Shown here: positions 1 to 64,000 of the stretch, piece by piece
How the letters are laid out: every line of letters begins with the position of its first letter
Position numbering within the stretch: position 1 is the first letter of the stretch
DNA from: Escherichia coli
Lineage (GTDB): Bacteria > Pseudomonadota > Gammaproteobacteria > Enterobacterales > Enterobacteriaceae
NCBI RefSeq assembly: GCF_965641715.1
Contig: NZ_OZ282453.1
Length of the DNA stretch: 64,000 nt
Reading direction: 5' to 3' (one strand)
Notes under the pieces: generated by a model
The model's database searches: none
Told to the model about the DNA's origin: nothing
What the model saw: the letters and a program-made list of their open reading frames with translations, nothing else
Program-made: the position numbers and the translations under genes

Positions 1-1297
1 ATTGACGTTTTGACCGGATTATCCAGCACCGGCAGGCGTTCTATGGTAATGGTATAGGTCGATTCACGCGCGCCACTATTTCCGCCGCTGATGCCGACAT
101 TGCCCGTCAGAATAGGCAACATAGCAATAGCGCGTGCGGTCAGCTCACCGTTTGCCTGGCGTTGCGGCCCCCAGCCCTGGCAGATATAAGCGGGTTTTGC
201 TGTGCCAATTTCACGCGCCAGTTTGATGATACGGTCCTCCGGGATACCGGTAATTTGCGAAGCCCACTGCGGCGTTTTCGCTGTTTTATCGTCACCTTCA
301 CCAAGAATATAGGCTTTATAGTGACCATTTTTGGGGGCATCTGCGGGTAAGGTTTTTTCGTCATAGCCGACGCAGTATTTATCGAGAAAAGGTTGATCAA
401 CGAGATTTTCGTTAATCAATACCCAGGCAATACCCGCAACCAGCGCGGCATCGGTGCCCGGGCGAATAGGAAGCCATTCGTCTTCACGACCGGCAGCCGT
501 ATCGGTATATCGCGGATCGATAACAATCATTTTTGCGTTCGATTTTTCGCGCGCTTTTTCAAGAAGATAAGTGATGCCACCGCCGCTCATGCGGGTTTCT
601 GCTGGGTTGTTACCAAACATCACGACCAGCTTGCTGTTTTCAATATCCGTGGTGCTGTTGCCATCATTACTGCCGTAGGTGTAGGGCATGGCACAGGAAA
701 TTTGCGCAGTGCTGTAGGAGCCATACTGGTTGAGTGAACCGCCGTAGCAGTTCATCAGGCGTTTGACCGCCGAGGCTGATGGCGAAGAGCGGGTCATATT
801 GCCGCCAACGATCCCCGAAGAGTACTGAATATATACAGCCTCATTGCCATATTGTTCGACGGTTTTTTTCAGGCTACTGGCGATAGTATCCAGGGCTTCA
901 TCCCAGCTAATCCGTTCGAATTTGCCTTCACCGCGTTTACCCACGCGTTTCATTGGGTAATTCAAGCGATCGGGATGATTAATACGCCGGCGGATGGAGC
1001 GACCGCGCAAACAGGCGCGTACTTGATGATTGCCATACTCATCGCTGCCGGTGTTGTCAGTTTCCACCCAGGTCACTTCATTATCTTTAACATGTAGACG
1101 AAGTGCACAGCGGCTACCACAGTTGACGGAACAGGCACCCCAGACCACTTTTTCGCGGGCCTGTTGTACCGCTGCTGCTGCACTGCGCAGGGTAAACGGC
1201 AAAGAAAAACCGCCTGCAGCCAGCGCCAGAGAACCTATCGCGGTAGATTTAACGAGTGTTCTGCGGCTGATGCCCACCATTCGGTCATTTTTGGACA
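1..1297 (-). CDS. ynfE: DMSO-reductase-family molybdoenzyme catalytic subunit YnfE, N-terminal part (gene continues beyond window start)
   Basis: Reverse-complement translation from ATG at 1297 gives MSKNDRMVGISRRTLVKSTAIGSLALAAGG (twin-arginine signal) in one open frame to position 1; absent from ORF track because truncated; synteny with ynfD. Confidence 0.85.
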
Positions 1298-1496
1298 TAA
1301 CTCACTCCCTGTTCTTTATCGTTATATAAATGTTTATATATTGAATATTTAGCGCGCTAACAATAGAGGGGGTCTACCCATTTTGGGTTAAGAATTATTA
1401 ATCCACATCAATAGAAGGGTATGAGTAATATGGTGGGATTATGTTGTATGTTCAAATCGCCGGATGTGTCATATCCGGCGTTCAGTCGATAATGTG

Positions 1497-1805
1497 TTAC
1501 TGCGGTTCGGCAGGCGCGCCATCCTGGGTAGACTGCGCGGGAGCAGAGACGTTAGCGCTGGTGGTGCGGGTGTAGAGAATTTTATGCGTATCATTAGCAC
1601 AATGCCCGACGACCTGGGAATCAGGCTGATCAACCTGGTCATTGGGTACAATACTTAACGTGAAGCTGCTTTCGGGTACGCCATTATTGATAATGCGCTG
1701 TGATATATCGCTCTGTATGCGCTCACAGGATCCCGGCGCGGCGAGTACCGCGGGTGAGGCGAGGGCGAGCAGAAGCGCGGCACAGCAGGTTGAGAGTTTC
1801 ATCAT
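1497..1805 (-). CDS. ynfD: DUF1161 periplasmic protein YnfD
   Basis: ORF 1497..1844; likely start MMKLSTCCAALLLALASPAVLA (signal peptide) with AAGGAG RBS; matches remembered YnfD. Confidence 0.85.
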   Translation of the reverse strand: MMKLSTCCAALLLALASPAVLAAPGSCERIQSDISQRIINNGVPESSFTLSIVPNDQVDQPDSQVVGHCANDTHKILYTRTTSANVSAPAQSTQDGAPAEPQ

Positions 1806-1909
1806 AAGCTCCTTACGCGAAGATAACTTCTTTAAGCATAGCATTTAACGTGTAAAGTACTGTATTTGCTACTATGATTGAGAATCATCTCTACTCTCTG
1901 GTGACTGTT

Positions 1910-2620
1910 GTGAAATACAAATTACTACCATGCTTACTCGCGATATTCCTCACAGGATGTGACCGCACAGAGGTAACACTTTCATTTACCCCTGAGATGG
2001 CCAGTTTCTCTAATGAATTCGATTTTGATCCGCTGCGTGGTCCGGTAAAAGATTTCACTCAGACATTAATGGATGAGCAAGGTGAAGTGACGAAACGTGT
2101 TTCGGGGACTTTGTCGGAAGAAGGCTGTTTTGATTCACTCGAATTACTGGATCTGGAAAATAATACCGTGGTCGCTCTGGTACTGGACGCCAATTATTAT
2201 CGTGATGCCGAGACGCTGGAGAAGAGAGTACGTTTACAGGGAAAATGCCAGCTAGCAGAATTACCTTCTGCCGGGGTGAGTTGGGAAACCGATGATAATG
2301 GCTTCGTGATTAAAGCCAGCAGCAAACAAATGCAGATGGAATATCGCTATGATGATCAGGGTTATCCACTGGGTAAGACCACGAAAAGTAACGACAAAAC
2401 ATTATCTGTCAGCGCCACGCCATCAACGGACCCGATCAAAAAATTAGATTACACAGCGGTTACTTTACTGAATAATCAACGAGTTGGTAATGTAAAACAG
2501 AGCTGTGAATATGACAGTCACGCCAATCCGGTGGACTGTCAGCTGATCATTGTTGATGAAGGAGTAAAACCCGCCGTCGAACGGGTTTACACCATCAAAA
2601 ATACAATCGATTATTATTAA
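1910..2620 (+). CDS. ynfC: UPF0257 lipoprotein YnfC
   Basis: ORF 1874..2620; GTG at 1910 gives KYKLLPCLLAIFLTGC lipobox; alternative ATG at 1874. Confidence 0.85.
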   Translation: MKYKLLPCLLAIFLTGCDRTEVTLSFTPEMASFSNEFDFDPLRGPVKDFTQTLMDEQGEVTKRVSGTLSEEGCFDSLELLDLENNTVVALVLDANYYRDAETLEKRVRLQGKCQLAELPSAGVSWETDDNGFVIKASSKQMQMEYRYDDQGYPLGKTTKSNDKTLSVSATPSTDPIKKLDYTAVTLLNNQRVGNVKQSCEYDSHANPVDCQLIIVDEGVKPAVERVYTIKNTIDYY

Positions 2621-2622
2621 TG

Positions 2623-3183
2623 CTATTGTGCGGTCGGCTTCAGGAGAGTCTGACCCGGTGTTTTGTGCTCTGCCAGATACTGATGCTGGAATATACACAT
2701 GCGAATGGCATTACGATATTGACCATTAATAAAGAACTCATGCATCAATTCACCTTCAACCGTAAAGCCAAGCTTGCGGTAAATGTGAATCGCTTTTTCA
2801 TTCTCTTTATCGACGATCAGATACAGCTTATAGAGATTGAGAACGGTGAAGCCATAGTCCATTGCTAATTTGGCGGCACGGGTTGCCAGACCTTTCCCCT
2901 GATACTCCGGGGAGATAATTATCTGAAATTCTGCGCGGCGATGTACATGGTTAATTTCCACCAACTCCACCAGACCGGCTTTTTCGCCGTCACATTCCAC
3001 CACAAAGCGTCGTTCGCTCTGATCGTGAATATGCTTATCATACAGATCAGAGAGTTCAACAAAGGCTTCGTAGGGTTCCTCAAACCAGTAACGCATCACA
3101 CTGGCGTTATTGTCGAGTTGATGTACATAGCGTAAATCTTCACGCTCCAGCGGGCGTAGCTTAACACTGTGGGCGCTTGGCAT
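2623..3183 (-). CDS. speG: Spermidine N1-acetyltransferase
   Basis: 186-aa [29 protein letters not shown]..., GNAT family, matches SpeG. Confidence 0.92.
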
Positions 3184-3217
3184 AACGTGTCCTTACATTC
3201 CTTAAATCAATAACAGG

Positions 3218-3559
3218 TTAGGGGGTAATAACGCGGCCAGTTCGACGGTCCAGGCAGCGCAAAGTATTTGGCTCCCAGTAGGCATTGATGTTGGCGCTTT
3301 GCTCACATTTATCGCGGTTATCAAAAGCGGCGTCGGCTTTATCCCACTCTTTTTCAGTGCGTTTATTCACTTTCTGGCGCAGATTGCGCGTGTCATTCCA
3401 TTGCTCTTTTTCCATAGCGGCGTGCTGGCGGCTTTGTGCACTGTCGCCAGACTCAATCACCAGTTTGTTAGTTTCGGCATGAACAGTTGTGCTCAATGCC
3501 AGTGCGCAAGGCAGCAGAAAAGCGAGCAGGCCGATTCGTTTGCTGAGAGTGATTTTCAT
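3218..3559 (-). CDS. ynfB: UPF0482 secreted protein YnfB
   Basis: 113-aa ORF with signal peptide [28 protein letters not shown]; synteny. Confidence 0.85.
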
Positions 3560-3693
3560 AATTCATTCCCTGTGTGAATGATTAAAGGTGATTCTACACC
3601 ATCCACTGCGGACGCAAAACGTACCAGGAGGGTGTTTATATTGATGATATTATGTCGCCCTATAACTATACATGATGTCAATAAGTGACAAAG

Positions 3694-4020
3694 ATGATTA
3701 AAACAACGTTACTATTTTTTGCTACTGCGCTGTGTGAAATTATTGGATGCTTTCTGCCCTGGTTGTGGTTAAAACGAAACGCCAGTGTCTGGCTGTTGCT
3801 TCCGGCGGGGATTTCACTGGCGCTGTTTGTCTGGTTGTTAACGTTGCATCCTGCGGCGAGTGGGCGTGTTTACGCGGCTTATGGTGGCGTTTATGTCTGC
3901 ACGGCGTTGATGTGGCTGCGCGTTGTGGATGGCGTGAAACTGACTCTTTATGACTGGACGGGTGCGTTGATTGCGCTTTGCGGCATGTTGATCATTGTTG
4001 CGGGCTGGGGGCGCACGTAG
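3694..4020 (+). CDS. ynfA: UPF0060 small membrane protein YnfA
   Basis: ORF 3685..4020; [26 protein letters not shown]..., hydrophobic, synteny. Confidence 0.85.
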
Positions 4021-4225
4021 GAACATAAATCCATTTTATCAATAAGATACGAGGAAGTGTCAGCTGACAAAAGGTATTCTATTTCATCTTTTGTCAACCA
4101 TTCACAGTGCAAATATACGCCTTTTTTTGTGATCACTCCGGCTTTTTTCGATCTTCATGCTTGTATGGTAGTAGCTCAGTTGCGTAGATTTCATGCATCA
4201 CGACAAGCGATGCAAGGAATCGAAC

Positions 4226-5440
4226 ATGAAGATCGTAAAGGCTGAAGTTTTTGTTACCTGTCCGGGGCGTAATTTCGTCACATTAAAAATCACCACTGAG
4301 GACGGTATTACGGGCCTTGGGGATGCCACCCTCAATGGACGTGAGCTTTCCGTGGCCTCTTATTTGCAGGATCACCTTTGTCCGCAGCTTATTGGTCGCG
4401 ATGCGCACCGTATCGAAGATATCTGGCAGTTTTTCTATAAAGGTGCTTACTGGCGTCGCGGTCCGGTTACGATGTCGGCCATTTCAGCGGTTGATATGGC
4501 GCTGTGGGATATTAAAGCCAAAGCTGCCAACATGCCGCTTTACCAGTTACTCGGCGGCGCATCTCGTGAAGGGGTGATGGTTTATTGCCATACCACCGGT
4601 CACAGTATTGATGAAGCTCTGGATGATTATGCCCGTCATCAGGAGCTGGGATTCAAAGCCATCCGCGTGCAGTGCGGAATCCCTGGTATGAAAACCACCT
4701 ACGGCATGTCGAAAGGTAAAGGTCTGGCTTATGAACCCGCAACCAAAGGACAGTGGCCGGAAGAGCAGCTGTGGTCGACGGAGAAATACCTCGATTTCAT
4801 GCCGAAATTGTTTGACGCGGTACGTAACAAGTTTGGTTTTAATGAACATTTGCTGCATGACATGCACCATCGCTTAACGCCTATTGAAGCGGCGCGCTTT
4901 GGTAAAAGCATTGAAGATTATCGCATGTTCTGGATGGAAGACCCGACGCCTGCGGAAAACCAGGAATGCTTCCGTCTCATTCGCCAACATACCGTCACAC
5001 CCATCGCAGTGGGTGAAGTCTTCAACAGCATCTGGGACTGCAAACAACTGATTGAAGAGCAACTCATCGATTATATCCGCACCACGCTGACCCATGCAGG
5101 CGGAATTACCGGTATGCGCCGGATTGCCGATTTTGCTTCGCTGTATCAGGTACGTACTGGCTCACACGGTCCTTCCGATTTGTCACCAGTCTGCATGGCT
5201 GCAGCGCTGCACTTTGATCTGTGGGTCCCCAATTTCGGTGTCCAGGAATACATGGGTTATTCCGAACAAATGCTCGAAGTCTTCCCGCACAACTGGACTT
5301 TCGATAACGGCTATATGCATCCGGGAGACAAACCGGGTCTTGGTATCGAATTCGATGAAAAGCTGGCGGCGAAATATCCCTATGAACCTGCTTATCTACC
5401 AGTCGCACGTCTGGAAGATGGCACGCTGTGGAACTGGTAA
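4226..5440 (+). CDS. rspA: Starvation-sensing protein RspA (mannonate dehydratase, enolase superfamily)
   Basis: ORF 4193..5440; internal ATG 4226 gives [27 protein letters not shown]; enolase-superfamily sequence. Confidence 0.92.
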
Positions 5441-5451
5441 GGAGTAAGATA

Positions 5452-6471
5452 ATGAAAAGCATATTAATTGAAAAACCGAATCAACTGGCGATTGTCGAAC
5501 GTGAAATACCCACCCCGTCAGCGGGTGAAGTACGAGTAAAAGTGAAACTTGCCGGAATTTGTGGTTCAGATAGCCATATTTATCGTGGGCATAATCCTTT
5601 TGCGAAATATCCGCGCGTCATTGGACATGAATTCTTTGGCGTCATTGATGCGGTGGGTGAAGGTGTGGAAAGCGCCAGAGTCGGTGAACGTGTTGCTGTC
5701 GATCCGGTGGACAGCTGTGGTCATTGCTATCCGTGCTCTATAGGTAAGCCGAACGTTTGTACGACACTCGCTGTATTAGGTGTGCACGCTGACGGTGGTT
5801 TCAGTGAATATGCTGTGGTTCCGGCAAAAAATGCGTGGAAAATTCCTGAAGCAGTGGCCGATCAATATGCGGTGATGATCGAACCTTTTACCATTGCGGC
5901 TAACGTAACCGGTCATGGTCAACCGACTGAAAATGATACCGTTCTGGTTTATGGTGCCGGTCCAATCGGCCTGACGATCGTTCAGGTATTAAAAGGCGTC
6001 TATAACGTTAAAAATGTGATTGTTGCCGATCGCATTGATGAACGACTGGAAAAAGCGAAAGAGAGCGGGGCTGACTGGGTGATTAATAACAGCCAGACAC
6101 CGCTTGGCGAGATTTTCGCTGAAAAAGGCATCAAGCCGACATTAATTATTGATGCGGCTTGTCATCCTTCTATCCTGAAAGAGGCCGTAACGCTGGCTTC
6201 TCCAGCGGCACGTATTGTATTGATGGGCTTCTCCAGTGAACCTTCTGAAGTGATTCAGCAAGGAATTACCGGAAAAGAACTCTCTATTTTCTCTTCACGC
6301 TTAAATGCAAATAAATTTCCGGTCGTTATCGACTGGTTAAGTAAAGGGTTAATTAAACCAGAAAAATTAATTACCCATACGTTTGATTTCCAGCATGTTG
6401 CTGATGCCATTAGTTTATTTGAACAGGATCAAAAACATTGCTGCAAAGTCTTACTCACTTTTTCTGAATAA
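5452..6471 (+). CDS. rspB: Zinc-dependent alcohol dehydrogenase RspB
   Basis: ORF 5428..6471; ATG 5452 gives MKSILIEKPNQLAIVEREIPTPSAGEV; GICGSD / GHEF motifs of MDR family. Confidence 0.92.
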   Translation: MKSILIEKPNQLAIVEREIPTPSAGEVRVKVKLAGICGSDSHIYRGHNPFAKYPRVIGHEFFGVIDAVGEGVESARVGERVAVDPVDSCGHCYPCSIGKPNVCTTLAVLGVHADGGFSEYAVVPAKNAWKIPEAVADQYAVMIEPFTIAANVTGHGQPTENDTVLVYGAGPIGLTIVQVLKGVYNVKNVIVADRIDERLEKAKESGADWVINNSQTPLGEIFAEKGIKPTLIIDAACHPSILKEAVTLASPAARIVLMGFSSEPSEVIQQGITGKELSIFSSRLNANKFPVVIDWLSKGLIKPEKLITHTFDFQHVADAISLFEQDQKHCCKVLLTFSE

Positions 6472-6528
6472 TACCAATAACGGCGAGTAAGTAGTACGCA
6501 TCTTACCTCTTTTTTAGAGATAACCATT

Positions 6529-6657
6529 ATGACAATAGAAAAACACGAAAGAAGCACTAAGGATTTGGTGAAAGCAGCAGTATCGGGATGGCTGGGCACT
6601 GCGCTTGAATTTATGGATTTCAAGAGTCATACGTGTCAACTATTTGATAAATATTAA
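6529..6657 (+). pseudogene. ydfJ: 5' fragment of MFS transporter gene ydfJ, interrupted by prophage insertion
   Basis: MTIEKHERSTKDLVKAAVSGWLGTALEFMDF then diverges into phage DNA and stops at 6655..6657; reading frame resumes at 52207 (MDFQLYSLGAALVF...). Confidence 0.8.
6607..6621. repeat. attL core (gaatttatggatttc), direct repeat with attR
   Basis: 15-nt sequence at the ydfJ/phage junction repeated (one T fewer) at 52202..52215. Confidence 0.6.
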
Positions 6658-6658
6658 A

Positions 6659-7939
6659 TTAATTTTTCATTGCTTCGTTATGGGGCATGGTTGGGGCAAA
6701 CTCGCTTAACTGTGTATTTAACAAAGCTACCTGTGCATTATTGTTTTCAGACATCCATTTTCCGTATACCTGAAATACCATTTGCGCATCTGCATGGCCC
6801 ATCTGGTTTGCTATAAATGCCGGGTTAGCACCAGCTGTCAGCGACCAGCAGGCATAAGTATGTCTCGACTGATATGATTTTCGATGGCGGAGTCCGGCAC
6901 GTTTTATCGCTGCGTCCCACATCTGCCTTATTGAGTCAACGGTAAAATGGTCACCATAATTTTTTACTCTCGCTGACACTTCAGGTTGAAAAACAAAGGT
7001 GCATTTTTGTTTTTCTGTTCTGCCATACTCTCTCAGGTGAACATCAATGATATGCTCTTTGCTCAGTCTCGTTAATGTCATCTGACTCCGGAGAGCGTCG
7101 ATTGCTGGCTTAATAAGATGAATGACCCGATTGGTTCCCGCCTGTGTTTTTGGTACCGTGAAACGGTCTTTTGCTAAATTTCTCCTGATCATCATTGTTC
7201 CATTTTTCAGATCTATGTCCTCCCATCCAAGTGCACACAGCTCACCAGGGCGAATGCCAGTATAAACAGAAACACACCATAAATTTTTTGCTTGCTGATT
7301 TCTGCACGCATCGATAAGACGGATAAATTCCTCCCGCGAAAGAGGATCCGGAATGGTTCTTGATTCCTTTAATGGCGAGATCCCCTTAAACGGATTATCT
7401 GCCAGGTAACCGTTATCAACACCAAACTGGAACACGGCGTTAAGATTTGTCATGTAATTATTTACAGTTACAGCCGATCTCCCTGGTTGTGTAACAATAT
7501 AGTTACTTTTGGGGATCTGGTATCCAGTCAGTAGCTCTTTACGAACCTCCAGTAATTTTTCTTTATTAATCGATGAGGCAAGATTTTTTTCACCGATTAT
7601 GCTCAGGATATTTTTGATGACGGCACGGTATGTGTTGAGTGATGTTTTGGCGACTTCAGTTTCTTTCAGTGCCAGAAATTTTTCAGCCAGTTCTTTTATG
7701 GTTAAATCTTGTCGGGCCTCACCAAATTTTTCCAGATTGCGTGAGGAGGGAAACTGTTTTGCATAGTCGAAAACACCAGTTTTTATTGCGTAACAAACAG
7801 AGGCGCGTAGTTCACCTGCAACGCGCCTGTTTTTTGCTGTGTCAGGAACCCCCAGATTTTCCCTGACTCTTACGCCTTTATAAACAAACCAGATACGTAA
7901 TTTCCCTCCATGGTTTTCCACGCCTGTCGGATATTTCAT
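6659..7939 (-). CDS. int: Phage integrase (tyrosine recombinase)
   Basis: ORF 6659..7954; C-terminal RHTYACWSLTAGANPAFIANQMGHADAQMVFQVYGKWM catalytic region; start placed at second ATG (MKYPTG) which has a purine-rich RBS. Confidence 0.9.
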   Translation of the reverse strand: MKYPTGVENHGGKLRIWFVYKGVRVRENLGVPDTAKNRRVAGELRASVCYAIKTGVFDYAKQFPSSRNLEKFGEARQDLTIKELAEKFLALKETEVAKTSLNTYRAVIKNILSIIGEKNLASSINKEKLLEVRKELLTGYQIPKSNYIVTQPGRSAVTVNNYMTNLNAVFQFGVDNGYLADNPFKGISPLKESRTIPDPLSREEFIRLIDACRNQQAKNLWCVSVYTGIRPGELCALGWEDIDLKNGTMMIRRNLAKDRFTVPKTQAGTNRVIHLIKPAIDALRSQMTLTRLSKEHIIDVHLREYGRTEKQKCTFVFQPEVSARVKNYGDHFTVDSIRQMWDAAIKRAGLRHRKSYQSRHTYACWSLTAGANPAFIANQMGHADAQMVFQVYGKWMSENNNAQVALLNTQLSEFAPTMPHNEAMKN

Positions 7940-7973
7940 TTCAACTTCTCTCATTAGTTAGTGTGGCTTTTAG

Positions 7974-8225
7974 TCAAGTAAGATGACGTCTTGGTCTCGC
8001 TGATGCCTGGCGCTCAATCCAGCGATCAATTTCTTCCAGGTTGTAAAAGCATGGACTGTTATCCCATGGCATACCGTCATGAGCGACATGCTTATATTCC
8101 CTTCCTTCCATAAACGATTTTTCCCGGGCCTTTTTTAACGTACCTTTTTTTATTCCTTTCAGCGCAATTAACTGCTCTTCGGATACCCATTTGCCGGGAG
8201 AGACAATCATGATTACTTCGCTCAT
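7974..8225 (-). CDS. xis: Excisionase-like protein
   Basis: 83-aa ORF immediately upstream of int on same strand; position and size typical of lambdoid Xis. Confidence 0.65.
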   Translation of the reverse strand: MSEVIMIVSPGKWVSEEQLIALKGIKKGTLKKAREKSFMEGREYKHVAHDGMPWDNSPCFYNLEEIDRWIERQASARPRRHLT

Positions 8226-8297
8226 CGATTTCTTTATCTCTTACATCAGACGAGCGCCGGTTGCAGAATACCAGTCACAACCGGCGACAGTTGAACA

Positions 8298-10769
8298 TTA
8301 AGAATCAGCCTGACTCGGGATCAGTTTTTGCCAGATAACTGAAACGTATTTTGCCTGGTAACGGGCGTCATCAAGTGCATTATGGCGCTCACCTTCGAAT
8401 GGAATAGCCGTTCTGGCATCGAAATCTATGGCTTTCCCCAGCTCAACGATTGTGCGTACATCGCGATCGTTGTAGTAACGCCACGGGCAGGGGATCCCCT
8501 GCCGTTCGTATGAACGGCGCAAAATCGTGTTGTCGAAGTTGGCTCCATTTCCCCAAACCTGAACAAATAATTCACCGGAGTTTTCGTCGATAAATTCCCG
8601 CAATTGTAACAGTGCATCATCTAACGGGATTTCATCGGTCATAATGGCAGATTGTGCTTCGCGTGATTGCTTAAGCCACCATTTAATGGTGTCCCGATCA
8701 ATGACTCCGCCAGCAGTTTCCAGATCGATAGTCTTACTAAATTCCGGTCCTATATCTCCGGTTTGCGGATCGAAAAATATTGCACCTATTGAGATGATCG
8801 GTGCATCAGGATTTTTTCCCATGGTTTCAAGGTCGATCATTAGATGGTCACACGTCCTGCTGGTGGATGTGATTTCGTGATGACCGTTCACCTTAATTGA
8901 GTGATCTGCCGTCTCGCCAGTTTCATTATCGCTATTGTGATGCTGATTGCCGCCAGTGTTCTCCTTGTGTGGATGTTCAGCGCCTTCCATTTCCTCCGGA
9001 TCATCTTCCTGAACTTCAACCTGATACTCTTCATCGAATGTTTCTTGGTATGTTGCGTCGCCCATCACCGCGCCACAATCAGGGCAGTTGCCGCCGCCAG
9101 TCTGACCGCAGGCGGTGCAGACTTTTTCCACTTCCTGTTGCGCCACTGGTTCAGGCTGTTTCGTTTCTGGCTCGTTTTGTAACGCATTTGGGCTGTTTTG
9201 TTCCGCTTTTTGGTAGTTCCGTTCCGATTCATGCTGGTTCTGGTTCACAGAATCGCGGGTCTGGATCCCCTTAACCCATTTCGGATCATTCGGGTCACTA
9301 ATCCCTTCAACAAATTCACCATGTGATGCAGCAAGCAACTTATCGGCGTCAGGCTGGCTGATATTGGCTGCCTGCATAATTTTGTTTACTTCGTCAGCGG
9401 TAACTTTTATCGGCTCTGGTTGTTCTGAATCTTCAGCGGTATCTACATTTTGCGGTAAGCCCGTGTATGTGCCATTTTTTCGGGCAAAATATTCTTCTTT
9501 TGTGATTTCAGTGGCGCCAGCAGCCAGTGCCTTATCCAGACCAGAAAGTTTGTTTGCGCGACCGTATTTTTCTCCGTCCTTATCTGCGAAGAGGAAATAG
9601 AACGGCCCCTCACGCTCTACAGATGGTTCAGCTTCCGGCGCGGTTTCATTTTTTGGGATATCAGATACCTCAGTTTCCACTGCATCAGTTTGTGTTTCTG
9701 ATGACTGGAGAACATCAACAGTGCCCAGGTCTGTTTCTTCATTCTCAAACACGCCCTTTGTCGTCAGGTATTCGCAGATATATTTGTTCAGTGCTACGGG
9801 ATCTTTGTGAATGTCGATCGGACGCTCACGGACAAGGCCAAAAATAGTTTGGCGGTCGTAGCGAAGGGCATCAGGCTGTTTGCGCATTGATGCCGAGATA
9901 CGCTTCCAGTCTTCGCGGTCGTTGTCGATAACTTCTTTTTTTGCCCAGCGATGGATGCTGCCGTCAATGTTTCCGGCATCCACATCACCAGGCCAGAGAG
10001 CGTAGGCCAGTTCGTCATCCAGTGTTTTCCATGTCTGCTTGTATTCGCGATGAATGGCAGCAATGACCGGGCTGATTTTTCCTGTTGAATTTTCAGTGTA
10101 CTGTTGATTGGCTCTGGCGCGGGCGAGATCAACAACAGACGTGTATTTTCCGGTTTCCTTGCGTTCACCTTCGCGACGTTTTTTCCAGATGCGCATCTCT
10201 GCCTGAATTTCGGGCCATTTAGCACCAGGAATACATTTATGCTTAACCCACCCAATGGCGTGCAACTTAAGCTCCGGATACATGGCGTTAACTTCTGGCA
10301 TTTTCATCAACGCTTCAACGATATGTCCGTCGAATGTTGCCATGTCTTCCTGCAACAATTCCTGTGCGCTAATAACCATATCAACGGTGATGTTTTCACA
10401 TGTGTCGAACTTAACCATGACAGCGTTCTGTACTTCAGGGGCCAGCTTGTCAAAAGTGACGTTCATCGGATCGGATTCAGTCTCAACCGGGACAAAAGAA
10501 GCTGACTCCTCATCCCAGCGGTTTTCCTGCATATATTCAGCATCCCATGAATCGAGGGCAGGGCGGGGTATGCCAGGTTTATCCTCGCAGACAATAAATT
10601 TATAAGCGCAGTCCTGAGCAGCCGGATAATGTTCCAGGAACTGCCAGTGAAATTTTGCTCGAGCACGGCGTTCGTCGCCAGCTTCAATGGCTGTGGCTAC
10701 AGCCACAGCGCCTTCTTCCCTTGTTGCCAGTTCGTCAGGAATAGCGGCGCAAATAAAGACTTTACTCAT
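8298..10769 (-). CDS. RecE-like (exodeoxyribonuclease VIII-type) protein with C-terminal DnaQ-like DEDDh 3'-5' exonuclease domain
   Basis: 823 aa; central DKLLAASHGEFVEGISDPNDPKWVKGIQTRD resembles remembered RecE linker; C-terminus LMIDLETMG...HNALDDARYQAKY is a DEDDh exonuclease signature; acidic low-complexity region with CxxC...CxxC. Confidence 0.7.
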   Translation of the reverse strand: MSKVFICAAIPDELATREEGAVAVATAIEAGDERRARAKFHWQFLEHYPAAQDCAYKFIVCEDKPGIPRPALDSWDAEYMQENRWDEESASFVPVETESDPMNVTFDKLAPEVQNAVMVKFDTCENITVDMVISAQELLQEDMATFDGHIVEALMKMPEVNAMYPELKLHAIGWVKHKCIPGAKWPEIQAEMRIWKKRREGERKETGKYTSVVDLARARANQQYTENSTGKISPVIAAIHREYKQTWKTLDDELAYALWPGDVDAGNIDGSIHRWAKKEVIDNDREDWKRISASMRKQPDALRYDRQTIFGLVRERPIDIHKDPVALNKYICEYLTTKGVFENEETDLGTVDVLQSSETQTDAVETEVSDIPKNETAPEAEPSVEREGPFYFLFADKDGEKYGRANKLSGLDKALAAGATEITKEEYFARKNGTYTGLPQNVDTAEDSEQPEPIKVTADEVNKIMQAANISQPDADKLLAASHGEFVEGISDPNDPKWVKGIQTRDSVNQNQHESERNYQKAEQNSPNALQNEPETKQPEPVAQQEVEKVCTACGQTGGGNCPDCGAVMGDATYQETFDEEYQVEVQEDDPEEMEGAEHPHKENTGGNQHHNSDNETGETADHSIKVNGHHEITSTSRTCDHLMIDLETMGKNPDAPIISIGAIFFDPQTGDIGPEFSKTIDLETAGGVIDRDTIKWWLKQSREAQSAIMTDEIPLDDALLQLREFIDENSGELFVQVWGNGANFDNTILRRSYERQGIPCPWRYYNDRDVRTIVELGKAIDFDARTAIPFEGERHNALDDARYQAKYVSVIWQKLIPSQADS

Positions 10770-10862
10770 TTTGTTTTAACCTCATGACAGATTTAAGGAT
10801 GAACAAATCCCTGCCATTGCTGGCATATAAGAATGAAACCGGATATTTATTACGGAACTGTT

Positions 10863-11054
10863 TTAAAGACCTGCCGGGATTTCGATATTATCCTGGTGAA
10901 TAACTTTATCGACCGGGTAACAGTTACCGGGAATTTTCTGTTCGGTTGCTGCAGTCATACACTCCTGCATTGTCCTGTGAACACTGTCTGCAATATCAAC
11001 TGGCTCTCCGGAAACAAGAAAAGCTGTCAGAACAAGCGCAAATGCTGAATTCAT
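10863..11054 (-). CDS. ydfD: YdfD-like small lysis-associated protein
   Basis: MNSAFALVLTAFLVSGEPVDIADSVHRTMQECMTAATEQKIPGNCYPVDKVIHQDNIEIPAGL; matches remembered Qin YdfD; start overlaps dicB stop. Confidence 0.7.
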   Translation of the reverse strand: MNSAFALVLTAFLVSGEPVDIADSVHRTMQECMTAATEQKIPGNCYPVDKVIHQDNIEIPAGL

Positions 11055-11239
11055 TGTGTACATCCTTTTGGCATCAGACGTAAACGAGCCAGCATTGAAA
11101 CAATGCATATTTTATTTAATAGCTCCCGTTCTTGTTTTCTCTTGTTAATGGCATCTTCAGTAAATACAGGGTTACTGATAGTGACACCAATTTCAAAACA
11201 ACCTTCAGACGTATTAACGTTTGGTAATAACGTTTTCAT
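11051..11239 (-). CDS. dicB: Cell division inhibitor DicB
   Basis: 62-aa MKTLLPNVNTSEGCFEIGVTISNPVFTEDAINKRKQERELLNKICIVSMLARLRLMPKGCTQ inside ORF 11051..11344; near-identical to remembered DicB. Confidence 0.85.
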   Translation of the reverse strand: MKTLLPNVNTSEGCFEIGVTISNPVFTEDAINKRKQERELLNKICIVSMLARLRLMPKGCTQ

Positions 11240-11414
11240 TATCGCGTCCTCAACAATGAATTTTGTGATGCAGTGCCTGGTGCCTCCAGGTGACGTTAAC
11301 CAGTTAACAATTAACGCCGGATACAGAGAATCCACCCATAACACTGTTTTTGGTTTTAACTGTTCCGCGTGCGCTTAGCCGCATTCACCGCATCACAAAA
11401 TTCACTTTAAAAAC

Positions 11415-11466
11415 GGCGGCAGAGCAGTCACGGAGTAAAACTGATACCGCCAAACGTCACCAGAAA
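11415..11466 (-). ncRNA. dicF: DicF small RNA (ftsZ-targeting sRNA)
   Basis: Minus-strand sequence tttctggtgacgtttggcggtatcagttttactccgtgactgctctgccgcc matches remembered DicF; lies directly upstream of dicB in the same operon orientation. Confidence 0.75.
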
Positions 11467-11741
11467 ATTGATAACAGAGGGCGTTGCAGCGGGGTTGTCA
11501 CTTAAGCGTATGGTCAACCTGACAACTCGGTGTCCTCAACGGGGAAGGAATAACCCCGCCATACTTACCGCCGCGCCATTTCGCGGGTTGCCACAACCGG
11601 AAGCGCACGGTCGAATTAAATTTAACGACACCGTACAGTGAGACGAACTTCGCCGTGCGCTTTCGTGTTGTGTGCCTGCTTTTAACCACGTCAGGCGAGG
11701 TGGTATCCTTCTTATCCAGAATAACCAAGAAGGAAATCTAT

Positions 11742-11942
11742 ATGACTAAAGAAGAATTTGTCTCTTATATTTTTGATAAAACGGTTGAAATGTATGCCGC
11801 TACTTACGGGTCCTGTAATCCTCTGAATAAACCAGAGGGGAAAGATGATTTCGACAAAATTTACCGCTTCTTGGAGGACCGCTATATCAAAAGGTTAGAG
11901 GACGCAGGGATCAAATCCCCAGTGAAGTCACCATTGTCCTGA
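11742..11942 (+). CDS. Hypothetical small protein (66 aa)
   Basis: ATG 11742 preceded by AGAAGGA; MTKEEFVSYIFDKTVEMYAATYGSC...; convergent with dicB operon; no recognised family. Confidence 0.35.
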   Translation: MTKEEFVSYIFDKTVEMYAATYGSCNPLNKPEGKDDFDKIYRFLEDRYIKRLEDAGIKSPVKSPLS

Positions 11943-12288
11943 GAACTTGCAGGACGTCATGATCGTAACTTCCATCCAAACCGCGACGGCAAATTGCTTC
12001 TCGTATTACCGGAAGCAGTTCGCTGGAAATCTCGGTGCATATTTCACCTGATAATACGCCTGGCTCAAGTGAGAATATTGGTGAACTTACGGTCTTGGTC
12101 TCGACAGTTTCAGAGTCAGTGCCAACATTATAAAGCTCAACGAAAGCGGTCTTGATTTTCCGGGCCAGATCTTTTGCTGGCTCGCTTGCAATATCTTTCC
12201 CGATTTCTCGCAGCACAGAATGCAATGTATGAGCTGCTGTTTTCTGTACATCAGACGGTAAATCTTTAAATTCCATCGTCAGCCTCAT
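11911..12288 (-). CDS. Hypothetical protein, YdfB/YdfC-position
   Basis: 125-aa ORF in the dicA-ydfA-...-dicF-dicB operon orientation; start ATG overlaps ydfA stop. Confidence 0.5.
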   Translation of the reverse strand: MRLTMEFKDLPSDVQKTAAHTLHSVLREIGKDIASEPAKDLARKIKTAFVELYNVGTDSETVETKTVSSPIFSLEPGVLSGEICTEISSELLPVIREAICRRGLDGSYDHDVLQVLRTMVTSLGI

Positions 12289-12440
12289 CAGTCAGTGTTT
12301 CTGGCTAACCAGCAACGCGCGCCAGATTCGGTTTTAAACGTTTTGCTTTTGGTATATGTCATCGCGGTGAACGTACCGTCCTGGTTGGGGAACACGCCAC
12401 ATACCAGAGATTCGCTGTTGCCAAGATCGATAGTATCCAT
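12288..12440 (-). CDS. ydfA: YdfA-like small protein
   Basis: MDTIDLGNSESLVCGVFPNQDGTFTAMTYTKSKTFKTESGARCWLARNTD within ORF 12288..12596; resembles remembered YdfA. Confidence 0.6.
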   Translation of the reverse strand: MDTIDLGNSESLVCGVFPNQDGTFTAMTYTKSKTFKTESGARCWLARNTD

Positions 12441-12632
12441 GCTGACCTCATTTCCCCTTAACGCCGGGGTAGCGGAACTGTTTGCTGAGAACACCGTGCG
12501 GTGTCTTGATGGAAGTAATTTAGTTTTCTCATTATTTTTCGTCAAGGTTTTTTTATGAGAAAACTCAAGTATTGGCGCAAGATAAAGCCAATACATTGAA
12601 ATGTAAGGCTTTAAAATTTTGTGAAGGGATGA

Positions 12633-13040
12633 TTATTGATGCTTGTTGCGTTTGCGAGCCTCTAATAGCTCGGTGAACAGGCGATTAAAATTCTCAACGC
12701 GGGCGCGGAGTTCGCTGAGTTGTGCTTGTTGCTCTGATTTAGGAAGTGCGCGATACAAACGCAGCATCTCTAACTCATCTTCCGATAAGTCTAAGGCACT
12801 ATCGAGTGAAACAGGGGGAGCTGGTGTTTTGTCCTCGTCGCCAAACAGTATCCAGGTTGGTGAACATTGCAATACCTCGGCGAGGCGATGCAAATTTTGC
12901 CCGCGCGGGGCTGTATGGTCACTTTCCCATAATGAAATTGATGAGCCAGATACGCCAGCAGCTTTGCTTAAACCGTTTTGACTTAAGCCTACCTGCTTAC
13001 GTCTTTCTCTAATGCGTTGACCTAAAGTTTTCTCGTTCAT
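12633..13040 (-). CDS. dicA: DicA-like HTH (XRE family) repressor
   Basis: MNEKTLGQRIRERRKQVGLSQNGLSKAAGVSGSSISLWESDHTAPRGQNLHRLAEVLQCSPTWILFGDEDK...; strong resemblance to DicA. Confidence 0.85.
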   Translation of the reverse strand: MNEKTLGQRIRERRKQVGLSQNGLSKAAGVSGSSISLWESDHTAPRGQNLHRLAEVLQCSPTWILFGDEDKTPAPPVSLDSALDLSEDELEMLRLYRALPKSEQQAQLSELRARVENFNRLFTELLEARKRNKHQ

Positions 13041-13117
13041 ATTTAGATATCTTAATAACCCTTGACTTGAGATTCCTTGAGTGATTAGCATTGAGAAAAC
13101 TCAATATTGGAGGTGCG
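13041..13117. promoter_or_regulatory. Divergent promoter/operator region between dicA-like and dicC-like genes
   Basis: 77-bp intergenic region with TTGACT (13062..13067) and 16-bp palindrome attgagaaaactcaat (13090..13105) just upstream of the dicC-like RBS. Confidence 0.5.
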
Positions 13118-13345
13118 ATGTTTAAATCAGACGTAATTAATTTTTACGGTACGAAAGCCAAAGTAGCGAAAGCTGCTGGCGTTGACCCATCTGCTGTTTC
13201 TCAATGGCAAGAGCTGGTTCCTGAAGGTCGCGCGATGCGTCTACAGGAGGCATCTGGCGGCGAGCTTCTGTATGATCCCAAGGTTTATGACGAATATCGT
13301 AAGACGAAGCGGGCGGGGCGGTTGAACAATGAAAATCACTCCTGA
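13118..13345 (+). CDS. dicC: DicC/Cro-like small regulator
   Basis: MFKSDVINFYGTKAKVAKAAGVDPSAVSQWQ...LVPEGRAMRLQEASGGELLYDPKVYDEYRK; divergent from dicA; GGAGG RBS. Confidence 0.7.
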   Translation: MFKSDVINFYGTKAKVAKAAGVDPSAVSQWQELVPEGRAMRLQEASGGELLYDPKVYDEYRKTKRAGRLNNENHS

Positions 13346-13850
13346 ACAGGCTCGTGAGGCTCTGGATGCCTGGATATGTCGACCAGGAATGACACAGGAG
13401 CAGGCGACGATATTAATCACTGAAGCATTCTGGGCTTTGAAAGAGCGCCCGAACATCGATGTTCAGCGTGTCACAGATGAAGGTGGCGCGGTTGATCAGC
13501 GAGCGCTTGGCGTTAATCGAGTGAAGATATTCGAACGCTGGAAGGCTATCGACACTAGGGATAAGCGTGAAAAGTTCACGGCGCTAGTGCCTGCAATTAT
13601 GGAGGCTATCCGGATTAATGATTTCAGGTTGTATCGTGAAATTAGTGACGGAAAAAGCATCACGTACATGATCGCCGGGTTAAACAAAGAATATGGCGAT
13701 GTGGTGGAGTCCGGACTGCTTTTTGCTGATCCTGCCGTAGTGGATCGTGAAACTGACGAACTTATAGAAAAAGCAATTGCTTTCAAACTTGCGTATCGAC
13801 AGCAATACCAACAAAAAGCTGGATGGAATTATGAGCCTTCTTTTTGCTGA
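13329..13850 (+). CDS. Hypothetical early-region protein (possibly YdaT/CII-like)
   Basis: 173-aa ORF downstream of cro-like gene; family not recognised with confidence. Confidence 0.45.
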   Translation: MKITPEQAREALDAWICRPGMTQEQATILITEAFWALKERPNIDVQRVTDEGGAVDQRALGVNRVKIFERWKAIDTRDKREKFTALVPAIMEAIRINDFRLYREISDGKSITYMIAGLNKEYGDVVESGLLFADPAVVDRETDELIEKAIAFKLAYRQQYQQKAGWNYEPSFC

Positions 13851-14796
13851 ACGCCCACTGGTTATAAACACACAGCTTGCGATGAAGATTGGCTTAAATG
13901 AAGCCATTGTGTTGCAGCAGTTGCATTACTGGTTGAGAGATACCAATTCCGGCATGGAATGTGATGGTGTTCGCTGGATTTACAACACAACGGAACAATG
14001 GCTGGAACAGTTCCCATTCTGGTCAGAGTCAACGTTAAAGCGCGCGTTTGCAAGTCTGAAAACGCTGGGGCTTTTGCGTTGTGAAAAGCTCAATAAATCA
14101 AAGCGCGATATGACCAATTTCTACACGATCAACTACGGGAGCGAGCTTTTAGATGGTGGCAAATTGAGCGAATCCATCGGTTTAAAATGCGCCGCTCCAT
14201 CAGGTCAAAATGACACGATGGAAGAGGTCAAAATGAAACGCTCCATTGGTTCAAAACGACCCAATGTCATCGGGTCAAAATGGCCTGATGATCTTACAGA
14301 GAATACAACAGAGATTACTACAGAGAATAAAAACACTTTTCGTCCGGAAGCTTCGCAACCGGACCCGCAGACCGCTGAACAGGATTTTTTAACCCGGAAC
14401 CCCGACGCGGTTGTGTTTAGTGCGAAAAAACGCCAGTGGGGTAGCAGGGAGGATTTGGCGTGTGCGCAGTGGATTTGGGGGCGGATCGTGAACCTTTACG
14501 AACAGGCTGCCAGCGACGATGGAGAGATCATGCGACCAAAAGAGCCTAACTGGACAGCCTGGGCCAATGACGTGCGCACAATGCGGATGCTGGATGGCAG
14601 AAGCCACAGACAAATTTGCGAAATGTTTGGTCGGGTACAGCGAGATCAATTCTGGGTAAAAAACATCATGAGCCCGTCAAAACTCCGCGAAAAATGGGAC
14701 GAACTGGTCATCCGCCTGGGACGTTCACCTGTACAGCGTTGTATGAATCATATTTCTGAACCGGATACAGAAATTCCGCCTGGTTTCAGAGGATAA
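13831..14796 (+). CDS. Phage replication protein with DnaT-like C-terminal domain
   Basis: ORF 13777..14796; start at ATG 13831 (MSLLFAERP); C-terminus ...NHISEPDTEIPPGFRG resembles the DnaT C-terminus (...VSEPDSQIPPGFRG); gene contains iterons. Confidence 0.65.
   Translation: MSLLFAERPLVINTQLAMKIGLNEAIVLQQLHYWLRDTNSGMECDGVRWIYNTTEQWLEQFPFWSESTLKRAFASLKTLGLLRCEKLNKSKRDMTNFYTINYGSELLDGGKLSESIGLKCAAPSGQNDTMEEVKMKRSIGSKRPNVIGSKWPDDLTENTTEITTENKNTFRPEASQPDPQTAEQDFLTRNPDAVVFSAKKRQWGSREDLACAQWIWGRIVNLYEQAASDDGEIMRPKEPNWTAWANDVRTMRMLDGRSHRQICEMFGRVQRDQFWVKNIMSPSKLREKWDELVIRLGRSPVQRCMNHISEPDTEIPPGFRG
14180..14340. repeat. Putative replication origin: iterons plus AT-rich tract inside the replication gene
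   Basis: ggtcaaaatg at 14203, 14226, 14273 and degenerate copies (ggtttaaaatg 14180, ggttcaaaacg 14248) at ~22-23 bp spacing, followed by AT-rich 14285..14340. Confidence 0.55.
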
Positions 14797-14836
14797 GTTT
14801 TGATTTCAGGTCATGAGGTAATTTTAAGGGGGACTT

Positions 14837-15238
14837 GTGGCAAAAGTTTTTACACAAGAAGAGCGGGAAAAAATTAAAGGGCAGGTGGTGGAACTCGTGC
14901 GCCAGAGCGGTCGTGAGACGTTACGGCAACTGGAAGCTAAAACAGGTGCGACTAGATATCTGATGAGCGTTCTTGCCAGAGAGCTGGTAGCCAGTGGCGA
15001 TGTATACAACTCCGGCTACGGGTTATTCCCGTCTGAACAGGCGCGTAAGGACTGGCAAAACGCCCGCAAAAAACTATCGAGGGCAAAGGTGAAGAAAACA
15101 GCTGTGGTTGATCCGGACCTTATCTGGTCGTTACCTGATGGAGAAATACGTCGCTACGACAGTCGCCTAAACATAATCTGTCGCGAGTGCCGGATGAGTG
15201 AAGTTATGCAGCGCATACTGGCATTTTATCAGGGATAA
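14837..15238 (+). CDS. Hypothetical protein (133 aa), replication-module position
   Basis: ORF with no Walker motif; not a DnaC-type loader. Confidence 0.45.
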   Translation: MAKVFTQEEREKIKGQVVELVRQSGRETLRQLEAKTGATRYLMSVLARELVASGDVYNSGYGLFPSEQARKDWQNARKKLSRAKVKKTAVVDPDLIWSLPDGEIRRYDSRLNIICRECRMSEVMQRILAFYQG

Positions 15239-15614
15239 TGTTAGGTATTTTAGACGTTACTAGATTAAAAAGCATTAGTTCAGGAGTGAATTGACATTCT
15301 CATTTTTCATGGCACAGGGTAGATCTGGCGTGGTTGTCCGCTTTGTGCCAAGAGCGGACGTTGGTATGCAAGAGCCCTCCAAAAGTTGATGGTTGGTTTG
15401 CAGGGGGGCTTAAAGAAACTGCACTTATCAAGTTGAAGTTCTGTATTCAGCGAAATCGTAGCACTCTGACGATAAGTAACTCCGGTACTCCGCTCTTCGA
15501 TGAAGAACCAGAGTAATCCCCCCGAAAAACCAGCGCATCAAAATTGGATCTTCAGCGGTAGCTTATCGGCTATCGGAAGTACAGGTGTGGATTCGTGGTG
15601 AATTGCTTTGATAA

Positions 15615-15650
15615 TAAACGATTAATACGGAAAAACGTATTAATCATTTA
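15615..15650 (-). terminator. Inverted repeat / putative terminator 3' of the 449-aa gene
   Basis: taaacgattaatacg-gaaaaa-cgtattaatcattta; 15-nt arms with one mismatch, ~23 nt past the stop of the minus-strand gene. Confidence 0.4.
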
Positions 15651-15672
15651 TTAGCTTTTAGTAAACCACAAT

Positions 15673-17022
15673 TTATTCCGTTTTACATATCATAGTAGTC
15701 GATTGGAGAATATAGTTTCTGGGAATGTACTCTTCAAAGTGTTCGTCCTTTTTAAATACATGAACTACATTTGGGAATAATTGATAGTCAACAGGGTGTA
15801 TAGCGTTTGGATTATGGTACATGTACATGGCTGTACACCATGGTTCTTGATAGTTAGGGTCACTTACATCGGCTGAAAATGGATGTGGGGCTGCATCCTG
15901 ATCAGTTTTAACACCACTGACGTACACTTTGAATCCACTCGCCTCTACACCTGCAAGAATTCCCATCCGGTTAAACTTAGGTATGGTTGCTTGAGTAGTG
16001 AGTAAAACGGCAGAAACATAATTATTTTGTTCTGAGCCAAAAAAGTTCGACTTGATACTTCTATTTTCATCTGTATGTCTTTCAATAGAAATGCCTGACT
16101 CAATATCAATCCCGTACAAATAGCTATGCAAGGCTTCGCTTGAGAAGGCCATGGACATTCTTTTTGAATAATCCTGCATTGCTATGACAAATGGTTTGTT
16201 CTTTGTATGGTTGAGTTCCCAGTAATGAACTTTCTCTGGCTCAGGGCAATGCCGGACTTTTTTTAATAAACTTCTTGCAAACTTAAAAGGCATGACATTT
16301 AGAACATGTTTTCTTAATTCATCCATCTGTTCATCGTTAATGACTTTTCTTTCAAGAGGGGCTTCTGCTTCAGCAATGCTTACAGCCTCTACAGCAATTT
16401 CCACTCCAAATTTAGATAGCAGAAAATCTGGTTGATTGTATTCTCTATTCATTTCAAAGTCGAGTTCATAAAATACAGCGTTCAAATATAATTCAAATAA
16501 CCTTGAATTAAATGCATCACTTTGAAAATCCCTTATAAATATTCCATCAGGATCTTTGAACCAGTATGCAAGTTCCTCAAGAACAATATATGCAGGGAAA
16601 TGAGGAGGGTCTTCGAGGAGCATTTTTATATAAACATTCCTTTTTTTCTCTGGGACTTTACTCAAGAATAATGAAAAAGGTTTGGTTGATTCATCGCCTT
16701 GCATGAATGTACCATTTTGGTGCTGCGCCAGCATCTTTGGTATGTCATCGTTCAAATTATTAAGCAAGACATCCATTGAATCAAATGAAGCCAAGACGTT
16801 TATTGCTCTGAATTTTTTATCTAAATCCCGACCTAAGACTATTGCGTTAAAATCTTTATCAATATTGCATATGATTATTGTGGATAACAATGTTATCCCA
16901 TTCCCCTCATATTTAAACCAGCGTATCTCCTCAGAAAATGTCTTAAGGTAAGGTGAGCGACCGTAAAAATAAATATCAAATTGTTCTTTGCTGATCTCAC
17001 TGAAGTGTAATCCTGCGTTCAT
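15673..17022 (-). CDS. Orphan 449-aa protein of unknown function (candidate accessory/defence gene)
   Basis: Single long ORF on the opposite strand to flanking phage genes, AAAGGA RBS, visibly AT-rich, flanked by ~430 and ~440 bp of non-coding DNA; no Walker A, no family recognised. Confidence 0.75.
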   Translation of the reverse strand: MNAGLHFSEISKEQFDIYFYGRSPYLKTFSEEIRWFKYEGNGITLLSTIIICNIDKDFNAIVLGRDLDKKFRAINVLASFDSMDVLLNNLNDDIPKMLAQHQNGTFMQGDESTKPFSLFLSKVPEKKRNVYIKMLLEDPPHFPAYIVLEELAYWFKDPDGIFIRDFQSDAFNSRLFELYLNAVFYELDFEMNREYNQPDFLLSKFGVEIAVEAVSIAEAEAPLERKVINDEQMDELRKHVLNVMPFKFARSLLKKVRHCPEPEKVHYWELNHTKNKPFVIAMQDYSKRMSMAFSSEALHSYLYGIDIESGISIERHTDENRSIKSNFFGSEQNNYVSAVLLTTQATIPKFNRMGILAGVEASGFKVYVSGVKTDQDAAPHPFSADVSDPNYQEPWCTAMYMYHNPNAIHPVDYQLFPNVVHVFKKDEHFEEYIPRNYILQSTTMICKTE

Positions 17023-17464
17023 ACCAATTCCTTTTCAATGAATAATTGGCCTTTAGGAGTGATTCCCTTTGTCTTTAATTCAGTTCTAACTAGTTCTTTA
17101 ATCCAATAGCCTAAGCTCATCATGCAGTTGGATCATAAGACAACGCCCTATAGTGCTCGTGATACTATAGGGCATCTGACCACACTGTTAACTGGAGTAA
17201 CGACTATGGCAGGAATACAGCATAACCAAACTCACCCCAAACTTACATAGCGCTTTCTGGCCGTGAGCATAACAAGGTCCACTCCTCGCTCAAAGCGGAC
17301 TAGAAGGTTAGCTTGTGTCGGACTTTGCGTATTAAATGACTAGTGGTTGAGCCCCATTTCCACAGAAAAAATCAGAGAAACTATACCCAATAGTTGTATT
17401 GAATCACTGACGAGACAGCCTCATATTCATCAGGACTGGTGTACGTCCAATACAGGAGGTTGTG

Positions 17465-17554
17465 GTGCTGGTTCTCAAATGTGCGCTGGCTATTACGGCT
17501 GTAATGGCGATTTATTGTCTTGCTATTGTTCTTATGGATCGCCTTTCTGACTGA
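17465..17554 (+). CDS. Candidate small hydrophobic peptide (29 aa), type-I-toxin-like
   Basis: AGGAGG (17454..17459) then GTG 17465; MLVLKCALAITAVMAIYCLAIVLMDRLSD = one predicted TM helix plus charged tail. Confidence 0.3.
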   Translation: MLVLKCALAITAVMAIYCLAIVLMDRLSD

Positions 17555-17765
17555 TTTCACATTGGCGAGGTAACGGTAGTTAAGTAGAATGGCTGCGGGT
17601 GCTTGAGGCTATCTGCCTCGGGCATGAACACCAACGGCAGATAGAGAAAAGCCCCAGTTAACATTACGCGTCCTGCAAGACGCTTAACATTAATCTGAGG
17701 CCAATTTCATGCTAGACACATGTAGGTTAGCCTCTTACGTGCCGAAAGGCAAGGAGAAGCAGGCT

Positions 17766-17921
17766 ATGAAGCAGCAAAAGGCGATGTTAATCGCCCTGAT
17801 CGTCATCTGTTTAACCGTCATAGTGACGGCACTGGTAACGAGGAAAGACCTCTGCGAGGTACGAATCCGAACCGGGCAGACGGAGGTCGCTGTCTTCACA
17901 GCTTACGAACCTGAGGAGTAA
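17766..17921 (+). CDS. hokD: Hok-family type I toxin (HokD/RelF-like)
   Basis: MKQQKAMLIALIVICLTVIVTALVTRKDLCEVRIRTGQTEVAVFTAYEPEE; AAGGAG RBS; ORF track shows in-frame upstream extension from 17709 (mok-like). Confidence 0.9.
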   Translation: MKQQKAMLIALIVICLTVIVTALVTRKDLCEVRIRTGQTEVAVFTAYEPEE

Positions 17922-17990
17922 GAGACCCGGCGAGGGAGAAATCCCTCGCCACCTCTGATGTGGCAGGCATCCTCAACGCACCCGCACTTA

Positions 17991-18016
17991 ACCCGCTTCG
18001 GCGGGTTTTTGTTTTT
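17991..18016 (+). terminator. Rho-independent terminator after hokD
   Basis: acccgc-ttcg-gcgggt hairpin followed by tttttgttttt. Confidence 0.7.
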
Positions 18017-18137
18017 ATTTTCAACGCGTTTGAAGTTCTGGACGGTGCCGGAATAGAATCAAAAATACTTAAGTAGCGCGCAGGGATAAGAGGGATGGTC
18101 CCTTAAAGGGGAGAGCTAATTATCCGGAAGGATTCTG

Positions 18138-18389
18138 ATGATGAACATCGAAGAACTGCGTAAAATTTTTTGTGAAGATGGCCTCTATGCGGTGTGCGTT
18201 GAAAATGGAAATCTTGTTAGTCATTACCGCATTATGTGTTTGCGAAAGAATGGGGCTGCGTTAATTAATTTTGTGGATGGTCGAGTGACAGACGGATTTA
18301 TCTTGCGCGAAGGTGAGTTTGTCACTTCATTACAGGCACTGAAAGAGATCGGAATAAAAGCAGGCTTTTCAGCTTTTGCAGAAGAATAA
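18138..18389 (+). CDS. Hypothetical 83-aa protein (Rem-position)
   Basis: 83-aa ORF directly after hokD, same size and position as Qin rem in K-12 (identity from synteny only). Confidence 0.5.
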   Translation: MMNIEELRKIFCEDGLYAVCVENGNLVSHYRIMCLRKNGAALINFVDGRVTDGFILREGEFVTSLQALKEIGIKAGFSAFAEE

Positions 18390-18455
18390 ACTCATCTACA
18401 ATCTTGCGCGGGGCTGAACTCCCGCTGAGTAACACCGTGCCACCGGAGAAAACCG

Positions 18456-18734
18456 ATGGCACGCAACGTAAAATATTACAATTCTGATAATTCGCCCGTT
18501 CTTGCCTGCACGCACGAGCGGTATTCTCACGCATTCAAGTCTGAATGGTTCCAACACCCTCCATGCACTGAAGAGCAGGCTGAATGGATAATTCAGTGTT
18601 ACTGCAGGCGCGGATACGAGGTTAAGAAAGCCCTTAGTCTCGACTACCGTCACTGGATAATCTCAGTCAGATTGCCTTACTCCGAACGCCCACCACGTGC
18701 GTCCCGCACTTTCCAGCAACGGATCTGGAGGTAA
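18456..18734 (+). CDS. Hypothetical protein (92 aa)
   Basis: ORF with stop overlapping RBS of the DUF968 gene. Confidence 0.45.
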   Translation: MARNVKYYNSDNSPVLACTHERYSHAFKSEWFQHPPCTEEQAEWIIQCYCRRGYEVKKALSLDYRHWIISVRLPYSERPPRASRTFQQRIWR

Positions 18735-18735
18735 C

Positions 18736-28138: not shown

Positions 28139-30240
28139 TGCTGAATCAGGAAACCGCAAAGGCAGCACGAACCGATTCAGGTTATATCCTTCGCGCACCG
28201 AGACGAATGCGGGTTGCTGATGCCGTTGCTCAGTATATGCGGGTGCCTATGGGGGCAGGGAACTCAGTCCCGTGGGATCCGCTGGTGGCACCGTATGTTA
28301 TTGAGCCTATGAACTGCCTGGCCTCGCGTGAATACGACGCAGTGATATTTGTTGGCCCGGCACGAACCGGCAAGACTATCGGCCTGATTGACGGCTGGGT
28401 GATTTACAACGTGATTTGCGATCCTGCTGATATGCTGATCATTCAGATGACGGAGGAAAAAGCCCGCGAACACTCCAAAAAACGACTCGCCAGAACGTTT
28501 CGCGTCAGCCCGGAAGTGGTCAGTCGCCTGAGTCCGAACAAAAATGACAACAACGTTTATGACAGAACATTCCTTGCTGGCAACTACCTGAAAATCGGCT
28601 GGCCGTCAGTCAATATCATGTCTTCATCAGATTATAAATGCGTGGCGCTGACGGATTATGACCGTTTTCCGGAAGATATTGATGGTGAGGGGGATGCCTT
28701 CTCTCTTGCCTCAAAACGTACCACCACATTTATGTCCAGTGGTATGACGCTGGTGGAGAGTTCCCCCGGCAGGGATGTGAAGGATGTGAAATGGCGACGG
28801 ACTTCACCGCATGAGGCTCCACCAACCACGGGGATCCTGTCGCTCTATAACCGTGGCGATCGCCGTCGCTGGTACTGGCCCTGTCCACACTGTGGTGAGT
28901 ATTTTCAGCCCTGCGGCGATGTGGTTGCTGGTTTCCGTGATATTGCCGATCCTGTGCTGGCAAGTGAGGCGGCTTATATTCAGTGTCCTTGCTGTTCAGG
29001 ACGGATTTTGCCTGAACAAAAACGCGAGCTGAACGGACGTGGGGTCTGGTTACGGGATGGTGAATCCATCAATGCAGATGGCAGTCGTTATGGTGATCCC
29101 CGGCGTTCACGTATTGCGTCATTCTGGATGGAGGGTCCGGCAGCTGCTTATCAGACACTCTCGCAACTCGTTTACAAACTGCTTACTGCAGAACAGGAAT
29201 ACGAGACAACCGGAAGTGAAGAGACACTCAAGACGGTTATCAATACCGACTGGGGATTACCTTATCTTCCCCGCGCCAGCATGGAGCAACGAAAAAGTGA
29301 ATTGCTTGAGCAGCGGGCAGAGCCAGTTCCTTCCCGCAGTGTGCCGGATGGCGTTAATTTCCTTGTGGCGACAGTGGATGTGCAGGCGGGACGTCATCGC
29401 CGTTTTGTGGTTCAGGTAACGGGCTATGGCAGCCGTGGCGAACGCTGGATTATTGATCGTTACAACATCACGCAGTCATTGCGCGGTGACAGCGACGGGG
29501 AGAGCCAGCGAATTGATCCGGCCAGCTATCCGGAAGACTGGGATGTCCTGCTGACGGATGTTTTTCATAAAAGCTGGCCGCTGGCCTCCGATCCTTCTCA
29601 ACAAATGCGACTGATGGCAATGGCGGTGGACTCCGGCGGTGAAGACGGGGTCACTGATAATGCCTATAAATTCTGGCGTCGTTGCCGTCGTGATGGCCTT
29701 GGTAAACGTATTTACCTGTTTAAGGGTGACAGCATCCGGCGCGCAAAACTGATCAGCCGTACATTCCCTGATAACACCGGACGAACGGGCCGCCGGGCGC
29801 AGGCCGCAGGTGATGTGCCGCTCTGGCTTCTTCAGACGGATGCCCTGAAAGACCGGGTGAATAACGCGTTATGGCGTGACTCGCCAGGTCCCGGCTATGT
29901 GCATTTCCCTGACTGGCTGGGGAGCTGGTTTTACGACGAACTGACGTATGAAGAGCGGAGCAGTGACGGGAAATGGAGTAAGCCGGGTCGCGGTGCCAAC
30001 GAAGCTTTTGACCTGATGGTGTATGCCGAGGCTCTGGTCATTCTGCATGGATACGAAAAGATCCGCTGGCCGGATGCACCGGAGTGGGCGAGCCGGGAAA
30101 CCTGGCTGGAGTGTGTCCCGGACAGTACCGAACCGTCACCCACACCGGAACCGGTATCCACGCCTGTTAAAAAACAAAAACGGAAGAAAACAGTAACTGA
30201 CGATGTTAACCCCTGGCTGACTTCCGGAGGATGGTTATGA
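28138..30240 (+). CDS. Terminase large subunit (GpA family)
   Basis: 700 aa; Walker A-like VGPARTGKT; ATGA overlap with small subunit. Confidence 0.85.
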   Translation: MLNQETAKAARTDSGYILRAPRRMRVADAVAQYMRVPMGAGNSVPWDPLVAPYVIEPMNCLASREYDAVIFVGPARTGKTIGLIDGWVIYNVICDPADMLIIQMTEEKAREHSKKRLARTFRVSPEVVSRLSPNKNDNNVYDRTFLAGNYLKIGWPSVNIMSSSDYKCVALTDYDRFPEDIDGEGDAFSLASKRTTTFMSSGMTLVESSPGRDVKDVKWRRTSPHEAPPTTGILSLYNRGDRRRWYWPCPHCGEYFQPCGDVVAGFRDIADPVLASEAAYIQCPCCSGRILPEQKRELNGRGVWLRDGESINADGSRYGDPRRSRIASFWMEGPAAAYQTLSQLVYKLLTAEQEYETTGSEETLKTVINTDWGLPYLPRASMEQRKSELLEQRAEPVPSRSVPDGVNFLVATVDVQAGRHRRFVVQVTGYGSRGERWIIDRYNITQSLRGDSDGESQRIDPASYPEDWDVLLTDVFHKSWPLASDPSQQMRLMAMAVDSGGEDGVTDNAYKFWRRCRRDGLGKRIYLFKGDSIRRAKLISRTFPDNTGRTGRRAQAAGDVPLWLLQTDALKDRVNNALWRDSPGPGYVHFPDWLGSWFYDELTYEERSSDGKWSKPGRGANEAFDLMVYAEALVILHGYEKIRWPDAPEWASRETWLECVPDSTEPSPTPEPVSTPVKKQKRKKTVTDDVNPWLTSGGWL

Positions 30241-30449
30241 ACCAGAATGATATCGAAGCCATGATTCAGCGTTATACGGAAGCTGAAATGGCGGTGCTGG
30301 ACGGAAAATCCGTCACCTTTAATGGTCAGCAGATGACCATGGAAAACTTATCTGAGATCCGGCAGGGACGGCAGGAGTGGGAGCGCCGCCTTGCGGCTCT
30401 GATTACACGACGACGGGGGCATCCCGGGTACCGGCTGGCGAGGTTCTGA
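30237..30449 (+). CDS. Head-tail joining protein (gpW-like)
   Basis: ~70-aa ORF between terminase and portal, GGAGG RBS; lambda order. Confidence 0.6.
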   Translation: MNQNDIEAMIQRYTEAEMAVLDGKSVTFNGQQMTMENLSEIRQGRQEWERRLAALITRRRGHPGYRLARF

Positions 30450-31957
30450 TGGCAATTCTTGATGATGTGATTGGCGTTTTTTCACCAGGATGGAAAGCGG
30501 CAAGGCTGCGTTCCCGTGCGGTGATCCAGGCTTATGAGGCCGTAAAAACGACACGGACACACAAAGCCCGGCGGGAAAACCGAACTGCCGACCAGTTAAG
30601 CCAGTACGGGGCCGTGTCGTTACGTGAGCAGGCCCGTTACCTTGATAACAACCACGATCTGGTTATTGGTGTATTTGACAAGCTGGAAGAACGGGTGGTG
30701 GGGAAAAACGGGATTATTGTCGAGCCACATCCGGTATTACGCAATGGGGCCATTGCCCGTGATCTGGCAGCGGAGATACGCACCCGATGGAGTGAATGGT
30801 CTGTCAGTCCGGAAGTCACCGGGCAGTTTACCCGTCCGATGCTGGAACGTCTGATGCTGCGTACCTGGCTGCGCGATGGTGAGGTGTTTGCCCAGATGGT
30901 TTCCGGGCGCATAAACAGCCTGACGCCTTCTGCCGGTGTTCATTTCTGGCTGGAGGCGCTCGAGCCGGACTTTATTCCCATGACCAGTGATGAGAGCAAC
31001 AGGCTGAATCAGGGCGTGTTTGTTGATGACTGGGGGCGTCCCGAAAAATATCTGGTGTATAAAAGCCGTCCCGTATCCGGGCGGCAGATGGAAACCAAAG
31101 AAGTGGATGCAGAGCGAATGCTGCATCTTAAATTTGTTCGCCGTCTGCACCAGATGCGCGGGACGTCTTTGTTGTCCGGTGTGCTGATCCGCCTCAGTGC
31201 CCTGAAAGAGTATGAAGATTCTGAGCTGACTGCAGCAAGGATCGCCGCTGCTCTGGGGATGTACATCCGGAAAGGCGACGGGCAGAGCTATGAACCGGAT
31301 GGTAATGGCAGCAAGGAGAATGAACGCGAGCTTACCATTCAGCCAGGCATTATTTACGACGATCTGAAACCCGGCGAAGAAATCGGAATGGTGAAGTCGG
31401 ATCGTCCCAATCCTAACCTTGAAACTTTTCGTAATGGTCAGTTGCGTGCCGTGGCGGCGGGCAGTCGTCTGAGTTTTTCCAGTACGGCACGCAACTATAA
31501 CGGCACTTACAGCGCCCAGCGTCAGGAGCTGGTTGAATCCACTGATGGCTACCTGATCCTGCAGGACTGGTTTATTGGTGCCGTCACCCGCCCGATGTAT
31601 CGTGCCTGGCTGAAACAGGCTGTGGCATCCGGTGTTATCAGGCTACCTCGCGATCTTGACCGTTCTTCACTGTATACCGCGGTGTATTCCGGACCGGTGA
31701 TGCCGTGGATTGACCCTGTTAAGGAGGCTGAGGCCTGGAAAATTCAGATTCGTGGTGGAGCGGCGACAGAATCAGACTGGGTACGTGCAGGTGGTCGTAA
31801 TCCGGATGATGTCAAACGTCGGCGCAAGGCCGAAATTGATGAAAACCGCAAGCTGGATCTGGTATTTGATACCGATCCGGCCAGTGATAAAGGAGGCAGC
31901 AGTGCCGCAACGAAACGACAGGAGCCGCAGCACACCGACGACCAGTCCGAAGAATAA
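30449..31957 (+). CDS. Portal protein (lambda gpB family)
   Basis: ORF 30377..31957; start at ATG 30449 (MAILDDVIGVF); position and size. Confidence 0.85.
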   Translation: MAILDDVIGVFSPGWKAARLRSRAVIQAYEAVKTTRTHKARRENRTADQLSQYGAVSLREQARYLDNNHDLVIGVFDKLEERVVGKNGIIVEPHPVLRNGAIARDLAAEIRTRWSEWSVSPEVTGQFTRPMLERLMLRTWLRDGEVFAQMVSGRINSLTPSAGVHFWLEALEPDFIPMTSDESNRLNQGVFVDDWGRPEKYLVYKSRPVSGRQMETKEVDAERMLHLKFVRRLHQMRGTSLLSGVLIRLSALKEYEDSELTAARIAAALGMYIRKGDGQSYEPDGNGSKENERELTIQPGIIYDDLKPGEEIGMVKSDRPNPNLETFRNGQLRAVAAGSRLSFSSTARNYNGTYSAQRQELVESTDGYLILQDWFIGAVTRPMYRAWLKQAVASGVIRLPRDLDRSSLYTAVYSGPVMPWIDPVKEAEAWKIQIRGGAATESDWVRAGGRNPDDVKRRRKAEIDENRKLDLVFDTDPASDKGGSSAATKRQEPQHTDDQSEE

Positions 31958-31970
31958 TTCCTGGTTCAGG

Positions 31971-33929
31971 ATGCAGGCAGGTCACCAGAGTGACGCGGAT
32001 ATTTATATTTATGACGAGATTGGTTTCTGGGGTGTTACAGCGAAGCAGTTTATCAGTGATCTGAATGCACTGGGCGATATCACCCACATTAATCTCCATA
32101 TTAATTCACCGGGTGGCGATGTCTTTGAAGGCATCGCCATTTTTAATGCACTGAAAACACATGGTGCGTCCATTACCGTTTATGTCGACGGTGTGGCGGC
32201 GTCAATGGCGTCGGTCATTGCGATGGTGGGAAACCCGGTCATTATGCCGGAAAACTCCTTCATGATGATTCATAAACCATTTGGCTTTACGGGCGGTGAT
32301 GCGGAGGACATGCGCACCTATGCCGACCTGCTCGATAAAGTTGAGGCGGTTCTGTTACCCGCTTATGCACAGAAAACCGGGAAAACCACCGATGAAATTG
32401 CTGCCATGCTGGCGGATGAGACCTGGATGTCCGGTGCCGAATGTCTGGCACAGGGATTTGCTGATCAGGTGACACCAGCCGTTAAGGCAATGGCATGTAT
32501 TCAGTCAAAACGTACAGAGGAATTTAAAAAGATGCCGGAATCCATTCGAAACATGATTACTCCGCCACGCAACAGTGCTCCACGCGTACAGGATGATGAA
32601 CCTGCAGCCTCCCGGACGCCAGTGCAGGCAGCAGCACCCGTGGTGGATGAAAACAGTATCCGTGCGCAGGTACTGGCAGAGCAAAAAGCGCGTGTAAACG
32701 GTATTAATGATCTGTTTGCCATGTTTGGCGGGCGTTATCAGACGCTGCAGGCCCAGTGTCTTGCCGATCCTGAATGTTCGCTGGAGCAGGCCCGTGAAAA
32801 GCTGTTGAACGAGATGGGGCGCGAGTCCACGCCATCCAATAAAAATACCCCGGCTCATATTTATGCCGGTAACGGTAATTTTGTGGGGGACGGGATTCGC
32901 CAGGCGCTGATGGCGCGTGCCGGATTTGAAAAAACCGAACGTGATAATGTCTACAACGGGATGACCCTGCGTGAATATGCCCGTATGTCACTAACTGAAC
33001 GGGGTATTGGGGTTTCCGGTTATAACCCGATGCAGATGGTCGGTGCGGCGTTCACACACAGTACGTCTGACTTCGGTAATATTCTGCTGGATGTTGCGAA
33101 CAAAGCCATTCTGCAGGGCTGGGAAGATGCCCCTGAAACCTATGAACAGTGGACGCGGAAAGGTCAGTTGTCTGATTTTAAAATTGCCCATCGTGTGGGT
33201 ATGGGGGGCTTCAGTGCTCTACGTCAGGTGCGTGAAGGGGCGGAATATAAATACGTCACCACCGGAGATAAACAGGCCACTATTGCACTGGCGACCTATG
33301 GCGAGCTGTTCAGTATCACCCGTCAGGCCATTATCAATGATGATCTGAATATGCTGACCGATGTCCCGATGAAACTGGGCCGTGCGGCGAAATCCACTAT
33401 TGCCGATCTGGTTTATGCCATTCTGACGTCTAACCCGAAAATCTCCACAGATAATGTAAGTCTGTTCGATAAAGCGAAACATGCAAACGTACTGGAGAGC
33501 GCTGCAATGGACGTGGCATCGCTGGATAAAGCCCGCCAGTTGATGCGCGTTCAGAAAGAGGGGGAGCGTCATCTGAATATTCGTCCTGCGTTCGTACTGG
33601 TACCGACGGCGATGGAGTCTGTTGCTAACCAGGTCATTCGCTCCTCAAGTGTCAAGGGGGCTGACATTAACGCCGGTATTATTAACCCGGTGAAAGATTT
33701 TGCGACCGTTATTGCAGAGCCTCGTCTTGATGATAACAGCCAGACCACCTTCTACCTGGCTGCGTCAAAAGGCTCCGATACGATTGAAGTGGCTTATCTC
33801 AACGGTGTGGATACGCCATATATTGATCAGATGGAGGGCTTCAGTGTGGATGGCGTGACAACGAAAGTGCGTATTGACGCCGGTGTCGCGCCAGTTGATC
33901 ACCGCGGTCTGGTGAAATGTACGGCGTAA
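31971..33929 (+). CDS. Prohead protease (ClpP/S49-like) fused to major capsid protein
   Basis: N-terminal IYIYDEIGFWGVTAKQFISDL...INSPGGDVFEGIAIFNALK...VDGVAASMASVIAMVG protease core; long C-terminal capsid-like domain; 652 aa. Confidence 0.75.
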   Translation: MQAGHQSDADIYIYDEIGFWGVTAKQFISDLNALGDITHINLHINSPGGDVFEGIAIFNALKTHGASITVYVDGVAASMASVIAMVGNPVIMPENSFMMIHKPFGFTGGDAEDMRTYADLLDKVEAVLLPAYAQKTGKTTDEIAAMLADETWMSGAECLAQGFADQVTPAVKAMACIQSKRTEEFKKMPESIRNMITPPRNSAPRVQDDEPAASRTPVQAAAPVVDENSIRAQVLAEQKARVNGINDLFAMFGGRYQTLQAQCLADPECSLEQAREKLLNEMGRESTPSNKNTPAHIYAGNGNFVGDGIRQALMARAGFEKTERDNVYNGMTLREYARMSLTERGIGVSGYNPMQMVGAAFTHSTSDFGNILLDVANKAILQGWEDAPETYEQWTRKGQLSDFKIAHRVGMGGFSALRQVREGAEYKYVTTGDKQATIALATYGELFSITRQAIINDDLNMLTDVPMKLGRAAKSTIADLVYAILTSNPKISTDNVSLFDKAKHANVLESAAMDVASLDKARQLMRVQKEGERHLNIRPAFVLVPTAMESVANQVIRSSSVKGADINAGIINPVKDFATVIAEPRLDDNSQTTFYLAASKGSDTIEVAYLNGVDTPYIDQMEGFSVDGVTTKVRIDAGVAPVDHRGLVKCTA

Positions 33930-33953
33930 ACGTCGCAGACAACAACTCTGATG

Positions 33954-33972
33954 GCCCGTAAGGGCTTTTTTT
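33954..33972 (+). terminator. Rho-independent terminator after capsid gene
   Basis: gccc-gtaa-gggc hairpin followed by TTTTTTT. Confidence 0.6.
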
Positions 33973-34015
33973 GTACCTGAAATCAGCCCCTGAACGGGGC
34001 TGTGCGGAGACAGTT

Positions 34016-34339
34016 ATGGCAAAGAATTTTGTAGAAGAAGGAAAAACGGTGGCGATTGTTGCCAGTGCAGCCATCAGCAGCGGAGATCTGGTGCAGGTGG
34101 GCGATGTTTTTGCGGTGGCGCTGACCGATATTCCACAGGGTGAAACAGGCGACGGCATGACCGAAGGTGTGTTTATGCTGCCTAAGCTGAAAACGGATGA
34201 CATGAAAACGGGTAAGAAGGTTTATCTGAAGTCCGGAAAAGTTCAGCTGACTAACAGCGGCTCTGATCCGCTGGTCGGGGTTGTCTGGGCAGATGCCGGA
34301 ACCAGTGCAGAAGAAGTGCCGGTAAAACTCAATGTCTGA
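34016..34339 (+). CDS. Head decoration protein
   Basis: ORF 33971..34339, start ATG 34016 (MAKNFVEEGK...) with GGAG RBS; position after capsid gene. Confidence 0.6.
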   Translation: MAKNFVEEGKTVAIVASAAISSGDLVQVGDVFAVALTDIPQGETGDGMTEGVFMLPKLKTDDMKTGKKVYLKSGKVQLTNSGSDPLVGVVWADAGTSAEEVPVKLNV

Positions 34340-34607
34340 TCCCTTTTCCCGGCTGGCAGCGCGTATGGATGCTATCACGGTCAGAAAGATGGGAAAGACA
34401 GCCTCGATTAATGATGTCGATATGACTGTGATCCCGGGAGAAACACTGGCAGAGCTGAATGCTCTGTCCGGACCTGCGGTCTCTCTGGTGGTGTTTTCTT
34501 CGGGATACCGCCCACGGCGCGGGGATCGCGTTGTTTATGACGGACAACAATGGACGGTCACACGGCATGAACGTTTTAACGGTAAGCCAATGATCTTTAT
34601 TGAGTAA
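34332..34607 (+). CDS. Head-tail connector/adaptor protein
   Basis: 91-aa ORF in head-completion position; overlapping start/stop. Confidence 0.5.
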   Translation: MSDPFSRLAARMDAITVRKMGKTASINDVDMTVIPGETLAELNALSGPAVSLVVFSSGYRPRRGDRVVYDGQQWTVTRHERFNGKPMIFIE

Positions 34608-34618
34608 AGAGGTGTGGG

Positions 34619-35197
34619 ATGAAGGGGCTTGAGAATGCCATCCGTAATCTGAACAGCCTTGATACCCGTATGGTGCCACAGGCCAGCGCATGGGCGATAA
34701 ACCGTGTGGCACAGAAAGCGGTCTCGGTCGCCACCCGGCAGGTTGCCGGGAATACCGTTGCGGGAGATAACCAGGTGAAAGGGATCCCCCTGAAACTGGT
34801 ACGTCAGCGTGTCCGGGTGTTTAAAGCCAGTCCGTCAGGAAAAATGACGGCCAGGATCCGCGTTAACCGGGGCAATCTGCCCGCTATTAAGCTGGGGACA
34901 GCCCGGGTCAGACTGGCCCGGCGTGGTGGAAAACTGCAGTACCGTGGCAGTGTGCTGAAGGTGGGTAAATATCTTTTCCGGGATGCGTTTATTCAGCAAC
35001 TGGCGAATGGTCGCTGGCATGTGATGCGGCGTATTGATGGCAAAAATCGTTACCCCATTGATGTGGTGAAAGTCCCGCTGTCCGGACCGCTGACACAGGC
35101 ATTTGAAGATGCCCGCGACCGCATTATTGCTGCGGAAATGCCGAAACAGCTGGGGTATGCACTGAAACAACAACTGAGGTTATGGCTGACCCGATGA
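34619..35197 (+). CDS. Tail completion protein (gpZ-like)
   Basis: 192-aa ORF directly upstream of gpU homologue. Confidence 0.55.
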   Translation: MKGLENAIRNLNSLDTRMVPQASAWAINRVAQKAVSVATRQVAGNTVAGDNQVKGIPLKLVRQRVRVFKASPSGKMTARIRVNRGNLPAIKLGTARVRLARRGGKLQYRGSVLKVGKYLFRDAFIQQLANGRWHVMRRIDGKNRYPIDVVKVPLSGPLTQAFEDARDRIIAAEMPKQLGYALKQQLRLWLTR

Positions 35198-35595
35198 ACC
35201 GACATACACAAATCCGCCAGGCCGTACTGGCACGCCTTCGGGAACAGTGTGGAGACAGCGCCACGTTTTTTGACGGGCTTCCGGCATTTATTGATGCGCA
35301 GGAACTGCCTGCCGTGGCGGTGTGGCTGAGTGATGCTCAGTACACCGGAAAAATGACGGATGAAGATGACTGGCAGGCTGTTCTGCATATTGCTGTCTTC
35401 ATCCGGGCACAGGCACCGGATTCAGAGCTGGATATGTGGATGGAGAGCACCATTTTCCCGGCCCTGAATGATATACCGGCACTTTCCGGACTCATCGACA
35501 CCCTGATCCCTCTCGGTTTTAACTATCAACGTGATAATGAGATGGCCACCTGGGCGATGGCGGAAATCACGTACCAGATCACGTACACGAATTAA
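35194..35595 (+). CDS. Minor tail protein U (tail terminator)
   Basis: RHTQIRQAVLARL...ATFFDGLPAFIDAQELPAVAVWLSDAQYTGK...PDSELDMWMES...IPALSGLI resembles lambda gpU. Confidence 0.85.
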   Translation: MNRHTQIRQAVLARLREQCGDSATFFDGLPAFIDAQELPAVAVWLSDAQYTGKMTDEDDWQAVLHIAVFIRAQAPDSELDMWMESTIFPALNDIPALSGLIDTLIPLGFNYQRDNEMATWAMAEITYQITYTN

Positions 35596-35606
35596 AGGAG
35601 GTGGCA

Positions 35607-36350
35607 ATGACCACACCAAATCCACTGGCAAAAACGAAAGGTGCGGGAACGACGTTCTGGATGTACACCGGCAAGGGCGATGCGTTTGCGAACCCTTTAT
35701 CGAACACTGACTGGCTGCGTCTTGCGATGGTGAAGGATCTGCAACCTGGCGAAATGACCGCTGATGCAGAAGATGACACTTATCTCGATGATGAAGATGC
35801 AGACTGGAAAACGACAACCCAGGGGCAGAAATCCGTCGGTGATACTTCGGCGACGCTGGCCTGGCGTCCGGGTGACAGCGGGCAGAAAAAACTGGTTCAG
35901 TTGTTCGACTCCGGTGAAGTCTGCGCGTTTCGTATCAAATATCCCAACGGCACTGTTGATGTTTTCCGTGGCTGGCTGAGCTCACTGGGTAAAACCATTG
36001 CCTCAAAAGACGTGATGACCCGCACAGTGAAAATCAGCGGTGTGGGGCGTCCGTATCTGGCAGAGGAAGGCACTGAAACAGTGAGCGTTACCGGGCTGAC
36101 GGTGGCACCGGCATCTGCCAGTGTAAAAGTGGGAGCAACCACCACGCTGACCTTTACAGTAAAACCTGACGGAGCCAGTGACAAAGCGATCAGTGTGCAT
36201 TCGACAGATCCACAGACTGCCACTGTGACCCTGAACGGGCTTGTGGCCACGGTGAAAGGCGTGAAGCAGGGCAGTGTCAGCATTGTGGGCATGACTTCTG
36301 ACGGCGATTTTGTGGCAGTGGCTGCGGTGGCTGTCAGCGCCGCAGGTTAA
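35607..36350 (+). CDS. Major tail protein V with C-terminal Ig-like (Big_2) domain
   Basis: AAGGAGG RBS; lambda gpV-like N-terminus and Ig-like C-terminal extension. Confidence 0.85.
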   Translation: MTTPNPLAKTKGAGTTFWMYTGKGDAFANPLSNTDWLRLAMVKDLQPGEMTADAEDDTYLDDEDADWKTTTQGQKSVGDTSATLAWRPGDSGQKKLVQLFDSGEVCAFRIKYPNGTVDVFRGWLSSLGKTIASKDVMTRTVKISGVGRPYLAEEGTETVSVTGLTVAPASASVKVGATTTLTFTVKPDGASDKAISVHSTDPQTATVTLNGLVATVKGVKQGSVSIVGMTSDGDFVAVAAVAVSAAG

Positions 36351-36370
36351 CAGGACGATACTCATCATTT

Positions 36371-36394
36371 GCCCCGGTTATCCGGGGCTTTTTT
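36371..36394 (+). terminator. Rho-independent terminator after major tail gene
   Basis: gccccgg-ttat-ccggggc hairpin followed by TTTTTT. Confidence 0.7.
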
Positions 36395-36407
36395 GCAGGT
36401 GGAGAAC

Positions 36408-36797
36408 ATGATGTTTCTGAAACAGGGCACGTTTAATTATGAAAAGCAGTCCGTGGTGCTCAGTGAGCTGTCCGGGCTGCAGAGAATTGAATATCTGGCG
36501 TTTGTTCAGCAGCGAACGGCAAAGTTTGATGCCGAAGAGGGAGAACTGCCGGAGGCTGAACGACAGATTGCTTTTCTGCGGATGGGGATGGATATCAATG
36601 CCTGGCTGGTTTCCCGCTCACTGTGGAATGCGGAACAGTCTCAGGATGTTGAGACGCTTTGCGCATCCGTTATTACAACATGGTCGTATGATGCCCTGGG
36701 AGCGGGGGCGGAGATGGTTCTGTCGCTGAGCGGTATGGGAGTCATTGAGAATGCCGGGGATTTGGAGCATGAGGTGCTGACGCCGGAAAAGTCCTGA
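36408..36797 (+). CDS. Tail assembly chaperone G
   Basis: MMFLKQGTFNYEKQSVVLSELSGLQRIEYLAFVQ...; lambda gpG-like, start after terminator with GGAG RBS. Confidence 0.8.
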   Translation: MMFLKQGTFNYEKQSVVLSELSGLQRIEYLAFVQQRTAKFDAEEGELPEAERQIAFLRMGMDINAWLVSRSLWNAEQSQDVETLCASVITTWSYDALGAGAEMVLSLSGMGVIENAGDLEHEVLTPEKS

Positions 36798-36805
36798 CGC
36801 GGGAA

Positions 36806-37135
36806 ATGCAGTTTGTCATGCGGCTTGCCCGGGAGTTCCGGCGGGCAGACTGGCGGCGGATGCTGTCGGAAATGTCGGCCACTGAGCTTGGTGAGTGGGG
36901 CGATTATTTCCGGATGCAGAGCTTCAGTGATGTGTGGATGGATGCGCAGTTTGCCTCGCTGAAGGCATTGATCGTGAGAATGGTGTCCGGTAGCAGTGAT
37001 GCTGCGGTGGCTGATTTCAGCCTTTTACCGGAAGAGAACGGGATACCGGAGCGAACGGACGAAGAACTGATGCATCTTGGGGAAGGTATTTCCGGAGGTG
37101 TGCGTTATGGACCAGATAGCCAACCTGGTCATTGA
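36806..37135 (+). CDS. Tail assembly chaperone T-frame segment (expected G-T frameshift product)
   Basis: Frame-shifted ORF overlapping end of G; T frame open from 36773. Confidence 0.6.
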   Translation: MQFVMRLAREFRRADWRRMLSEMSATELGEWGDYFRMQSFSDVWMDAQFASLKALIVRMVSGSSDAAVADFSLLPEENGIPERTDEELMHLGEGISGGVRYGPDSQPGH

Positions 37136-40100
37136 TTTGGGGATTGATGCGGCAGAGTTTAAAAATGAAATTCCCCGTATCAAAAACCTTCTGAATGGTG
37201 CAGCCAGCGATGCAGAACGGTCTTCTGCCCGTATGCAGCGTTTTATGGAGCGTCAGACTCAGGCCGCCCGGCAGACAATGCAGGCGGCTTCTTCGGCTGC
37301 AACAGCCGCATCCGTCCATGCGCAGACGGTGGAGAAGAGCGCACAGGCTCATGAACGCATGGCCCGCGAGGTGGAGCAAACCCGCCAGCGTATGGAGGCA
37401 CTGAGCCAGAAAATGCGCGAGGAACAGGCGCAGGCCATGGCTCTGGCGGAGGCTCAGGATAAAGCGGCTGCCGCGTTTTATCGTCAGATTGACAGTGTGA
37501 AACAGGCCAGTGCGGGGCTGCAGGAATTACAGCGTATTCAGCAGCAGATCCGACAGGCCAGAAACAGTGGCGGGATTGGTCAGCAGGATTATCTGGCGCT
37601 GATTTCTGAGGTTACGGCGAAAACCCGTGTTCTTACGCAGGCTGAGGAAGAGGCTACCCGACAGAAAGTGGCGTTTATCCGTCAGCTTAAAGAGCAGGCA
37701 ACCCGCCAGAATCTTTCTTCTTCTGAGTTGCTTCGTGCTAAGGCTGCCCAGTTGGGGGTAAGCAGTGCTGCAGAAGTGTATATCCGCAAAATGGAGCAGG
37801 CAGGAAAAGCCACGCATTCGCTGGGTCTGAAAAGTGCAGCGGCCCGCCAGGAGATTGGCGTTCTGATAGGTGAACTGGCCCGCGGCAATTTAGGGGCGCT
37901 GAGGGGATCCGGGATAACGCTGGCTAACCGTGCCGGATGGATAGACACTCTGATGTCACCGAAAGGCATGATGCTTGGCGGGGTTATTGGCGGTATTGCC
38001 GCGTCCGTCTATGGTCTGGGTAAAGCCTGGTATGACGGTCAGAAGGAGGGGGAAGAATTTAACCGCCAGTTGTCGCTGACGGGGCATTATGCCGGAGTCA
38101 CTGCCGGGCAGCTGTGGACGCTCAGTCGTGCTATTTCCGGGAATGGTATCACGCAACATGCTGCAGCCGGTGCGCTGGCTCAGGTGGTGGGGAGTGGTGC
38201 ATTTCGTGGAAACGATATCGGTATGGTGGCGAGAGCTGCCGCACAGATGGAGCGATCGGTTGGCCAGTCGGTCAGCGATACCATAAATCAGTTTAAGCGG
38301 CTGAAGGATGATCCTGTAAATGCCGCGAAGGCTCTGGACAATGAGCTGCATTTTCTTACTGCCACTCAGCTTGAGCAGATACGTGTCCTTGGGGATCAGG
38401 GACGGTCCAGTGATGCTGCACGGATAGCCATGTCTGCACTGGCAGAGGAAACCGGTCGGCGTACTGCGGATATTGATAATAACCTCAATGCGCTTGGCAG
38501 TACGCTGAAGTATCTGTCTGATTTGTGGAGTCGTTTCTGGGATGCGGCCATGAATATTGGTCGTGAAGACTCGCTGGATGAACAGATTGCCGCTTTACAG
38601 GAGAAAGTGTCGCGGGCGAAAAGACTCCCCTGGACGGCATCATCTTCTCAGGTTGAATACGATCAGCAGCGTCTTAACGATCTTCAGGAGAAAAAACGCC
38701 AGAAGGATTTGCAGGATGCAAAAGAGCAGGCAGAGCGGAATTATCAGGAGCAACAGAAACGACGTAATGCTGAAAATGCTGCACTGAACCGGATGAATGA
38801 AACGGAAGCAGCACGACATCAGCGTGAAATTGCGCGTATTAATTCCATGCAGTACGCCGATCAGGCTGTCAGGGATGCAGCGATACAACGTGAAAATGAA
38901 CGTTACGAGAAAGCCCTGGCATCCGGTAAGAAAAAAACACGCGAACCCCGTAATGATGAGGCCACCCGGTTATTGCTGCAGTACAGTCAGCAACAGGCAC
39001 AGGTGGAAGGACAGATTGCTGCTGCCAGACAGTCAGCAGGCATTGCCACGGAAAGGATGACAGAAGCGCATAAACAGCTTCTGGCTCTGCAGCAGCGCAT
39101 CAGCGACCTGGACGGGAAAAAACTGACGGCAGATGAAAAGAGTGTGCTGGCCCGTAAAGATGAACTGATTCAGGCACTGACGCTGCTGGATGTAAAACAG
39201 CAGGAGCTTCAGAAACAGACGGCACTCAACGAGCTGAAGAAAAAAACAATTCAGCTGACCAGTCAACTGGCTGAAGAAGAGCGCGCTCAGCGTCAGCAAC
39301 ATGACCTGGATATCGCCACGGTGGGTATGGGTGATCAGCAGCGGCAGCGATATCAGGTACAACTGAGTCTTCGCCAGAAATACCAGCAACAGCTGGAGCA
39401 GTTGAGGCGGGATAGTGAGCAGAAAGGAACATATAACACGGATGACTACAGAAAGGCCGAGCAGGCGCTGACGGAGAGCCTGAACCGACAACTGAATGAG
39501 AATCGCCGTTACTGGCAACAGCTTGAAGTTGTGCAGGGTAACTGGAAAAACGGAGTCCTGCGTGCATTTCAGGATTTTACCGTGGATGCAGATAATACGG
39601 CAGGAACAGCAGAACAGGTGTTCTCGTCAGCCTTCAGCAACATGGGAAATGGCCTGGCAACTTTTGTCACTACCGGCAAACTCAATTTCAAATCCTTCAC
39701 CTCTTCTGTGCTGTCAGATATGGCGAAAATCCTGGCGCAGGCAACCATGATGAAATCGATAAAAGGGATTGGCAGTGTGCTGGGATTTGATCTCAGCAGC
39801 CTTTCCCTGAATGCCAATGGGGGGATTTATCAGTCTGCTGATTTGAGTCGTTACAGTGGCACGGTGGTTAACCGTCCGACGTTTTTTGCTTTTGCAAAAG
39901 GCGCGGGTGTGATGGGGGAAGCGGGACCTGAAGCCATTCTGCCACTGCGTCGTGGTGCTGACGGTAAGCTGGGGGTTGTGGCGGATATTGGTGGTTCAGG
40001 TATGGCGATGTTTGCCCCGCAGTACAACATCGAGATCAATAACGATGGCACGAACGGGCAGATAGGTCCGGCTGCCCTGAAGGTGGTTTATGACCTTGGG

Positions 40101-40172
40101 AAAAAAGCGGCAGCGGACTTTATGCAACAGCAGGCCCGTGATGGTGGTCGGTTAAGTGGAGCATATCGGTAA
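37107..40172 (+). CDS. Tail tape measure protein (gpH-like)
   Basis: ~1020 aa, coiled-coil-rich, GGAGG RBS, between G/T and M. Confidence 0.9.
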   Translation: MDQIANLVIDLGIDAAEFKNEIPRIKNLLNGAASDAERSSARMQRFMERQTQAARQTMQAASSAATAASVHAQTVEKSAQAHERMAREVEQTRQRMEALSQKMREEQAQAMALAEAQDKAAAAFYRQIDSVKQASAGLQELQRIQQQIRQARNSGGIGQQDYLALISEVTAKTRVLTQAEEEATRQKVAFIRQLKEQATRQNLSSSELLRAKAAQLGVSSAAEVYIRKMEQAGKATHSLGLKSAAARQEIGVLIGELARGNLGALRGSGITLANRAGWIDTLMSPKGMMLGGVIGGIAASVYGLGKAWYDGQKEGEEFNRQLSLTGHYAGVTAGQLWTLSRAISGNGITQHAAAGALAQVVGSGAFRGNDIGMVARAAAQMERSVGQSVSDTINQFKRLKDDPVNAAKALDNELHFLTATQLEQIRVLGDQGRSSDAARIAMSALAEETGRRTADIDNNLNALGSTLKYLSDLWSRFWDAAMNIGREDSLDEQIAALQEKVSRAKRLPWTASSSQVEYDQQRLNDLQEKKRQKDLQDAKEQAERNYQEQQKRRNAENAALNRMNETEAARHQREIARINSMQYADQAVRDAAIQRENERYEKALASGKKKTREPRNDEATRLLLQYSQQQAQVEGQIAAARQSAGIATERMTEAHKQLLALQQRISDLDGKKLTADEKSVLARKDELIQALTLLDVKQQELQKQTALNELKKKTIQLTSQLAEEERAQRQQHDLDIATVGMGDQQRQRYQVQLSLRQKYQQQLEQLRRDSEQKGTYNTDDYRKAEQALTESLNRQLNENRRYWQQLEVVQGNWKNGVLRAFQDFTVDADNTAGTAEQVFSSAFSNMGNGLATFVTTGKLNFKSFTSSVLSDMAKILAQATMMKSIKGIGSVLGFDLSSLSLNANGGIYQSADLSRYSGTVVNRPTFFAFAKGAGVMGEAGPEAILPLRRGADGKLGVVADIGGSGMAMFAPQYNIEINNDGTNGQIGPAALKVVYDLGKKAAADFMQQQARDGGRLSGAYR

Positions 40173-40501
40173 TGGAGACGTTTCACTGGAAAGTGCGCCC
40201 GGATATGAATGTGGTATCAGAGCCGAAAGTGGTGACAGTGAAGCTGGGCGATGGTTATGAACAGCGTCGTGCGGCGGGACTGAATAACCAGTTGTCGATT
40301 TACAGCGTGACGATACGTGTTCGTAAATGTGAACACCCATCTTTAAAAGCCTTTCTGGAACGGCACGGTGGCGTCCGCGCATTTCAGTGGACGCCACCTT
40401 ATGACTGGAAGCCGATCAGGGTGGTTTGTCGTAAATGGTCGGCAAGCGTGGGGGCGTTGTGGGTAACCATAACGGCAGATTTTGAACAGGTCGTGGCATA
40501 G
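40172..40501 (+). CDS. Minor tail protein M
   Basis: 109 aa, lambda gpM size/position. Confidence 0.85.
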   Translation: METFHWKVRPDMNVVSEPKVVTVKLGDGYEQRRAAGLNNQLSIYSVTIRVRKCEHPSLKAFLERHGGVRAFQWTPPYDWKPIRVVCRKWSASVGALWVTITADFEQVVA

Positions 40502-40510
40502 GAGGCTCTG

Positions 40511-41209
40511 ATGCAGGATATTCCACAGGAAACACATCATGAGACGACACGCCTCACTCAGTCAGCCCAGGTGGTGCTCTGGGAAATCGATCTGACAGAG
40601 GTCGGTGGTGAACGTTATTTTTTCTGTAATGAGCAGAACGAAAAAGGTGAGCCGGTTACCTGGCAGGGGCGGCAGTATCAGGCATACCCCATTCAGGGGA
40701 CGGGATTTGAACTGAATGGCAAGGGCAGTGCTGCCCGTCCGACACTGACGGTTTCTAACCTGCACGGCATGGTCACCGGGATGGCGGAAGATCTGCAGAG
40801 TCTGGTCGGCGGAACGGTGGTCAGGCGTAAGGTTTACGCCCGTTTTCTGGTTGCGGTGAACTTCGTCAACGGAAACAGTGACGCCGATCCGGAGCAGGAG
40901 GTGATCAGCCGCTGGCGCATCGAGCAGTGCAGCGAACTGAGCGCGGTGAGTGCCTCTTTTGTACTGTCCACGCCGACGGAAACGGACGGTGCCGTTTTTC
41001 CGGGGCGCATCATGCTGGCCAACACCTGCACCTGGACCTATCGCGGTGACGAGTGCGGTTATCACGGTCCGGCGGTCGCGGATGAATATGATCAGCCGAC
41101 GTCCGATATCACGAAGGATAAATGCAGCAAATGCCTGAGCGGCTGTAAGTTTCGCAATAATGTCGGCAACTTTGGCGGCTTCCTTTCCATTAACAAACTT
41201 TCGCAGTGA
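40511..41209 (+). CDS. Minor tail protein L
   Basis: 232 aa with C-terminal Cys cluster (CTWTYRGDECGY...CSKCLSGCKF), lambda gpL-like. Confidence 0.85.
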   Translation: MQDIPQETHHETTRLTQSAQVVLWEIDLTEVGGERYFFCNEQNEKGEPVTWQGRQYQAYPIQGTGFELNGKGSAARPTLTVSNLHGMVTGMAEDLQSLVGGTVVRRKVYARFLVAVNFVNGNSDADPEQEVISRWRIEQCSELSAVSASFVLSTPTETDGAVFPGRIMLANTCTWTYRGDECGYHGPAVADEYDQPTSDITKDKCSKCLSGCKFRNNVGNFGGFLSINKLSQ

Positions 41210-41214
41210 ATCCC

Positions 41215-41958
41215 ATGACAGAGACAGAATCAGCGATTCTGGCGCACGCCCGGCGATGTGCGCCAGCGGAGTCGTGCGGCTTCGTGGTGAGAACACCGGA
41301 GGGGGAAAGATATTTTCCCTGCGTGAATATCTCTGGTGAGCCGGAGGCGTATTTCCGGATGTCGCCGGAGGACTGGCTGAGTGCAGAAATGCAGGGAGAG
41401 ATTGTGGCGCTGGTCCACAGCCACCCCGGTGGTCTGCCCTGGCTGAGTGAGGCCGACCGGCGGCTGCAGGTGCAGAGTGATTTGCCGTGGTGGCTGGTCT
41501 GCCGGGGGGCGATTCATAAATTCCGCTGTGTGCCGCATCTCACCGGGCGGCGCTTTGAGCACGGGGTGACGGACTGTTACACGCTGTTCCGGGACGCTTA
41601 CCATCTGGCGGGAATTGAGATGCCGGATTTTCATCGCGGGGATGACTGGTGGCGTCACGGCCAGAATCTCTATCTGGATAATCTGGAGGACACAGGGCTG
41701 TATCAGGTGCCGTTGTCAGCGGCGCAGCCGGGCGATGTGCTGCTGTGCTGTTTTGGTTCATCGGTGCCGAATCATGCCGCCATTTACTGTGGCGACGGCG
41801 AGCTGCTGCACCATATTCCTGAACAACTGAGTAAACGAGAGAGGTACACCGACAAATGGCAGCGACGCACACACTCCCTCTGGCGTCACCGGGCATGGCA
41901 CGCATCTGCCTTTACGGGGATTTGCAACGATTTGGTCGCCGTATCGACCTTCGTGTGA
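41215..41958 (+). CDS. Tail assembly protein K (NlpC/P60 + MPN domains)
   Basis: MTETESAILAHARRCAPAESCGFVV...HSHP (JAMM-like) and Cys/His peptidase motif. Confidence 0.85.
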   Translation: MTETESAILAHARRCAPAESCGFVVRTPEGERYFPCVNISGEPEAYFRMSPEDWLSAEMQGEIVALVHSHPGGLPWLSEADRRLQVQSDLPWWLVCRGAIHKFRCVPHLTGRRFEHGVTDCYTLFRDAYHLAGIEMPDFHRGDDWWRHGQNLYLDNLEDTGLYQVPLSAAQPGDVLLCCFGSSVPNHAAIYCGDGELLHHIPEQLSKRERYTDKWQRRTHSLWRHRAWHASAFTGICNDLVAVSTFV

Positions 41959-42503
41959 AAACGGGGGCTGAAGCCATCCGGGCACTGGCCACACAGCTCC
42001 CGGTGTTTCGTCAGAAACTGAATGAGGGCTGGTATCAGGTGCGCATTGCCGGGCGTGATGCAGGCGAAAATGAATTATCTGCCCGTCTTAATGAGCCGCT
42101 GGCAAATGGTGCCGTGATCCACATCGTGCCGCGTCTGGCGGGAGCTAAAAGTGGCGGTGTGTTTCAGGTGGTGCTTGGGGCGGCGCTGATTGCGGTGGCA
42201 TGGTGGAACCCTGTGGGCTGGCTGGGGGCCGCGGCTGTATCGGGCATGTATGCGGCAGGGGCCAGTATGATCCTGGGCGGAGTGGCGCAGATGCTGGCAC
42301 CGAAAGCCAGGACGCCCACGGCAGCCAGTACAGATAACGGCAAACAGAACACCTATTTCTCCTCACTGGATAACATGGTTGCCCAGGGCAATGTTCTGCC
42401 TGTTCTGTACGGTGAAATGCGCGTGGGGTCACGTGTGGTTTCTCAGGAGATCAGCACGGCAGACGAAGGGGATGGTGGTCAGGTTGTGGTGATTGGTCGC
42501 TGA
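41856..42503 (+). CDS. Tail assembly protein I
   Basis: MAATHTLPLASPGMARICLYGDLQRFGRRIDLRVK... lambda gpI-like; overlaps end of K, true start may be 41895. Confidence 0.8.
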   Translation: MAATHTLPLASPGMARICLYGDLQRFGRRIDLRVKTGAEAIRALATQLPVFRQKLNEGWYQVRIAGRDAGENELSARLNEPLANGAVIHIVPRLAGAKSGGVFQVVLGAALIAVAWWNPVGWLGAAAVSGMYAAGASMILGGVAQMLAPKARTPTAASTDNGKQNTYFSSLDNMVAQGNVLPVLYGEMRVGSRVVSQEISTADEGDGGQVVVIGR

Positions 42504-42560
42504 TGCAAAATGTTTTATGTGAAACCGCCTCCGGGCGGTTTTATCGTTTATGGAGCGTGA

Positions 42561-45971
<3,411 letters not shown>

Positions 45972-45981
45972 CCCAGAACGG

Positions 45982-46005
45982 GCGTCAGAAATGACGCCTT
46001 TTTTA
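45982..46005 (+). terminator. Rho-independent terminator after J
   Basis: ggcgtca-gaaa-tgacgcc hairpin followed by TTTTTT. Confidence 0.7.
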
Positions 46006-46028
46006 TTGCAGAAAAGCGAGAGGTAATT

Positions 46029-46628
46029 ATGCGTAAACTTTATGCCGCCATTTTGTCCGCAGCCATTTGTCTGGCCGTATCCGGTGCGCCTGCATGGGCG
46101 TCTGAACATCAGTCCACGCTGAGCGCGGGGTATCTTCATGCCCGGACGAACGTTCCCGGCAGTGATGATCTGAACGGGATTAACGTGAAATACCGTTATG
46201 AGTTTACGGACACACTGGGGCTGGTGACGTCATTCAGCTATGCAGGAGACAAGAATCGCCAGCTTACCCGTTACAGCGATACCCGCTGGCATGAAGATTC
46301 CGTGCGTAACCGCTGGTTCAGCGTGATGGTGGGGCCGTCTGTGCGCGTGAATGAATGGTTCAGCGCGTATGCGATGGCGGGTATGGCTTACAGCCGTGTG
46401 TCGACTTTCTCCGGGGATTATCTCCGCGTAACTGACAACAAGGGGAAAACGCACGACGTGCTGACCGGAAGTGATGACGGTCGCCACAGCAACACGTCTC
46501 TGGCGTGGGGAGCTGGCGTGCAGTTTAACCCGACCGAATCCGTGGCCATTGATATTGCTTATGAAGGCTCCGGCAGTGGCGACTGGCGCACTGACGGTTT
46601 CATCGTGGGTGTCGGTTATAAGTTCTGA
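46029..46628 (+). CDS. lom: Outer membrane protein Lom (Ail/OmpX family)
   Basis: Signal peptide and beta-barrel pattern ending GVGYKF. Confidence 0.88.
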
Positions 46629-46686
46629 TTAGCCAGGTAACACAGTGTTATGACAGCCCGCCGGTTCAGGCGGGCTTTTTTGTGGG

Positions 46687-49608
46687 GTGAATATGGCAGT
46701 AAAGATTTCAGGTGTACTGAAAGACGGCACAGGAAAACCGGTACAGAACTGCACAATCCAGCTGAAAGCAAAACGTAACAGCACCACGGTGGTGGTGAAC
46801 ACGCTGGCCTCAGAAAATCCGGATGAAGCCGGGCGTTACAGCATGGACGTTGAGTACGGGCAGTACAGCGTTATTCTGTTGGTGGAAGGATTCCCGCCGT
46901 CACATGCCGGGACCATCACCGTGTATGAAGATTCTCAACCCGGTACGCTGAATGATTTTCTCGGTGCCATGACGGAGGATGATGCCCGTCCGGAGGCACT
47001 GCGCCGTTTTGAACAGATGGTGGAAGAGGTGGCGCGTAACGCGTCCGTGGTGGCACAGAACACGGCAGCCGCGAAGAAGTCAGCCAGTGATGCCGGCACA
47101 TCTGCCCGTGAGGCGGCAACCCATGCGACTGATGCTGCAGATTCAGCACGTGCAGCCAGCACGTCAGCCGGACAGGCCGCTTCGTCGGCTCAGTCAGCGT
47201 CTTCCAGCGCAGGAACGGCATCAACAAAGGCCACTGAAGCGGAAAAAAGTGCTGCCGCTGCAGAGTCCTCAAAAAGCGCGGCAGCTACCAGTGCCGCTGC
47301 CGCGAAAACGTCAGAAACGAATGCTGCAGCGTCACAACAATCAGCCGCCACTTCTGCATCCACCGCGACTACGAAAGCGTCAGAAGCTGCCACCTCAGCC
47401 CGGGATGCGTCGGCTTCAAAAGAGGCGGCAAAATCATCAGAAACGAACGCATCCTCGAGCGCCAGTAGTGCAGCTTCCTCGGCAACGGCGGCAGCAAATT
47501 CCGCGAAGGCGGCAAAAACGTCCGAGACGAACGCCAGGTCTTCTGAGACGGCAGCGGGACAGAGCGCCTCAGCTGCGGCAGGCTCAAAAACAGCGGCTGC
47601 GTCGTCTGCCAGTGCCGCGTCAACAAGTGCCGGGCAGGCCTCAGCCAGTGCCACCGCTGCCGGAAAATCGGCAGAAAGCGCCGCATCGTCCGCTTCAACA
47701 GCCACAACGAAGGCTGGCGAAGCCACTGAACAGGCCAGCGCAGCAGCGAGGTCTGCTTCCGCAGCGAAGACATCCGAGACGAACGCGAAAGCGTCGGAAA
47801 CCAGCGCAGAATCCTCAAAAACGGCTGCCGCATCGTCCGCCAGTTCGGCGGCGTCATCGGCATCATCTGCGTCTGCTTCAAAAGATGAGGCGAGCAGACA
47901 GGCGTCAGCAGCAAAGGGCAGCGCCACGACGGCATCCACGAAGGCGACAGAGGCAGCTGGCAGTGCGACGGCGGCAGCTCAGAGCAAAAGTACGGCGGAA
48001 TCCGCGGCAACGCGCGCCGAGACAGCGGCAAAACGGGCAGAGGATATTGCATCCGCCGTGGCGCTTGAGGATGCGAGCACGACGAAAAAGGGGATAGTAC
48101 AGCTCAGCAGTGCGACTAACAGCACTTCCGAGTCACTGGCGGCAACGCCAAAAGCCGTTAAGGCCGCGTATGAGCTGGCTAACGGGAAATACACCGCACA
48201 GGATGCAACGACAGCACAGAAAGGGATAGTTCAGCTCAGCAGCGCGACCAACAGCACATCTGAAATGCTGGCGGCAACGCCAAAGTCGGTAAAGGCAGCC
48301 TATGACCTTGCTAACGGGAAATATACTGCTCAGGACGCTACGACAGCACAAAAAGGAATTGTCCAGCTCAGTAGTGCAACCAACAGCGCATCTGAAACGC
48401 TTGCCGCGACACCGAAAGCAGTGAAAGCAGCTAATGATAATGCGAATGGTCGGGTACCTTCTGCCCGTAAGGTGAATGGTAAGGCGCTTTCAGCGGATAT
48501 AACACTGACGCCGAAAGATATTGGTACGCTTAACTCAACAACAATGTCATTCAGCGGTGGTGCTGGTTGGTTCAAATTAGCAACGGTAACCATGCCACAG
48601 GCGAGTTCTGTTGTTTCAATTACGTTGATTGGTGGCGCGGGATTTAACGTGGGGTCACCTCAACAGGCAGGTATATCTGAACTTGTTTTGCGTGCAGGTA
48701 ATGGTAATCCGAAGGGGATTACTGGTGCTTTATGGCAGCGCACATCGACAGGGTTTACAAATTTTGCCTGGGTCAATACATCTGGTGATACTTACGATAT
48801 TTACGTTGCAATCGGAAATTATGCGACTGGTGTAAATATTCAATGGGATTATACCAGTAATGCCAGCGTGACTATTCATACGTCACCAGCATATTCTGCT
48901 AATAAGCCGGAAGGGTTAACGGACGGTACAGTTTATTCACTCTATACGCCATCAGAGCAGTTTTATCCGCCTGGCGCACCAATCCCGTGGCCATCAGATA
49001 CCGTTCCGTCTGGTTATGCCCTGATGCAGGGGCAGACTTTTGACAAATCTGCTTACCCGAAACTTGCAACCGCTTATCCGTCAGGCGTGATCCCTGATAT
49101 GCGTGGCTGGACGATTAAGGGCAAACCTGCCAGTGGTCGGGCCGTATTGTCTCAGGAACAGGACGGCATTAAATCGCACACCCACAGCGCCAGCGCATCC
49201 AGTACGGATTTGGGGACGAAAACCACATCGTCGTTTGATTACGGCACTAAATCCACGAATAACACCGGGGCGCATACGCACAGTGTGAGCGGTACAGCCG
49301 CAAGTGCCGGAAACCATACTCATAGTGTCACAGGCGCATCAGCAGTCAGCCAGTGGTCACAAAATGGGTCAGTACATAAGGTAGTGTCTGCGGCCAGTGT
49401 GAATACAAGTGCTGCAGGAGCGCACACTCATAGTGTCAGCGGCACAGCTGCATCTGCAGGTGCTCACGCACATACTGTCGGTATTGGTGCTCATACGCAC
49501 TCTGTTGCGATTGGCTCACATGGACACACCATCACCGTTAACGCTGCTGGTAACGCGGAAAACACTGTCAAAAACATCGCATTTAACTACATTGTGAGGC
49601 TTGCATAA
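46687..49608 (+). CDS. stf: Side tail fibre protein (Stf) with expanded internal repeats
   Basis: [27 protein letters not shown]... lambda Stf-like N-terminus, long Ala/Ser-rich tract, three near-identical ~40-aa repeats, HTHS repeats, C-terminus [24 protein letters not shown]. Confidence 0.9.
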
Positions 49609-50183
49609 TGGCATTCAGAATGAGTGAACAACCACGGACCATAAAAATTTATAATCTGCTGGCAGGAACTAATGAATTTATTGGTGAAGGTGACGCATAT
49701 ATTCCGCCTCATACAGGTCTGCCAGCAAACAGTTCCTATATTGCACCGCCAGATATTCCGGCTGGCTTCGTGGCTGTTTTCAACAGTGATGAGGCATCGT
49801 GGCATCTCGTTGAAGATCATCGGGGTAAAACCGTCTATGACGTGGCTTCCGGCGACGCGTTATTTATTTCTGAACTTGGCCCATTACCGGAAAATATCAC
49901 CTGGTTATCCCCGGAAGGGGAGTTTCAGAAGTGGAACGGCACAGCCTGGGTGAAGGATACGGAAGCAGCAAAACTGTTCCGGATCCGGGAGGCGGAAGAA
50001 ACAAAAAACAACCTGATGCAGGTAGCCAGTGAGCATATTGCGCCGCTTCAGGATGCTGCAGATCTGGAAATTGCAACGGAGGAAGAAATCTCGTTGCTGG
50101 AAGCATGGAAAAAGTATCGGGTATTGCTGAACCGTGTTGATACGTCAACTGCACAGGATATTGAATGGCCAGCACTGCCGTAG
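49608..50183 (+). CDS. tfa: Tail fibre assembly protein (Tfa)
   Basis: 191 aa, ATGA overlap with stf; Tfa-like sequence. Confidence 0.85.
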
Positions 50184-50280
50184 GGTAAAACATATAAATT
50201 CTATAATTAGATGTATCTTTCCATTTACGGCAAGGAAGGGGGCTTGGAAGACGTAAAGCATCTCACACCGAGATTATTTT

Positions 50281-50871
50281 TTATATGTCAGGTGTCTGAA
50301 GTTTTGCTTTGGCTCTTAAAATGGTTTGCCGCGAGGTTTTGAATTCCCGGGCAATGGCACTTATACTTACACCTGACTTAATTCGTTCGAATACCACCTG
50401 TTTCTGTTCTTCATTTAACACAGGTGGTCGACCAAAACGTTTCCCTGCGCCGCGGGCTCTTACTATCCCGGAATGAGTGCGTTCAAGTAAAAGGTCTCGT
50501 TCAAATTCAGCGACTGCTGAAATTACTTGCATCATCATTTTTCCTGTTGGACTGGTCAGGTCAATGCCCCCCAATGCTAAGCAATGCACTCTGATACCTG
50601 TTTCGGTCAGTTGTTCCACTGTTTTCCTGATATCCATTGCATTACAACCAAGGCGATCCAGTTTTGTCACAATCAATTGATCACCACATTTCAGGCGAGC
50701 AAGCAACCGGTTAAAACCAGGACGCTCACTGGTTGCTGCTGAGCCGCTAATGTGTTCTTCGATTATTTGCTGAGGTTTGATTTTAAAACCTGCACTTTCG
50801 ATTTCCCGGCGTTGATTTTCGGTGGTCTGATCCAGCGTTGATATCCGACAGTAAGCAAAAATTCGAGACAT
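50281..50871 (-). CDS. pin: Serine recombinase / DNA invertase Pin
   Basis: [20 protein letters not shown]... resolvase catalytic Ser motif and C-terminal HTH; adjacent to tail fibre genes. Confidence 0.9.
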
Positions 50872-51187
50872 AGTGAGATTCTATACGAAATTGGTGTTCA
50901 TATCATAATGCATCTCAGAAAATAATTTTGATTATTTTTGTACATATTTGTATGTACACGTTCGAAAATAAACGAATGCGTATGCAACCCCGTAATTTTG
51001 GTGAGACCCAAAATCGATTTTGTGAAAAATGGCTTTAACTCGGTTTGTTTTTCGAGTTCCGGGCGGACTCAAGGAAGAAGAATAGTGTTGCGTGTTATTT
51101 TAACCAGATTTCAAGTTGTTTGGTCGTGGAAAAGTGGAGCAAAATGTTGTTAAAGTGGAAAAATGATAAAAAAGTAAGTTTATTATA

Positions 51188-51421
51188 TTACATTTTACCA
51201 TTTAAATTTTGGTTGTCTTTAAGAACTGATATCGCTGTTTGTAATAATTCTTTGTTATCCAGCCATGATTTTTTCTTTATGTTTCCTTCAATGTAATCAA
51301 GCAATGTTCTGGTATTGATAGGTCTTCCCTGTTTTGCTACTTCCACTACAGCATCCCCTAGGATAATTCTTACTTCAGGAAGCTGCGCAGGGAACCACTT
51401 TAGGGTGTCTTTTGATTTCAT
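51188..51421 (-). CDS. ydfK: YdfK/YnaE-like protein
   Basis: MKSKDTLKWFPAQLPEVRIILGDAVVEVAKQGRPINTRTLLDYIEGNIKKKSWLDNKELLQTAISVLK...; resembles remembered YdfK. Confidence 0.7.
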   Translation of the reverse strand: MKSKDTLKWFPAQLPEVRIILGDAVVEVAKQGRPINTRTLLDYIEGNIKKKSWLDNKELLQTAISVLKDNQNLNGKM

Positions 51422-52201
51422 GAAGATATTCCTTAAAATATTATTGATTTTCATTGCGATATTGTATGTCTGATTCAGGATATGTTGGCTTATACATCGG
51501 TTTTGTCTGGGTTATTGGATATGCCAATCCCTAATTTTATTAGGGCATGACTAAAAATGCTGAATATGATAAGGAGAGAAGTGATTATCAGTATGCTGTT
51601 CATATAGCCTCGAATTAGTAATGTGTTATATATGATATAGTTGACAATTTTTATCTTGGGTGTTCTTAAAGTTCGTAGATAAACATTGTCGTTTCAGGTA
51701 TACAGGAATGCTAACAGGTGGCAGCAAAAATCAGGCGGTTTATGGCGCAAGCTGAAGCGGCAACTGCAAACTATCTTATGCAGAGACTCTACACGGATTG
51801 GGTTTAAAAGTATACATAGATAACAGTTTTTATCTGAAGAAGAAAAATATCAAGGTGATATAGCCTATATGCCTTTGATGCGGAGGAATGAATGTGATGG
51901 GAGTGATGTATCTGAATAGTTGAAAAACCGCAGACACGCCTTATGCAAGAACGTGCTGCGGTTGGCTGGTAAATTTTTCGATAGTGTGAGTATTGAATGA
52001 TTTCCAGCCGTTCTTGATTTTACGCATAAATCCATGAAAAAACTACTTATCTGTTGGGGAGTTTTTTTGGGGCATATATGGGACAGAAATAGGCCCCAGA
52101 TAGACACTGAGATCGAACTTAGGATGCTTTTTAAAAAATGCAACTATCTGAAAAAACCTAGAAAACGCCAAGGAAACCACAGGATGGGAAAAAACACCTG
52201 T

Positions 52202-52215
52202 GAATTATGGATTTC
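52202..52215. repeat. attR core (gaattatggatttc)
   Basis: Direct repeat of attL core at the right phage/ydfJ junction. Confidence 0.6.
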
Positions 52216-53490
52216 CAGTTATATTCGCTCGGCGCAGCGTTAGTGTTTCATGAAATATTTTTTCCTGAATCATCAACGGCAATGGCGTTAATTCTGGCAA
52301 TGGGAACCTACGGTGCAGGTTATGTGGCGCGTATTGTCGGAGCATTTATTTTCGGCAAAATGGGCGACAGAATAGGGCGTAAAAAAGTGCTCTTTATTAC
52401 CATCACCACGATGGGGATCTGTACCACCTTAATTGGTGTGTTACCGACCTATGCACAGATTGGTGTTTTTGCACCCATCTTGCTGGTGACGCTGCGTATT
52501 ATTCAGGGGTTGGGTGCAGGTGCGGAAATTTCCGGTGCCGGTACGATGCTGGCGGAATATGCGCCAAAAGGTAAGCGCGGAATTATCTCCTCATTTGTAG
52601 CTATGGGAACTAACTGCGGAACCTTGAGCGCAACGGCAATCTGGGCCTTTATGTTCTTCATTCTCAGTAAAGAGGAACTGCTGGCGTGGGGATGGCGTAT
52701 ACCGTTCCTGGCGAGCGTTGTCGTGATGGTCTTTGCTATCTGGTTACGTATGAATCTGAAAGAAAGCCCGGTCTTTGAGAAGGTTAATGACAGCAACCAA
52801 CCGACAGCAAAACCTGCACCTGCTGGTAGCATGTTCCAGAGCAAATCCTTCTGGCTGGCAACAGGGCTGCGTTTTGGTCAGGCGGGTAACTCCGGGTTAA
52901 TTCAGACTTTCCTTGCAGGCTATTTAGTGCAGACGTTATTGTTTAACAAAGCAATTCCAACAGATGCATTGATGATTAGTTCGATTCTCGGCTTTATGAC
53001 CATTCCGTTCCTTGGTTGGTTATCCGATAAAATTGGTCGCCGGATCCCGTATATTATTATGAATACCTCCGCGATTGTGCTGGCATGGCCAATGCTTTCT
53101 ATCATCGTAGATAAAAGCTATGCCCCGAGCACCATTATGGTTGCACTGATTGTGATTCATAACTGTGCGGTGCTGGGATTATTTGCTCTGGAAAACATTA
53201 CCATGGCAGAAATGTTCGGCTGTAAAAACCGTTTTACCCGGATGGCTATTTCTAAAGAAATTGGTGGTCTTATCGCTTCCGGTTTTGGTCCTATCCTGGC
53301 GGGTATTTTCTGCACCATGACGGAATCCTGGTATCCGATCGCCATTATGATCATGGCATATTCAGTGATTGGTTTAATCTCTGCGCTGAAAATGCCAGAA
53401 GTGAAAGACCGTGATTTAAGTGCGCTGGAAGACGCTGCGGAAGATCAACCGCGTGTTGTAAGAGTTGCGCAACCTTCCAGAAGTCTGTAA
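52207..53490 (+). pseudogene. ydfJ: 3' portion of MFS transporter gene ydfJ (N-terminally truncated by prophage)
   Basis: 427-aa ORF starting at the Met of ...EFMDFQLYS...; multi-TM MFS sequence; continues the frame begun at 6529. Confidence 0.8.
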
Positions 53491-53578
53491 ATCCTCAATC
53501 CCTTCTCTTACCGGAGAGGGGATTTTTATTCATATAACAAAACATGTAGCTTGCCATATTTAAATTTAAGGAATTGTT

Positions 53579-55039
53579 ATGGGAAATAATTTGTTATCAG
53601 CAAAGGCGACACTCCCTGTTTATGATCGTAATAACCTGGCCCCAAGAATTGTTCATTTAGGCTTTGGTGCATTTCACCGTGCGCATCAGGGCGTGTATGC
53701 CGATATTCTTGCTACAGAACATTTCAGTGACTGGGGATATTATGAGGTCAACTTAATCGGCGGCGAACAGCAAATTGCCGATTTACAACAGCAAGATAAT
53801 CTTTATACCGTTGCGGAAATGTCGGCCGATGCGTGGACGGCTCGCGTCGTTGGCGTCGTTAAAAAAGCCTTGCACGTACAGATTGATGGCTTAGAAACCG
53901 TGTTGGCTGCGATGTGTGAACCGCAAATCGCGATTGTCTCTCTGACAATCACCGAAAAAGGGTATTTCCACTCTCCGGCGACCGGACAGTTAATGCTCGA
54001 TCACCCGATGGTCGTTGCCGACGTGCAAAATCCCCACCAGCCGAAAACAGCAACAGGGGTGATTGTTGAGGCGCTGGCTCGCCGTAAAGCGGCAGGACTT
54101 CCCGCATTTACCGTCATGTCATGTGACAACATGCCAGAAAACGGTCATGTTATGCGTGACGTTGTCACTTCCTACGCGCAAGTCGTTGATGTAAAACTGG
54201 CACAATGGATCGAAGATAACGTGACTTTCCCATCAACAATGGTGGACCGTATTGTGCCCGCAGTGACAGAGGATACGCTGGCGAAAATCGAACAGCTTAC
54301 CGGTGTGCGCGATCCTGCTGGCGTTGCCTGTGAACCTTTCCGCCAGTGGGTAATCGAAGATAACTTTGTTGCCGGACGTCCGGAATGGGAAAAAGCGGGA
54401 GCAGAACTGGTTAGCGATGTACTGCCTTATGAAGAGATGAAGTTGCGCATGCTCAACGGCAGTCATTCATTCCTGGCGTATCTGGGTTATCTTGCCGGAT
54501 ATCAGCACATTAATGACTGTATGGAAGATGAACATTATCGTCATGCGGCGTATGCCTTGATGTTGCAGGAACAAGCGCCGACGCTGAAAGTGCAGGGCGT
54601 TGATTTGCAAGATTACGCTAACCGATTAATTGCACGCTATAGCAACCCGGCGTTACGCCATCGAACCTGGCAGATCGCGATGGATGGCAGCCAGAAATTG
54701 CCACAGCGGATGTTGGATTCTGTTCGCTGGCATCTGGCGCATGACAGCAAGTTCGATCTGCTGGCGCTGGGCGTCGCGGGTTGGATGCGTTATGTCGGTG
54801 GTGTTGATGAACAGGGAAATCCGATAGAAATCAGTGACCCACTGTTACCTGTTATTCAGAAGGCTGTACAAAGTAGTGCCGAAGGGAAAGCGCGCGTCCA
54901 GTCATTGCTGGCGATTAAAGCAATCTTTGGTGATGATTTGCCAGACAATAGCTTGTTTACTGCAAAAGTGACGGAAGCGTACTTGTCTTTATTAGCGCAT
55001 GGCGCGAAAGCGACCGTGGCAAAATATTCCGTGAAGTAA
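53579..55039 (+). CDS. ydfI: Mannitol-dehydrogenase-family oxidoreductase YdfI
   Basis: 486 aa; [15 protein letters not shown] nucleotide-binding N-terminus; synteny. Confidence 0.88.
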
Positions 55040-55074
55040 AAAAAGCAATGCCGCCATCGGCGGCATTCACACGC

Positions 55075-55278
55075 TTAGTTCATGCCGAGACGAATCAGGT
55101 CCAGTGGTGCCAGTTTCTCTTCACAACCTTCAACAACTACGGTTTTTCCGCGGCGGATTTGCTCAGCGGTCAGACCTTCAGTATCAATCGACAGGATCTT
55201 GCCAGTGTGACCGGTGCCGCTAACCATAACACGGCTGCCAGTGGTGATTGCGTTACGGTTACGATCGTAGGTCGTCAT
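55075..55278 (-). CDS. ydfZ: Small protein YdfZ
   Basis: 67-aa [36 protein letters not shown]...; synteny. Confidence 0.8.
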
Positions 55279-55454
55279 AGGTGTTTTCTCCTTTCTGATT
55301 TACAGTCGAAGCCCACGTAACGGGCGCAATATAAATACTCCTGTCGAGTGAAATATTTTTTGTTTTTGATCAAGCTCACATCTTTTTTGATGCATGCATG
55401 AGCCATAAGGCGGGGGTAAAGACTCTCACCCCGGATGGGATGAGAGGAAATGAA

Positions 55455-56141
55455 TTACTCTTCGCTAAACCAGTCGCTGTTTTCCTGGCGGATCTGGCGC
55501 ACGGATTCGCTGATTTCCTGCAAATGTTGCGTCATTGCACGTTCTACCGCATCGCCATCACGTTTTTGCAGGGCAGAGAAAATATCAAGATGCTGGCGTA
55601 ACAGCATTTCTGGTGGAGAAACGTGGTCGAAACTCATATAGCGCACGCGATCAACGGTCGCTTTCAGGTTCTCAATGGTATCCCACGCCAGTTGACAGTC
55701 GGCAATCTGCGTCAGGAGTTGATGGAAGTTGTCATCAAGTTCAAAAAAATCATCCAGTTGCTTGCGCTCAATGGCAATGCGTTGCTGGTGAAGATTTTGT
55801 TCCAGTTGGTAGCACTGGCTTTCGGTAATCATGCTCGCCGCCCGACGCGCCACCGCGCACTCAATGGCCTGACGGATAAAACTGCCGTTGCGCACCTGGG
55901 CCATGGAAATTTTGTTGACGTAGCTGCCACGCTGCGGACGAATTTGAATCAGGCCGTTTTCCGCCAGTTTAATAAAGGCTTCACGAACCGGCTGGCGTGA
56001 CACATTGAAACGAACAGAAACTTCTTTTTCCGACAACGGTGTGCCTGGAGCAATCAGGCAATGGACAATGTCGCGACGAAGGATACGATAAATTTGCTGA
56101 TTGACAGGCTGTGTGGGATTAAGTTGCGTTTCGACGGTCAT
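55455..56141 (-). CDS. ydfH: GntR-family transcriptional regulator YdfH
   Basis: 228 aa with N-terminal winged HTH ([19 protein letters not shown]) and FCD domain. Confidence 0.88.
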
Positions 56142-56229
56142 TCGTTCTTGCTTGTGAGTGAGTTAACTGCATGAGTCTACCACTTTTTTGTGACAAGCAA
56201 TAACCCGGCAGTTACGCCGGGTATAAAAA

Positions 56230-56976
56230 TTACTGACGGTGGACATTCAGCCCGGCATAGCTTTGGGTAACCGGCATCATTTCCAGGGTATTGATATTGA
56301 CGTGAGCAGGCAGCGTTGACACCCACCAGACGGCTTCGCTGACATCTTCTGGCGTTAATGCAACGGTATTTTGATAGGTTTTTTCCGCTTTACCGTCATC
56401 GCCTTTAAAGCGGACATTGGAAAACTCGGTGCCACCCACCAGACCCGGTTCGATGTCGGTGACGCGCACCGCCGTACCATGCAGGTCCGTACGCAGATTC
56501 AGGCTAAACTGACGAACAAACGCTTTCGTCGCACCGTAAACGTTACCACCGGCATACGGCCAGCTGCCTGCCGTTGAGCCAATGTTAATAATATGACCAT
56601 GATTACGTTCAACCATACCCGGTAAGACGGCGCGCGTCATATATACCAGGCCTTTGTTGTTGGTATCAATCATCGTTTCCCAGTCTTCAATGCTGGCTTT
56701 ATGCGCAGGCTCCATGCCCAACGCCAGGCCGGCATTATTTACCAGGATATCAATATTGCTCCACTCGGCAGGGAGCGATGCCAGCATCTCTTCAATAGCG
56801 GCGCGGTTGCGAACGTCCAGTTGGGCGATGTACAGATTATCTCCCAGTTCGTCTTTTAACTCCTGCAACCGTTCCTGGCGACGGCCAGTGGCGATAACTT
56901 TATGCCCTTGTTGAATAAAACGACGAGTAATGCATTCACCAAAACCTGCCGTTGCTCCAGTTACTAAAACGATCAT
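56230..56976 (-). CDS. ydfG: NADP-dependent 3-hydroxy acid dehydrogenase YdfG (SDR family)
   Basis: MIVLVTGATAGFGECITRRF... SDR Rossmann motif; ORF 56230..56991 with internal start. Confidence 0.9.
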   Translation of the reverse strand: MIVLVTGATAGFGECITRRFIQQGHKVIATGRRQERLQELKDELGDNLYIAQLDVRNRAAIEEMLASLPAEWSNIDILVNNAGLALGMEPAHKASIEDWETMIDTNNKGLVYMTRAVLPGMVERNHGHIINIGSTAGSWPYAGGNVYGATKAFVRQFSLNLRTDLHGTAVRVTDIEPGLVGGTEFSNVRFKGDDGKAEKTYQNTVALTPEDVSEAVWWVSTLPAHVNINTLEMMPVTQSYAGLNVHRQ

Positions 56977-57112
56977 CTCACTGTTCCTCAACGCTTTTGT
57001 GTGTCAATAACATAGCACGTGATGCTTAAGAGCGGGTAATACTGGTTTGCAAGATTGCACTCCGTTATCAGTAAGCCTACGCTATGGAACACCTCGCGTT
57101 CAGGAGAAGAAA

Positions 57113-59158
57113 ATGACAACAATGAATCCTTTCCTTGTGCAAAGCACACTGCCGTATCTGGCTCCTCATTTTGATCAAATTGCCAATCATCACTATCGCC
57201 CGGCATTCGATGAGGGAATGCAGCAAAAGCGGGCAGAAATTGCTGCCATCGCGCTTAACCCGCAAACACCTGATTTCAACAATACTATTCTGGCACTGGA
57301 ACAAAGCGGAGAATTACTTACCCGCGTTACCAGCGTCTTTTTTGCGATGACTGCGGCGCATACCAATGATGAATTACAGCGTCTTGACGAGCAGTTTTCC
57401 GCTGAACTGGCGGAACTGGCTAATGATATCTATCTGAATGGTGAATTATTCGCGCGGGTAGATGCTGTCTGGCAGCGCCGTGAATCTCTTGGGCTTGATA
57501 GTGAATCCATCCGCCTGGTGGAGGTGATTCATCAACGTTTTGTCCTTGCCGGAGCCAAACTTGCACAAGCTGATAAAGCAAAATTAAAAGTACTGAATAC
57601 AGAAGCTGCGACCCTGACCAGCCAGTTTAACCAGCGGTTACTGGCAGCAAATAAATCCGGCGGTCTGGTTGTGAACGATATCGCGCAGCTGGCAGGAATG
57701 AGTGAGCAAGAGATTGCGCTGGCGGCAGAGGCGGCTCGCGAGAAAGGTCTGGATAACAAATGGCTGATTCCGCTGCTGAATACCACCCAACAACCGGCGC
57801 TTGCCGAAATGCGCGATCGTGCGACGCGTGAAAAACTGTTTATTGCGGGCTGGACGCGAGCGGAAAAAAATGATGCCAATGATACCCGCGCTATCATTCA
57901 ACGTCTGGTGGAGATCCGTGCACAACAGGCAACATTACTTGGTTTTCCTCATTATGCCGCATGGAAAATCGCCGATCAGATGGCAAAAACACCTGAAGCA
58001 GCACTTAACTTTATGCGGGAAATTGTTCCAGCGGCGCGTCAACGTGCGAGCGATGAATTAGCCTCCATACAGGCGGTTATCGATAAGCAGCAAGGCGGGT
58101 TTAGCGCGCAGCCGTGGGACTGGGCATTTTATGCCGAACAGGTACGGCGGGAGAAATTTGATCTTGATGAGGCGCAGCTCAAGCCATATTTTGAATTAAA
58201 CACGGTGTTGAATGAAGGTGTATTCTGGACCGCGAATCAGCTCTTCGGTATTAAGTTTGTCGAACGTTTTGATATTCCTGTCTACCATCCTGACGTTCGG
58301 GTGTGGGAAATTTTTGATCATAATGGCGTGGGGCTGGCGTTATTTTACGGTGATTTCTTCGCCCGTGATTCAAAAAGCGGCGGTGCATGGATGGGCAATT
58401 TTGTTGAGCAATCAACGCTTAATGAAACGCATCCGGTAATTTATAACGTCTGCAATTATCAGAAACCTGCTGCCGGTGAGCCTGCGTTGTTACTCTGGGA
58501 TGATGTCATAACCTTATTCCATGAATTTGGTCATACACTGCACGGCCTTTTTGCCCGCCAGCGTTATGCCACGCTCTCCGGTACCAACACGCCGCGTGAT
58601 TTTGTCGAATTTCCGTCGCAAATCAACGAACACTGGGCAACGCATCCGCAGGTATTCGCTCGCTACGCCCGGCATTATCAGAGCGGGGCAGCAATGCCTG
58701 ACGAACTGCAACAGAAAATGCGTAATGCCAGCCTGTTCAACAAAGGGTATGAGATGAGCGAACTGCTTAGCGCCGCACTTCTCGATATGCGCTGGCATTG
58801 CCTGGAAGAAAACGAAGCAATGCAGGATGTCGATGATTTTGAATTGCGGGCGCTGGTGGCGGAAAATATGGATCTTCCTGCTATACCGCCACGCTATCGC
58901 AGCAGTTATTTTGCCCATATTTTTGGTGGCGGATATGCCGCAGGTTATTACGCTTATCTGTGGACGCAAATGTTGGCCGATGATGGTTACCAGTGGTTTG
59001 TTGAGCAGGGCGGATTAACGCGTGAAAATGGGCTGCGTTTTCGCGAGGCGATCCTTTCCAGAGGTAACAGCGAAGATCTGGAACGCCTGTATCGACAATG
59101 GCGCGGTAAGGCTCCTCAGATTATGCCGATGCTGCAACATCGTGGCTTGAACATATAA
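57113..59158 (+). CDS. dcp: Dipeptidyl carboxypeptidase II (M3 family)
   Basis: MTTMNPFLVQSTLPYLAPHFDQI...; HEFGH zinc-binding motif. Confidence 0.92.
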   Translation: MTTMNPFLVQSTLPYLAPHFDQIANHHYRPAFDEGMQQKRAEIAAIALNPQTPDFNNTILALEQSGELLTRVTSVFFAMTAAHTNDELQRLDEQFSAELAELANDIYLNGELFARVDAVWQRRESLGLDSESIRLVEVIHQRFVLAGAKLAQADKAKLKVLNTEAATLTSQFNQRLLAANKSGGLVVNDIAQLAGMSEQEIALAAEAAREKGLDNKWLIPLLNTTQQPALAEMRDRATREKLFIAGWTRAEKNDANDTRAIIQRLVEIRAQQATLLGFPHYAAWKIADQMAKTPEAALNFMREIVPAARQRASDELASIQAVIDKQQGGFSAQPWDWAFYAEQVRREKFDLDEAQLKPYFELNTVLNEGVFWTANQLFGIKFVERFDIPVYHPDVRVWEIFDHNGVGLALFYGDFFARDSKSGGAWMGNFVEQSTLNETHPVIYNVCNYQKPAAGEPALLLWDDVITLFHEFGHTLHGLFARQRYATLSGTNTPRDFVEFPSQINEHWATHPQVFARYARHYQSGAAMPDELQQKMRNASLFNKGYEMSELLSAALLDMRWHCLEENEAMQDVDDFELRALVAENMDLPAIPPRYRSSYFAHIFGGGYAAGYYAYLWTQMLADDGYQWFVEQGGLTRENGLRFREAILSRGNSEDLERLYRQWRGKAPQIMPMLQHRGLNI

Positions 59159-59202
59159 ACACCACCAATGGCTGTCCTGGAGATATCGCCAGGCCAGCCT
59201 GG

Positions 59203-59721
59203 TTATAGCAGTAACTGCAGCAGCTGGGCGAGGGCAAATCTCACCGCTAAAGCTAATACCGTTTCGCAGTCGCCAGCAAAATGCATAACCGCAGTGTAGT
59301 TCTGGCCTTTAATATGCCACGCGAACCAGACGGTGCCCGCTGGCGTACCATCTTCACCGCCCTCCGGTCCGCCGTAGCCGGTAATGGCAATACTGACATC
59401 AGCATCTGCACGCTCTATGGCACCGGTTGCCATTTCTGCTGCCACTTTCTCACTCACCGCAGAATATCGTTCAAGAGATTGCTGGCTTACGCTGAGGATT
59501 TTCATCTTTGCCTGATCGGTGAAAGTAACAAAGCCTGCACCGTAAAATTTGGGTGTATCTTCAGCTGCACACAGGGCGCTAGCCAACTTACCGCCGGTGC
59601 ATGATTCGGCGGTAGTTAAGCGTAATTGATCCGCGATAAGTCTTTGACTCAACGCGGATGTCAGGTTTTCAATAGTGTCGGTATCTGCGAGTTGTACAAT
59701 TTTATCTTTATTAATGTTCAC
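59203..59721 (-). CDS. ydeJ: CinA-C-terminal-domain protein YdeJ
   Basis: 172-aa ORF, CinA-like sequence, synteny. Confidence 0.85.
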   Translation of the reverse strand: MNINKDKIVQLADTDTIENLTSALSQRLIADQLRLTTAESCTGGKLASALCAAEDTPKFYGAGFVTFTDQAKMKILSVSQQSLERYSAVSEKVAAEMATGAIERADADVSIAITGYGGPEGGEDGTPAGTVWFAWHIKGQNYTAVMHFAGDCETVLALAVRFALAQLLQLLL

Positions 59722-59996
59722 TGTTTTTTGTCCACGCTATTATATGTAAAGGTGATTTGCTTTTTCTGTATGCTCGTCCAATATAATAATTTTCAAACAT
59801 ATAAATACGATTATTCTGAAAATATGTTTAAGACTCTTCAATCTTCTTAACTTTAGTGAGTTAAATTCTCTGAATATTTGACAGCTAGTTGGCTGATTTT
59901 AAATGCCTTATAACAATTGGCAGTATTCTTATTTGGCAATTATAAAAATAGCAACCAGACTTAATAAGTCAAACCAAACGCAATTAAGGAGTTAGT

Positions 59997-60389
59997 ATGA
60001 AATTTCAGGCCATTGTATTAGCAAGTTTTCTTGTCATGCCTTATGCGTTGGCAGATGACCAGGGCGGTTTAAAACAGGATGCAGCGCCACCGCCGCCTCA
60101 TGCAATAGAAGATGGCTATCGCGGAACCGATGATGCAAAAAAAATGACCGTTGATTTCGCAAAAACCATGCACGATGGCGCTTCGGTTTCACTACGCGGT
60201 AATTTGATTTCTCACAAAGGAGAGGACCGTTACGTTTTTCGCGATAAGAGCGGTGAAATTAATGTTGTTATTCCTGCGGCCGTTTTTGATGGACGAGAAG
60301 TTCAGCCGGACCAGATGATCAACATTAGCGGCAGTCTGGATAAGAAAAGCGCGCCGGCCGTCGTTCGGGTCACTCATTTGCAGAAATAA
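59997..60389 (+). CDS. ydeI: OB-fold (BOF) periplasmic protein YdeI
   Basis: 130 aa with signal peptide [19 protein letters not shown]. Confidence 0.85.
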
Positions 60390-60642
60390 AAATAAATTAG
60401 CCCGATGGCCTGAACTACTGGGCCATTAGGGTTTGGGTTATGCTTTTTGTCATCCTTTTATTTACGATAATGCAGAGGTAATTTACAGAATTAAACACTT
60501 TTTTATCCGCTGATTTTGTTTTAAATCACAATGTTATCTCAGATATGACTCATAACTTCGGATTTCTATGAAAATATTGACGTAATTTTGCTTTTCTCTC
60601 GTTAGAATAGCGCGCACAAGGAACTGTGAAAAAGGAGTGGCA

Positions 60643-61533
60643 ATGATCAAGAAGACAACGGAAATTGATGCCATCTTGTTAAATCTCAATAAGGCTATCG
60701 ATGCCCACTACCAGTGGCTGGTGAGTATGTTTCACAGCGTGGTCGCGAGAGATGCCAGTAAGCCAGAAATAACGGATAACCATTCTTATGGACTGTGCCA
60801 GTTTGGTCGGTGGATTGATCATCTGGGGCCACTCGATAACGATGAATTACCTTACGTTCGGCTAATGGATTCTGCCCATCAACATATGCATAACTGTGGT
60901 CGGGAATTAATGCTGGCTATTGTTGAAAATCACTGGCAGGACGCGCATTTCGCCGCTTTTCAGGAAGGGTTACTTTCTTTTACTGCGGCATTAACCGATT
61001 ACAAAATTTATTTGCTGACAATCCGTAGCAATATGGATGTTTTGACGGGATTGCCGGGGCGTCGGGTTCTTGATGAATCCTTTGATCATCAGTTACGCAA
61101 CACTGAGCCTCTGAATCTTTATTTAATGTTGTTGGATATTGACCGATTTAAATTGGTTAATGATACCTACGGGCATTTAATCGGCGATGTAGTATTACGC
61201 ACCCTGGCAACTTACTTAGCCAGTTGGACGCGTGATTACGAAACGGTTTATCGCTACGGGGGCGAAGAATTTATCATTATTGTCAAAGCGGCTAATGATG
61301 AAGAAGCATGTCGTGCAGGTGTCAGAATTTGCCAGTTAGTCGATAACCATGCCATCACACATTCTGAAGGGCATATCAACATTACCGTGACAGCAGGTGT
61401 CAGTCGCGCATTTCCTGAAGAGCCTCTGGATGTGGTCATTGGAAGAGCAGACCGGGCAATGTATGAGGGTAAGCAAACCGGAAGAAATCGCTGCATGTTT
61501 ATTGACGAACAAAATGTGATTAACCGAGTTTAA
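60643..61533 (+). CDS. dgcZ: Zinc-regulated diguanylate cyclase DgcZ (YdeH)
   Basis: MIKKTTEIDAILLNLNKAIDAHYQWL...; GGDEF variant motif RYGGEEF. Confidence 0.92.
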   Translation: MIKKTTEIDAILLNLNKAIDAHYQWLVSMFHSVVARDASKPEITDNHSYGLCQFGRWIDHLGPLDNDELPYVRLMDSAHQHMHNCGRELMLAIVENHWQDAHFAAFQEGLLSFTAALTDYKIYLLTIRSNMDVLTGLPGRRVLDESFDHQLRNTEPLNLYLMLLDIDRFKLVNDTYGHLIGDVVLRTLATYLASWTRDYETVYRYGGEEFIIIVKAANDEEACRAGVRICQLVDNHAITHSEGHINITVTAGVSRAFPEEPLDVVIGRADRAMYEGKQTGRNRCMFIDEQNVINRV

Positions 61534-61752
61534 GCTCCGTTTAACATTCATTGAGAAAACTGATGCTACTGTGTCAACGATCCGTTATCAGTGCAGGAAA
61601 ATGCCTGTTAGCGTAAAAGCAAAACACAAATCTATCCATGCAAGCATTCACCGCCGGTTTACTGGCGGTTTTTTTTTCGCCGTCATAAAAATCAGGCCCC
61701 TTGTACACAACTGTAACAAGGGGCCGGTTAGGTGAGGGATTATCTCCGTTCA

Positions 61753-61848
61753 TTAGTCATCCCATTTGTGGCTGAAATACGCGGCCAGAAAACCAGAAAA
61801 TAAAATTATTCCCAGTACGGCCATAAAAACATTCATATTACCCAGCAT
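61753..61848 (-). CDS. mgtS: Small membrane protein MgtS (YneM), 31 aa
   Basis: Minus-strand GGAGG RBS then MLGNMNVFMAVLGIILFSGFLAAYFSHKWDD; below ORF-track size cutoff; matches remembered MgtS. Confidence 0.7.
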   Translation of the reverse strand: MLGNMNVFMAVLGIILFSGFLAAYFSHKWDD

Positions 61849-61974
61849 TATTTGCCTCCGTTTATGGTGTGGTGTGTTTCCTCGCTTACCTTAATTTTCA
61901 TCTCAATGAGAAACATATTAGCAGAGGTAACCTAAACGAAGGCTGAATTAAATTTTTATTGTGTTCGACTTAAA

Positions 61975-63162
61975 TCAACAAAGCGCGGGCTGCCTCCACG
62001 GTCTTGCACGAATCCCTTTTAACATCAGTACCCACGCAGCAATAATCACCAACGCTAAGATGATAAACAGCGAGGAAGGCGGCAGGTTGGTTAGCACTAG
62101 GCCACTCACTAATGGGTTAATTGCGGCACCAAGCCAGCCTAAAGACTGGGCGGAAAAATAGCTGGCTTTCATTCCTGGCGGCGCAATATGGTCAATCAAC
62201 ATATACTCGCCCGGCGCATAAATTATTTCACCGACAGTAAATACCGCAGCTGACATACCCCACAATAGCAGGCTGTTTCCGGAAAAAATAAAACCGACCA
62301 GACCGATGACGAAACAGAGGGTGCCTGCTGTCATCAGCGCGCGGATGTTAGCCGGGTTAAGTCGGCGGCCCACGGAATATTGCAACGTAACTACCATGGC
62401 GGCATTCACCGGAAGAACAACCGCGACCACCTTTTCGGCAAAATCACCATCAGCAATCACCATCACATATTGTGAAATGCATGAAGCAAATGCGCCACTA
62501 ACAAAAGAAGCCAGAAAGCCAGAGCAGGTAAACCACAACAGTGCCTTATCTTGTAATAAAACTTTCGGCGACCAGACACTGCCTGTTTCCGTGGCGATGA
62601 TTTTCTCGCTGCGCTTTACCCAAATTTGAATGAAAAACATGGGAAACGCAGAGCAGATAGCGGCCAGCCAAAAGGGCAGATTGATGCTCTGCATGACCAA
62701 CAGCGTGCCGAGTGGCGGGCCGACGGTCCAGCCAATATTGAGCATGGTGTAGTTGATCGAGAAGATCTTCGTTTTGCTGGTGGATGAAAGATTGTCGGCA
62801 AACCAGGCTTTCAACACTGTGGCAAAAACGGAATAGGCGCAGTTGATGAGTGCGAAAAAAAGTACCACCAGCGTGACGCTGTCCACCAGGGGAATAGCAA
62901 TAAAACCGCTGGCGAAGGCCGTAATTGCCAGTAACATATAGCGTTTCTTGTCGAACTTATCCGCCAGGATACCAAAACCGAGGCTAAAAACGACGCCAAT
63001 AGTGAGCGCAATTGTCATCGCATAACCAATGAGATCGACACTCAGGCTGTACTGACGACTTAAGTAAATGGTCATAAATGGCAGCGTAGCGCCGCGTCCG
63101 ATGGTTAATAACAACGACGAGGCAAGAAGGGCGCTGGTAGAGCGTCGTAGGGATAAGTTCAT
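61975..63162 (-). CDS. ydeE: MFS dipeptide exporter YdeE
   Basis: 395-aa multi-TM ORF; synteny. Confidence 0.88.
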   Translation of the reverse strand: MNLSLRRSTSALLASSLLLTIGRGATLPFMTIYLSRQYSLSVDLIGYAMTIALTIGVVFSLGFGILADKFDKKRYMLLAITAFASGFIAIPLVDSVTLVVLFFALINCAYSVFATVLKAWFADNLSSTSKTKIFSINYTMLNIGWTVGPPLGTLLVMQSINLPFWLAAICSAFPMFFIQIWVKRSEKIIATETGSVWSPKVLLQDKALLWFTCSGFLASFVSGAFASCISQYVMVIADGDFAEKVVAVVLPVNAAMVVTLQYSVGRRLNPANIRALMTAGTLCFVIGLVGFIFSGNSLLLWGMSAAVFTVGEIIYAPGEYMLIDHIAPPGMKASYFSAQSLGWLGAAINPLVSGLVLTNLPPSSLFIILALVIIAAWVLMLKGIRARPWRQPALC

Positions 63163-63356
63163 TTGTCTGTCCGGCAGTGCGTTTCGTTATGTTTTGTTTT
63201 AGAGATGTAAAGAAATAGCATGGCAAAAATCCGAAGTATAGCGACTTATTTGCGCATTAATGCCGTCGTAACCGGCGACTAACGAATCAACTGTTAAAGA
63301 AAAGTAAATTCAGCTAAGTTGATTGCTTACAAAAGATGAAATTCAGAGGCGGTAGA

Positions 63357-64000
63357 ATGTCGCGAAAAGATGGGGTGTTGGCGCTACTGGTAGTGGTCGT
63401 ATGGGGGCTAAATTTTGTGGTCATCAAAGTGGGGCTTCATAACATGCCACCGCTGATGCTGGCCGGTTTGCGCTTTATGCTGGTCGCTTTTCCGGCCATC
63501 TTTTTTGTCGCACGACCGAAAGTACCACTGAATTTGCTGCTGGGGTATGGATTAACCATCAGTTTTGCACAGTTTGCCTTTCTCTTCTGCGCCATTAACT
63601 TTGGTATGCCTGCTGGACTGGCTTCGCTGGTGTTACAGGCTCAGGCGTTTTTTACTATCGTGCTTGGCGCGTTTACTTTCGGTGAGCGACTGCATGGCAA
63701 ACAATTGGCGGGGATCGCCTTAGCGATTTTTGGCGTACTGGTGTTAATCGAAGATAGTCTGAACGGTCAGCATGTGGCGATGCTCGGCTTTATGTTGACC
63801 CTGGCGGCAGCATTTAGTTGGGCGTGTGGCAACATCTTCAATAAAAAGATCATGTCGCACTCAACGCGTCCGGCGGTGATGTCGCTGGTAATCTGGAGCG
63901 CATTAATCCCAATCATTCCCTTCTTTGTTGCCTCGCTGATTCTCGATGGTTCCGCAACCATGATTCACAGTCTGGTCACTATCGATATGACCACTATCTT
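63357..64000 (+). CDS. eamA: Cysteine/O-acetylserine exporter EamA (YdeD), N-terminal part (continues beyond window end)
   Basis: ATG 63357: MSRKDGVLALLVVVVWGLNFVVIKVGLHNMPPLMLAGLRF...; open to window end; not in ORF track because truncated. Confidence 0.85.
   Translation, partial: MSRKDGVLALLVVVVWGLNFVVIKVGLHNMPPLMLAGLRFMLVAFPAIFFVARPKVPLNLLLGYGLTISFAQFAFLFCAINFGMPAGLASLVLQAQAFFTIVLGAFTFGERLHGKQLAGIALAIFGVLVLIEDSLNGQHVAMLGFMLTLAAAFSWACGNIFNKKIMSHSTRPAVMSLVIWSALIPIIPFFVASLILDGSATMIHSLVTIDMTTI

What the first reader, a model, noticed from the sequence alone, without database searches (positions are those of the whole stretch)
17709..18016. hokD present without relBE; in-frame mok-like extension
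The Hok toxin sequence is essentially that of RelF/HokD, with a fold-back region and terminator downstream, but the relB-relE genes that precede hokD in K-12 Qin (from memory) are absent. The upstream overlapping reading frame is in frame with hok (ORF from 17709) rather than in the shifted frame classically described for mok. Regulation of this hok copy (sok antisense, mok coupling) may therefore differ.
Basis: partly seen in the sequence, partly recalled or inferred. Interest (0 to 1): 0.3.

Follow-up and report, generated by a model that had tools for sequence, protein, structure and literature searches.

The report
Intact hokD-type hok/sok toxin-antitoxin locus
This is an ordinary, complete copy of the well-known hok/mok/sok RNA-controlled toxin-antitoxin module carried by a lambda-like prophage; the laboratory strain K-12, where relBE has replaced its control region, is the unusual version.

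Summary
A 51-aa Hok identical to K-12 HokD/RelF lies at 17766..17921. An in-frame ATG lies 57 nt upstream (17709), a fold-back segment and terminator lie downstream, and relB/relE are absent from all 64 kb.

The interpretation that regulation may differ is not supported. The window holds the full hok/sok apparatus:
- hok promoter and 5' tac element
- mok Shine-Dalgarno and start
- Sok promoter and Sok hairpin on the minus strand
- ucb/dcb, fbi and terminator

Rfam's sok family scores 115 bits. K-12 homology begins only about 15 nt before the hok ATG, so K-12 is the truncated, derived form.

About 71% of complete E. coli genomes carry the intact leader. About 21% carry the relE-hokD junction.

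In-frame mok is already annotated: mokC in MG1655, and mokW in phage 933W (93% identical to this ORF). [quoted passage not shown]

Among near-identical hokD loci the mok start sits at -56, -57 or -58, so the frame is labile and carries no special meaning.

The only mildly new point is a hypervariable Sok-recognition segment (17702..17723).

Verdict: already known, low interest.

The parts
17562..17590 (+). hok/mok mRNA promoter: -35 TTGGCG, 17-nt spacer, -10 TAGAAT
   Evidence: Promoter scan. It lies 7 nt upstream of the GGGUGCUUGAGG 5' end that matches position 1 of the Rfam sok/hok-leader model. This region is absent from K-12.
17597..18012 (+). Predicted full-length hok mRNA (about 416 nt)
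   Evidence: Bounded by the Rfam model start and the terminator. MFE is -173.7 kcal/mol with z=-7.5 against shuffles. Conserved end to end in 60 unique IMG/VR homologues.
17597..17608 (+). tac element (the mRNA 5' end, which pairs with fbi)
   Evidence: The MFE fold pairs nt 1-12 with 17971..17983. This helix is 99.3% paired in 24 homologues. Compensatory versions occur in hokB and an R1-like plasmid locus.
17651..17702 (+). Leader hairpin whose complement forms the Sok terminator hairpin
   Evidence: Rfam consensus structure. Three pairs change on both sides (helix 5). Minus-strand fold.
17647..17717 (-). Predicted Sok antisense RNA (about 71-75 nt): a 15-nt single-stranded 5' tail, a long hairpin and a U-tract
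   Evidence: Coordinates transferred from the annotated sokW of 933W (71 nt, overlapping the mokW start by 9 nt) and from the sokC 5' end in MG1655. Fold energy is -28.7 kcal/mol, z=-5.1.
17724..17752 (-). Sok promoter on the minus strand: -35 TTGCCT (17752..17747), 17-nt spacer, -10 TAACCT (17729..17724)
   Evidence: Read directly. Conserved in the alignment with the sokW, sokC, sokB and R1-like regions. These bases are identical in 933W/Sp5, where mutating sokW's own promoter unleashed HokW toxicity (PMC8621323). The consensus scan did not call it, because the -10 matches only 3 of 6 positions.
17696..17699 (+). mok Shine-Dalgarno (GAGG)
   Evidence: Invariant TGAGGC in 24 homologues; 9 nt upstream of the ATG at 17709.
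17709..17921 (+). mok reading frame, in frame with hok (70 codons; 19-codon leader plus Hok)
   Evidence: 93% identical to MokW and 74% to MokC. PHROG 251 'MokW-like host killing' at 7.7e-33, though that match covers residues 20-69, the Hok part.
17697..17734 (+). mok-start hairpin, the Sok target; its core 17702..17723 is hypervariable between loci
   Evidence: Leader fold and Rfam structure. Mean column entropy is 0.81 bits here versus 0.02-0.32 elsewhere, with 16 variants among 60 unique sequences.
17732..17738 (+). ucb-like box (CUCUUAC), which pairs with dcb
   Evidence: Helix 9 is 100% paired in 24 sequences. A compensatory CUUAG/CUAAG version occurs in the R1-like locus.
17751..17756 (+). 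hok Shine-Dalgarno (AAGGAG)
   Evidence: Read directly. The 17753..17765 segment has entropy 0.03. K-12 homology starts at about 17752.
17766..17921 (+). hok toxin gene (HokD-type, 51 aa)
   Evidence: 100% identical to K-12 HokD. Pfam HOK_GEF PF01848 at 3e-23. RefSeq annotation is hokD.
17904..17907 (+). TACG at the Tyr47 codon: the TadA A-to-I editing motif (Tyr to Cys) reported for hokD mRNA
   Evidence: Read directly. Editing of hokD at about 6% in K-12 is reported in PMC12214031 and in bioRxiv 10.1101/2025.08.07.668861. Not tested here.
17918..17924 (+). dcb-like box (GUAAGAG, spanning the hok stop codon)
   Evidence: Helix 9; duplex calculation.
17929..17950 (+). 3'-UTR stem-loop GGCGAGGGA-GAAA-UCCCUCGCC
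   Evidence: Helix 19 is 99.5% paired and has one pair with both sides changed.
17971..17983 (+). fbi (fold-back inhibition) element CCUCAACGCACCC
   Evidence: Pairs with 17597..17608 at -21.5 kcal/mol. Conserved.
17990..18016 (+). Intrinsic terminator of the hok mRNA
   Evidence: Terminator scan: 7-bp stem with 5 GC pairs, then a T-run. Helix 21 is 98.8% paired.

Best explanation
The region 17562..18016 is a complete hok/mok/sok type I toxin-antitoxin module of the hokD/hokW subtype. It sits in the early-right ('nin-like') region of a Qin/mEp460-like lambdoid prophage.

Inferred mechanism, by homology to R1 hok/sok and Sp5 hokW-sokW:
1. A constitutive promoter (17562..17590) makes a mRNA of about 416 nt. 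Its 5' tac (17597..17608) pairs with the 3' fbi (17971..17983). The full-length transcript is therefore inert, neither translated nor bound by Sok.
2. Slow 3' trimming removes fbi. The 5' end then refolds and the mok-start hairpin (17697..17734) becomes accessible.
3. While the element is present, the short-lived Sok RNA pairs with the mok Shine-Dalgarno/AUG region through its single-stranded 5' tail. Sok is transcribed on the minus strand from about 17717 to about 17647, from the promoter TTGCCT-17-TAACCT. The duplex is cut by RNase III.
4. If Sok disappears, ribosomes initiate at mok (17709) and translate through the structured hok Shine-Dalgarno. This allows the 51-aa Hok (17766..17921) to be made. 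Hok depolarises the inner membrane.

That mok is in frame with hok here is incidental; only translation through the region matters.

K-12's relB-relE-hokD is a derived rearrangement that removed everything upstream of the hok Shine-Dalgarno.

What is shown here is the set of sequence elements, their conservation and their predicted pairings. Transcription, processing, Sok action and killing are inferred.
For: Identity of the parts:
- HokD protein is 100% identical to K-12.
- Pfam HOK_GEF scores 3e-23.
- Rfam sok RF01794 scores 115.3 bits (gathering score 59) over 17597..17771.
- The 70-aa ORF is 93% identical to the annotated MokW, and the 933W locus (94% DNA identity) is annotated with mokW, hokW and sokW in the same geometry.
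- mokC in MG1655 is in frame with hokC, with the same 57-nt offset.

RNA structure:
- The full-length fold shows the 5'-3' tac-fbi closure.
- The 3'-truncated mRNA refolds its 5' end.
- The Sok-strand fold gives a 5' tail plus a terminator hairpin.
- tac-fbi and ucb-dcb are kept with compensatory changes in hokB and in R1-like plasmid loci.
- 95.3% of pair cells are paired across 24 homologues, versus 34-43% for slid controls.
- Sok promoter elements are conserved in the sokW, sokC, sokB and R1-like regions.

Population frequency:
- The intact leader is present in 3849 of 5426 complete E. coli genomes.
- The relE-hokD junction is present in 1165 of 5426.
- Of 80 IMG/VR loci encoding identical HokD, 73 have an uninterrupted leader, 1 (L054) has a partly deleted leader that still keeps the -57 mok start, 4 have relE upstream, and 2 have an IS inserted.

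mok frame:
- The mok offset varies between -57, -56 and -58 among these loci.

Literature:
- hokW-sokW of Sp5 was shown to be a functional RNase III/Hfq-dependent type I TA (PMC8621323).
- K-12 hokD is regarded as inactivated by genomic rearrangement (PMC12214031, PMC7232551, both citing Pedersen & Gerdes 1999).
- relBE integration truncated an ancestral ORF of about 70 codons (PMC6379469).
Against: - No expression data exist for this particular copy.
- The Sok -10 (TAACCT) is weak by consensus and was not called by the promoter scan.
- The hokD-type homologues are so similar (mean column identity 94%) that most helices are invariant and give little covariation of their own.
- The MFE of the 3'-truncated RNA still keeps long-range pairing around the mok start, so the predicted 'activation' refolding is only partly reproduced in silico.
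- Chromosomal hokA, hokB and hokC loci were reported not to mediate post-segregational killing (summarised in bioRxiv 10.1101/2025.08.07.668861), so activity of a chromosomal or prophage copy cannot be assumed.
Confidence: 0.9

Rival explanations
1. The 70-codon ORF (17709..17921) is the real, ancestral 'long HokD' toxin. There is no separate mok leader, and the 51-aa form is only a K-12 truncation product.
For: [quoted passage not shown] In this window the ORF is continuous and in frame.
Against: - Among loci encoding the identical 51-aa Hok, the upstream ATG sits at -57 (in frame), at -56 (19 codons, with a TGA stop overlapping the hok ATG) or at -58 (a 68-codon shifted frame). The extension is therefore often not part of Hok at all.
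- The internal AAGGAG Shine-Dalgarno and the ATG are almost invariant (entropy 0.03), whereas codons 2-6 of the extension are the most variable part of the locus.
- Pfam HOK_GEF covers only residues 25-66 of the 70-aa product.
- RefSeq, MG1655 and 933W all annotate the 50/51-aa Hok separately.
Confidence: 0.04
2. Because mok is in frame and relBE is missing, this hok copy is regulated differently from classical hok/sok, for example without Sok or without mok coupling.
For: mok is shifted by 58 nt in R1-like plasmid loci and in K-12 mokB, so the in-frame geometry does differ from the textbook example.
Against: - Every other classical element is present and conserved.
- In-frame mok is also found in mokC, in mokW and in a Klebsiella IncHI1 plasmid locus.
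- The 94%-identical hokW-sokW locus, with identical Sok promoter bases, behaves as a Sok-repressed type I TA (PMC8621323).
Confidence: 0.03
3. The locus is structurally intact but functionally silent, a decaying passenger, as proposed for chromosomal hok loci.
For: [quoted passage not shown] IS-disrupted and relE-truncated copies exist.
Against: - No disabling lesion is visible here.
- Conservation is very high across hundreds of prophages. Variation is concentrated in the Sok-recognition segment rather than spread randomly, which argues for continuing selection.
- HokD is toxic when expressed (bioRxiv 10.1101/2025.08.07.668861), and hokW-sokW affects Sp5 phage release (PMC8621323).
Confidence: 0.1

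Closest known systems
hokW/mokW/sokW of Stx2 phages 933W and Sp5 (VT2-Sakai)
   Same: - 94% DNA identity over the mRNA.
- Mok-Hok ORF 93% identical.
- Identical geometry: mok in frame, 57 nt upstream, sharing hok's stop; sok on the opposite strand, overlapping the mok start by 9 nt.
- Identical Sok promoter bases.
- Located in a lambdoid prophage.
- Experimentally shown to be a type I TA (PMC8621323).
   Different: - The Hok C-terminus differs (VFTAYEPEE here, VFVDYESEK in HokW).
- The Sok-target segment differs at several bases (CCAATTTCATGCTAGAC versus CTCAATCCATGCTGAAC).
- The 933W copy has a different sequence after fbi and lacks this terminator.
- It occupies a different position in the phage genome (near the right end in 933W).
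hokD (relF) of the relBEF operon, Qin prophage, E. coli K-12
   Same: - Identical 51-aa toxin.
- 99% identical DNA from 15 nt upstream of the ATG through the 3' UTR and terminator.
- Same downstream synteny: rem, a hypothetical gene, ydfU.
   Different: K-12 lacks the promoter, tac, the mok Shine-Dalgarno and start, the Sok target and the Sok promoter. relB-relE and 71 nt of unrelated spacer take their place. Its hokD is co-transcribed with relBE (PMC5120126).
hokC (gef)/mokC/sokC of E. coli K-12
   Same: - In-frame mok with a 57-nt offset and a shared stop.
- MokC is 74% identical to this ORF.
- Same leader architecture, and the Sok 5' end falls at the aligned position.
   Different: - A different chromosomal locus, not in a prophage.
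- The K-12 copy has IS186 inserted in its 3' UTR.
- About 25% protein divergence.
hok/mok/sok (parB) of plasmid R1 and R1-like plasmid loci
   Same: Same element order (tac, Sok terminator hairpin, mok hairpin, ucb, hok, dcb, fbi, terminator), and all fall in the same Rfam family. This is the mechanistic paradigm.
   Different: - mok starts 58 nt upstream, in a shifted frame. The product is annotated as DUF5431 in the R1-like Klebsiella plasmid locus examined.
- Hok is about 44% identical to HokW, the close relative of this toxin (PMC8621323).
- Plasmid-borne.

Membership tests
[quoted passage not shown] | Hok/Gef-family membrane toxin of about 50 aa | tested here: met
   Pfam PF01848 at 3e-23, 81.6 bits against a cut-off of 22. 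51/51 identical to HokD.
[quoted passage not shown] | Conserved structured hok mRNA leader containing the Sok target | tested here: met
   Rfam sok RF01794 scores 115.3 bits against a gathering score of 59, matching the full model 1-157 at 17597..17771. The hit is on the hok-sense strand, so it identifies the locus, not the Sok transcript as such.
[quoted passage not shown] | cis-encoded antisense Sok RNA with its own promoter, a single-stranded 5' tail and a terminator hairpin, overlapping the mok translation start | tested here: met
   Sequence-level evidence only. The promoter TTGCCT-17-TAACCT and the start near 17717 align with the annotated sokW, sokC and sokB. The fold gives a 15-nt tail, a hairpin and UUUU. 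Transcription was not tested.
[quoted passage not shown] | mok leader ORF with its own Shine-Dalgarno, overlapping the hok start (translational coupling) | tested here: met
   GAGG at 17696..17699 and ATG at 17709, reading through the hok Shine-Dalgarno and ATG. 93% identical to MokW. Coupling itself was not tested.
[quoted passage not shown] | mok in a frame shifted relative to hok (as in R1) | tested here: not met
   mok is in frame here (57 nt). This is not a defining feature of the family. mokC and mokW are in frame, mokB and R1-like loci use 58 nt, and hokD-type loci use -56, -57 or -58.
[quoted passage not shown] | 5' tac / 3' fbi fold-back pairing that closes the full-length mRNA | tested here: met
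   The MFE fold pairs 17597..17608 with 17971..17983. The helix is 99.3% paired in 24 homologues. Compensatory versions occur in hokB and R1-like loci.
[quoted passage not shown] | ucb/dcb complementary boxes | tested here: met
   CUCUUAC (17732..17738) pairs with GUAAGAG (17918..17924) and is 100% paired. A compensatory CUUAG/CUAAG version occurs in the R1-like locus. Assigning these to the published ucb/dcb names rests on my own knowledge.
[quoted passage not shown] | 3' processing of the mRNA, RNase III cleavage of the Sok-hok duplex, and killing when Sok decays | not testable with these tools
   Known only from R1 (my own knowledge) and from hokW-sokW of Sp5 (PMC8621323).
relBEF operon arrangement (K-12 Qin prophage) | relB and relE immediately upstream of and co-transcribed with hokD | tested here: not met
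   No RelB or RelE match in the window (best E=0.35). The K-12 alignment breaks at about 17752.

The most novel reading that the evidence does not exclude
The segment that Sok's 5' tail must recognise (17702..17723: the mok start codon, the next 4-5 codons and the hairpin loop) is a diversity hot-spot among otherwise nearly identical hokD-type loci. It shows 16 variants in 60 unique sequences, with an entropy of 0.81 bits against 0.02-0.32 elsewhere. Both arms of the hairpin appear, by eye, to change together.

This would fit diversifying selection for private Sok/hok pairings, analogous to plasmid antisense-RNA incompatibility groups. Such selection would let several hokD-carrying prophages coexist in one polylysogen without one Sok silencing another's hok. 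It would make each module addictive for its own prophage only.

The free drift of the mok frame (-56/-57/-58) would be a by-product of that turnover.
Probability: 0.4. Interest if true: 0.35.

Novelty: already known. Interest (0 to 1): 0.07.

Why it matters
It matters little as a discovery. The result corrects a K-12-centred expectation: the 'normal' hokD is a full hok/mok/sok module on lambdoid prophages, and relBE-hokD is a minority rearrangement.

Two practical points follow.
- Annotation pipelines label only the 51-aa hokD and omit mok and sok here.
- The in-frame 70-codon ORF should not be read as a longer toxin.

The hypervariable Sok-target segment could be a tractable natural system for studying the evolution of antisense-RNA specificity in polylysogens.

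Tried and rejected
1. The consensus promoter scan found the hok promoter but not the Sok promoter, because its -10 matches only 3 of 6 positions. I located the Sok promoter by reading the minus strand and by alignment with annotated sok genes.

2. I tested whether hokD copies from the same genome always carry different Sok-target variants. All 4 of 4 same-genome pairs differ. Given the variant frequencies, about 58% of such outcomes are expected by chance (my own arithmetic from the counts), so this is not evidence either way.

3. My DNA pattern scan of viral contigs accidentally required the 1-nt-insertion variant (AAAGGNCAAGG). It therefore sampled only the -56/-58 sublineage. It was useful for showing frame lability but is not an unbiased census. 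One script also timed out through my own loop error.

4. Covariation within hokD-type loci is limited because the sequences are 94% identical. I therefore used hokB and two plasmid loci for compensatory evidence, rather than building a covariance model.

5. I considered that the shared 'ACAGGAG' breakpoint of the K-12 junction and of loci L014/L058 meant common descent. L014 and L058 turned out to carry an IS (a 362-aa transposase) inserted at the hok Shine-Dalgarno, with the leader intact about 1.1 kb upstream. They are therefore independent disruptions.

6. Pfam found nothing for the neighbouring 449-aa, 30-aa and 83-aa ORFs. PADLOC and PHROGs were more informative.

7. I did not run structure prediction or large protein searches, because identity to named proteins made them unnecessary.

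Full report
**1. The observation**

Reading 17300..18400 and listing ORFs shows a 70-aa ORF at 17709..17921 on the plus strand. Its last 51 codons start at the ATG of 17766 and encode MKQQKAMLIALIVICLTVIVTALVTRKDLCEVRIRTGQTEVAVFTAYEPEE.

- tblastn with the K-12 proteins gives 51/51 identity for HokD at 17766..17918. For RelB and RelE it gives nothing better than E=0.35 anywhere in the 64-kb window.
- The upstream ATG (17709) is exactly 57 nt, or 19 codons, before the hok ATG, so it is in frame.
- Downstream lie the segment CCUCAACGCACCC (17971..17983) and an intrinsic terminator (stem 17990..18007, then a T-run).

An open 19-codon extension alone would not be remarkable, since about 40% of random stretches lack a stop. 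Here, however, it has its own Shine-Dalgarno (GAGG, 17696..17699) and clear homologues (see section 3).

**2. What the region is**

Rfam's sok family (RF01794) matches 17597..17771 over its full length at 115.3 bits, against a gathering score of 59. The hit is on the hok-sense strand and covers the whole hok leader.

Pfam HOK_GEF matches residues 25-66 of the 70-aa product at 3e-23. PHROG 251 ('MokW-like host killing') matches at 7.7e-33.

A sigma-70-like promoter (TTGGCG-17-TAGAAT, 17562..17590) sits 7 nt upstream of the GGGUGCUUGAGG that aligns with position 1 of the Rfam model.

Folding 17597..18012 as RNA gives -173.7 kcal/mol (z=-7.5). In that fold the first 12 nt pair with 17971..17983, which is the tac/fbi fold-back typical of inert full-length hok mRNA. 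Removing the last approximately 42 nt makes the 5' end refold into a local hairpin. The isolated leader folds into the Rfam consensus, with the mok AUG inside a hairpin at 17697..17734.

On the minus strand there is a -35 TTGCCT (17752..17747), a 17-nt spacer and a -10 TAACCT (17729..17724). The RNA starting at about 17717 folds into a 15-nt single-stranded tail, a long hairpin and UUUU (-28.7 kcal/mol, z=-5.1). That is the shape of Sok.

**3. Comparison with annotated loci**

*Phage 933W.* The best phage matches include 933W (AF125520), at 94% identity. There the depositors annotated three features:
- mokW, 213 nt
- hokW, 156 nt, with the same stop codon, so mokW is in frame and starts 57 nt upstream
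- sokW, 71 nt on the opposite strand, overlapping the mokW start by 9 nt

Transferring those coordinates gives Sok at approximately 17647..17717 (-) in the window, the same 5' end I predicted from the promoter. The window's 70-aa ORF is 93% identical to MokW.

*MG1655.* mokC (16751..16960) and hokC (16751..16903) also share a stop and differ by 57 nt, so they too are in frame. In contrast, mokB and hokB differ by 58 nt at the start and end at different positions, so mokB is shifted. MokC is 74% identical to the window ORF.

*Plasmid loci.* An R1-like Klebsiella plasmid locus has mok 58 nt upstream, with the product annotated as DUF5431. A Klebsiella michiganensis IncHI1 plasmid locus has 57 nt.

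So the 'classical' shifted frame is real for R1-type loci, and the in-frame arrangement is equally established.

An alignment of the Sok-promoter regions of the window, 933W, sokC, sokB and the R1-like locus shows the conserved CTTCTCCTTGCC...GTAAGAGGCTA core. The annotated sokC 5' end falls at the position equivalent to 17717.

**4. Relation to K-12 relBE-hokD**

Aligning the K-12 relE-hokD region with the window shows essentially perfect identity from about 17752, which is 15 nt before the hok ATG, through the terminator. There is no homology upstream of that point. K-12 therefore lacks the promoter, tac, the mok start, the Sok target and the Sok promoter. relB-relE and an unrelated 71-nt spacer take their place. 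Downstream synteny (rem, a hypothetical gene, ydfU) is shared.

Frequencies in 5,426 complete E. coli genomes:
- 3,849 hold at least 80% of 17540..18040, meaning the intact leader.
- 1,165 hold the relE-hokD junction.

Of 80 IMG/VR viral contigs encoding the identical HokD:
- 73 have an uninterrupted leader.
- 1 has a partly deleted leader.
- 4 have relE upstream.
- 2 have an IS element inserted at the hok Shine-Dalgarno.

The literature agrees:
- K-12 hokD is considered inactivated by genomic rearrangement (PMC12214031 and PMC7232551, both citing Pedersen & Gerdes 1999).
- Ramisetty & Sudhakari state that the ancestral hokD ORF of about 70 codons became 51 codons through relBE integration (PMC6379469).
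- hokD is co-transcribed with relBE in K-12 (PMC5120126).

'hokD without relBE' is therefore the common, ancestral state.

**5. Does the in-frame mok mean anything?**

Among the loci encoding identical HokD, the mok ATG is found in three positions:
- at -57, in frame, 70 codons: 54 IMG/VR loci plus the window and 933W
- at -56, 19 codons, ending in a TGA that overlaps the hok ATG as ATGA: 17 loci
- at -58, a shifted 68-codon ORF: 3 loci

A second, biased sample of the sublineage carrying a 1-nt insertion (AAAGGTCAAGG) gave 88 loci at -56 and 21 at -58.

All three frames therefore occur among near-identical loci, interconverted by single-base indels. Meanwhile the hok Shine-Dalgarno and ATG are nearly invariant (entropy 0.03).

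This argues that only translation through the region matters, as in the accepted coupling model. It also argues that the 70-aa product is not a distinct 'long toxin'.

**6. Family membership**

Tested and met:
- Hok/Gef toxin
- Rfam leader
- Sok promoter and RNA shape
- mok with its own Shine-Dalgarno
- tac-fbi
- ucb-dcb
- terminator

In 24 hokD-type homologues, 95.3% of pair cells of the predicted structure are paired, versus 34-43% when partners are slid. Compensatory changes are seen in the 5' hairpin, the Sok-terminator hairpin and the 3'-UTR hairpin.

Because these sequences are 94% identical, I checked more distant members directly:
- hokB pairs GGGUGCCUGAGA with UCUCA(U)GGCACCC.
- The R1-like locus pairs GGCGCUUGAGGCUU with AAGCCUGAAGCGCC.
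- The ucb/dcb pair changes from CUUAC/GUAAG to CUUAG/CUAAG in the R1-like locus.

Not testable here: transcription, 3' processing, RNase III cleavage and killing. For the closest relative, hokW-sokW of Sp5, published experiments provide several of these (PMC8621323):
- HokW is toxic.
- sokW expressed from its own promoter is protective.
- Protection partly depends on RNase III and Hfq.
- The locus contributes to lysis and phage release after mitomycin C.

**7. Mechanism (inferred by homology)**

1. The full-length hok mRNA is locked by tac-fbi.
2. Slow 3' trimming activates it.
3. Sok, which is unstable and made in excess, pairs with the mok Shine-Dalgarno/AUG hairpin, and the duplex is degraded.
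4. When Sok falls, through loss of the element, transcription arrest or prophage induction, mok is translated. The hok Shine-Dalgarno opens, and Hok kills by membrane depolarisation.

**8. Things seen on the way**

- The most variable part of the whole locus is exactly the Sok-recognition segment, 17702..17723. Its entropy is 0.81 bits against 0.02-0.32 elsewhere, with 16 variants, and the hairpin arms appear by eye to change together. This suggests diversification of Sok/hok specificity. A small same-genome test was uninformative.
- Immediately upstream, on the minus strand (15673..17022), lies a 449-aa gene matching the anti-phage defence protein PD-T7-1 (E=4e-157). It sits in a slot occupied by a different gene in a strain that is otherwise about 99.9% identical across the flanking regions compared.
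- A conserved 30-aa hydrophobic ORF with a strong Shine-Dalgarno lies at 17462..17554.
- The hokD Tyr47 codon lies in a TACG motif (17904..17907). This is the reported TadA editing site (PMC12214031).

**9. Verdict**

The finding is a correct observation of an ordinary, already described element. It is an intact hokD/hokW-type hok/mok/sok module in a lambdoid prophage. It is already known and of low interest (0.07). The only potentially new angle is the hypervariable Sok-target segment.

Noticed in passing
window 15673..17022 (-): A 449-aa ORF directly upstream of hok/sok matches the anti-phage defence protein PD-T7-1 (PADLOC E=4e-157). It has no Pfam hit. The stretch 15362..17277 is replaced by a different gene in strain FDAARGOS_497, which is otherwise about 99.9% identical across the flanking regions compared. 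Phage mEp460_ev081 carries the same ORF. This looks like a variable defence or moron slot next to the toxin-antitoxin module.
   Followed up: partly
window 17462..17554 (+): An unannotated 30-aa hydrophobic ORF (MVLVLKCALAITAVMAIYCLAIVLMDRLSD) with a GTG start 5 nt after AGGAGG, just upstream of the hok promoter. The reading frame is kept in 18 of 80 IMG/VR hokD loci, including divergent versions, and in 4 phage genomes, where it is annotated once as hypothetical. It has no Pfam or PHROG family. It may be a small membrane protein.
   Followed up: partly
window 17702..17723 (both strands): The Sok-target / Sok 5'-tail segment is the diversity hot-spot of hokD-type loci. Its entropy is 0.81 bits against 0.02-0.32 elsewhere, with 16 variants in 60 unique sequences. 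The hairpin arms appear by eye to change together. This may reflect diversification of antisense specificity among co-resident prophages.
   Followed up: partly
loci L014 and L058 (IMG/VR), about 390..1485: hokD copies disrupted by an insertion sequence (a 362-aa transposase on the minus strand) inserted at the hok Shine-Dalgarno. The rest of the leader lies intact about 1.1 kb upstream. This parallels the IS inactivation of hokA, hokC and hokE in K-12.
   Followed up: yes
window 17904..17907 (+): The Tyr47 codon of hokD lies in a TACG motif. This is the TadA A-to-I editing site (Tyr to Cys) reported for hokD mRNA at low level in K-12 (PMC12214031).
   Followed up: no
window 11414..11465 (-), 21134..21383 (+), 22083..22273 (+), 25371..25787 (+), 49951..50149 (+), 61545..61759 (+): Other Rfam hits in the window: DicF sRNA, two tRNAs (annotated Ile and Arg in the matching strain, downstream of the Q antiterminator gene), STnc100, a cspA-type thermoregulator leader, IS009 and STnc560. 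These fit a Qin/mEp460-like lambdoid prophage.
   Followed up: no
locus L005 (phage 933W), about 1900..1920: The 933W hokW copy keeps fbi but diverges immediately after it and lacks the terminator hairpin present in the window. Its mRNA 3' end must therefore be formed differently.
   Followed up: no

Follow-up and report, generated by a model that had tools for sequence, protein, structure and literature searches.

A "tripartite capsid gene" of Gifsy-2 is said to have been described in 2010 by Effantin (Virology 402:355). Two papers, both citing Effantin 2010, give the Gifsy-2 capsid a T=7 geometry (PMC8814770) and describe its cement protein as trimeric and located on the 3-fold axes (PMC8538268). 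In MD8, protease, scaffold and major capsid protein (MCP) are encoded in a single gene, gp5 (PMC8508860). Here we analysed a window, that is, a whole stretch of 64,000 nucleotides from Escherichia coli (contig NZ_OZ282453.1 of RefSeq assembly GCF_965641715.1), in which a lambdoid prophage very probably carries a head gene of the Gifsy-2 "tripartite" type. The parts of its product follow each other in the order ClpP-like Ser-His protease, flexible linker, small helical domain (a putative scaffold, probably related to lambda Nu3) and HK97-fold MCP, as shown in Table 1. Note that genes of this type are already known and catalogued; the window copy carries little weight as a discovery, since characterisation of the type dates back to 2010, NCBI curates a family for it, and it is present in 2124 of the 5426 complete E. 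coli genomes (~39%).

Table 1. Features of the fusion gene and its neighbours in the window; aa positions refer to the 675-aa form.
Feature	Coordinates	Strand	Evidence or remark
Lambda-family portal gene	30449..31957	+	Pfam Phage_portal_2, E=7e-82; RefSeq annotation of strain 118UI mapped to window
Shine-Dalgarno (SD) sequence AAGGAGG	31890..31896	+	5 nt upstream of GTG 31902
ClpP-like prohead protease / scaffold / major capsid protein fusion	31902..33929	+	675 aa, 73.5 kDa; RefSeq CDS boundaries, NF045540, Gifsy-2 identity
ClpP-like serine protease domain, aa 21-191	31962..32474	+	Pfam CLP_protease, NF045542, AF2, Foldseek
Ser101 codon, predicted nucleophile, motif GVAASMAS	32202..32204	+	Aligned with ClpP active-site Ser; 79/79 ClpP-type fusion relatives
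His124 codon, predicted general base, motif MIHKP	32271..32273	+	Aligned with ClpP active-site His; 79/79 relatives
Glu173 codon, at ClpP catalytic Asp position	32418..32420	+	ClpP 1y7o alignment: D-N-W = E-T-W
Linker, aa 192-249: conserved motif SKRxEEFxxMP, then Pro/Ala-rich stretch, predicted disordered	32475..32648	+	
Helical scaffold-like domain, aa 250-307, three helices	32649..32822	+	AF2, conservation, hhalign
Flexible hinge, aa 308-326	32823..32879	+	AF2 pLDDT <50 for aa 308-324; indel site among homologues
HK97-fold major capsid protein domain, aa 327-675, ~38 kDa	32880..33926	+	Pfam, profile, AF2, Foldseek
Short GC hairpin + T7 run, terminator-like, directly 3' of fusion gene	33953..33973	+	Scan and sequence
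Head decoration (cement) protein gene, 107 aa, 11.1 kDa	34016..34339	+	PF09956, phrog_122, RefSeq start

Identity, start codon and internal starts

The gene is a single open frame on the + strand, which runs without a stop or frame break to the stop codon at 33927-33929. Its 652-aa form matched the NCBIfam model NF045540 with 986 bits (cutoff 475), residues 9-651 being aligned with model positions 2-651 of 652, and membership in this family is given by a whole-protein score over the curated cutoff, end-to-end coverage and the presence of both domains in one frame. Furthermore, the phrog_133 match spans the full length of the protein, the Pfam, NCBIfam and PHROG matches are all far stronger than chance would produce, and the RefSeq product name for the identical protein is [quoted passage not shown]. 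When the whole protein was searched directly by sequence against the PDB, ClpP chains alone were returned, and ClpP was also alone among the matches listed by Foldseek for the full-length AF2 model, which was of moderate quality (mean pLDDT 63.7). The capsid half was compared with the PDB by a separate C-terminal profile and a separate model. An earlier note on this DNA had read the ORF as a protease fused to a capsid protein, and Pfam, PHROGs, NCBIfam, the RefSeq name and the ClpP and HK97 folds agree with that reading. The note had named a frameshift or an internal start as signs of two separate genes; no frameshift is present, the alignment to nine homologues is continuous, and the sole plausible internal start, at Met211, is not conserved in the family (see below).

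Judging from the sequence, translation most likely starts at GTG 31902, giving 675 aa. The RefSeq CDS also begins at this codon, 69 nt upstream of ATG 31971, which is codon 24 of the 675-aa form, and the first 56 nt of the fusion gene are also the last 56 nt of the portal gene, read in a different frame. The anti-SD duplex at GTG 31902 (-11.6 kcal/mol) was the best among all in-frame start candidates. In addition, its AAGGAGG is kept in Stx2d phage and appears as GGAGG in MD8, and the arrangement of SD and start is found again in both. It is unlikely that the gene instead starts at ATG 31971 and encodes 652 aa, the upstream 69 nt being portal end and spacer. Such a start would use the commoner start codon and leave the portal gene without overlap, the NF045540 model has 652 positions and aligns from residue 9 of this form, and several phage records set the feature on those coordinates. 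However, the anti-SD duplex there was -2.7 kcal/mol, with AGG abutting the ATG, and the RefSeq, Gifsy-2, MD8 and Stx2d-phage annotations begin upstream, overlapping the portal end. Moreover, the frame between the portal stop and ATG 31971 encodes Ser20 and Trp21, both of which are conserved. Gifsy-2 and MD8 have Ile in place of the Met encoded by ATG 31971, and the residues that directly precede it are conserved; this codon is therefore probably not the start. For annotation, the value of the GTG start is that it lies 69 nt upstream of the coordinate given in the earlier note, where this start and a third module, the helical domain of aa 250-307, were absent.

The linker carries the residues Phe208, Met211 and Pro212 within its SKRxEEFxxMP motif, and the conserved linker motif of the family is [F/Y]xxΦP. 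Met211 (ATG 32532) could in principle serve as an in-frame start of a nested gene like lambda C/Nu3, encoding a 465-aa protease-less scaffold-capsid protein, a reading that we consider improbable. If true, a minority of shell subunits would bear the protease, and the use of this start would determine how many procapsid subunits carry it relative to those that do not. Met211-Pro212 is invariant in the window, Stx2d phage, Gifsy-2 and MD8, and AGGA(G) is located 9-11 nt upstream in all four, with a duplex of -6.0 kcal/mol; lambda, according to its annotation, produces Nu3 likewise from within gene C, and this very Met is where gene callers place the start of copies that are truncated or frameshifted. 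The candidate was thus promising in four homologues, but it failed among 79 ClpP-type relatives, where Met was found in 6 and mostly Ala, Val or Ile took its place, and a Vibrio homologue has Phe. Pro212, on the other hand, was kept in 74 of the 79 (Phe or Tyr at 208 in 57), so that the conservation resembles that of a motif in the protein. The AGGA is accounted for by conserved Glu/Gln-Glu codons, its spacing is long, and the start of lambda Nu3 falls elsewhere in the alignment, near aa 153, a position without Met in the window protein. Of two "stand-alone" proteins beginning at Met211 (P0015 and P0019), one proved to be a copy with a frameshift and the other a fragment at the edge of a contig. 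There is likewise little chance that a nested Met211 start with AGGA upstream holds for the enterobacterial and pseudomonad branch, as the lambda C/Nu3 arrangement carried into the fused gene. Another internal candidate, Met137, was rejected; it has a strong GGAGG just 2 nt from its ATG, lies inside the protease fold and is Ile in Gifsy-2.

Unfused relatives were also considered. According to phmmer classification, the protease domain was absent in 35 of the 150 best cluster representatives. Four of these 35 were inspected as possible unfused scaffold-capsid genes and gave no evidence of natural unfused genes: one was a frameshifted fused gene and three were at or near contig ends, one of which (L014) stays in frame up to the edge of its contig.

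Protease, scaffold-like and capsid parts

Pfam CLP_protease (PF00574) matched aa 23-168 in 652-aa numbering (E=4.6e-36), and the model NF045542 Clp_rel_HeadMat, named "head maturation protease, ClpP-related", matched with 217 bits against a cutoff of 120. The AF2 model of this segment had pLDDT values of ~70-89, and Foldseek comparison of the protease half with ClpP structures gave E ~1e-11 and TM scores of 0.70-0.79 normalised to the ClpP chain. The scores for models of genuine ClpP were below the equivalog cutoffs (60 bits vs 308.6 for TIGR00493, 79 vs 249 for NF001368), and on these sequence scores the domain is ClpP-related, not ClpP. The protease had previously been labelled ClpP/S49; the ClpP-like (S14-type) half of this label holds, whereas the S49 half was dropped, with no Pfam match to Peptidase_S49 at E<=0.01 and 21.8 bits for SppA_dom against a cutoff of 155.

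A catalytic Asp as the third triad member is not present at the aligned position in the window protein, where Glu173 is located; 65 of the 79 ClpP-type relatives have Glu there and 8 have Asp, so that 73 have an acidic residue. This Glu in place of Asp and the scores far under the genuine-ClpP cutoffs (such as that of TIGR00493) would fit an inert domain that serves as structural or scaffolding mass alone, the head being matured by another protease. However, the invariance of Ser101 and His124 in all 79 relatives, the acidic residue in most of them, the above-cutoff match to a head maturation protease model and a head module without any other protease gene make an inert domain very improbable, and a predicted active protease is preferred.

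AF2 pLDDT values fell below 50 across aa 195-247 of the linker. The scaffold-like segment that follows was modelled as helices at aa 250-273, 280-288 and 294-307 with pLDDT 76-88, and it is also conserved in fusions with a different protease. When it was compared with the scaffold region of lambda C/Nu3, hhalign gave 86% with E=4.8e-6. These results are suggestive rather than decisive for a relationship between aa 250-307 and the lambda Nu3 scaffold, and the scaffolding role is putative. A separate scaffold gene had been reported missing, and this holds, as there is no room for one between the portal and decoration neighbours. The hinge of aa 308-326 is probably the region where maturation cleavage would release the mature capsid protein.

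In the capsid domain, Pfam Phage_capsid_4 (PF25209) matched aa 357-649 in 652-aa numbering (E=1.4e-54) and Mu-like_gpT (PF10124) matched with E=3.7e-8. A profile of the C-terminal half matched the solved Mu-GpT-type capsid protein 8rkc (E=2.3e-12). The separate AF2 model of the domain had a pLDDT of 86.4 and a pTM of 0.81, and all 50 of the 50 PDB matches listed by Foldseek were HK97-fold shell proteins, namely phage capsids, encapsulins and nanocages made from them, with HK97 Head II, T5 and D3 among them. In a profile comparison with the capsid part, lambda gpE had no detectable similarity, and the shell protein is therefore Gifsy-2/Mu-gpT-like, not lambda-like. The C-terminal ~400 aa had earlier been assigned to the capsid; its capsid identity stands, but the size does not, since the capsid fold proper is ~350 aa and is preceded by the linker and the scaffold-like helices.

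Neighbouring genes and proposed head maturation

A hairpin and T-run similar to that directly 3' of the fusion gene are present at the same place in Gifsy-2, Stx2d phage and MD8. The gene that follows had been called a decoration protein gene, and its product indeed matched PF09956 Phage_cement_2 (DUF2190) with E=1.4e-20 and 74 bits against a cutoff of 24, as well as phrog_122 with E=3e-47. When this protein was searched by sequence against the PDB, nothing significant and no solved homologue was found. The decoration gene adjoins the capsid gene at all homologous loci examined, and the order portal, fusion gene and decoration gene was also observed in Gifsy-2, MD8, Pmp14, yong2, a Vibrio phage, RcOceanus and S1.

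The window corresponds to the Qin site of E. coli (rspB–ydfJ), and ydfJ is truncated there. The prophage retains integrase, excisionase, repressor/Cro, Q, lysis, terminase, portal and head genes as well as fibres and a complete set of tail genes, and its late-gene set is complete. Although the locus is the Qin site with a truncated ydfJ and the Qin prophage of E. coli K-12 at the same site is defective, it is hardly credible that this gene is a relic of a defective prophage that yields no working head protein. The ORF is intact, many genomes carry it with 100% identity, genes from phages that were deposited as isolated and propagated match it at 99%, and it is accompanied by a gene set retained from integrase through tail and fibres.

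For the Gifsy-2-type head gene, the following course of maturation is proposed. By analogy with the HK97, lambda and Gifsy-2 pathways, the C-terminal capsid domains would assemble on the portal to form a T=7 procapsid, in which the N-terminal scaffold and protease parts would face inward, like the HK97 delta domain. Crowding within the shell may then switch on the protease domains, which would cut within the linker (~aa 195-247) and the hinge (~aa 308-326) and break down protease and scaffold, leaving a mature capsid protein of ~38-40 kDa. The shell would expand on DNA packaging and be cemented by bound trimers of the 11-kDa decoration protein from the neighbouring gene. We infer the cleavage sites, procapsid topology and stoichiometry from these pathways.

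Comparison with known systems

In HK97 gp4/gp5, as in the window, a delta scaffold segment is located N-terminal to an HK97-fold capsid protein and is destined for removal by a prohead protease; however, HK97 encodes its protease in a gene of its own, and this protease belongs to a different family. No decoration protein is known for HK97, which relies on chainmail crosslinks. Lambda is similar to the window in its lambda-family portal upstream, its small decoration protein and the alignment of gpC/Nu3 (hhalign 86%), where the gpC match covers the protease end and the Nu3 region alone. On the other hand, the lambda protease is annotated as S49, capsid E is a separate gene, D precedes E, and Nu3 is produced from a nested start.

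The NF045541 scaf_prot_MCP2 fusions of Rhodobacter phage RcOceanus and Stenotrophomonas phage S1 share a homologous helical scaffold-like segment and capsid domain with the window protein at 27-29% identity, as well as the order of portal, fusion and decoration genes. Their N-terminal protease, in contrast, is of a non-ClpP type, and the window protein scored 402 bits with the NF045541 model, for which the cutoff is 525. The window protein is a plain member of NCBIfam NF045540 scaf_prot_MCP1, from which it shows no difference. Pseudomonas phage MD8 gp5 is 57% identical to it; MD8 differs in its host and in a small insertion in the capsid A-domain region.

At the DNA level the gene is 99% identical to its counterparts in phages phi458, mEp460, cdtI, Tritos and Ayreon, and protein identity is 73-77% to the Stx2-converting phages and the mEp213/LLS group, the gene holding the same position in all of these. 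Alignment to Stx-phage capsid fusions, which the earlier note had proposed as a check, gave 76-77% amino-acid identity over the full length. These E. coli phage records (mEp460, cdtI, phi458, Tritos, Ayreon, Stx2, mEp213 and LLS) differ from the window in product names alone. Among the names given in phage records are "putative protease", "Nu3", "Major head protein" and even "terminase protein". Labels of this kind (protease, Nu3, major head protein, terminase) can hide the capsid gene from automated surveys. In the survey PMC8814770, no HK97-fold MCP was obtained for Gifsy-2, which may be due to the labelling of the gene.

Gifsy-2 of Salmonella (STM1034.3n) shows 70% amino-acid identity to the window protein over 97% of the length. 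The annotated Gifsy-2 product differs in its length of 696 aa, its N-terminal extension being longer and its hinge carrying an insertion of 7-8 aa; no functional difference from the window protein is known. As in the window, the Gifsy-2 gene encodes a ClpP-like protease, a central segment and a capsid protein in this order, overlaps the portal gene, and is followed by a 107-aa decoration gene that is 61% identical to that of the window.

Reading frame and start of the fusion gene

The window contains a single long open frame at 31710-33929 (+), and translation of 31971-33929, the segment singled out in the earlier note, gave 652 aa with no interruption. In this 652-aa form, Pfam placed CLP_protease at aa 23-168 (E=4.6e-36) and Phage_capsid_4 at aa 357-649 (E=1.4e-54), phrog_133 of PHROGs spanned the protein end to end, and the NCBIfam model NF045540 ('ClpP-like prohead protease/major capsid protein fusion protein') scored it at 986 bits, with a curated cutoff of 475 bits. 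Since these three independent libraries agree on content, the union of a ClpP-like protease and a capsid protein in one ORF, as the earlier note had it, is real and far beyond chance. The gene belongs to a known and well-catalogued family, of which it is an unremarkable member.

The start at ATG 31971, on the other hand, was not upheld. RefSeq starts the identical gene 69 nt upstream, at GTG 31902, which is preceded by AAGGAGG at a spacing of 5 nt and forms the strongest anti-Shine-Dalgarno duplex of all in-frame start candidates (-11.6 versus -2.7 kcal/mol for ATG 31971). In the alignment, Gifsy-2 and MD8 carry Ile in place of the Met at 31971, and Ser20/Trp21, encoded downstream of the portal stop and upstream of ATG 31971, are kept in frame. 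Because the RefSeq boundary is backed by the Shine-Dalgarno sequence, the duplex energy, the Ile substitution and the Ser20/Trp21 conservation, we took 31902 as most likely the start, giving a predicted protein of 675 aa and 73.5 kDa, to which residue numbers below refer. The Stx2d phage and MD8 have a Shine-Dalgarno sequence followed by a start codon at the equivalent place. From 31902, the CDS overlaps the final 56 nt of the portal gene. In strain FWSEC0008 (L011 31901-31923 versus window 31900-31957), the annotated portal CDS ends ~34 nt earlier than the window portal ORF, indicating that the portal C-terminus varies in the stretch overlapping the fusion-gene start.

A nested start at Met211 (ATG 32532), which would make a second product within the gene, appears improbable. 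Met211 is invariant across four homologues and AGGA lies upstream of the codon; however, position 211 is Met in only 6 of the 79 ClpP-type fusion relatives used for conservation, whereas the adjoining Pro212 occurs in 74, and the Vibrio homologue has Phe at position 211. The database proteins starting at Met211 (P0015, P0019) are a frameshifted copy and a contig-edge fragment, and the protease-less representatives P0056 and P0021 start 16 and 104 nt from contig ends. The single-gene reading is thus retained. Met137, with GGAGG just 2 nt off and lying inside the protease fold, was rejected as an internal start.

Domain anatomy and a possible maturation pathway

A full-length AlphaFold model, built from a 10-sequence alignment, was of moderate overall confidence (mean pLDDT 63.7) with the domains clearly resolved. 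The protease domain superposes on solved ClpP structures with TM 0.70-0.79 (normalised to the ClpP chain); Ser101 (GVAASMAS) aligns with the ClpP nucleophile, His124 (MIHKP) with the base, and Glu173 sits at the Asp position. An inert protease domain is unlikely because the catalytic Ser and His are invariant in the 79 relatives; of these, 65 have Glu at position 173 and 8 have Asp. The domain exceeds the cutoff of the curated NCBIfam model 'head maturation protease, ClpP-related' and scores far below the cutoffs of the genuine ClpP models. Pfam and NCBIfam searches gave no S49 signal, so that the 'ClpP/S49' description in the earlier note stands for its ClpP-like part and falls for S49.

Features of the fusion gene and its surroundings (window coordinates; aa in the 675-aa form)
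Feature	Position	Remarks
Lambdoid prophage	~6660-53200	~46.5 kb; integrase at ~6.7 kb, end ~53.2 kb
Two tRNA genes	21134-21386	downstream of late antiterminator gene
TolA-like fragments	22550-23360	between tRNA genes and lysis cassette
Small terminase (DUF1441), large terminase, gpW-like gene, lambda-family portal		upstream of fusion gene
Fusion gene (most likely CDS)	31902-33929 (+)
Alpha/beta protease domain	aa 21-191	confident (AlphaFold)
Pro/Ala-rich linker	aa 195-247	pLDDT below 50
[F/Y]-x-x-hydrophobic-P motif	32523-32537, aa 208-212	just C-terminal to protease domain
Three-helix segment	aa 250-307	pLDDT 76-88
Hinge	aa 308-324	pLDDT below 50
Capsid domain	aa ~327-666	mixed confidence (full-length model)
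Two hairpins	33953-34002	in 86-nt gap separating fusion and decoration genes
Decoration protein gene	34016-34339	107 aa; Phage_cement_2/DUF2190
91-aa product	34332-34607	RefSeq 'DNA breaking-rejoining protein'
Head-tail joining genes, Z, U, V, G/T, tape measure, M, L, K, I, J, Lom, tail fibres		after decoration gene

The capsid assignment held. Modelled alone (C-terminal 354 aa, 27 diverse sequences), this part reached pLDDT 86.4 and pTM 0.81; all 50 PDB matches listed by Foldseek were HK97-fold shell proteins (phage capsids, encapsulins and nanocages built therefrom), HK97 Head II, T5 and D3 among them, and its profile matched the solved Mu-GpT-type capsid protein 8rkc (E=2.3e-12). Since the helical middle segment is also kept in fusions bearing a different protease and hhalign matches it to the Nu3 scaffold region of lambda gpC (86%, E=4.8e-6), sequence comparison suggests three parts rather than two, the 'missing' scaffold being this segment within the gene. 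The earlier interpretation was therefore correct overall, except that it began the gene at 31971 and missed the putative scaffold segment. The motif that follows the protease domain is strongly conserved, with Pro212 in 74 and Phe/Tyr208 in 57 of the 79 relatives; it may serve for cleavage, for docking or to cap the fold.

Beyond the observed architecture, catalytic residues, folds and homology, maturation may be pictured on the model of HK97, lambda and Gifsy-2. On the portal, capsid domains would assemble into a T=7 procapsid enclosing the scaffold and protease segments. Crowded protease domains would then cleave the chain in its flexible linker and hinge and digest those enclosed segments, leaving a ~38-40 kDa capsid protein, and packaging expansion would create sites for decoration-protein trimers.

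Gene neighbourhood and prophage

The separate decoration gene that the earlier note placed after the fusion gene was confirmed. In the gap before it, the first hairpin is short and GC, followed by T7 (GGCCCGTAAGGGCT-TTTTTTT), and the second (CAGCCCCTGAACGGGGCTG) directly precedes the GGAG of the decoration gene. Both hairpins also occur at the equivalent place in the Stx2d phage and in Gifsy-2, where the stems differ in sequence, and MD8 shares the first. The hairpins may set the capsid-to-downstream expression ratio by terminating transcription in part or by stabilising the mRNA. The 91-aa product belongs to PF13856 (Gifsy-2), described as 'ATP-binding sugar transporter from pro-phage'; phrog_153, a weak Phage_attach match and its position point to a head-tail joining protein, and its names are likely legacy misnomers.

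The window is E. coli chromosome running from ynfE/rspAB through the prophage to truncated ydfJ, ydfI and dcp. The prophage occupies the Qin site, with rspB on one side and 5'-truncated ydfJ on the other. Its cargo is of Qin type (dicB, ydfD, hokD, rem, cspI, cspB/F relatives, gnsB, pinQ, tfaQ), and it has a complete head and tail module, which the Qin remnant of K-12 is not known to have. One of the two tRNAs (anticodon CAT) is Met by ARAGORN versus Ile in RefSeq, and the other is tRNA-Arg (TCT). The near-identical strain FWSEC0008 annotates the TolA-like fragments as a partial tolA pseudogene and a 'TolA C-terminal domain-containing protein'. Strain 118UI (L001 34715-35416) has IS200C between the lom-like and tail-fibre genes, absent from the window (46676-46684).

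Relatives and known systems

Fusion-gene DNA was matched in 2124 of 5426 complete E. coli genomes, with 1377 records at identities of at least 99%. Deposited phages phi458, mEp460, cdtI, Tritos and Ayreon carry genes 99% identical to it; given this identity and the complete prophage gene set, the gene is unlikely to be a dead remnant. RefSeq names the product a fusion protein. Phage records label it 'putative protease', 'head-tail preconnector protease C', 'Nu3', 'Major head protein' or 'head maturation protease', and two call it 'terminase protein'. According to PMC8814770, Gifsy-2 yielded no HK97-fold MCP in an automated pipeline, a miss that we infer to be tied to such varied labelling.

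A capsid-part search covering 1.84 billion cluster representatives returned 10,646 relatives. Among the best 150, the N-terminal domain is ClpP-like in 83 and of the RcOceanus/S1 type in 32, so capsid proteins of this clade are usually fused. Rhodobacter phage RcOceanus (L009 763-2805) and Stenotrophomonas phage S1 (L010 802-2784) have the matching helical segment and capsid domain with a non-ClpP protease domain (NF045541 type). As the shared body thus carries either protease, the comparison suggests that proteases were exchanged while the scaffold-capsid body stayed constant. The portal, fusion and decoration triplet also occurs in both these phages, Gifsy-2, the Stx2d phage, Pseudomonas MD8, Pasteurella Pmp14, Hafnia yong2 and a Vibrio phage.

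Alignment to Stx-phage capsid fusions, as the earlier note had proposed, bore out the relationship: protein identity is 73-77% for Stx2-converting phages, mEp213 and LLS, 72% for Fels-1, 70% for Gifsy-2 and 57% for MD8. Effantin et al. in 2010 reportedly described a 'tripartite capsid gene' in Gifsy-2. Papers citing that work give the Gifsy-2 protease and coat genes as fused (PMC12315714), the capsid as T=7 (PMC8814770) and a trimeric cement protein at the 3-fold axes (PMC8538268), and in MD8, protease, scaffold and MCP were independently described in a single gene (PMC8508860).

What the first reader, a model, noticed from the sequence alone, without database searches (positions are those of the whole stretch)
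36773..37135. G/T tail-chaperone overlap lacks a canonical slippery heptamer
The T reading frame is open only from 36773 and G stops at 36797, so any programmed -1 frameshift must occur within ~25 nt. That stretch contains CCGGAAAAG, which in the G frame reads ccg-gaa-aag and is not a canonical X-XXY-YYZ site (lambda uses G-GGA-AAG). Either slippage occurs on the A-AAG element alone or another mechanism is used.
Basis: seen in the sequence. Interest (0 to 1): 0.3.

Follow-up and report, generated by a model that had tools for sequence, protein, structure and literature searches.

The report
Lambda-type tail chaperone frameshift, variant site
This is the well-known lambda-style G/GT tail-chaperone frameshift of a very common E. 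coli prophage, using a conserved one-base variant (G GAA AAG) of lambda's slippery sequence, so it is an ordinary system with a mildly unusual shift site that public annotations miss.

Summary
The G gene (36408-36797) stops at TGA 36795-97. The -1 frame is closed by TGA 36770-72 and then open for 36773-37135. The 25-nt overlap holds no X_XXY_YYZ heptamer, only CCG GAA AAG.

It is not an anomaly. G is Pfam Phage_TAC_2 and the -1 ORF is Phage_tail_T, and they lie between the major tail gene and the tape-measure gene of a mEp460/cdtI/Ayreon-like prophage found in 1847 of 5426 complete E. coli genomes.

A -1 slip after AAG (36789-91) gives a 242-aa GT fusion. Its T part aligns without gaps, from the first residue after the slip, with lambda, Gifsy-2, phi80, mEp043 and VT1-Sakai. 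G_GAA_AAG (36785-91) is therefore the positional homologue of lambda's G_GGA_AAG. It is invariant in every close relative and recurs in 29 distinct sequence contexts.

The most likely mechanism is this. tRNA-Lys slips from AAG to AAA. P-site tRNA-Glu either re-pairs with GGA through a central G·U or does not re-pair at all. An upstream Shine-Dalgarno-like GAGG(TG) 10 nt away may help. No conserved downstream structure was found.

The ATG at 36806 is an internal, non-conserved residue without a usable ribosome-binding site. Interest is low: a variant of a known kind.

The parts
36408..36797 (+). Gene G, the tail assembly chaperone (129 aa), read in the 0 frame
   Evidence: Pfam PF06894 Phage_TAC_2, E=8e-40. 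Annotated as G/gpG in Ayreon, mEp460, Tritos and by PGAP. SD-like CAGGTGG lies 5 nt upstream of the ATG.
36764..36776 (+). Shine-Dalgarno-like purine tract, GGAG at 36764-67 and GAGGTG at 36771-76. GAGG ends 10 nt before the heptamer. It is a candidate upstream stimulator (inferred).
   Evidence: Duplex with the 16S 3' end is -9.2 kcal/mol, within the top ~5% of background windows. SD-like 4-mers occur in 15 of 27 unique upstream contexts against 14.5% background. The tract is absent in phi80 and mEp043.
36770..36772 (+). TGA that closes the -1 (T) frame upstream and sets the 5' limit for any productive shift
36785..36791 (+). Shift site G_GAA_AAG. A-site AAG slips to AAA (tRNA-Lys). P-site GAA would re-pair with GGA (tRNA-Glu, central G·U).
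   Evidence: It is at the same position as lambda G_GGA_AAG and VT1-Sakai A_AAA_AAG in gap-free GT alignments. It is invariant in the 59 of 61 IMG/VR loci that still have an intact G-T junction and carry T at 70-100% identity. It occurs in 29 unique contexts.
36795..36797 (+). G stop codon (TGA), one sense codon after the shift site
   Evidence: The same +6 nt spacing is seen in most G_GAA_AAG relatives.
36791..37135 (+). T segment, read in the -1 frame after the slip (114 aa plus stop). The predicted GT fusion is 128+114 = 242 aa.
   Evidence: Pfam PF06223 Phage_tail_T, E=5e-15. Fusion modelled. Alignment A1 is gap-free from residue 1, with E5, F8 and LARE invariant.
36806..36808 (+). ATG used by public annotations as the start of T. 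It is probably an internal Met codon (residue 6 of the T segment).
   Evidence: The position is L, I or R in relatives. The only SD-like match (CGGGAA, -4.3 kcal/mol) abuts the ATG with 0 nt spacing. PGAP and mEp460 start T here.
37107..40172 (+). Tape-measure gene H, which overlaps the end of T. It is the binding partner of G/GT by analogy with lambda.
   Evidence: Pfam TMP_2, Tape_meas_lam_C and TMP_4. Strong SD CGGAGGTGT lies 5 nt upstream.
35601..36350 (+). Major tail protein V with a C-terminal Ig-like domain, just upstream. It is the partner of the T domain by analogy with lambda.
   Evidence: Pfam Phage_TTP_12 (2e-66) and Big_2

Best explanation
Window 36408-37135 encodes the lambda-type pair of tail assembly chaperones. 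Most ribosomes translate G and stop at 36795-97. A small fraction slip back one base at G_GAA_AAG (36785-91) and continue in the T frame to 37135, producing a 242-aa GT fusion (...LTPEK|VLTREMQFVMRLAREF...). By analogy with lambda, GT bridges the tape-measure protein H (through the G part) and the tail-tube protein V (through the T part).

The slip is driven by the single E. coli tRNA-Lys (anticodon mnm5s2UUU) moving from AAG to the better-matched AAA. The P-site tRNA-Glu (mnm5s2UUC) either re-pairs with GGA using a central G·U pair, making this a near-cognate version of lambda's heptamer, or contributes nothing, giving pure A_AAG single-tRNA slippage. An upstream Shine-Dalgarno-like GAGG(TG) 10 nt away may raise the rate, as in dnaX and cdd.

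Shown here: gene identities, frames, positional homology and conservation of the site. Inferred: the slip itself, its rate, the role of tRNA-Glu re-pairing and the role of the SD-like tract.
For: Gene identity and order V-G-T-H are established.

T lies in the -1 frame. It is open for only 6 codons before the slip point in the window, and for 4-22 codons in 38 relatives, while the G frame is open for 92-167 codons (128-167 in all but one, L146).

GT fusions modelled at the AAG codon align gap-free with lambda (GGGAAAG), VT1-Sakai (AAAAAAG), and Gifsy-2, phi80, mEp043 and Kp4865-4 (all GGAAAAG). All have 11 residues between the slip Lys and the LARE motif.

C[GA]CCGGAAAAGTC[CA]TGA is conserved in the 59 IMG/VR loci with an intact G-T junction (of 61 recovered), although the sequence just upstream is hypervariable. 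The last base before the stop is A in one locus. GGAAAAG occurs in 21 of 32 unique contexts among T relatives of at least 49% identity. In the context GCCGGRAAAGYCCTGA followed by a T homologue, all 29 hits have A and none has G.

Glu5 of the T segment, upstream of the ATG, is invariant. Gifsy-2, with the identical site, lacks any start codon before residue 24, and its record calls T 'part of G+G' frameshift hybrid protein'.

Literature support: A_AA.G is the most shift-prone tetramer in E. coli (PMC4066793). IS1222 uses G_CGA_AAG and B. subtilis cdd shifts at A_CGA_AAG (PMC5009743). An A·U to G·U change in the -1 frame costs only about 5 kJ/mol at the first position of the P-site codon (the second position, at issue here, was not measured), and the G·S to A·S change at the A-site wobble is favourable (PMC6787027). 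Lambda needs only about 4% shifting (PMC3296357).
Against: There is no direct protein or ribosome-profiling evidence for GT in this phage group.

In a purified E. coli system, AUG GAA AAG (that is, G GAA AAG) was used as the control in which only one tRNA can slip, and it gave mainly 0-frame product (PMC6924986).

A bare A_AA.G without a stimulator was barely above background (about 0.15%) in a lacZ reporter (PMC4066793).

No conserved downstream structure was found. The SD-like tract is missing in phi80-type relatives and may simply reflect Glu/Gly codons of the acidic G tail.

Two other in-frame A_AAG tetramers occur inside G, so the tetramer alone is not special.

An ATG lies 8 nt after the G stop, so some free T made by re-initiation cannot be excluded.
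Confidence: 0.85

Rival explanations
1. T is made only as a free 109-aa protein from its own ATG (36806), for instance by termination-reinitiation after the G stop 8 nt upstream, and no GT fusion is made. This is how PGAP, mEp460 and Tritos annotate it.
For: An in-frame ATG lies 8 nt after the TGA. The Met is kept in the closest relatives. All public records except Gifsy-2 annotate separate CDSs.
Against: There is no usable SD: CGGGAA abuts the ATG. The position is L, I or R in other relatives, and the five residues before it, including the invariant Glu5, align with lambda GT. Gifsy-2, with the same site, has no start before residue 24, inside the conserved LAREFRRPDW motif. One relative at 70% identity, L072, has CGG in place of this ATG. 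In lambda the G part of GT is what binds the tape measure (review PMC5009743), so free T would lack its anchor.
Confidence: 0.08
2. GT is made, but by another route within the 25 nt. Candidates are transcriptional slippage on the A run, a slip at a different codon, or a -1 slip of P-site tRNA-Lys after translocation rather than of the A-site tRNA.
For: More distant T relatives have weaker motifs directly followed by the stop codon (GCA_AAA_TAG, A_GAA_AAG_TAA). This fits P-site slippage while a stop codon waits in the A site.
Against: The A run is only 4 nt, far below the lengths known to cause polymerase slippage (established knowledge). A_AAG is the only Z_ZZN tetramer in the overlap. In the window the stop is one codon removed from AAG, so it is not in the A site when Lys-tRNA is in the P site.
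Confidence: 0.05
3. The loss of the canonical heptamer marks a decaying, non-functional GT in a defective prophage.
For: The window is prophage-like, and G GAA AAG is poorly slippery in vitro.
Against: The identical site is present in Ayreon, phi458, mEp460, cdtI, Tritos and other records deposited as phage genomes, as well as in phi80 and Gifsy-2. It is conserved across 29 contexts and found in 1847 E. coli genomes.
Confidence: 0.02

Closest known systems
Bacteriophage lambda G/GT programmed -1 frameshift (Levin, Hendrix and Casjens 1993; Xu, Hendrix and Duda 2004, 2013, 2014; as summarised in PMC5009743 and PMC3296357)
   Same: Same Pfam families (Phage_TAC_2 and Phage_tail_T), the same V-G-T-H gene order, and the same -1 frame relation. 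The slip falls on the same Lys codon at the homologous position, and the T segment is homologous from the first residue. No 3' structure is evident.
   Different: The heptamer is G_GAA_AAG instead of G_GGA_AAG. The P-site tRNA is therefore tRNA-Glu, which faces a second-position G·U, rather than tRNA-Gly, which faces only a wobble change. G ends 1 codon after the site instead of 5. The G tail is shorter. T lacks lambda's C-terminal duplication. An SD-like tract lies 10 nt upstream, which lambda lacks.
Tetranucleotide or hexanucleotide A_AAG sites: IS1222 G_CGA_AAG and Bacillus subtilis cdd A_CGA_AAG (PMC5009743); Z_ZZN survey (PMC4066793)
   Same: An in-frame A_AAG is decoded by the single tRNA-Lys. 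The P-site codon cannot re-pair in a fully cognate way. The shift rate is expected to be low.
   Different: Those sites depend on a downstream pseudoknot or hairpin (IS elements) or an SD-like sequence (cdd, from my own knowledge). Here the P-site codon is GAA, read by a restricted-wobble mnm5s2U tRNA, and position 1 of the heptamer (G) allows 2 Watson-Crick pairs plus 1 G·U after the shift.
E. coli dnaX A_AAA_AAG with an upstream SD-like AGGGAG and a downstream hairpin
   Same: The A-site AAG to AAA slip by tRNA-Lys is the same. A possible SD-like stimulator lies about 10 nt upstream.
   Different: There is no A_AAA in the P site and no conserved hairpin. The product is longer, not shorter, than the 0-frame protein.
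Gifsy-2 STM1039/STM1041.1n (NC_010393)
   Same: The local sequence ACGCCGGAAAAGTCCTGA is identical, and the record already annotates T as part of a frameshift hybrid.
   Different: G is about 55% identical and T about 52%. Gifsy-2 T has no Met near the junction.

Membership tests
Lambda-type G/GT tail assembly chaperone with programmed -1 frameshift | Two short ORFs lie between the major tail gene and the tape-measure gene | tested here: met
   V 35601-36350, G 36408-36797, T frame 36773-37135, H 37107-40172
Lambda-type G/GT tail assembly chaperone with programmed -1 frameshift | The upstream ORF belongs to the gpG family and the downstream ORF to the gpT family | tested here: met
   PF06894 at 8e-40; PF06223 at 5e-15
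Lambda-type G/GT tail assembly chaperone with programmed -1 frameshift | The downstream ORF is in the -1 frame and overlaps the 3' end of G | tested here: met
   25-nt overlap. The frame relation was verified in the window and in 38 relatives.
Lambda-type G/GT tail assembly chaperone with programmed -1 frameshift | A canonical X_XXY_YYZ slippery heptamer lies in the overlap | tested here: not met
   Only G_GAA_AAG is present, and the P-site codon GAA is not XXY
Lambda-type G/GT tail assembly chaperone with programmed -1 frameshift | The shift site is at the position homologous to lambda's and is conserved among relatives | tested here: met
   Gap-free GT alignments; invariant in the 59 of 61 close loci with an intact G-T junction; 29 unique contexts
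Lambda-type G/GT tail assembly chaperone with programmed -1 frameshift | The downstream ORF has no independent translation start | tested here: inconclusive
   An ATG is present at 36806, but it has no spaced SD, is not conserved, and follows conserved residues
Lambda-type G/GT tail assembly chaperone with programmed -1 frameshift | The GT fusion protein is made at a few percent of G and is needed for tail assembly | not testable with these tools
   This needs a western blot, mass spectrometry or a reporter, plus genetics
A_AAG tetranucleotide (single-tRNA) -1 frameshift sites | An in-frame A_AAG is read by tRNA-Lys(UUU), with no cognate P-site re-pairing | tested here: met
   A_AAG at 36788-91 in the G frame. 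GAA to GGA gives a second-position G·U (PMC6924986).
A_AAG tetranucleotide (single-tRNA) -1 frameshift sites | A stimulatory element is present (downstream structure or upstream SD-like sequence) | tested here: inconclusive
   There is no conserved 3' structure, and the window-only fold has z=-2.2. SD-like tracts are enriched upstream (15/27 against 14.5%) but are not universal and are confounded by coding.
dnaX-type frameshift cassette | A_AAA_AAG heptamer plus SD-like sequence plus 3' hairpin; Rfam model | tested here: not met
   The heptamer differs. No Rfam family matches 36300-37300. There is no conserved hairpin.

The most novel reading that the evidence does not exclude
A tail module present in about a third of complete E. 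coli genomes, and also in Gifsy-2 and phi80, makes its essential GT chaperone at a heptamer that ribosome biochemists use as a poorly slippery, single-tRNA control. If so, either a second-position G·U in the P site is tolerated in vivo far better than assumed, or these phages rely on pure A_AAG slippage boosted by an upstream SD-like tract. The more distant relatives may rely instead on an adjacent stop codon. That would give a natural graded series (G_GGA_AAG, A_AAA_AAG, G_GAA_AAG, A_GAA_AAG-stop, GCA_AAA-stop) for dissecting how much P-site re-pairing matters. Because both tRNAs at this site carry mnm5s2U34, the site could also be more sensitive to host tRNA thiolation than lambda's.
Probability: 0.3. 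Interest if true: 0.4.

Novelty: new variant of a known kind. Interest (0 to 1): 0.22.

Why it matters
There is a practical consequence. PGAP and most phage records annotate T here as a free-standing gene from ATG 36806 or even later, and they omit the GT fusion. The same is probably true of the close copies found in 1847 complete E. coli genomes (every spread-sampled record lists G and T as separate features), so a rule that recognises G_GAA_AAG at this position would correct a widespread annotation error.

There is also a modest mechanistic interest. The site is a natural, strongly conserved example of -1 frameshifting without cognate P-site re-pairing. It sits beside close homologues that use canonical heptamers, which makes it a convenient comparative system. 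It does not change the picture of how G/GT chaperones work.

Tried and rejected
1. Downstream stimulatory RNA. RNAalifold on 15 diverse G_GAA_AAG loci gave -4.1 kcal/mol with essentially no covariation. The window alone folds with z=-2.2, but the stem starts within the heptamer. I rejected this as a conserved element.

2. Rfam scan of 36300-37300. Only chance-level matches were found.

3. Enrichment of the word GGAAAAG in the window. There is none: 11 matches against 9.7 expected.

4. Looking for the canonical variant in the same context. I scanned IMG/VR for GCCGGRAAAGYCCTGA. None of the 29 hits in a T-homologue context has G at heptamer base 3. Many unrelated chance or other-family hits were also returned.

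5. Rosetta-stone evidence. A protein search with the modelled GT found four singleton ORFs carrying both Pfam domains (P0001-P0003, P0018). All are explained by internal deletions. P0001, for example, joins G directly to the T frame upstream of the slip (...NA|DAGKVLTREM). They are not evidence for or against frameshifting.

6. Literature. No paper held in the library describes G_GAA_AAG as a natural phage shift site. Xu et al. 2004, Levin et al. 1993 and Licznar et al. 2003 are not held, so I could not check whether they list or tested this sequence.

7. Transcriptional slippage was rejected because the A run is only 4 nt.

Full report
**The observation**

- In the G frame the text reads ...CAT GAG GTG CTG ACG CCG GAA AAG TCC TGA, with the stop at 36795-36797.
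- The -1 frame carries TGA at 36770-36772 and is then open from 36773 to the stop at 37133-37135.
- Any productive -1 shift must therefore fall within 25 nt.
- In that stretch the only Z_ZZN tetramer in the G frame is A_AAG (36788-36791). There is no X_XXY_YYZ heptamer.
- An ATG lies in the T frame at 36806.
- Lambda's own site, checked in NC_001416, is GCG GGA AAG.
- The word GGAAAAG is not enriched in the window (11 matches against 9.7 expected), so the word alone means nothing. Position, frame and conservation carry the argument.

**What the genes are**

The ORF at 36408-36797 matches Pfam Phage_TAC_2 (lambda gpG) at 8e-40. The -1 ORF matches Phage_tail_T at 5e-15. Upstream is a lambda-type tail-tube gene with an Ig-like domain, and downstream is a tape-measure gene.

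The region is 97-99.7% identical to phages Ayreon, phi458, cdtI, mEp460, Tritos and others. It is present in 1847 of 5426 complete E. coli genomes. It is a standard lambdoid V-G-T-H tail module.

None of these records, and not PGAP on a 100% identical chromosome, annotates a slippage join. T is annotated from ATG 36806, or in Ayreon from a later Met. Only the Gifsy-2 record, which has the identical local sequence ACGCCGGAAAAGTCCTGA, calls T 'part of G+G' frameshift hybrid protein'.

**Positional homology of the shift site**

For eight phages I modelled a -1 slip immediately after the in-frame AAG that is preceded by A. The resulting T segments align without a single gap from the first residue after the slip. 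Every one has 11 residues between the slip Lys and the invariant LARE motif.
- window: K|VLTREMQFVMRLAREF
- Gifsy-2: K|VLNNELHFVRQLAREF
- lambda: K|VFDGELSFALKLAREM
- phi80: K|ALASELKFVLNLAREF
- VT1-Sakai: K|AFEGELNFVLKLAREM

At that same position the heptamer differs between groups.
- G_GGA_AAG in lambda, PhiR46_1, PhiR12_2 and an Stx2a phage.
- A_AAA_AAG in VT1-Sakai.
- G_GAA_AAG in the window, Ayreon, mEp460, Tritos, Gifsy-2, phi80, mEp043 and Klebsiella phage Kp4865-4.

The window's site is therefore a one-base variant of lambda's heptamer at the homologous codon pair.

**Conservation**

- The scan recovered 61 IMG/VR loci with T at 70-100% identity. In the 59 that still have an intact G-T junction, CTGAC[GA]CCGGAAAAGTC[CA]TGA is conserved (the last base before the stop is A in one locus), while the 30 nt just upstream (the G tail) differs completely between sublineages.
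- A profile scan reaching T relatives down to 49% identity gave 32 unique contexts: 21 with GGAAAAG, 7 with GCA_AAA directly followed by TAG, 3 with A_GAA_AAG directly followed by TAA, and 1 with G_GAA_AAA directly followed by TAG.
- In all of them the G frame is the long ORF (92-167 open codons; 128-167 in all but one, L146) and the T frame is open for only 4-22 codons upstream.
- An exact-pattern scan for GCCGGRAAAGYCCTGA found 29 hits followed by a T homologue. All have A at heptamer base 3.
- In the 29 unique G_GAA_AAG contexts, heptamer base 1 is a synonymous third position of Pro, Ala or Leu codons with no constraint from the T frame. It is always G, although neighbouring synonymous positions vary. 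This hints that the first G, and hence P-site re-pairing, matters. CCG, GCG and CTG are also the preferred E. coli codons, so the hint is weak.

**The rival start codon**

- The Met encoded at 36806 is residue 6 of the aligned T segment. That position is Leu in lambda, phi80 and Gifsy-2, and Ile or Arg in others.
- The residue before it (Glu5) is invariant.
- In Gifsy-2 the first in-frame Met is residue 24, inside the conserved LAREFRRPDWRRML motif.
- One relative at 70% identity has CGG in place of this ATG.
- The only anti-SD complementarity upstream of 36806 (CGGGAA, -4.3 kcal/mol) abuts the ATG. G and H, by contrast, have SD sequences at 5 nt spacing, at -7.0 and -13.3 kcal/mol.

Independent initiation is therefore unlikely to be the designed route. 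Some re-initiation 8 nt after the G stop cannot be excluded.

**Mechanism**

E. coli has one tRNA-Lys (mnm5s2UUU). It pairs better with AAA than with AAG, which makes A_AAG the most shift-prone tetramer in E. coli (PMC4066793; PMC5009743).

Natural sites without cognate P-site re-pairing are known: IS1222 uses G_CGA_AAG and B. subtilis cdd shifts at A_CGA_AAG.

In the window, after a -1 shift the P-site tRNA-Glu (anticodon mnm5s2UUC) would face GGA. That gives G:C, G·U and A:U, so two Watson-Crick pairs and a central G·U.

Thermodynamic analysis of dnaX variants puts an A·U to G·U change in the -1 frame at about 5 kJ/mol for the first position of the P-site codon; the second position, the one at issue here, was not measured. 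The same analysis finds the G·S to A·S change at the A-site wobble favourable. Single-mismatch variants kept 28-44% shifting in the presence of the dnaX stimulators (PMC6787027).

Against this, the Rodnina laboratory used AUG GAA AAG as the control in which only one tRNA can slip, and saw mainly 0-frame product (PMC6924986). A bare A_AA.G without a stimulator was barely above background in a lacZ assay, although it reached 5.6% with a pseudoknot (PMC4066793).

Lambda needs only about 4% GT (PMC3296357). A low rate would therefore suffice, but the rate here is unknown.

**Stimulators**

No conserved 3' structure exists. RNAalifold on 15 diverse loci gave -4.1 kcal/mol with no meaningful covariation. 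The window alone folds with z=-2.2, but into a structure that includes the heptamer itself. No Rfam family matches.

Upstream, the window has GGAG at 36764-67 and GAGGTG at 36771-76. GAGG ends 10 nt before the heptamer, which is the dnaX spacing, and pairing to the 16S 3' end is -9.2 kcal/mol.

Across 27 unique G_GAA_AAG contexts, 15 have a GGAG, GAGG or AGGA core at -20 to -4. The figure for background 17-mers of the same G genes is 14.5% (Mann-Whitney p=6e-5, but the sequences are related). One sublineage has a perfect AAGGAGGTG.

Lambda-type loci with the canonical heptamer show no such tract, but neither do phi80 and mEp043, which have G_GAA_AAG. The tract also coincides with a conserved Glu codon of the acidic G tail. 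I treat it as a plausible, untested stimulator.

The still weaker motifs in distant relatives are all directly followed by the 0-frame stop. This suggests that a stop codon in the A site may play the same compensating role there. In the window the stop is one codon further on.

**Other checks**

A protein search with the modelled GT found four singleton ORFs with both domains. Alignment shows they are deletion fusions, so they are uninformative about frameshifting. Transcriptional slippage is implausible on four A residues.

**Comparison, novelty and verdict**

This is a member, by homology, of the lambda G/GT chaperone system, and it almost certainly works like it. The one defining feature it fails is the canonical X_XXY_YYZ heptamer, so it is best described as a variant of the known kind.

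The variant is widespread and was implicitly recognised in the Gifsy-2 annotation. In the library I could search, I found no paper that names G_GAA_AAG as a natural shift site. The key primary papers (Levin 1993, Xu 2004, Licznar 2003) were not available.

The finding is real and correctly read, but ordinary. Its main value is as an annotation fix and as a convenient natural series for studying how much P-site re-pairing matters. Interest is 0.22.

Noticed in passing
window 36371-36394: Between the V stop (36350) and the G start (36408) there is a terminator-like hairpin, GCCCCGG-TTAT-CCGGGGC, followed by TTTTTT. It is annotated as a terminator in the Ayreon and mEp460 records. It could lower expression of G/T/H relative to the abundant tube protein V.
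   Followed up: partly
L156, L161, L165, L168-L170, L175-L178 and about 20 more IMG/VR loci: Unrelated metagenomic viral contigs carry the same 16-mer with the canonical heptamer (GCCGGGAAAGTCCTGA). It is followed in the -1 frame by a conserved VLNPGWLASAVFTIAKDTGWSEDFIIW... segment. This is probably another tail-chaperone family with a G-T-like frameshift.
   Followed up: no
L117, L119-L120, L123-L128, L136, L144, L148-L153: More distant T relatives have even weaker shift motifs, always directly followed by the G stop codon: GCA_AAA_TAG, A_GAA_AAG_TAA and G_GAA_AAA_TAG. The L148/L153 group also has a G_GAA_AAG 12 nt upstream inside the overlap, so its true shift site is ambiguous.
   Followed up: partly
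window 36443-36446 and 36521-36524: Two more in-frame A_AAG tetramers lie inside G (T_GAA_AAG and GCA_AAG). Shifts there would run into early -1 frame stops. The tetramer is thus not avoided in this gene.
   Followed up: no
window 36806-37135; NZ_CP025856 85919-86248; MF807953 9254-9517: Public annotations give T as an independent CDS. PGAP, mEp460 and Tritos start it at ATG 36806, and Ayreon starts it at a later Met. None records a ribosomal-slippage join. The same omission probably applies to the close copies found in 1847 E. coli genomes, since every spread-sampled record lists G and T as separate features.
   Followed up: yes
proteins P0001-P0003, P0018: These are singleton database ORFs in which G and T are fused in one frame by internal deletions. 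In P0001, for example, G runs straight into the T frame upstream of the slip. They are likely mutated prophages or assembly errors.
   Followed up: partly
window 31710-33929: A 739-aa ORF upstream of the tail genes looks, from its translation, like a prohead protease fused to a major capsid protein, as in many lambdoid E. coli prophages. I did not test this with a domain search.
   Followed up: no

Follow-up and report, generated by a model that had tools for sequence, protein, structure and literature searches.

The small serine recombinase gene next to the tail fibre assembly gene tfa in this stretch of Escherichia coli DNA is pinQ/pinR of a full-length lambdoid prophage of the Qin type (Qin/Rac type), a locus that is already known. 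Our analysis indicates that this gene is probably an orphan tnpR, left behind by a decayed Tn3-family transposon within the prophage, and not the invertase of a tail fibre switch, and that it may be kept for DNA binding or regulation. Pin stands for P-segment inversion, a name that implies a Gin-type invertase; the sequence places the gene among the Tn3-family resolvases.

Layout of the locus

The window (the whole stretch of 64 kb that was analysed) contains the following features at and around the recombinase gene.

46687..49608, plus strand: stf, side tail fibre gene, 973 aa, single copy (phage_tail_N, three Phage_fiber_2, Collar)
49608..50183, plus strand: tfaQ-type tail fibre assembly gene, 191 aa, single copy (Pfam Caudo_TAP, E=1.6e-42)
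50233..50237, no strand: AGGAA copy 1, candidate Tn3-type target-site duplication, abutting the IR-R remnant on its outside (read, like copy 2, from the sequence)
50238..50272, plus strand: putative decayed IR-R of a Tn3-family transposon, GGGGG-CTTGGAAGACGTAAAGCATCTCACACCGAG, directly 3' of the recombinase stop codon
50281..50871, minus strand: pinQ/pinR-type small serine recombinase, 196 aa, read as an orphan tnpR (Pfam Resolvase, E=2.5e-36; HTH_7, E=3.8e-11)
50644..50646, minus strand: recombinase codon 76, TGT (Cys), aligned with the catalytic arginine R71
50882..50984, minus strand: degenerate res-like region immediately upstream of the recombinase gene, assigned by position and flanking homology
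50882-50903, 50913-50944 and 50959-50984, minus strand: positional homologues of res subsites III, II and I (crossover), respectively
51034..51071, minus strand: candidate decayed IR-L, 24/38 match, in the orientation that fits the other transposon end
51072..51076, no strand: AGGAA copy 2, abutting the candidate IR-L on its outside
51188..51421, minus strand: ydfK/ynaE-type cold-shock gene (ORF call and annotation)
51490-51603: ynfT, which with the ydfK/ynaE-type gene makes up the accessory block separating the recombinase cassette from the prophage end
52207..53490, plus strand: host gene ydfJ lacking its N-terminus, annotated as incomplete, at the right prophage/chromosome junction (the same junction as in K-12 Qin)

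The prophage is full length, with about 45 kb from integrase to pin. Annotated stf-tfaQ-pinQ-ydfK-ynfT-ydfJ' regions show 100% DNA identity to the window locus, and tfa is annotated as tfaQ in a genome with identical sequence. Using tblastn against the window, we found one copy each of tfa, the stf C-terminus and the recombinase, in agreement with the single tfa and single stf C-terminus described in an earlier note on this DNA; neither a second Sv'/tfa' set nor an alternative stf C-terminal segment was detected in the window. Promoter-like hexamers overlap the res-like region. The recombinase gene is convergent with tfa, such that its 3' end, and not its 5' end, is directed towards tfa. In e14, which we used for comparison, it is the 5' end of pinE that adjoins the invertible segment, and pixR precedes the pinE ATG by about 60 bp. 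The window recombinase thus has the opposite orientation to pinE and is convergent with tfa, and the earlier description of the locus as having the arrangement of invertible tail-fibre switches does not hold.

Kinship and active site of the recombinase

The gene had been described as a serine invertase. It does encode a full-length serine recombinase, but its kin are recombinases associated with the Tn3 family and not those of the Gin/Cin/Pin type. K-12 PinR and the window protein have the same sequence, PinQ differs from it at two positions, and Cys76 is present in all three. Its identity to PinE is 38%, and its alignment with Gin, the best PDB match (E=2.7e-29), is similarly distant. Interchangeable invertases are about 60-70% identical among themselves. 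The window protein is 77-85% identical to recombinases that divergently adjoin Tn3-family transposases on plasmids and in Shewanella, and its helix-turn-helix (HTH) region hardly differs from that of these transposon TnpRs. Homologues, mostly 60-85% identical, were found on more than 1,800 plasmid records. NCBIfam returned sub-threshold matches only (Mpi, XisF, CcrB), which were uninformative. There is no doubt about the fold, which invertases and resolvases have in common.

The divergent arrangement of a homologue and a Tn3-family transposase was observed in pMOO-32, pRM10386-2, pECOED and Shewanella, with the neighbouring transposases matching Pfam DDE_Tnp_Tn3 at E=1e-148 and 1e-123. The pMOO-32 element (NZ_MK169211.1) measures 3.8 kb, the Shewanella relative is hosted by Shewanella glacialipiscicola, and both the pMOO-32 and the Shewanella elements are bounded by 38-bp terminal repeats. 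No published name for the pMOO-32-type element could be established from the literature (ISEc63 and ISSod9 were considered).

We then compared the active site with the reference set Y6, R8, S10, D36, R68 and R71 (Tn3 numbering). Gamma-delta/Tn3 resolvase aligned end to end with the window protein (E=2.4e-22), with Y6, R8, S10, D67 and R68 conserved; Y7, R9, S11 and R73 are present in the window recombinase. The reference set is incomplete at two positions, with Glu at D36, as throughout the family, and Cys at R71. Cys76 aligns with R71, where the transposon relatives (codons CGT/CGC/CGA), gamma-delta/Tn3 resolvase and Gin all have Arg, as do 112 of 120 family representatives. In Tn3 resolvase, R71A and R71K abolish recombination, R71 being one of six residues with this effect (Olorunniji and Stark 2009, PMC2794168). 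Since Cys76 stands in for the catalytic R71, strand cleavage is predicted to be poor or absent, and the protein would be a poor or inactive strand-cleaving enzyme.

Putative transposon remnants around the recombinase gene

The ends of Tn3-family elements were defined by 38-bp terminal repeats of the form GGGG...ACGCTAAG together with a 5-bp target duplication. When aligned with the 38-bp IRs from pMOO-32 and Shewanella, the putative IR-R remnant matched at 23 of 31 positions, which was the best match in the whole window and exceeded all 40 shuffles (maximum, 21). It also continues the homology to the plasmid element, which amounts to 82.6% DNA identity at window positions 50242-50951 and covers the gene, res sites II and III and the start of IR-R. 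The candidate IR-L (24/38) equalled the best of 40 whole-window shuffles and is borderline genome-wide; its position and orientation are as predicted, and an AGGAA repeat lies next to it. The AGGAA direct repeats bracket an 834-bp cassette, with a wider 8-bp match, CAAGGAAG, at 50231-50238, and are suggestive of a target-site duplication.

The res region was compared with those of relatives from six genera, drawn from 10 loci found in a scan of genome contigs, a small but phylogenetically wide set. In these relatives, site I is located at -115/-98, site II at -75/-52 and site III at -34/-21. The corresponding pairs in the window were the top-scoring ones in the 64 kb, yet their scores (8.8 for site I and 13.7 for site II) were within shuffle range, and real site I sequences scored 24-31. 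The left half of site I has kept 4 of 9 consensus positions. The res remnant is therefore recognised by its position and flanking homology, and not by its score; judged from the sequence, both this remnant and that of IR-R appear to be present. No TnpA-like coding sequence was found in the window or in the phage and prophage loci, and the cassette is thus a relic and not a transposon. A joined-flank query run against 5,426 genomes of E. coli and 50,697 phage records did not return an unoccupied site, and the insertion event is therefore not directly demonstrated.

Taken as a history, these features suggest that an ancestor of these phages acquired a Tn3-family transposon about 50 bp beyond the 3' end of tfa. 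Subsequent loss of tnpA would have left the relic of about 834 bp at 50238-51071, consisting of the IR-L remnant, a degenerate res, tnpR and the IR-R remnant. The only sites of the recombinase's own family type would then be the single decayed res directly upstream of its gene. With one decayed res and no partner, neither inversion beside tfa nor gix/pix-like repeats would be expected, and tfa would lack crossover sites because the recombinase is a transposon leftover and not part of a broken switch.

Distribution and selection

The pin cassette was found in 2,750 genomes, many of which carry at least two copies, and about half of the complete E. coli genomes have an intact recombinase frame, as do viable phages. 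The dN/dS ratio was 0.15 in comparison with tnpR of the transposon, and two prophage lineages that both carry Cys gave 0.37. An intact frame together with a dN/dS below 1 suggests that the gene is kept for something other than strand cleavage. The gene order of the accessory block is the same in phages 2H10 and PhiR63_1 as in the window, and in PhiR63_1 the same cassette adjoins a different tail fibre module. As a separate observation, the L023 lambdoid prophage carries a PinE-like fragment downstream of tfa (92% over 51 aa) that points away from tfa.

Purifying selection on an intact frame could also be expected of a resolvase that still works in cis on a co-evolved res, resolving phage or prophage multimers or recombining the Rac and Qin copies. 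The subsite positions are kept and hold the best-scoring pairs in the window, the HTH has hardly changed relative to the transposon TnpRs, and many genomes have two or more copies. We nevertheless consider such an activity very unlikely, since the left half of site I is down to 4/9, its pair scores 8.8 as opposed to 24-31 in real res, and Cys occupies the R71 position. Moreover, the binding domain is nearly unchanged, and co-evolution therefore does not explain the decay of res. We know of no need for a resolvase in integrated lambdoid prophages.

Searches for an invertible switch

The earlier note had failed to find gix/pix-like repeats flanking tfa by eye, and consensus, core and inverted-repeat searches, all at chance level, confirmed this. 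Switches of the Gin/Cin/Pin/Hin type hold two opposed sets of fibre C-terminus and assembly gene and are flanked by two inverted crossover sites of about 26 bp, with imperfect dyad symmetry (12-2-12) and an AAACC..GGTTT core. The 26-bp hix/gix/pix consensus had no match in the whole window at up to three mismatches. The core AAACCNNGGTTT, with at most one mismatch, was matched twice in the 64 kb, compared to 2.2 matches expected, and neither match was near the locus. In a positive control, the crossover-site search recovered both pixL and pixR in e14. An inverted-repeat search of 46600-51600 yielded only weak or chance-level pairs, and the comparison of 48500-49650 with 50180-50290, which had been suggested as a check, gave no repeats above chance (best pair 11/14; shuffle mean, 11.1).

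Two further candidates were discarded as sites. A 17-nt pair with 94% identity (47448/48059) falls within a low-complexity, Ala/Ser-rich part of stf and lacks dyad-symmetric character. The palindrome TGTACATA-N4-TATGTACA (about 50936-50955) covers the spacer together with the left half of subsite II and is not a conserved unit in the relatives.

We also looked for inversion isomers. The stf3'-tfa-pin3' junction was collinear in 1,984 complete E. coli genomes and the tfa3'-pin-ydfK flank in 2,673, and no split, inverted or rearranged isomers of the two pin junctions were present among the matches listed. By these data, nothing inverts at the tfa locus. Similarly, Kirigo et al. (2025, PMC12529663) detected inversion in e14 alone and none in Qin or Rac.

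The earlier note had proposed that the switch is fixed or that its sites have diverged. Such a degenerate Gin/Cin/Pin-type switch would have lost one half of its Sv-tfa/tfa'-Sv' segment along with the sites, leaving the invertase stranded. A serine recombinase does adjoin stf and tfa here, and true Pin-type remnants occur downstream of tfa elsewhere, as in the lambdoid prophage L023. However, the orientation is opposite to that of switch invertases, and the protein is 38% identical to PinE as against 77-85% to the Tn3-adjacent recombinases. No hix-like sites at three mismatches and no tfa'/Sv' fragments were found; transposon IR and res remnants appear to bracket the gene, and PhiR63_1 has the same cassette beside a different fibre module. 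This explanation is thus largely refuted, and we regard it as the least credible of those considered here.

PinQ and the P segment of e14

PinQ was reported to invert the P segment of e14 in trans in vivo (Kirigo et al. 2025, PMC12529663). Overproduction raised inversion from about 30% to 88%, survivors carried the inversion, and deletion of stfP, stfE or e14 abolished the effect (PMC12529663). The proteins studied there are 99-100% identical to the window protein. In K-12, e14 is located about 440 kb away from the locus, beyond any 64-kb window.

These data could mean that PinQ/PinR is an active invertase in trans, which directly inverts the 1.8-kb P segment to produce StfE2 and so blocks adsorption of phage T2. 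This proposal concerns present function and is compatible with a transposon origin of the gene. Besides the inversion frequencies, the deletion results and the near-identity of the proteins, it is favoured by the resemblance of the conserved pix half-site, TCTCCCAAACC, to the half-site consensus of the recombinase family, TGTCCGAAACC (9/11 positions). The pix half-site ranked joint 5th among about 16,000 11-mer positions on both strands of the e14 locus, and 27 of 127,980 11-mers in the window scored as high. However, its score of 8.7 is below the family range of 12.4-18.0, the spacing of the half-sites differs by 2 bp, and the window has no pix-like site.

Direct catalysis is also difficult to reconcile with other observations. 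A pinE mutant was locked in one orientation despite the presence of pinQ and pinR (PMC12529663), and PinE therefore seems to be needed. This result and the R71C replacement argue against direct catalysis by PinQ. A term search of PMC12529663 did not find an in-vitro recombination assay or a catalytic-serine mutant. Furthermore, a ratio of 88:12 is not expected of a reversible invertase alone, and selection or biased binding could explain it. The K-12-type P segment with pinE was collinear in 170 of 5,426 genomes (288 records with at least 99% identity), compared to 2,750 genomes with the pin cassette; inversion in trans is therefore not a general reason for retention of the gene. Overall, direct inversion by PinQ/PinR seems unlikely to us; if PinQ does catalyse it in vivo, R71C does not cripple the enzyme in the way predicted above.

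For an orphan tnpR, the likeliest role would be DNA binding or regulation at its own promoter and res remnant or at related half-sites elsewhere. The latter may include pix of e14, the site of the reported inversion in trans. The regulatory role of PinQ/PinR is a conjecture. A more specific version, which we put forward tentatively and hold to be possible rather than probable, is that PinQ/PinR is an exapted resolvase: tnpA and the crossover site would have decayed, R71 would have changed to Cys, and the protein would have been kept for DNA binding, either to regulate its own gene or accessory genes nearby, or as a non-catalytic pix-binding modulator that biases inversion by PinE. If true, the "recombinase-activated" defence against phages would depend on a cofactor with impaired catalysis and not on a second invertase. 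Resolvase kinship and the missing catalytic arginine thus bear on the claim of a PinQ-driven anti-phage defence, namely, on whether PinQ acts as a catalyst or as a helper.

Comparison with known systems

The locus is a textbook E. coli prophage gene, with no hidden switch and no missing sites. At the same time, it would be an example of a transposon module that was stranded, and possibly domesticated, within a phage accessory region.

The invertases Gin (Mu), Cin (P1), PinE (e14) and Hin, which depend on Fis and an enhancer, share with the window protein the small serine recombinase type with Resolvase and HTH_7 domains. Tail fibre genes adjoin the window recombinase as well, and the half-sites have an AAACC core in common. 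In these systems, the Fis-bound enhancer lies inside the 5' part of the invertase gene. In contrast to them, the window gene has its 3' end towards tfa and has neither 26-bp inverted sites nor alternative fibre genes around it, and its product shares only 38% identity with PinE. Gamma-delta/Tn3 resolvase aligns end to end with the window protein, whose family likewise has a three-subsite res upstream of the gene; it is nevertheless distant, with the window family carrying Glu at D36 and the window protein Cys at R71.

The pMOO-32-type TnpR/res system resembles the window cassette in its protein (77-85% aa identity), in the spacing of its subsites, which the putative ones of the window share, and in the terminal repeat of which the window appears to hold a remnant. 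It differs in that the window has no tnpA, its res is degenerate, especially at the crossover site, and its repeats are decayed; furthermore, Cys replaces R71 and the cassette lies inside a phage genome.

No functional difference is expected between the window recombinase and PinQ (b1545, Qin) or PinR (b1374, Rac) of K-12. The order stf-tfa-pin-ydfK/ynaE-ynfT/ynaM and the 97-bp spacer between tfa and pin are the same. K-12 Qin also has the same ydfJ junction, but it is a truncated remnant, whereas the prophage described here is full length.

The pin gene beside tfa

The serine recombinase gene downstream of tfa is best read as an orphan Tn3-family resolvase relic, and this reading replaces that of a degenerate tail-fibre switch. 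The gene lies in a full-length Qin-type lambdoid prophage of E. coli, which runs from the integrase (~6.7-7.9 kb) to the truncated host gene ydfJ (~52.2 kb); Qin of K-12 is a ~20-kb remnant of the prophage type that looks complete here. Prophage annotation was taken from a genome 100% identical across the 3.2 kb queried. The open reading frames and coordinates of the earlier note proved to be correct, as did its count of one tfa and one stf C-terminus in the window (tblastn). The gene order is as follows.

42564-45971, J
46029-46628, lom
46687-49608 (+), stf
49608-50183 (+), tfaQ (Caudo_TAP, E=1.6e-42)
50281-50871 (-), serine recombinase of 196 aa (Resolvase, E=2.5e-36; HTH_7, E=3.8e-11)
51188-51421 (-), ydfK
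51490-51603 (-), ynfT

The recombinase is single copy in the window (tblastn), is identical to PinR of K-12 and differs from PinQ at two residues. The prophage (~6,500-52,200) looks complete, with integrase, excisionase, exonuclease, dicB, CI/Cro-like regulators, a Q-like antiterminator, lysis genes, terminase, portal, capsid and tail genes; it additionally carries tRNA-Arg, tRNA-Ile, the cspI/ymcF cold-shock genes, gnsB and a hokD pseudogene. Within stf, ~950 bp of Ala/Ser/Thr-rich low-complexity coding sequence (47100-48050) is followed by three tandem copies of a ~40-aa Phage_fiber_2 repeat (48060-48400). A 17-nt inverted pair (94%; 47448-47464 and 48059-48075) at the edges of the low-complexity region is probably compositional.

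No invertible switch at tfa

The earlier note had placed the invertase in a switch that might be fixed, with crossover sites unseen by eye and possibly divergent. Searching the whole 64 kb for AAACCNNGGTTT with at most one mismatch gave 2 matches, at 26.6 and 62.8 kb, against 2.2 expected, and the 26-bp invertase-site consensus had no match in the window at up to three mismatches. A search of this kind, run as a positive control on the e14 element of K-12, found pixL (TTCTCCCAAACCAAGGTTTTCGAGAG) and pixR (TTCTCCCAAACCAACGTTTATGAAAA), the crossover sites that flank its 1.8-kb P segment. Inverted repeats surrounding stf-tfa-pin were weak, and comparison of 48500-49650 with 50180-50290, a check proposed in the earlier note, gave a best match of 11/14, equal to the shuffled-control mean. 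The absence of crossover sites around tfa was thus confirmed by consensus, core and inverted-repeat searches.

The locus also departs from a degenerate switch in its organization. The recombinase gene is convergent with tfa, its 3' end pointing toward the fibre genes, whereas in e14 the 5' end of pinE, the invertase gene, lies ~60 bp from pixR. The gin, cin and hin genes share the pinE arrangement, with the 5' end toward the invertible segment. The recombinase is only 38% identical to PinE and aligns with Gin at a similar distance, and tblastn on the window showed no trace of a second set of fibre and assembly genes. Moreover, viable lambdoid phages (2H10, mEp460, Tritos, HannyBb, PhiR63_1 and others) carry the recombinase-ydfK block at 99-100% identity, and in PhiR63_1 it adjoins a different fibre module. 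Orientation, distance to PinE and Gin, missing partner genes and block mobility all misfit the degenerate-switch reading, and we conclude with high confidence that there is no switch at this locus.

Homology between the window (50072-50183) and PhiR63_1 (~2440-2553) enters the 3' end of tfa by ~110 bp, which places the boundary of fibre-module exchange inside tfa and not at the recombinase cassette. In a lambdoid prophage at ssrA of E. coli Esc17, stf/tfa are 96% identical to those of the window; downstream of tfa (3913-4109 of that locus) lies a PinE-type invertase fragment, 92% identical to PinE residues 46-96 and directed away from tfa, and an RnlA/RnlB toxin-antitoxin pair comes next. A decayed Gin/Pin-type switch can therefore stand beside tfa, though not in the window.

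Relatives of the recombinase are transposon resolvases

Homologues of the recombinase were found on >1,800 plasmid records, mostly 60-85% identical, and in several other genera. On plasmids pMOO-32, pRM10386-2 and pECOED and in Shewanella, the homologue is adjacent to, and divergent from, a ~1,000-aa protein with Tn3-transposase-DDE and DUF4158 domains; the DDE domain profile beside homologues scored E=1e-148 and 1e-123. The transposon unit ends in 38-bp terminal inverted repeats (GGGGTCCGCTTGGAAAACGGAAAATATCCCACGCTAAG), and the element of pMOO-32 (NZ_MK169211.1), 3.8 kb in total, consists only of tnpA, the resolvase site res and tnpR. The layout between tnpA and the recombinase gene is common to relatives from six genera (Escherichia plasmids, Erwinia, Shewanella, Photorhabdus, an Oxalobacteraceae MAG and Zongyanglinia).

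Half-site positions in the family res
Site I, -115 / -98, 26-bp dyad, e.g. TGACCGAAACCG-GT-CGGTTTCGTACA
Site II, -75 / -52, 32-bp inverted pair
Site III, -34 / -21, direct pair

This three-site layout is the classical res organization of resolvases, and the relatives are thus transposon resolvases (TnpR). We assign the gene in the window to TnpR descent with high confidence.

Probable transposon remnants in the window

Positions 50242-50951 show 82.6% DNA homology to the plasmid element; this stretch starts shortly after the stop codon and takes in the gene and res sites III-II. Directly 3' of the stop codon, a probable remnant of the right terminal repeat (50238-50272) matches at 23/31 ungapped positions; it is the best terminal-repeat match in the whole window and scored above 40/40 shuffles. 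Upstream of the gene, half-site-like sequences lie exactly at the family positions. The site I pair (50959-50984) and site II pair (50913-50944) have the top scores for their geometry within 64 kb, at values (8.8 and 13.7) inside the shuffle range (real site I, 24-31). In the crossover site the left half is the most decayed (CATACGCAT versus TGTCCGAAA). The window, including the neighbourhood of tfa and stf, contains no further pair of such sites, and it lacks tnpA. Within the recombinase coding sequence (50601-50609, -) is an almost perfect half-site of the family (TGACCGAAA, score 13.1), partnerless at site I or site II spacing.

A candidate left terminal repeat (51034-51071) is at the predicted place and in the orientation expected of the other transposon end; it matches at 24 positions of the 38-mer, which is borderline at whole-window scale. 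AGGAA lies beside both predicted ends (50233-50237 and 51072-51076; wider match, CAAGGAAG), as expected from the 5-bp target duplication of Tn3-family transposition. A query with the joined flanks (junction ...TTTACGGCAAGGAAGAAGAATAGTG...) revealed no unoccupied site among 5,426 E. coli genomes and 50,697 phage records, so the insertion history is inferred rather than demonstrated; we hold the exact boundaries with moderate confidence.

A cysteine replaces a catalytic arginine

Cys76 of the recombinase aligns at R71 of gamma-delta resolvase (KLDRLG-C-N versus KLDRLG-R-D). In Tn3 resolvase, R71 is among six residues whose mutation abolishes recombination, cleavage being reduced ~1,000-fold (PMC2794168). 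Arginine is present at this position in all relatives from transposon, plasmid or non-Escherichia loci, and in PinE and Gin. Among 120 closest cluster representatives, 112 have DRLGR and five DRLGC, the latter being PinQ/PinR itself and one other prophage lineage. The codon (50644-50646) differs by one C-to-T transition, CGT to TGT. The protein retains the remaining key residues (Y, R, S, D-R).

A prophage variant that bears Arg (E. coli GCA_910593615.1, 5860-6591 of that locus, compared with 50281-51000) has a mosaic structure. Most of its gene, together with the proximal res (sites II-III), shares 96% identity with plasmid transposon tnpR, while site I and the final 13 codons have prophage-type sequence. 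The pattern looks like gene conversion from a plasmid transposon, and suggests that conversion takes place between pin genes of prophages and Tn3-family elements borne on plasmids.

Of 5,426 complete E. coli genomes, 2,750 carry the 757-bp cassette at ≥80% coverage; 2,466 records reach ≥99% identity, and cassette plus flanks are collinear in 2,673 genomes. Comparison with transposon tnpR gave a dN/dS of 0.15, and comparison of the two prophage lineages that bear Cys gave 0.37; these values suggest some relaxation and not free decay. The protein has probably kept its ability to bind DNA, since its helix-turn-helix region hardly differs from that of the transposon proteins.

Comparison with the e14 P segment

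Although the pinQ/pinR locus has long been known, its transposon origin and the loss of the catalytic arginine appear neither in PMC12529663 nor in the abstract of 10.1101/2022.03.29.486199, and are worth noting. PinR has been proposed as a repressor of antioxidant genes (preprint 10.1101/2022.03.29.486199, abstract), and PinQ (and PinR) were reported to protect K-12 against phage T2 via trans inversion of the e14 P segment (Kirigo et al., NAR 2025, PMC12529663). That article places PinQ variously in Qin and in Rac, and lists a trematode, probably contamination, among organisms with PinR/Q. Its BLAST analysis found inversions in e14 only and none in Qin or Rac, in agreement with nothing inverting at the window locus. 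Trans inversion offers a role for a recombinase lacking cis sites; confidence in any present-day function is low.

Several points speak against PinQ itself catalysing the inversion: both PinQ and PinR carry R71C; a pinE mutant was locked in one orientation despite the presence of pinQ and pinR (PMC12529663); a term search of the article returned neither an in vitro recombination assay nor a catalytic-serine mutant; and just 170 genomes have a collinear K-12-type P segment plus pinE, far fewer than carry the pin cassette. The claim of direct catalysis deserves re-testing. At 9/11 positions the conserved pix half-site (TCTCCCAAACC) agrees with the half-site consensus of the family (TGTCCGAAACC), and it ranks joint 5th of ~16,000 11-mer positions (both strands of the e14 locus), which lends modest support to a putative PinQ/PinR-pix interaction. 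It scores 8.7, below the 12.4-18.0 of real family sites, and half-site spacing is off by 2 bp. These data would be reconciled if PinQ, in a non-catalytic role, bound pix sites and thereby biased the inversion mediated by PinE.

Follow-up and report, generated by a model that had tools for sequence, protein, structure and literature searches.

The window, a stretch of 64,000 nucleotides of Escherichia coli DNA (contig NZ_OZ282453.1), carries an open reading frame (ORF) at positions 52207–53490 on the plus strand, which starts with an ATG at 52207–52209 and encodes 427 aa followed by a stop codon. This ORF, here called ydfJ', corresponds to codons 29–455 of the MHS-family MFS transporter YdfJ. 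Its product matches Pfam MFS_1 and scores 451.8 bits (E = 2e-135) against the NCBIfam model TIGR00883 (metabolite/H+ symporter, family TC 2.A.1.6), against 462.4 bits for intact YdfJ. As the score exceeds the curated cutoff of 443.45 bits for the whole protein, ydfJ' is not a chance ORF. In strain CP131_Sichuan ydfJ is uninterrupted, encodes 455 aa and lies in the gene order rspA-rspB-ydfJ-ydfI; the product of ydfJ' is collinear with residues 29–455 of this protein. The initial annotation had reported a 427-aa in-frame ORF for an N-terminally truncated transporter lacking about 30 residues, which agrees with our results, the comparison with the 455-aa protein giving 28 missing residues; its start coordinate, 52202, lies 5 nt too far to the left. 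Directly after the ydfJ stop codon and before ydfI, our scan identified a native hairpin followed by a U-run (53497–53524, plus strand; fold -17.3 kcal/mol, z = -4.6) that resembles an intrinsic terminator.

Upstream of ydfJ' lies a lambdoid, mEp460-like prophage of about 45.6 kb (6622–52204) that appears to be complete by alignment to Escherichia phage mEp460_ev081 (45,865 bp). In the first half of the element (6622–31000) 86% of the length aligns to this phage with 98.7% identity, and in the second half (31001–52206) 94% aligns with 97.7% identity. Adjoining attL we found, as expected for a lambda-type element, an uninterrupted gene for a 431-aa tyrosine integrase with an N-terminal arm-DNA-binding domain (6659–7954, minus strand; Arm-DNA-bind_2, 5.7e-24; Phage_integrase, 2.3e-18) and a gene for a putative excisionase of 83 aa (7974–8225, minus strand; Pfam DUF1233, 1.6e-31). 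When the two phage-side arms were joined, the reconstructed 415-nt attP was present as a contiguous sequence, with 98.6–99.8% identity, in four phage genomes (mEp460_ev081, PhiR42_1, Tritos, and HannyBb), as a lambda-type attP should be in a free phage. Judged by the uninterrupted genes and the near-identity to isolated phages, the prophage is predicted to be capable of excision and integration.

Two tRNA genes are present in the prophage on the plus strand, for tRNA-Met (CAT) and tRNA-Arg (TCT), at 21134–21209 and 21310–21386. In lambdoid phages, tRNA genes are commonly found ahead of the late region. The attR end of the prophage carries stf, tfa, the serine invertase gene pin, ydfK, and ynfT. 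The pin gene (50281–50871, minus strand) is located next to stf/tfa, and neither flanking inverted repeats nor an alternative tail-fibre segment was detected between 46000 and 51500; it looks like an orphan invertase gene, similar to pinQ in K-12.

To define the junctions, we aligned attP from the free phage mEp460_ev081, attB from uninterrupted ydfJ, and the attL and attR of the window. All four sites have an exact 11-bp core, TTATGGATTTC, in common, as would be the case for lambda-type recombination. It is located at 6611–6621 in attL (extended, 6606–6621), where the left side is bacterial and the right side phage, and at 52205–52215 in attR, where the left side is phage and the right side bacterial. 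In attR the core holds the ATG of ydfJ' and is imperfectly extended to 52201–52215 (TGAATTATGGATTTC). The layout of attP is ...AACACCTGTGAATT-ATGGATTTC/AAGAGTCATACG... and that of attB is ...CTGTGCTTG-AATTTATGGATTTC/CAGTTATATTCG...; an imperfect extension, which includes a single 1-nt indel, brings the core to 15–16 bp. A length of 18 or 19 bp has been published for the att sequence of ydfJ prophages (PMC8112680), with which our alignment is compatible. A 9-nt repeat, GATTTCCAG, found at 51999 and 52210, was considered as a secondary att site and dismissed, as a short repeat in two copies is compatible with chance.

Within ydfJ the core encodes F28-M29-D30-F31. The claim that the right junction of a prophage lies inside ydfJ is borne out by this four-way alignment, and an ATG is indeed located at the junction. 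It is not created there, however: the native Met29 codon sits in the core that is also carried by the attP of the phage, so that recombination preserves the start codon. Likewise, the sequence at the start of the ORF had been taken as bacterial, but 'atggatttc' belongs to the core common to attP and attB, and only the following 'cag...' is exclusively bacterial. The phage-arm side of the junction contributes an in-frame TGA (52201–52203, plus strand), located two codons ahead of the ATG; attP and five different attR sequences all have this stop codon. As this codon closes the frame, Met29 is the first possible start of the remnant.

The phage-derived attP arm beside the core (52062–52204) is conserved between the window, the K-12 Qin prophage, DSM103263, XH987, and the O121 nleC phage, despite the different cargo of these elements, and is contiguous with the integrase side in free phage genomes. 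It presumably contains the arm-type sites of the integrase and binding sites for accessory proteins. In view of this conservation across unrelated prophages, it is recombination, and not the expression of ydfJ, that constrains the approximately 145 nt upstream of the ydfJ' ATG. In or near the conserved arm there are short direct repeats (TGAAAAAAC; TATCTGAA[A/G]AA), at 52035–52043, 52145–52157, and 51831–51841; these may be integrase arm-type sites or accessory-protein sites, or may have arisen by chance. A strong GC-rich hairpin followed by UUUUUC, similar to an intrinsic terminator, is found on the minus strand at 51927–51964 (fold -20.7 kcal/mol, z = -4.2), at a distance of about 245–280 nt to the att core. 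On circularization of the phage genome it would come to lie downstream of int, across attP, where lambda has its retroregulation site tI/sib. An Rfam search of the phage end gave a match to CssrB (RF02799), carried by this hairpin, that we rejected, as it reached 28.7 bits against a gathering threshold of 76 and only the terminal hairpin aligned well; an miRNA match in the same search was spurious.

At the other end of the prophage, the native ydfJ promoter and ribosome-binding region remain at attL, ahead of a stub ORF of 42 aa (6529–6657, plus strand). The stub uses the native ydfJ start and consists of 28 native codons followed by 14 phage-derived codons. This exact 42-aa sequence is present on at least 1000 public contigs, and it is the equivalent of YnfP of K-12 (ynfP, b4534), which has a length of 36 aa. 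YnfP has been detected by chromosomal tagging and is listed with other small proteins (Table 1 of PMC6001520), and the native start signals at attL are therefore active. Deletion of ynfP led to slower recovery after nitrogen starvation in one preprint (10.1101/2020.03.30.016519).

To evaluate the consequence of the truncation for the protein, we used an AlphaFold2 model of intact YdfJ based on an alignment of 82 sequences (pLDDT 93.5, pTM 0.91). In the model, helix 1 comprises residues 10–45. As the remnant starts at residue 29, residues 10–28, or 19 of the 36 residues of this helix, are lost, and the complete 12-helix MFS core with a full-length TM1 is therefore absent from the remnant. The residues encoded by the att core belong to E-x-Y-D-F, the TM1 motif with the highest conservation in the MHS family. 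Two residues of the longer motif G-x-x-x-E-x-[Y/M]-D-F are near-invariant among the 82 representatives, G23 (81/82) and E27 (80/82), and both are lost from the remnant, which retains D30 and F31. At position 29, where YdfJ has its methionine, Tyr is found in 69 and Met in 4 of the 82 relatives.

The region ahead of the remnant offers few recognizable signals for its expression. No Shine-Dalgarno sequence was found within 5–13 nt of the ATG; the only stretch with complementarity to the anti-Shine-Dalgarno sequence is GGATGGG, 16–18 nt away. The 81-nt start region is also more structured than the native start, with predicted folding energies of -18.2 and -6.2 kcal/mol, respectively. A simple scan for sigma-70 consensus sites on the plus strand between 51440 and 52207 yielded none. 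An upstream overlapping ORF (52034–52243, plus strand, 69 aa) was considered as a gene or partner for translational coupling, and was discarded: it has no Pfam match, and in DSM103263 a 1-nt deletion shifts its frame. The phage end is AT-rich (32–39% G+C), and ydfJ is listed as an H-NS-regulated gene in one paper. In K-12, ydfJ transcripts are measurable by RNA-seq and are differentially expressed after induction of DicC. In the parts of the supplements of a K-12 absolute-proteome study that were searched, ydfJ and ydfI were not found, which is weak negative evidence.

Transcription could reach ydfJ' from the prophage. All late genes up to tfa (end 50183) are located on the plus strand, as is ydfJ', and a scan of 49500–52300 found no terminator-like site on this strand; the only strong hairpin in this interval has its U-run on the minus strand. 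Phage read-through is for these reasons the most plausible source of ydfJ' transcripts, if there are any, and expression of ydfJ' may rise on prophage induction. A more specific reading of the same observations is that ydfJ' and ydfI are expressed mainly on induction, by Q-antiterminated late transcripts that cross attR from the stf-tfa end. The escape synthesis of genes flanking lambda is the classical analogue of such late read-through. However, about 2 kb of genes in the opposite orientation (pin, ydfK, and ynfT) intervene between tfa and attR, translation of ydfJ' would still lack a Shine-Dalgarno sequence, and a strong terminator follows ydfJ'. We consider expression mainly by this route a tentative proposal, more doubtful than not.

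We next determined how common the junction is. Of 5,426 complete E. coli genomes, 5,425 contain a match of the ydfJ' DNA to annotated ydfJ. This attR junction was found in 3,168 of the 5,426 (58%), K-12 and a BL21(DE3)-derived strain included, and 2,009 have an uninterrupted attB. The 427-codon frame was uninterrupted in all seven prophage-bearing genomes sampled, among them K-12, in which intQ is a pseudogene. Among these seven genomes 18 polymorphic codons have synonymous changes only and 2 are amino-acid-changing, both through changes private to the window allele; six of the genomes have no non-synonymous differences among them, with pS up to 4.7%. The window allele has two private changes among 11 alleles, M96T and A448V in the numbering of the intact protein (codons 68 and 420; 52408–52410 and 53464–53466), by which it also differs from K-12. 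M96 is a hydrophobic position beside the near-invariant M97, and A448 lies in a C-terminal tail that is not conserved; with so few changes, relaxed selection cannot be claimed. In two strains with an empty attB the locus shows lesions: in E. coli N24 (L007 1520–2887) ydfJ has an internal stop and ydfI is frameshifted, and in strain 98202 (L005 443–1462) rspB has an internal stop, although sequencing errors are possible in both. If real, these lesions indicate that the locus is not uniformly maintained even without a prophage.

The intact frame raises the question whether the truncated YdfJ is made and works, as a 427-aa protein that starts at Met29, is translated from phage-end transcripts, and transports its substrate or leaks ions such as K+. 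In line with such a protein are the conserved frame and the scarcity of non-synonymous differences described above, the TIGR00883 score above the family cutoff, the listing of a 427-aa protein for MG1655 in RefSeq and UniProt, and the response of K-12 ydfJ to DicC together with its H-NS listing. Low dN/dS is nevertheless equally expected if the insertions are recent and recurrent and the gene was under constraint as long as it was intact. The K-12 remnant differs from the intact allele of strain 98202 at just 2 synonymous sites, which left almost no time for decay, so that the intact frame is a weak argument for function; for the same reason we set aside dN/dS among the 11 alleles as a test of continued function. 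Present in 58% of complete genomes, the truncated state is evidently tolerated. With respect to topology, the negatively charged N-terminus of the remnant could be translocated, which would yield a protein of 11.5 helices with the correct orientation; against a working protein stands the loss of half of TM1 with G23 and E27.

Two further observations favour a product. A K-12 ydfJ deletion was azithromycin-resistant in one high-throughput growth screen, but the phenotype in this single screen could also be due to polarity on ydfI or to an effect of the marker on this gene. In a table that cites TCDB, YdfJ has the label 'K+; functions as an ion channel', which probably goes back to work of Buurman et al. 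from 2004. Set against these observations are the lack of a Shine-Dalgarno sequence at 5–13 nt, the structured start region, the lack of a consensus promoter, and the fact that the protein was not found in those K-12 proteome supplements that were searched. Overall, we think it unlikely that a working YdfJ' is produced, and improbable that the remnant is a real, selected product with an altered activity, such as an ion leak or K+ conductance.

The junction in the window is the same as that of the Qin prophage in K-12. The attR-proximal 300 nt (approximately) and the start of the remnant ORF align nearly base for base with MG1655, a 427-aa ORF starts from Met29, and the N-terminal stub is located at the other end of the element. 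The neighbouring genes also correspond, with ynfT, ydfK, pinQ, and tfaQ on one side and ydfI, ydfZ, and rspR on the other. The MG1655 annotation gives ydfJ (b1543) as a CDS of 427 aa, whose overlap with the Qin boundary is 9 nt, and places ynfP at the other end. At 90% the window and K-12 proteins cluster together under the name YDFJ_ECOLI, and public databases contain the exact sequences. The two elements differ in that Qin is a decayed remnant of about 20 kb with an IS2 insertion and the intQ pseudogene, whereas the prophage in the window measures 45.6 kb and its int and xis are uninterrupted. The K-12 case has been described as promoter loss plus a 28-codon truncation (PMC6379469), ydfJ is a common integration site that is occupied in many strains including K-12 (PMC8112680), and the NCBI pipeline PGAP annotates the remnant in other genomes as a pseudogene ('incomplete; missing N-terminus'). 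The prophage-truncated ydfJ junction is thus an ordinary one that is already known, both in annotations and in the literature.

Several other systems are comparable. The lambdoid 'PPydfJ' prophages of STEC and EPEC use the same integration locus and core, and the nleC-carrying prophage of O121:H19 has the conserved att arm and core in common with the window. These prophages differ in their cargo of type III effectors and often form tandem clusters, whereas the window contains a single element with stf/tfa/pin/ydfK/ynfT at that end. Site-specific integration within a coding gene, with the att core in conserved coding sequence, is likewise seen for e14 in icd and Rac in ttcA. The former duplicates the icd 3' end and the latter gives TtcA a variant N-terminus (PMC6379469). 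Unlike in these two cases, the phage arm in the window contributes nothing beyond a stop codon: it brings no replacement N-terminus, promoter, or Shine-Dalgarno sequence, and the host ydfJ is therefore truncated. Matches to 'ydfJ' in papers on Bacillus and Staphylococcus concern unrelated genes. A high number of ydfJ SNPs in an isobutanol-tolerance study was also set aside as unrelated; this count may well be an artefact of an old split-gene annotation spanning all of Qin.

Active lysogeny is exemplified by Listeria phage phi10403S in comK, where a temperate phage resides inside a host ORF and precise excision restores the gene. The window resembles this system in its structural prerequisites only: a phage in a host ORF, int, xis, and an exact core shared between the two ends, so that excision would rebuild the 455-codon ydfJ. 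One could accordingly envisage the prophage as a reversible switch: when the transporter is required, ydfJ and the rspAB-ydfJ-ydfI neighbourhood would be restored by a regulated excision without lysis, and re-integration would turn the gene off again. Among the 5,426 genomes both the occupied site (3,168) and the empty site (2,009) are common, which suggests frequent turnover, but ordinary lysogeny by a widely distributed family of phages with the ydfJ attB as target accounts for this equally well (PMC8112680). Moreover, the junction is fixed in K-12, which lacks the capacity for excision owing to the intQ pseudogene, with no known cost. We regard a switch of this kind as very improbable.

Taken together, the data make it probable, with good confidence from the sequence comparisons, that ydfJ' is a poorly expressed and functionally crippled relic at the attR of an mEp460-like prophage, and not a working transporter. 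The phage was inserted by a lambda-type tyrosine integrase within the 5' part of chromosomal ydfJ, by recombination inside the short core TTATGGATTTC (attP; ydfJ codons 28–31), which was duplicated upon integration. At attL, the native promoter, ribosome-binding region, and first 28 codons now lead into phage DNA and yield the 42-aa stub, and at attR the remaining 427 codons begin at the native Met29, directly behind the stop codon in the phage arm. Any transcription that reaches ydfJ' is probably phage read-through, for instance by late transcripts on induction. As the remnant has no Shine-Dalgarno sequence at a working distance, no consensus promoter, a structured start, and only half of TM1, little or no functional product is expected, and both low expression and loss of function are predicted on these grounds. 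With int and xis both uninterrupted and one and the same core at either end, excision should restore the full 455-codon ydfJ exactly.

The main value of these findings lies in annotation and in the interpretation of experiments; they reveal no new biology. Databases disagree on the remnant, which is a 427-aa protein in the MG1655 RefSeq entry and UniProt and a pseudogene according to PGAP. If the remnant were a real, selected product after all, more than half of E. coli strains would make a shortened MFS protein that starts in the middle of TM1, under control of the phage end, H-NS, or induction, and the in-frame ATG in the core of the phage would be functionally relevant. Most complete E. coli genomes (3,168/5,426) have the truncated ydfJ, as do K-12 and a BL21(DE3)-derived strain. 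Every result on ydfJ from K-12 knockouts, expression studies, or transporter screens therefore concerns a gene without its promoter and without half of TM1, and the physiology of YdfJ, encoded beside rspAB and ydfI, would be better studied in a strain with an empty attB than in K-12.
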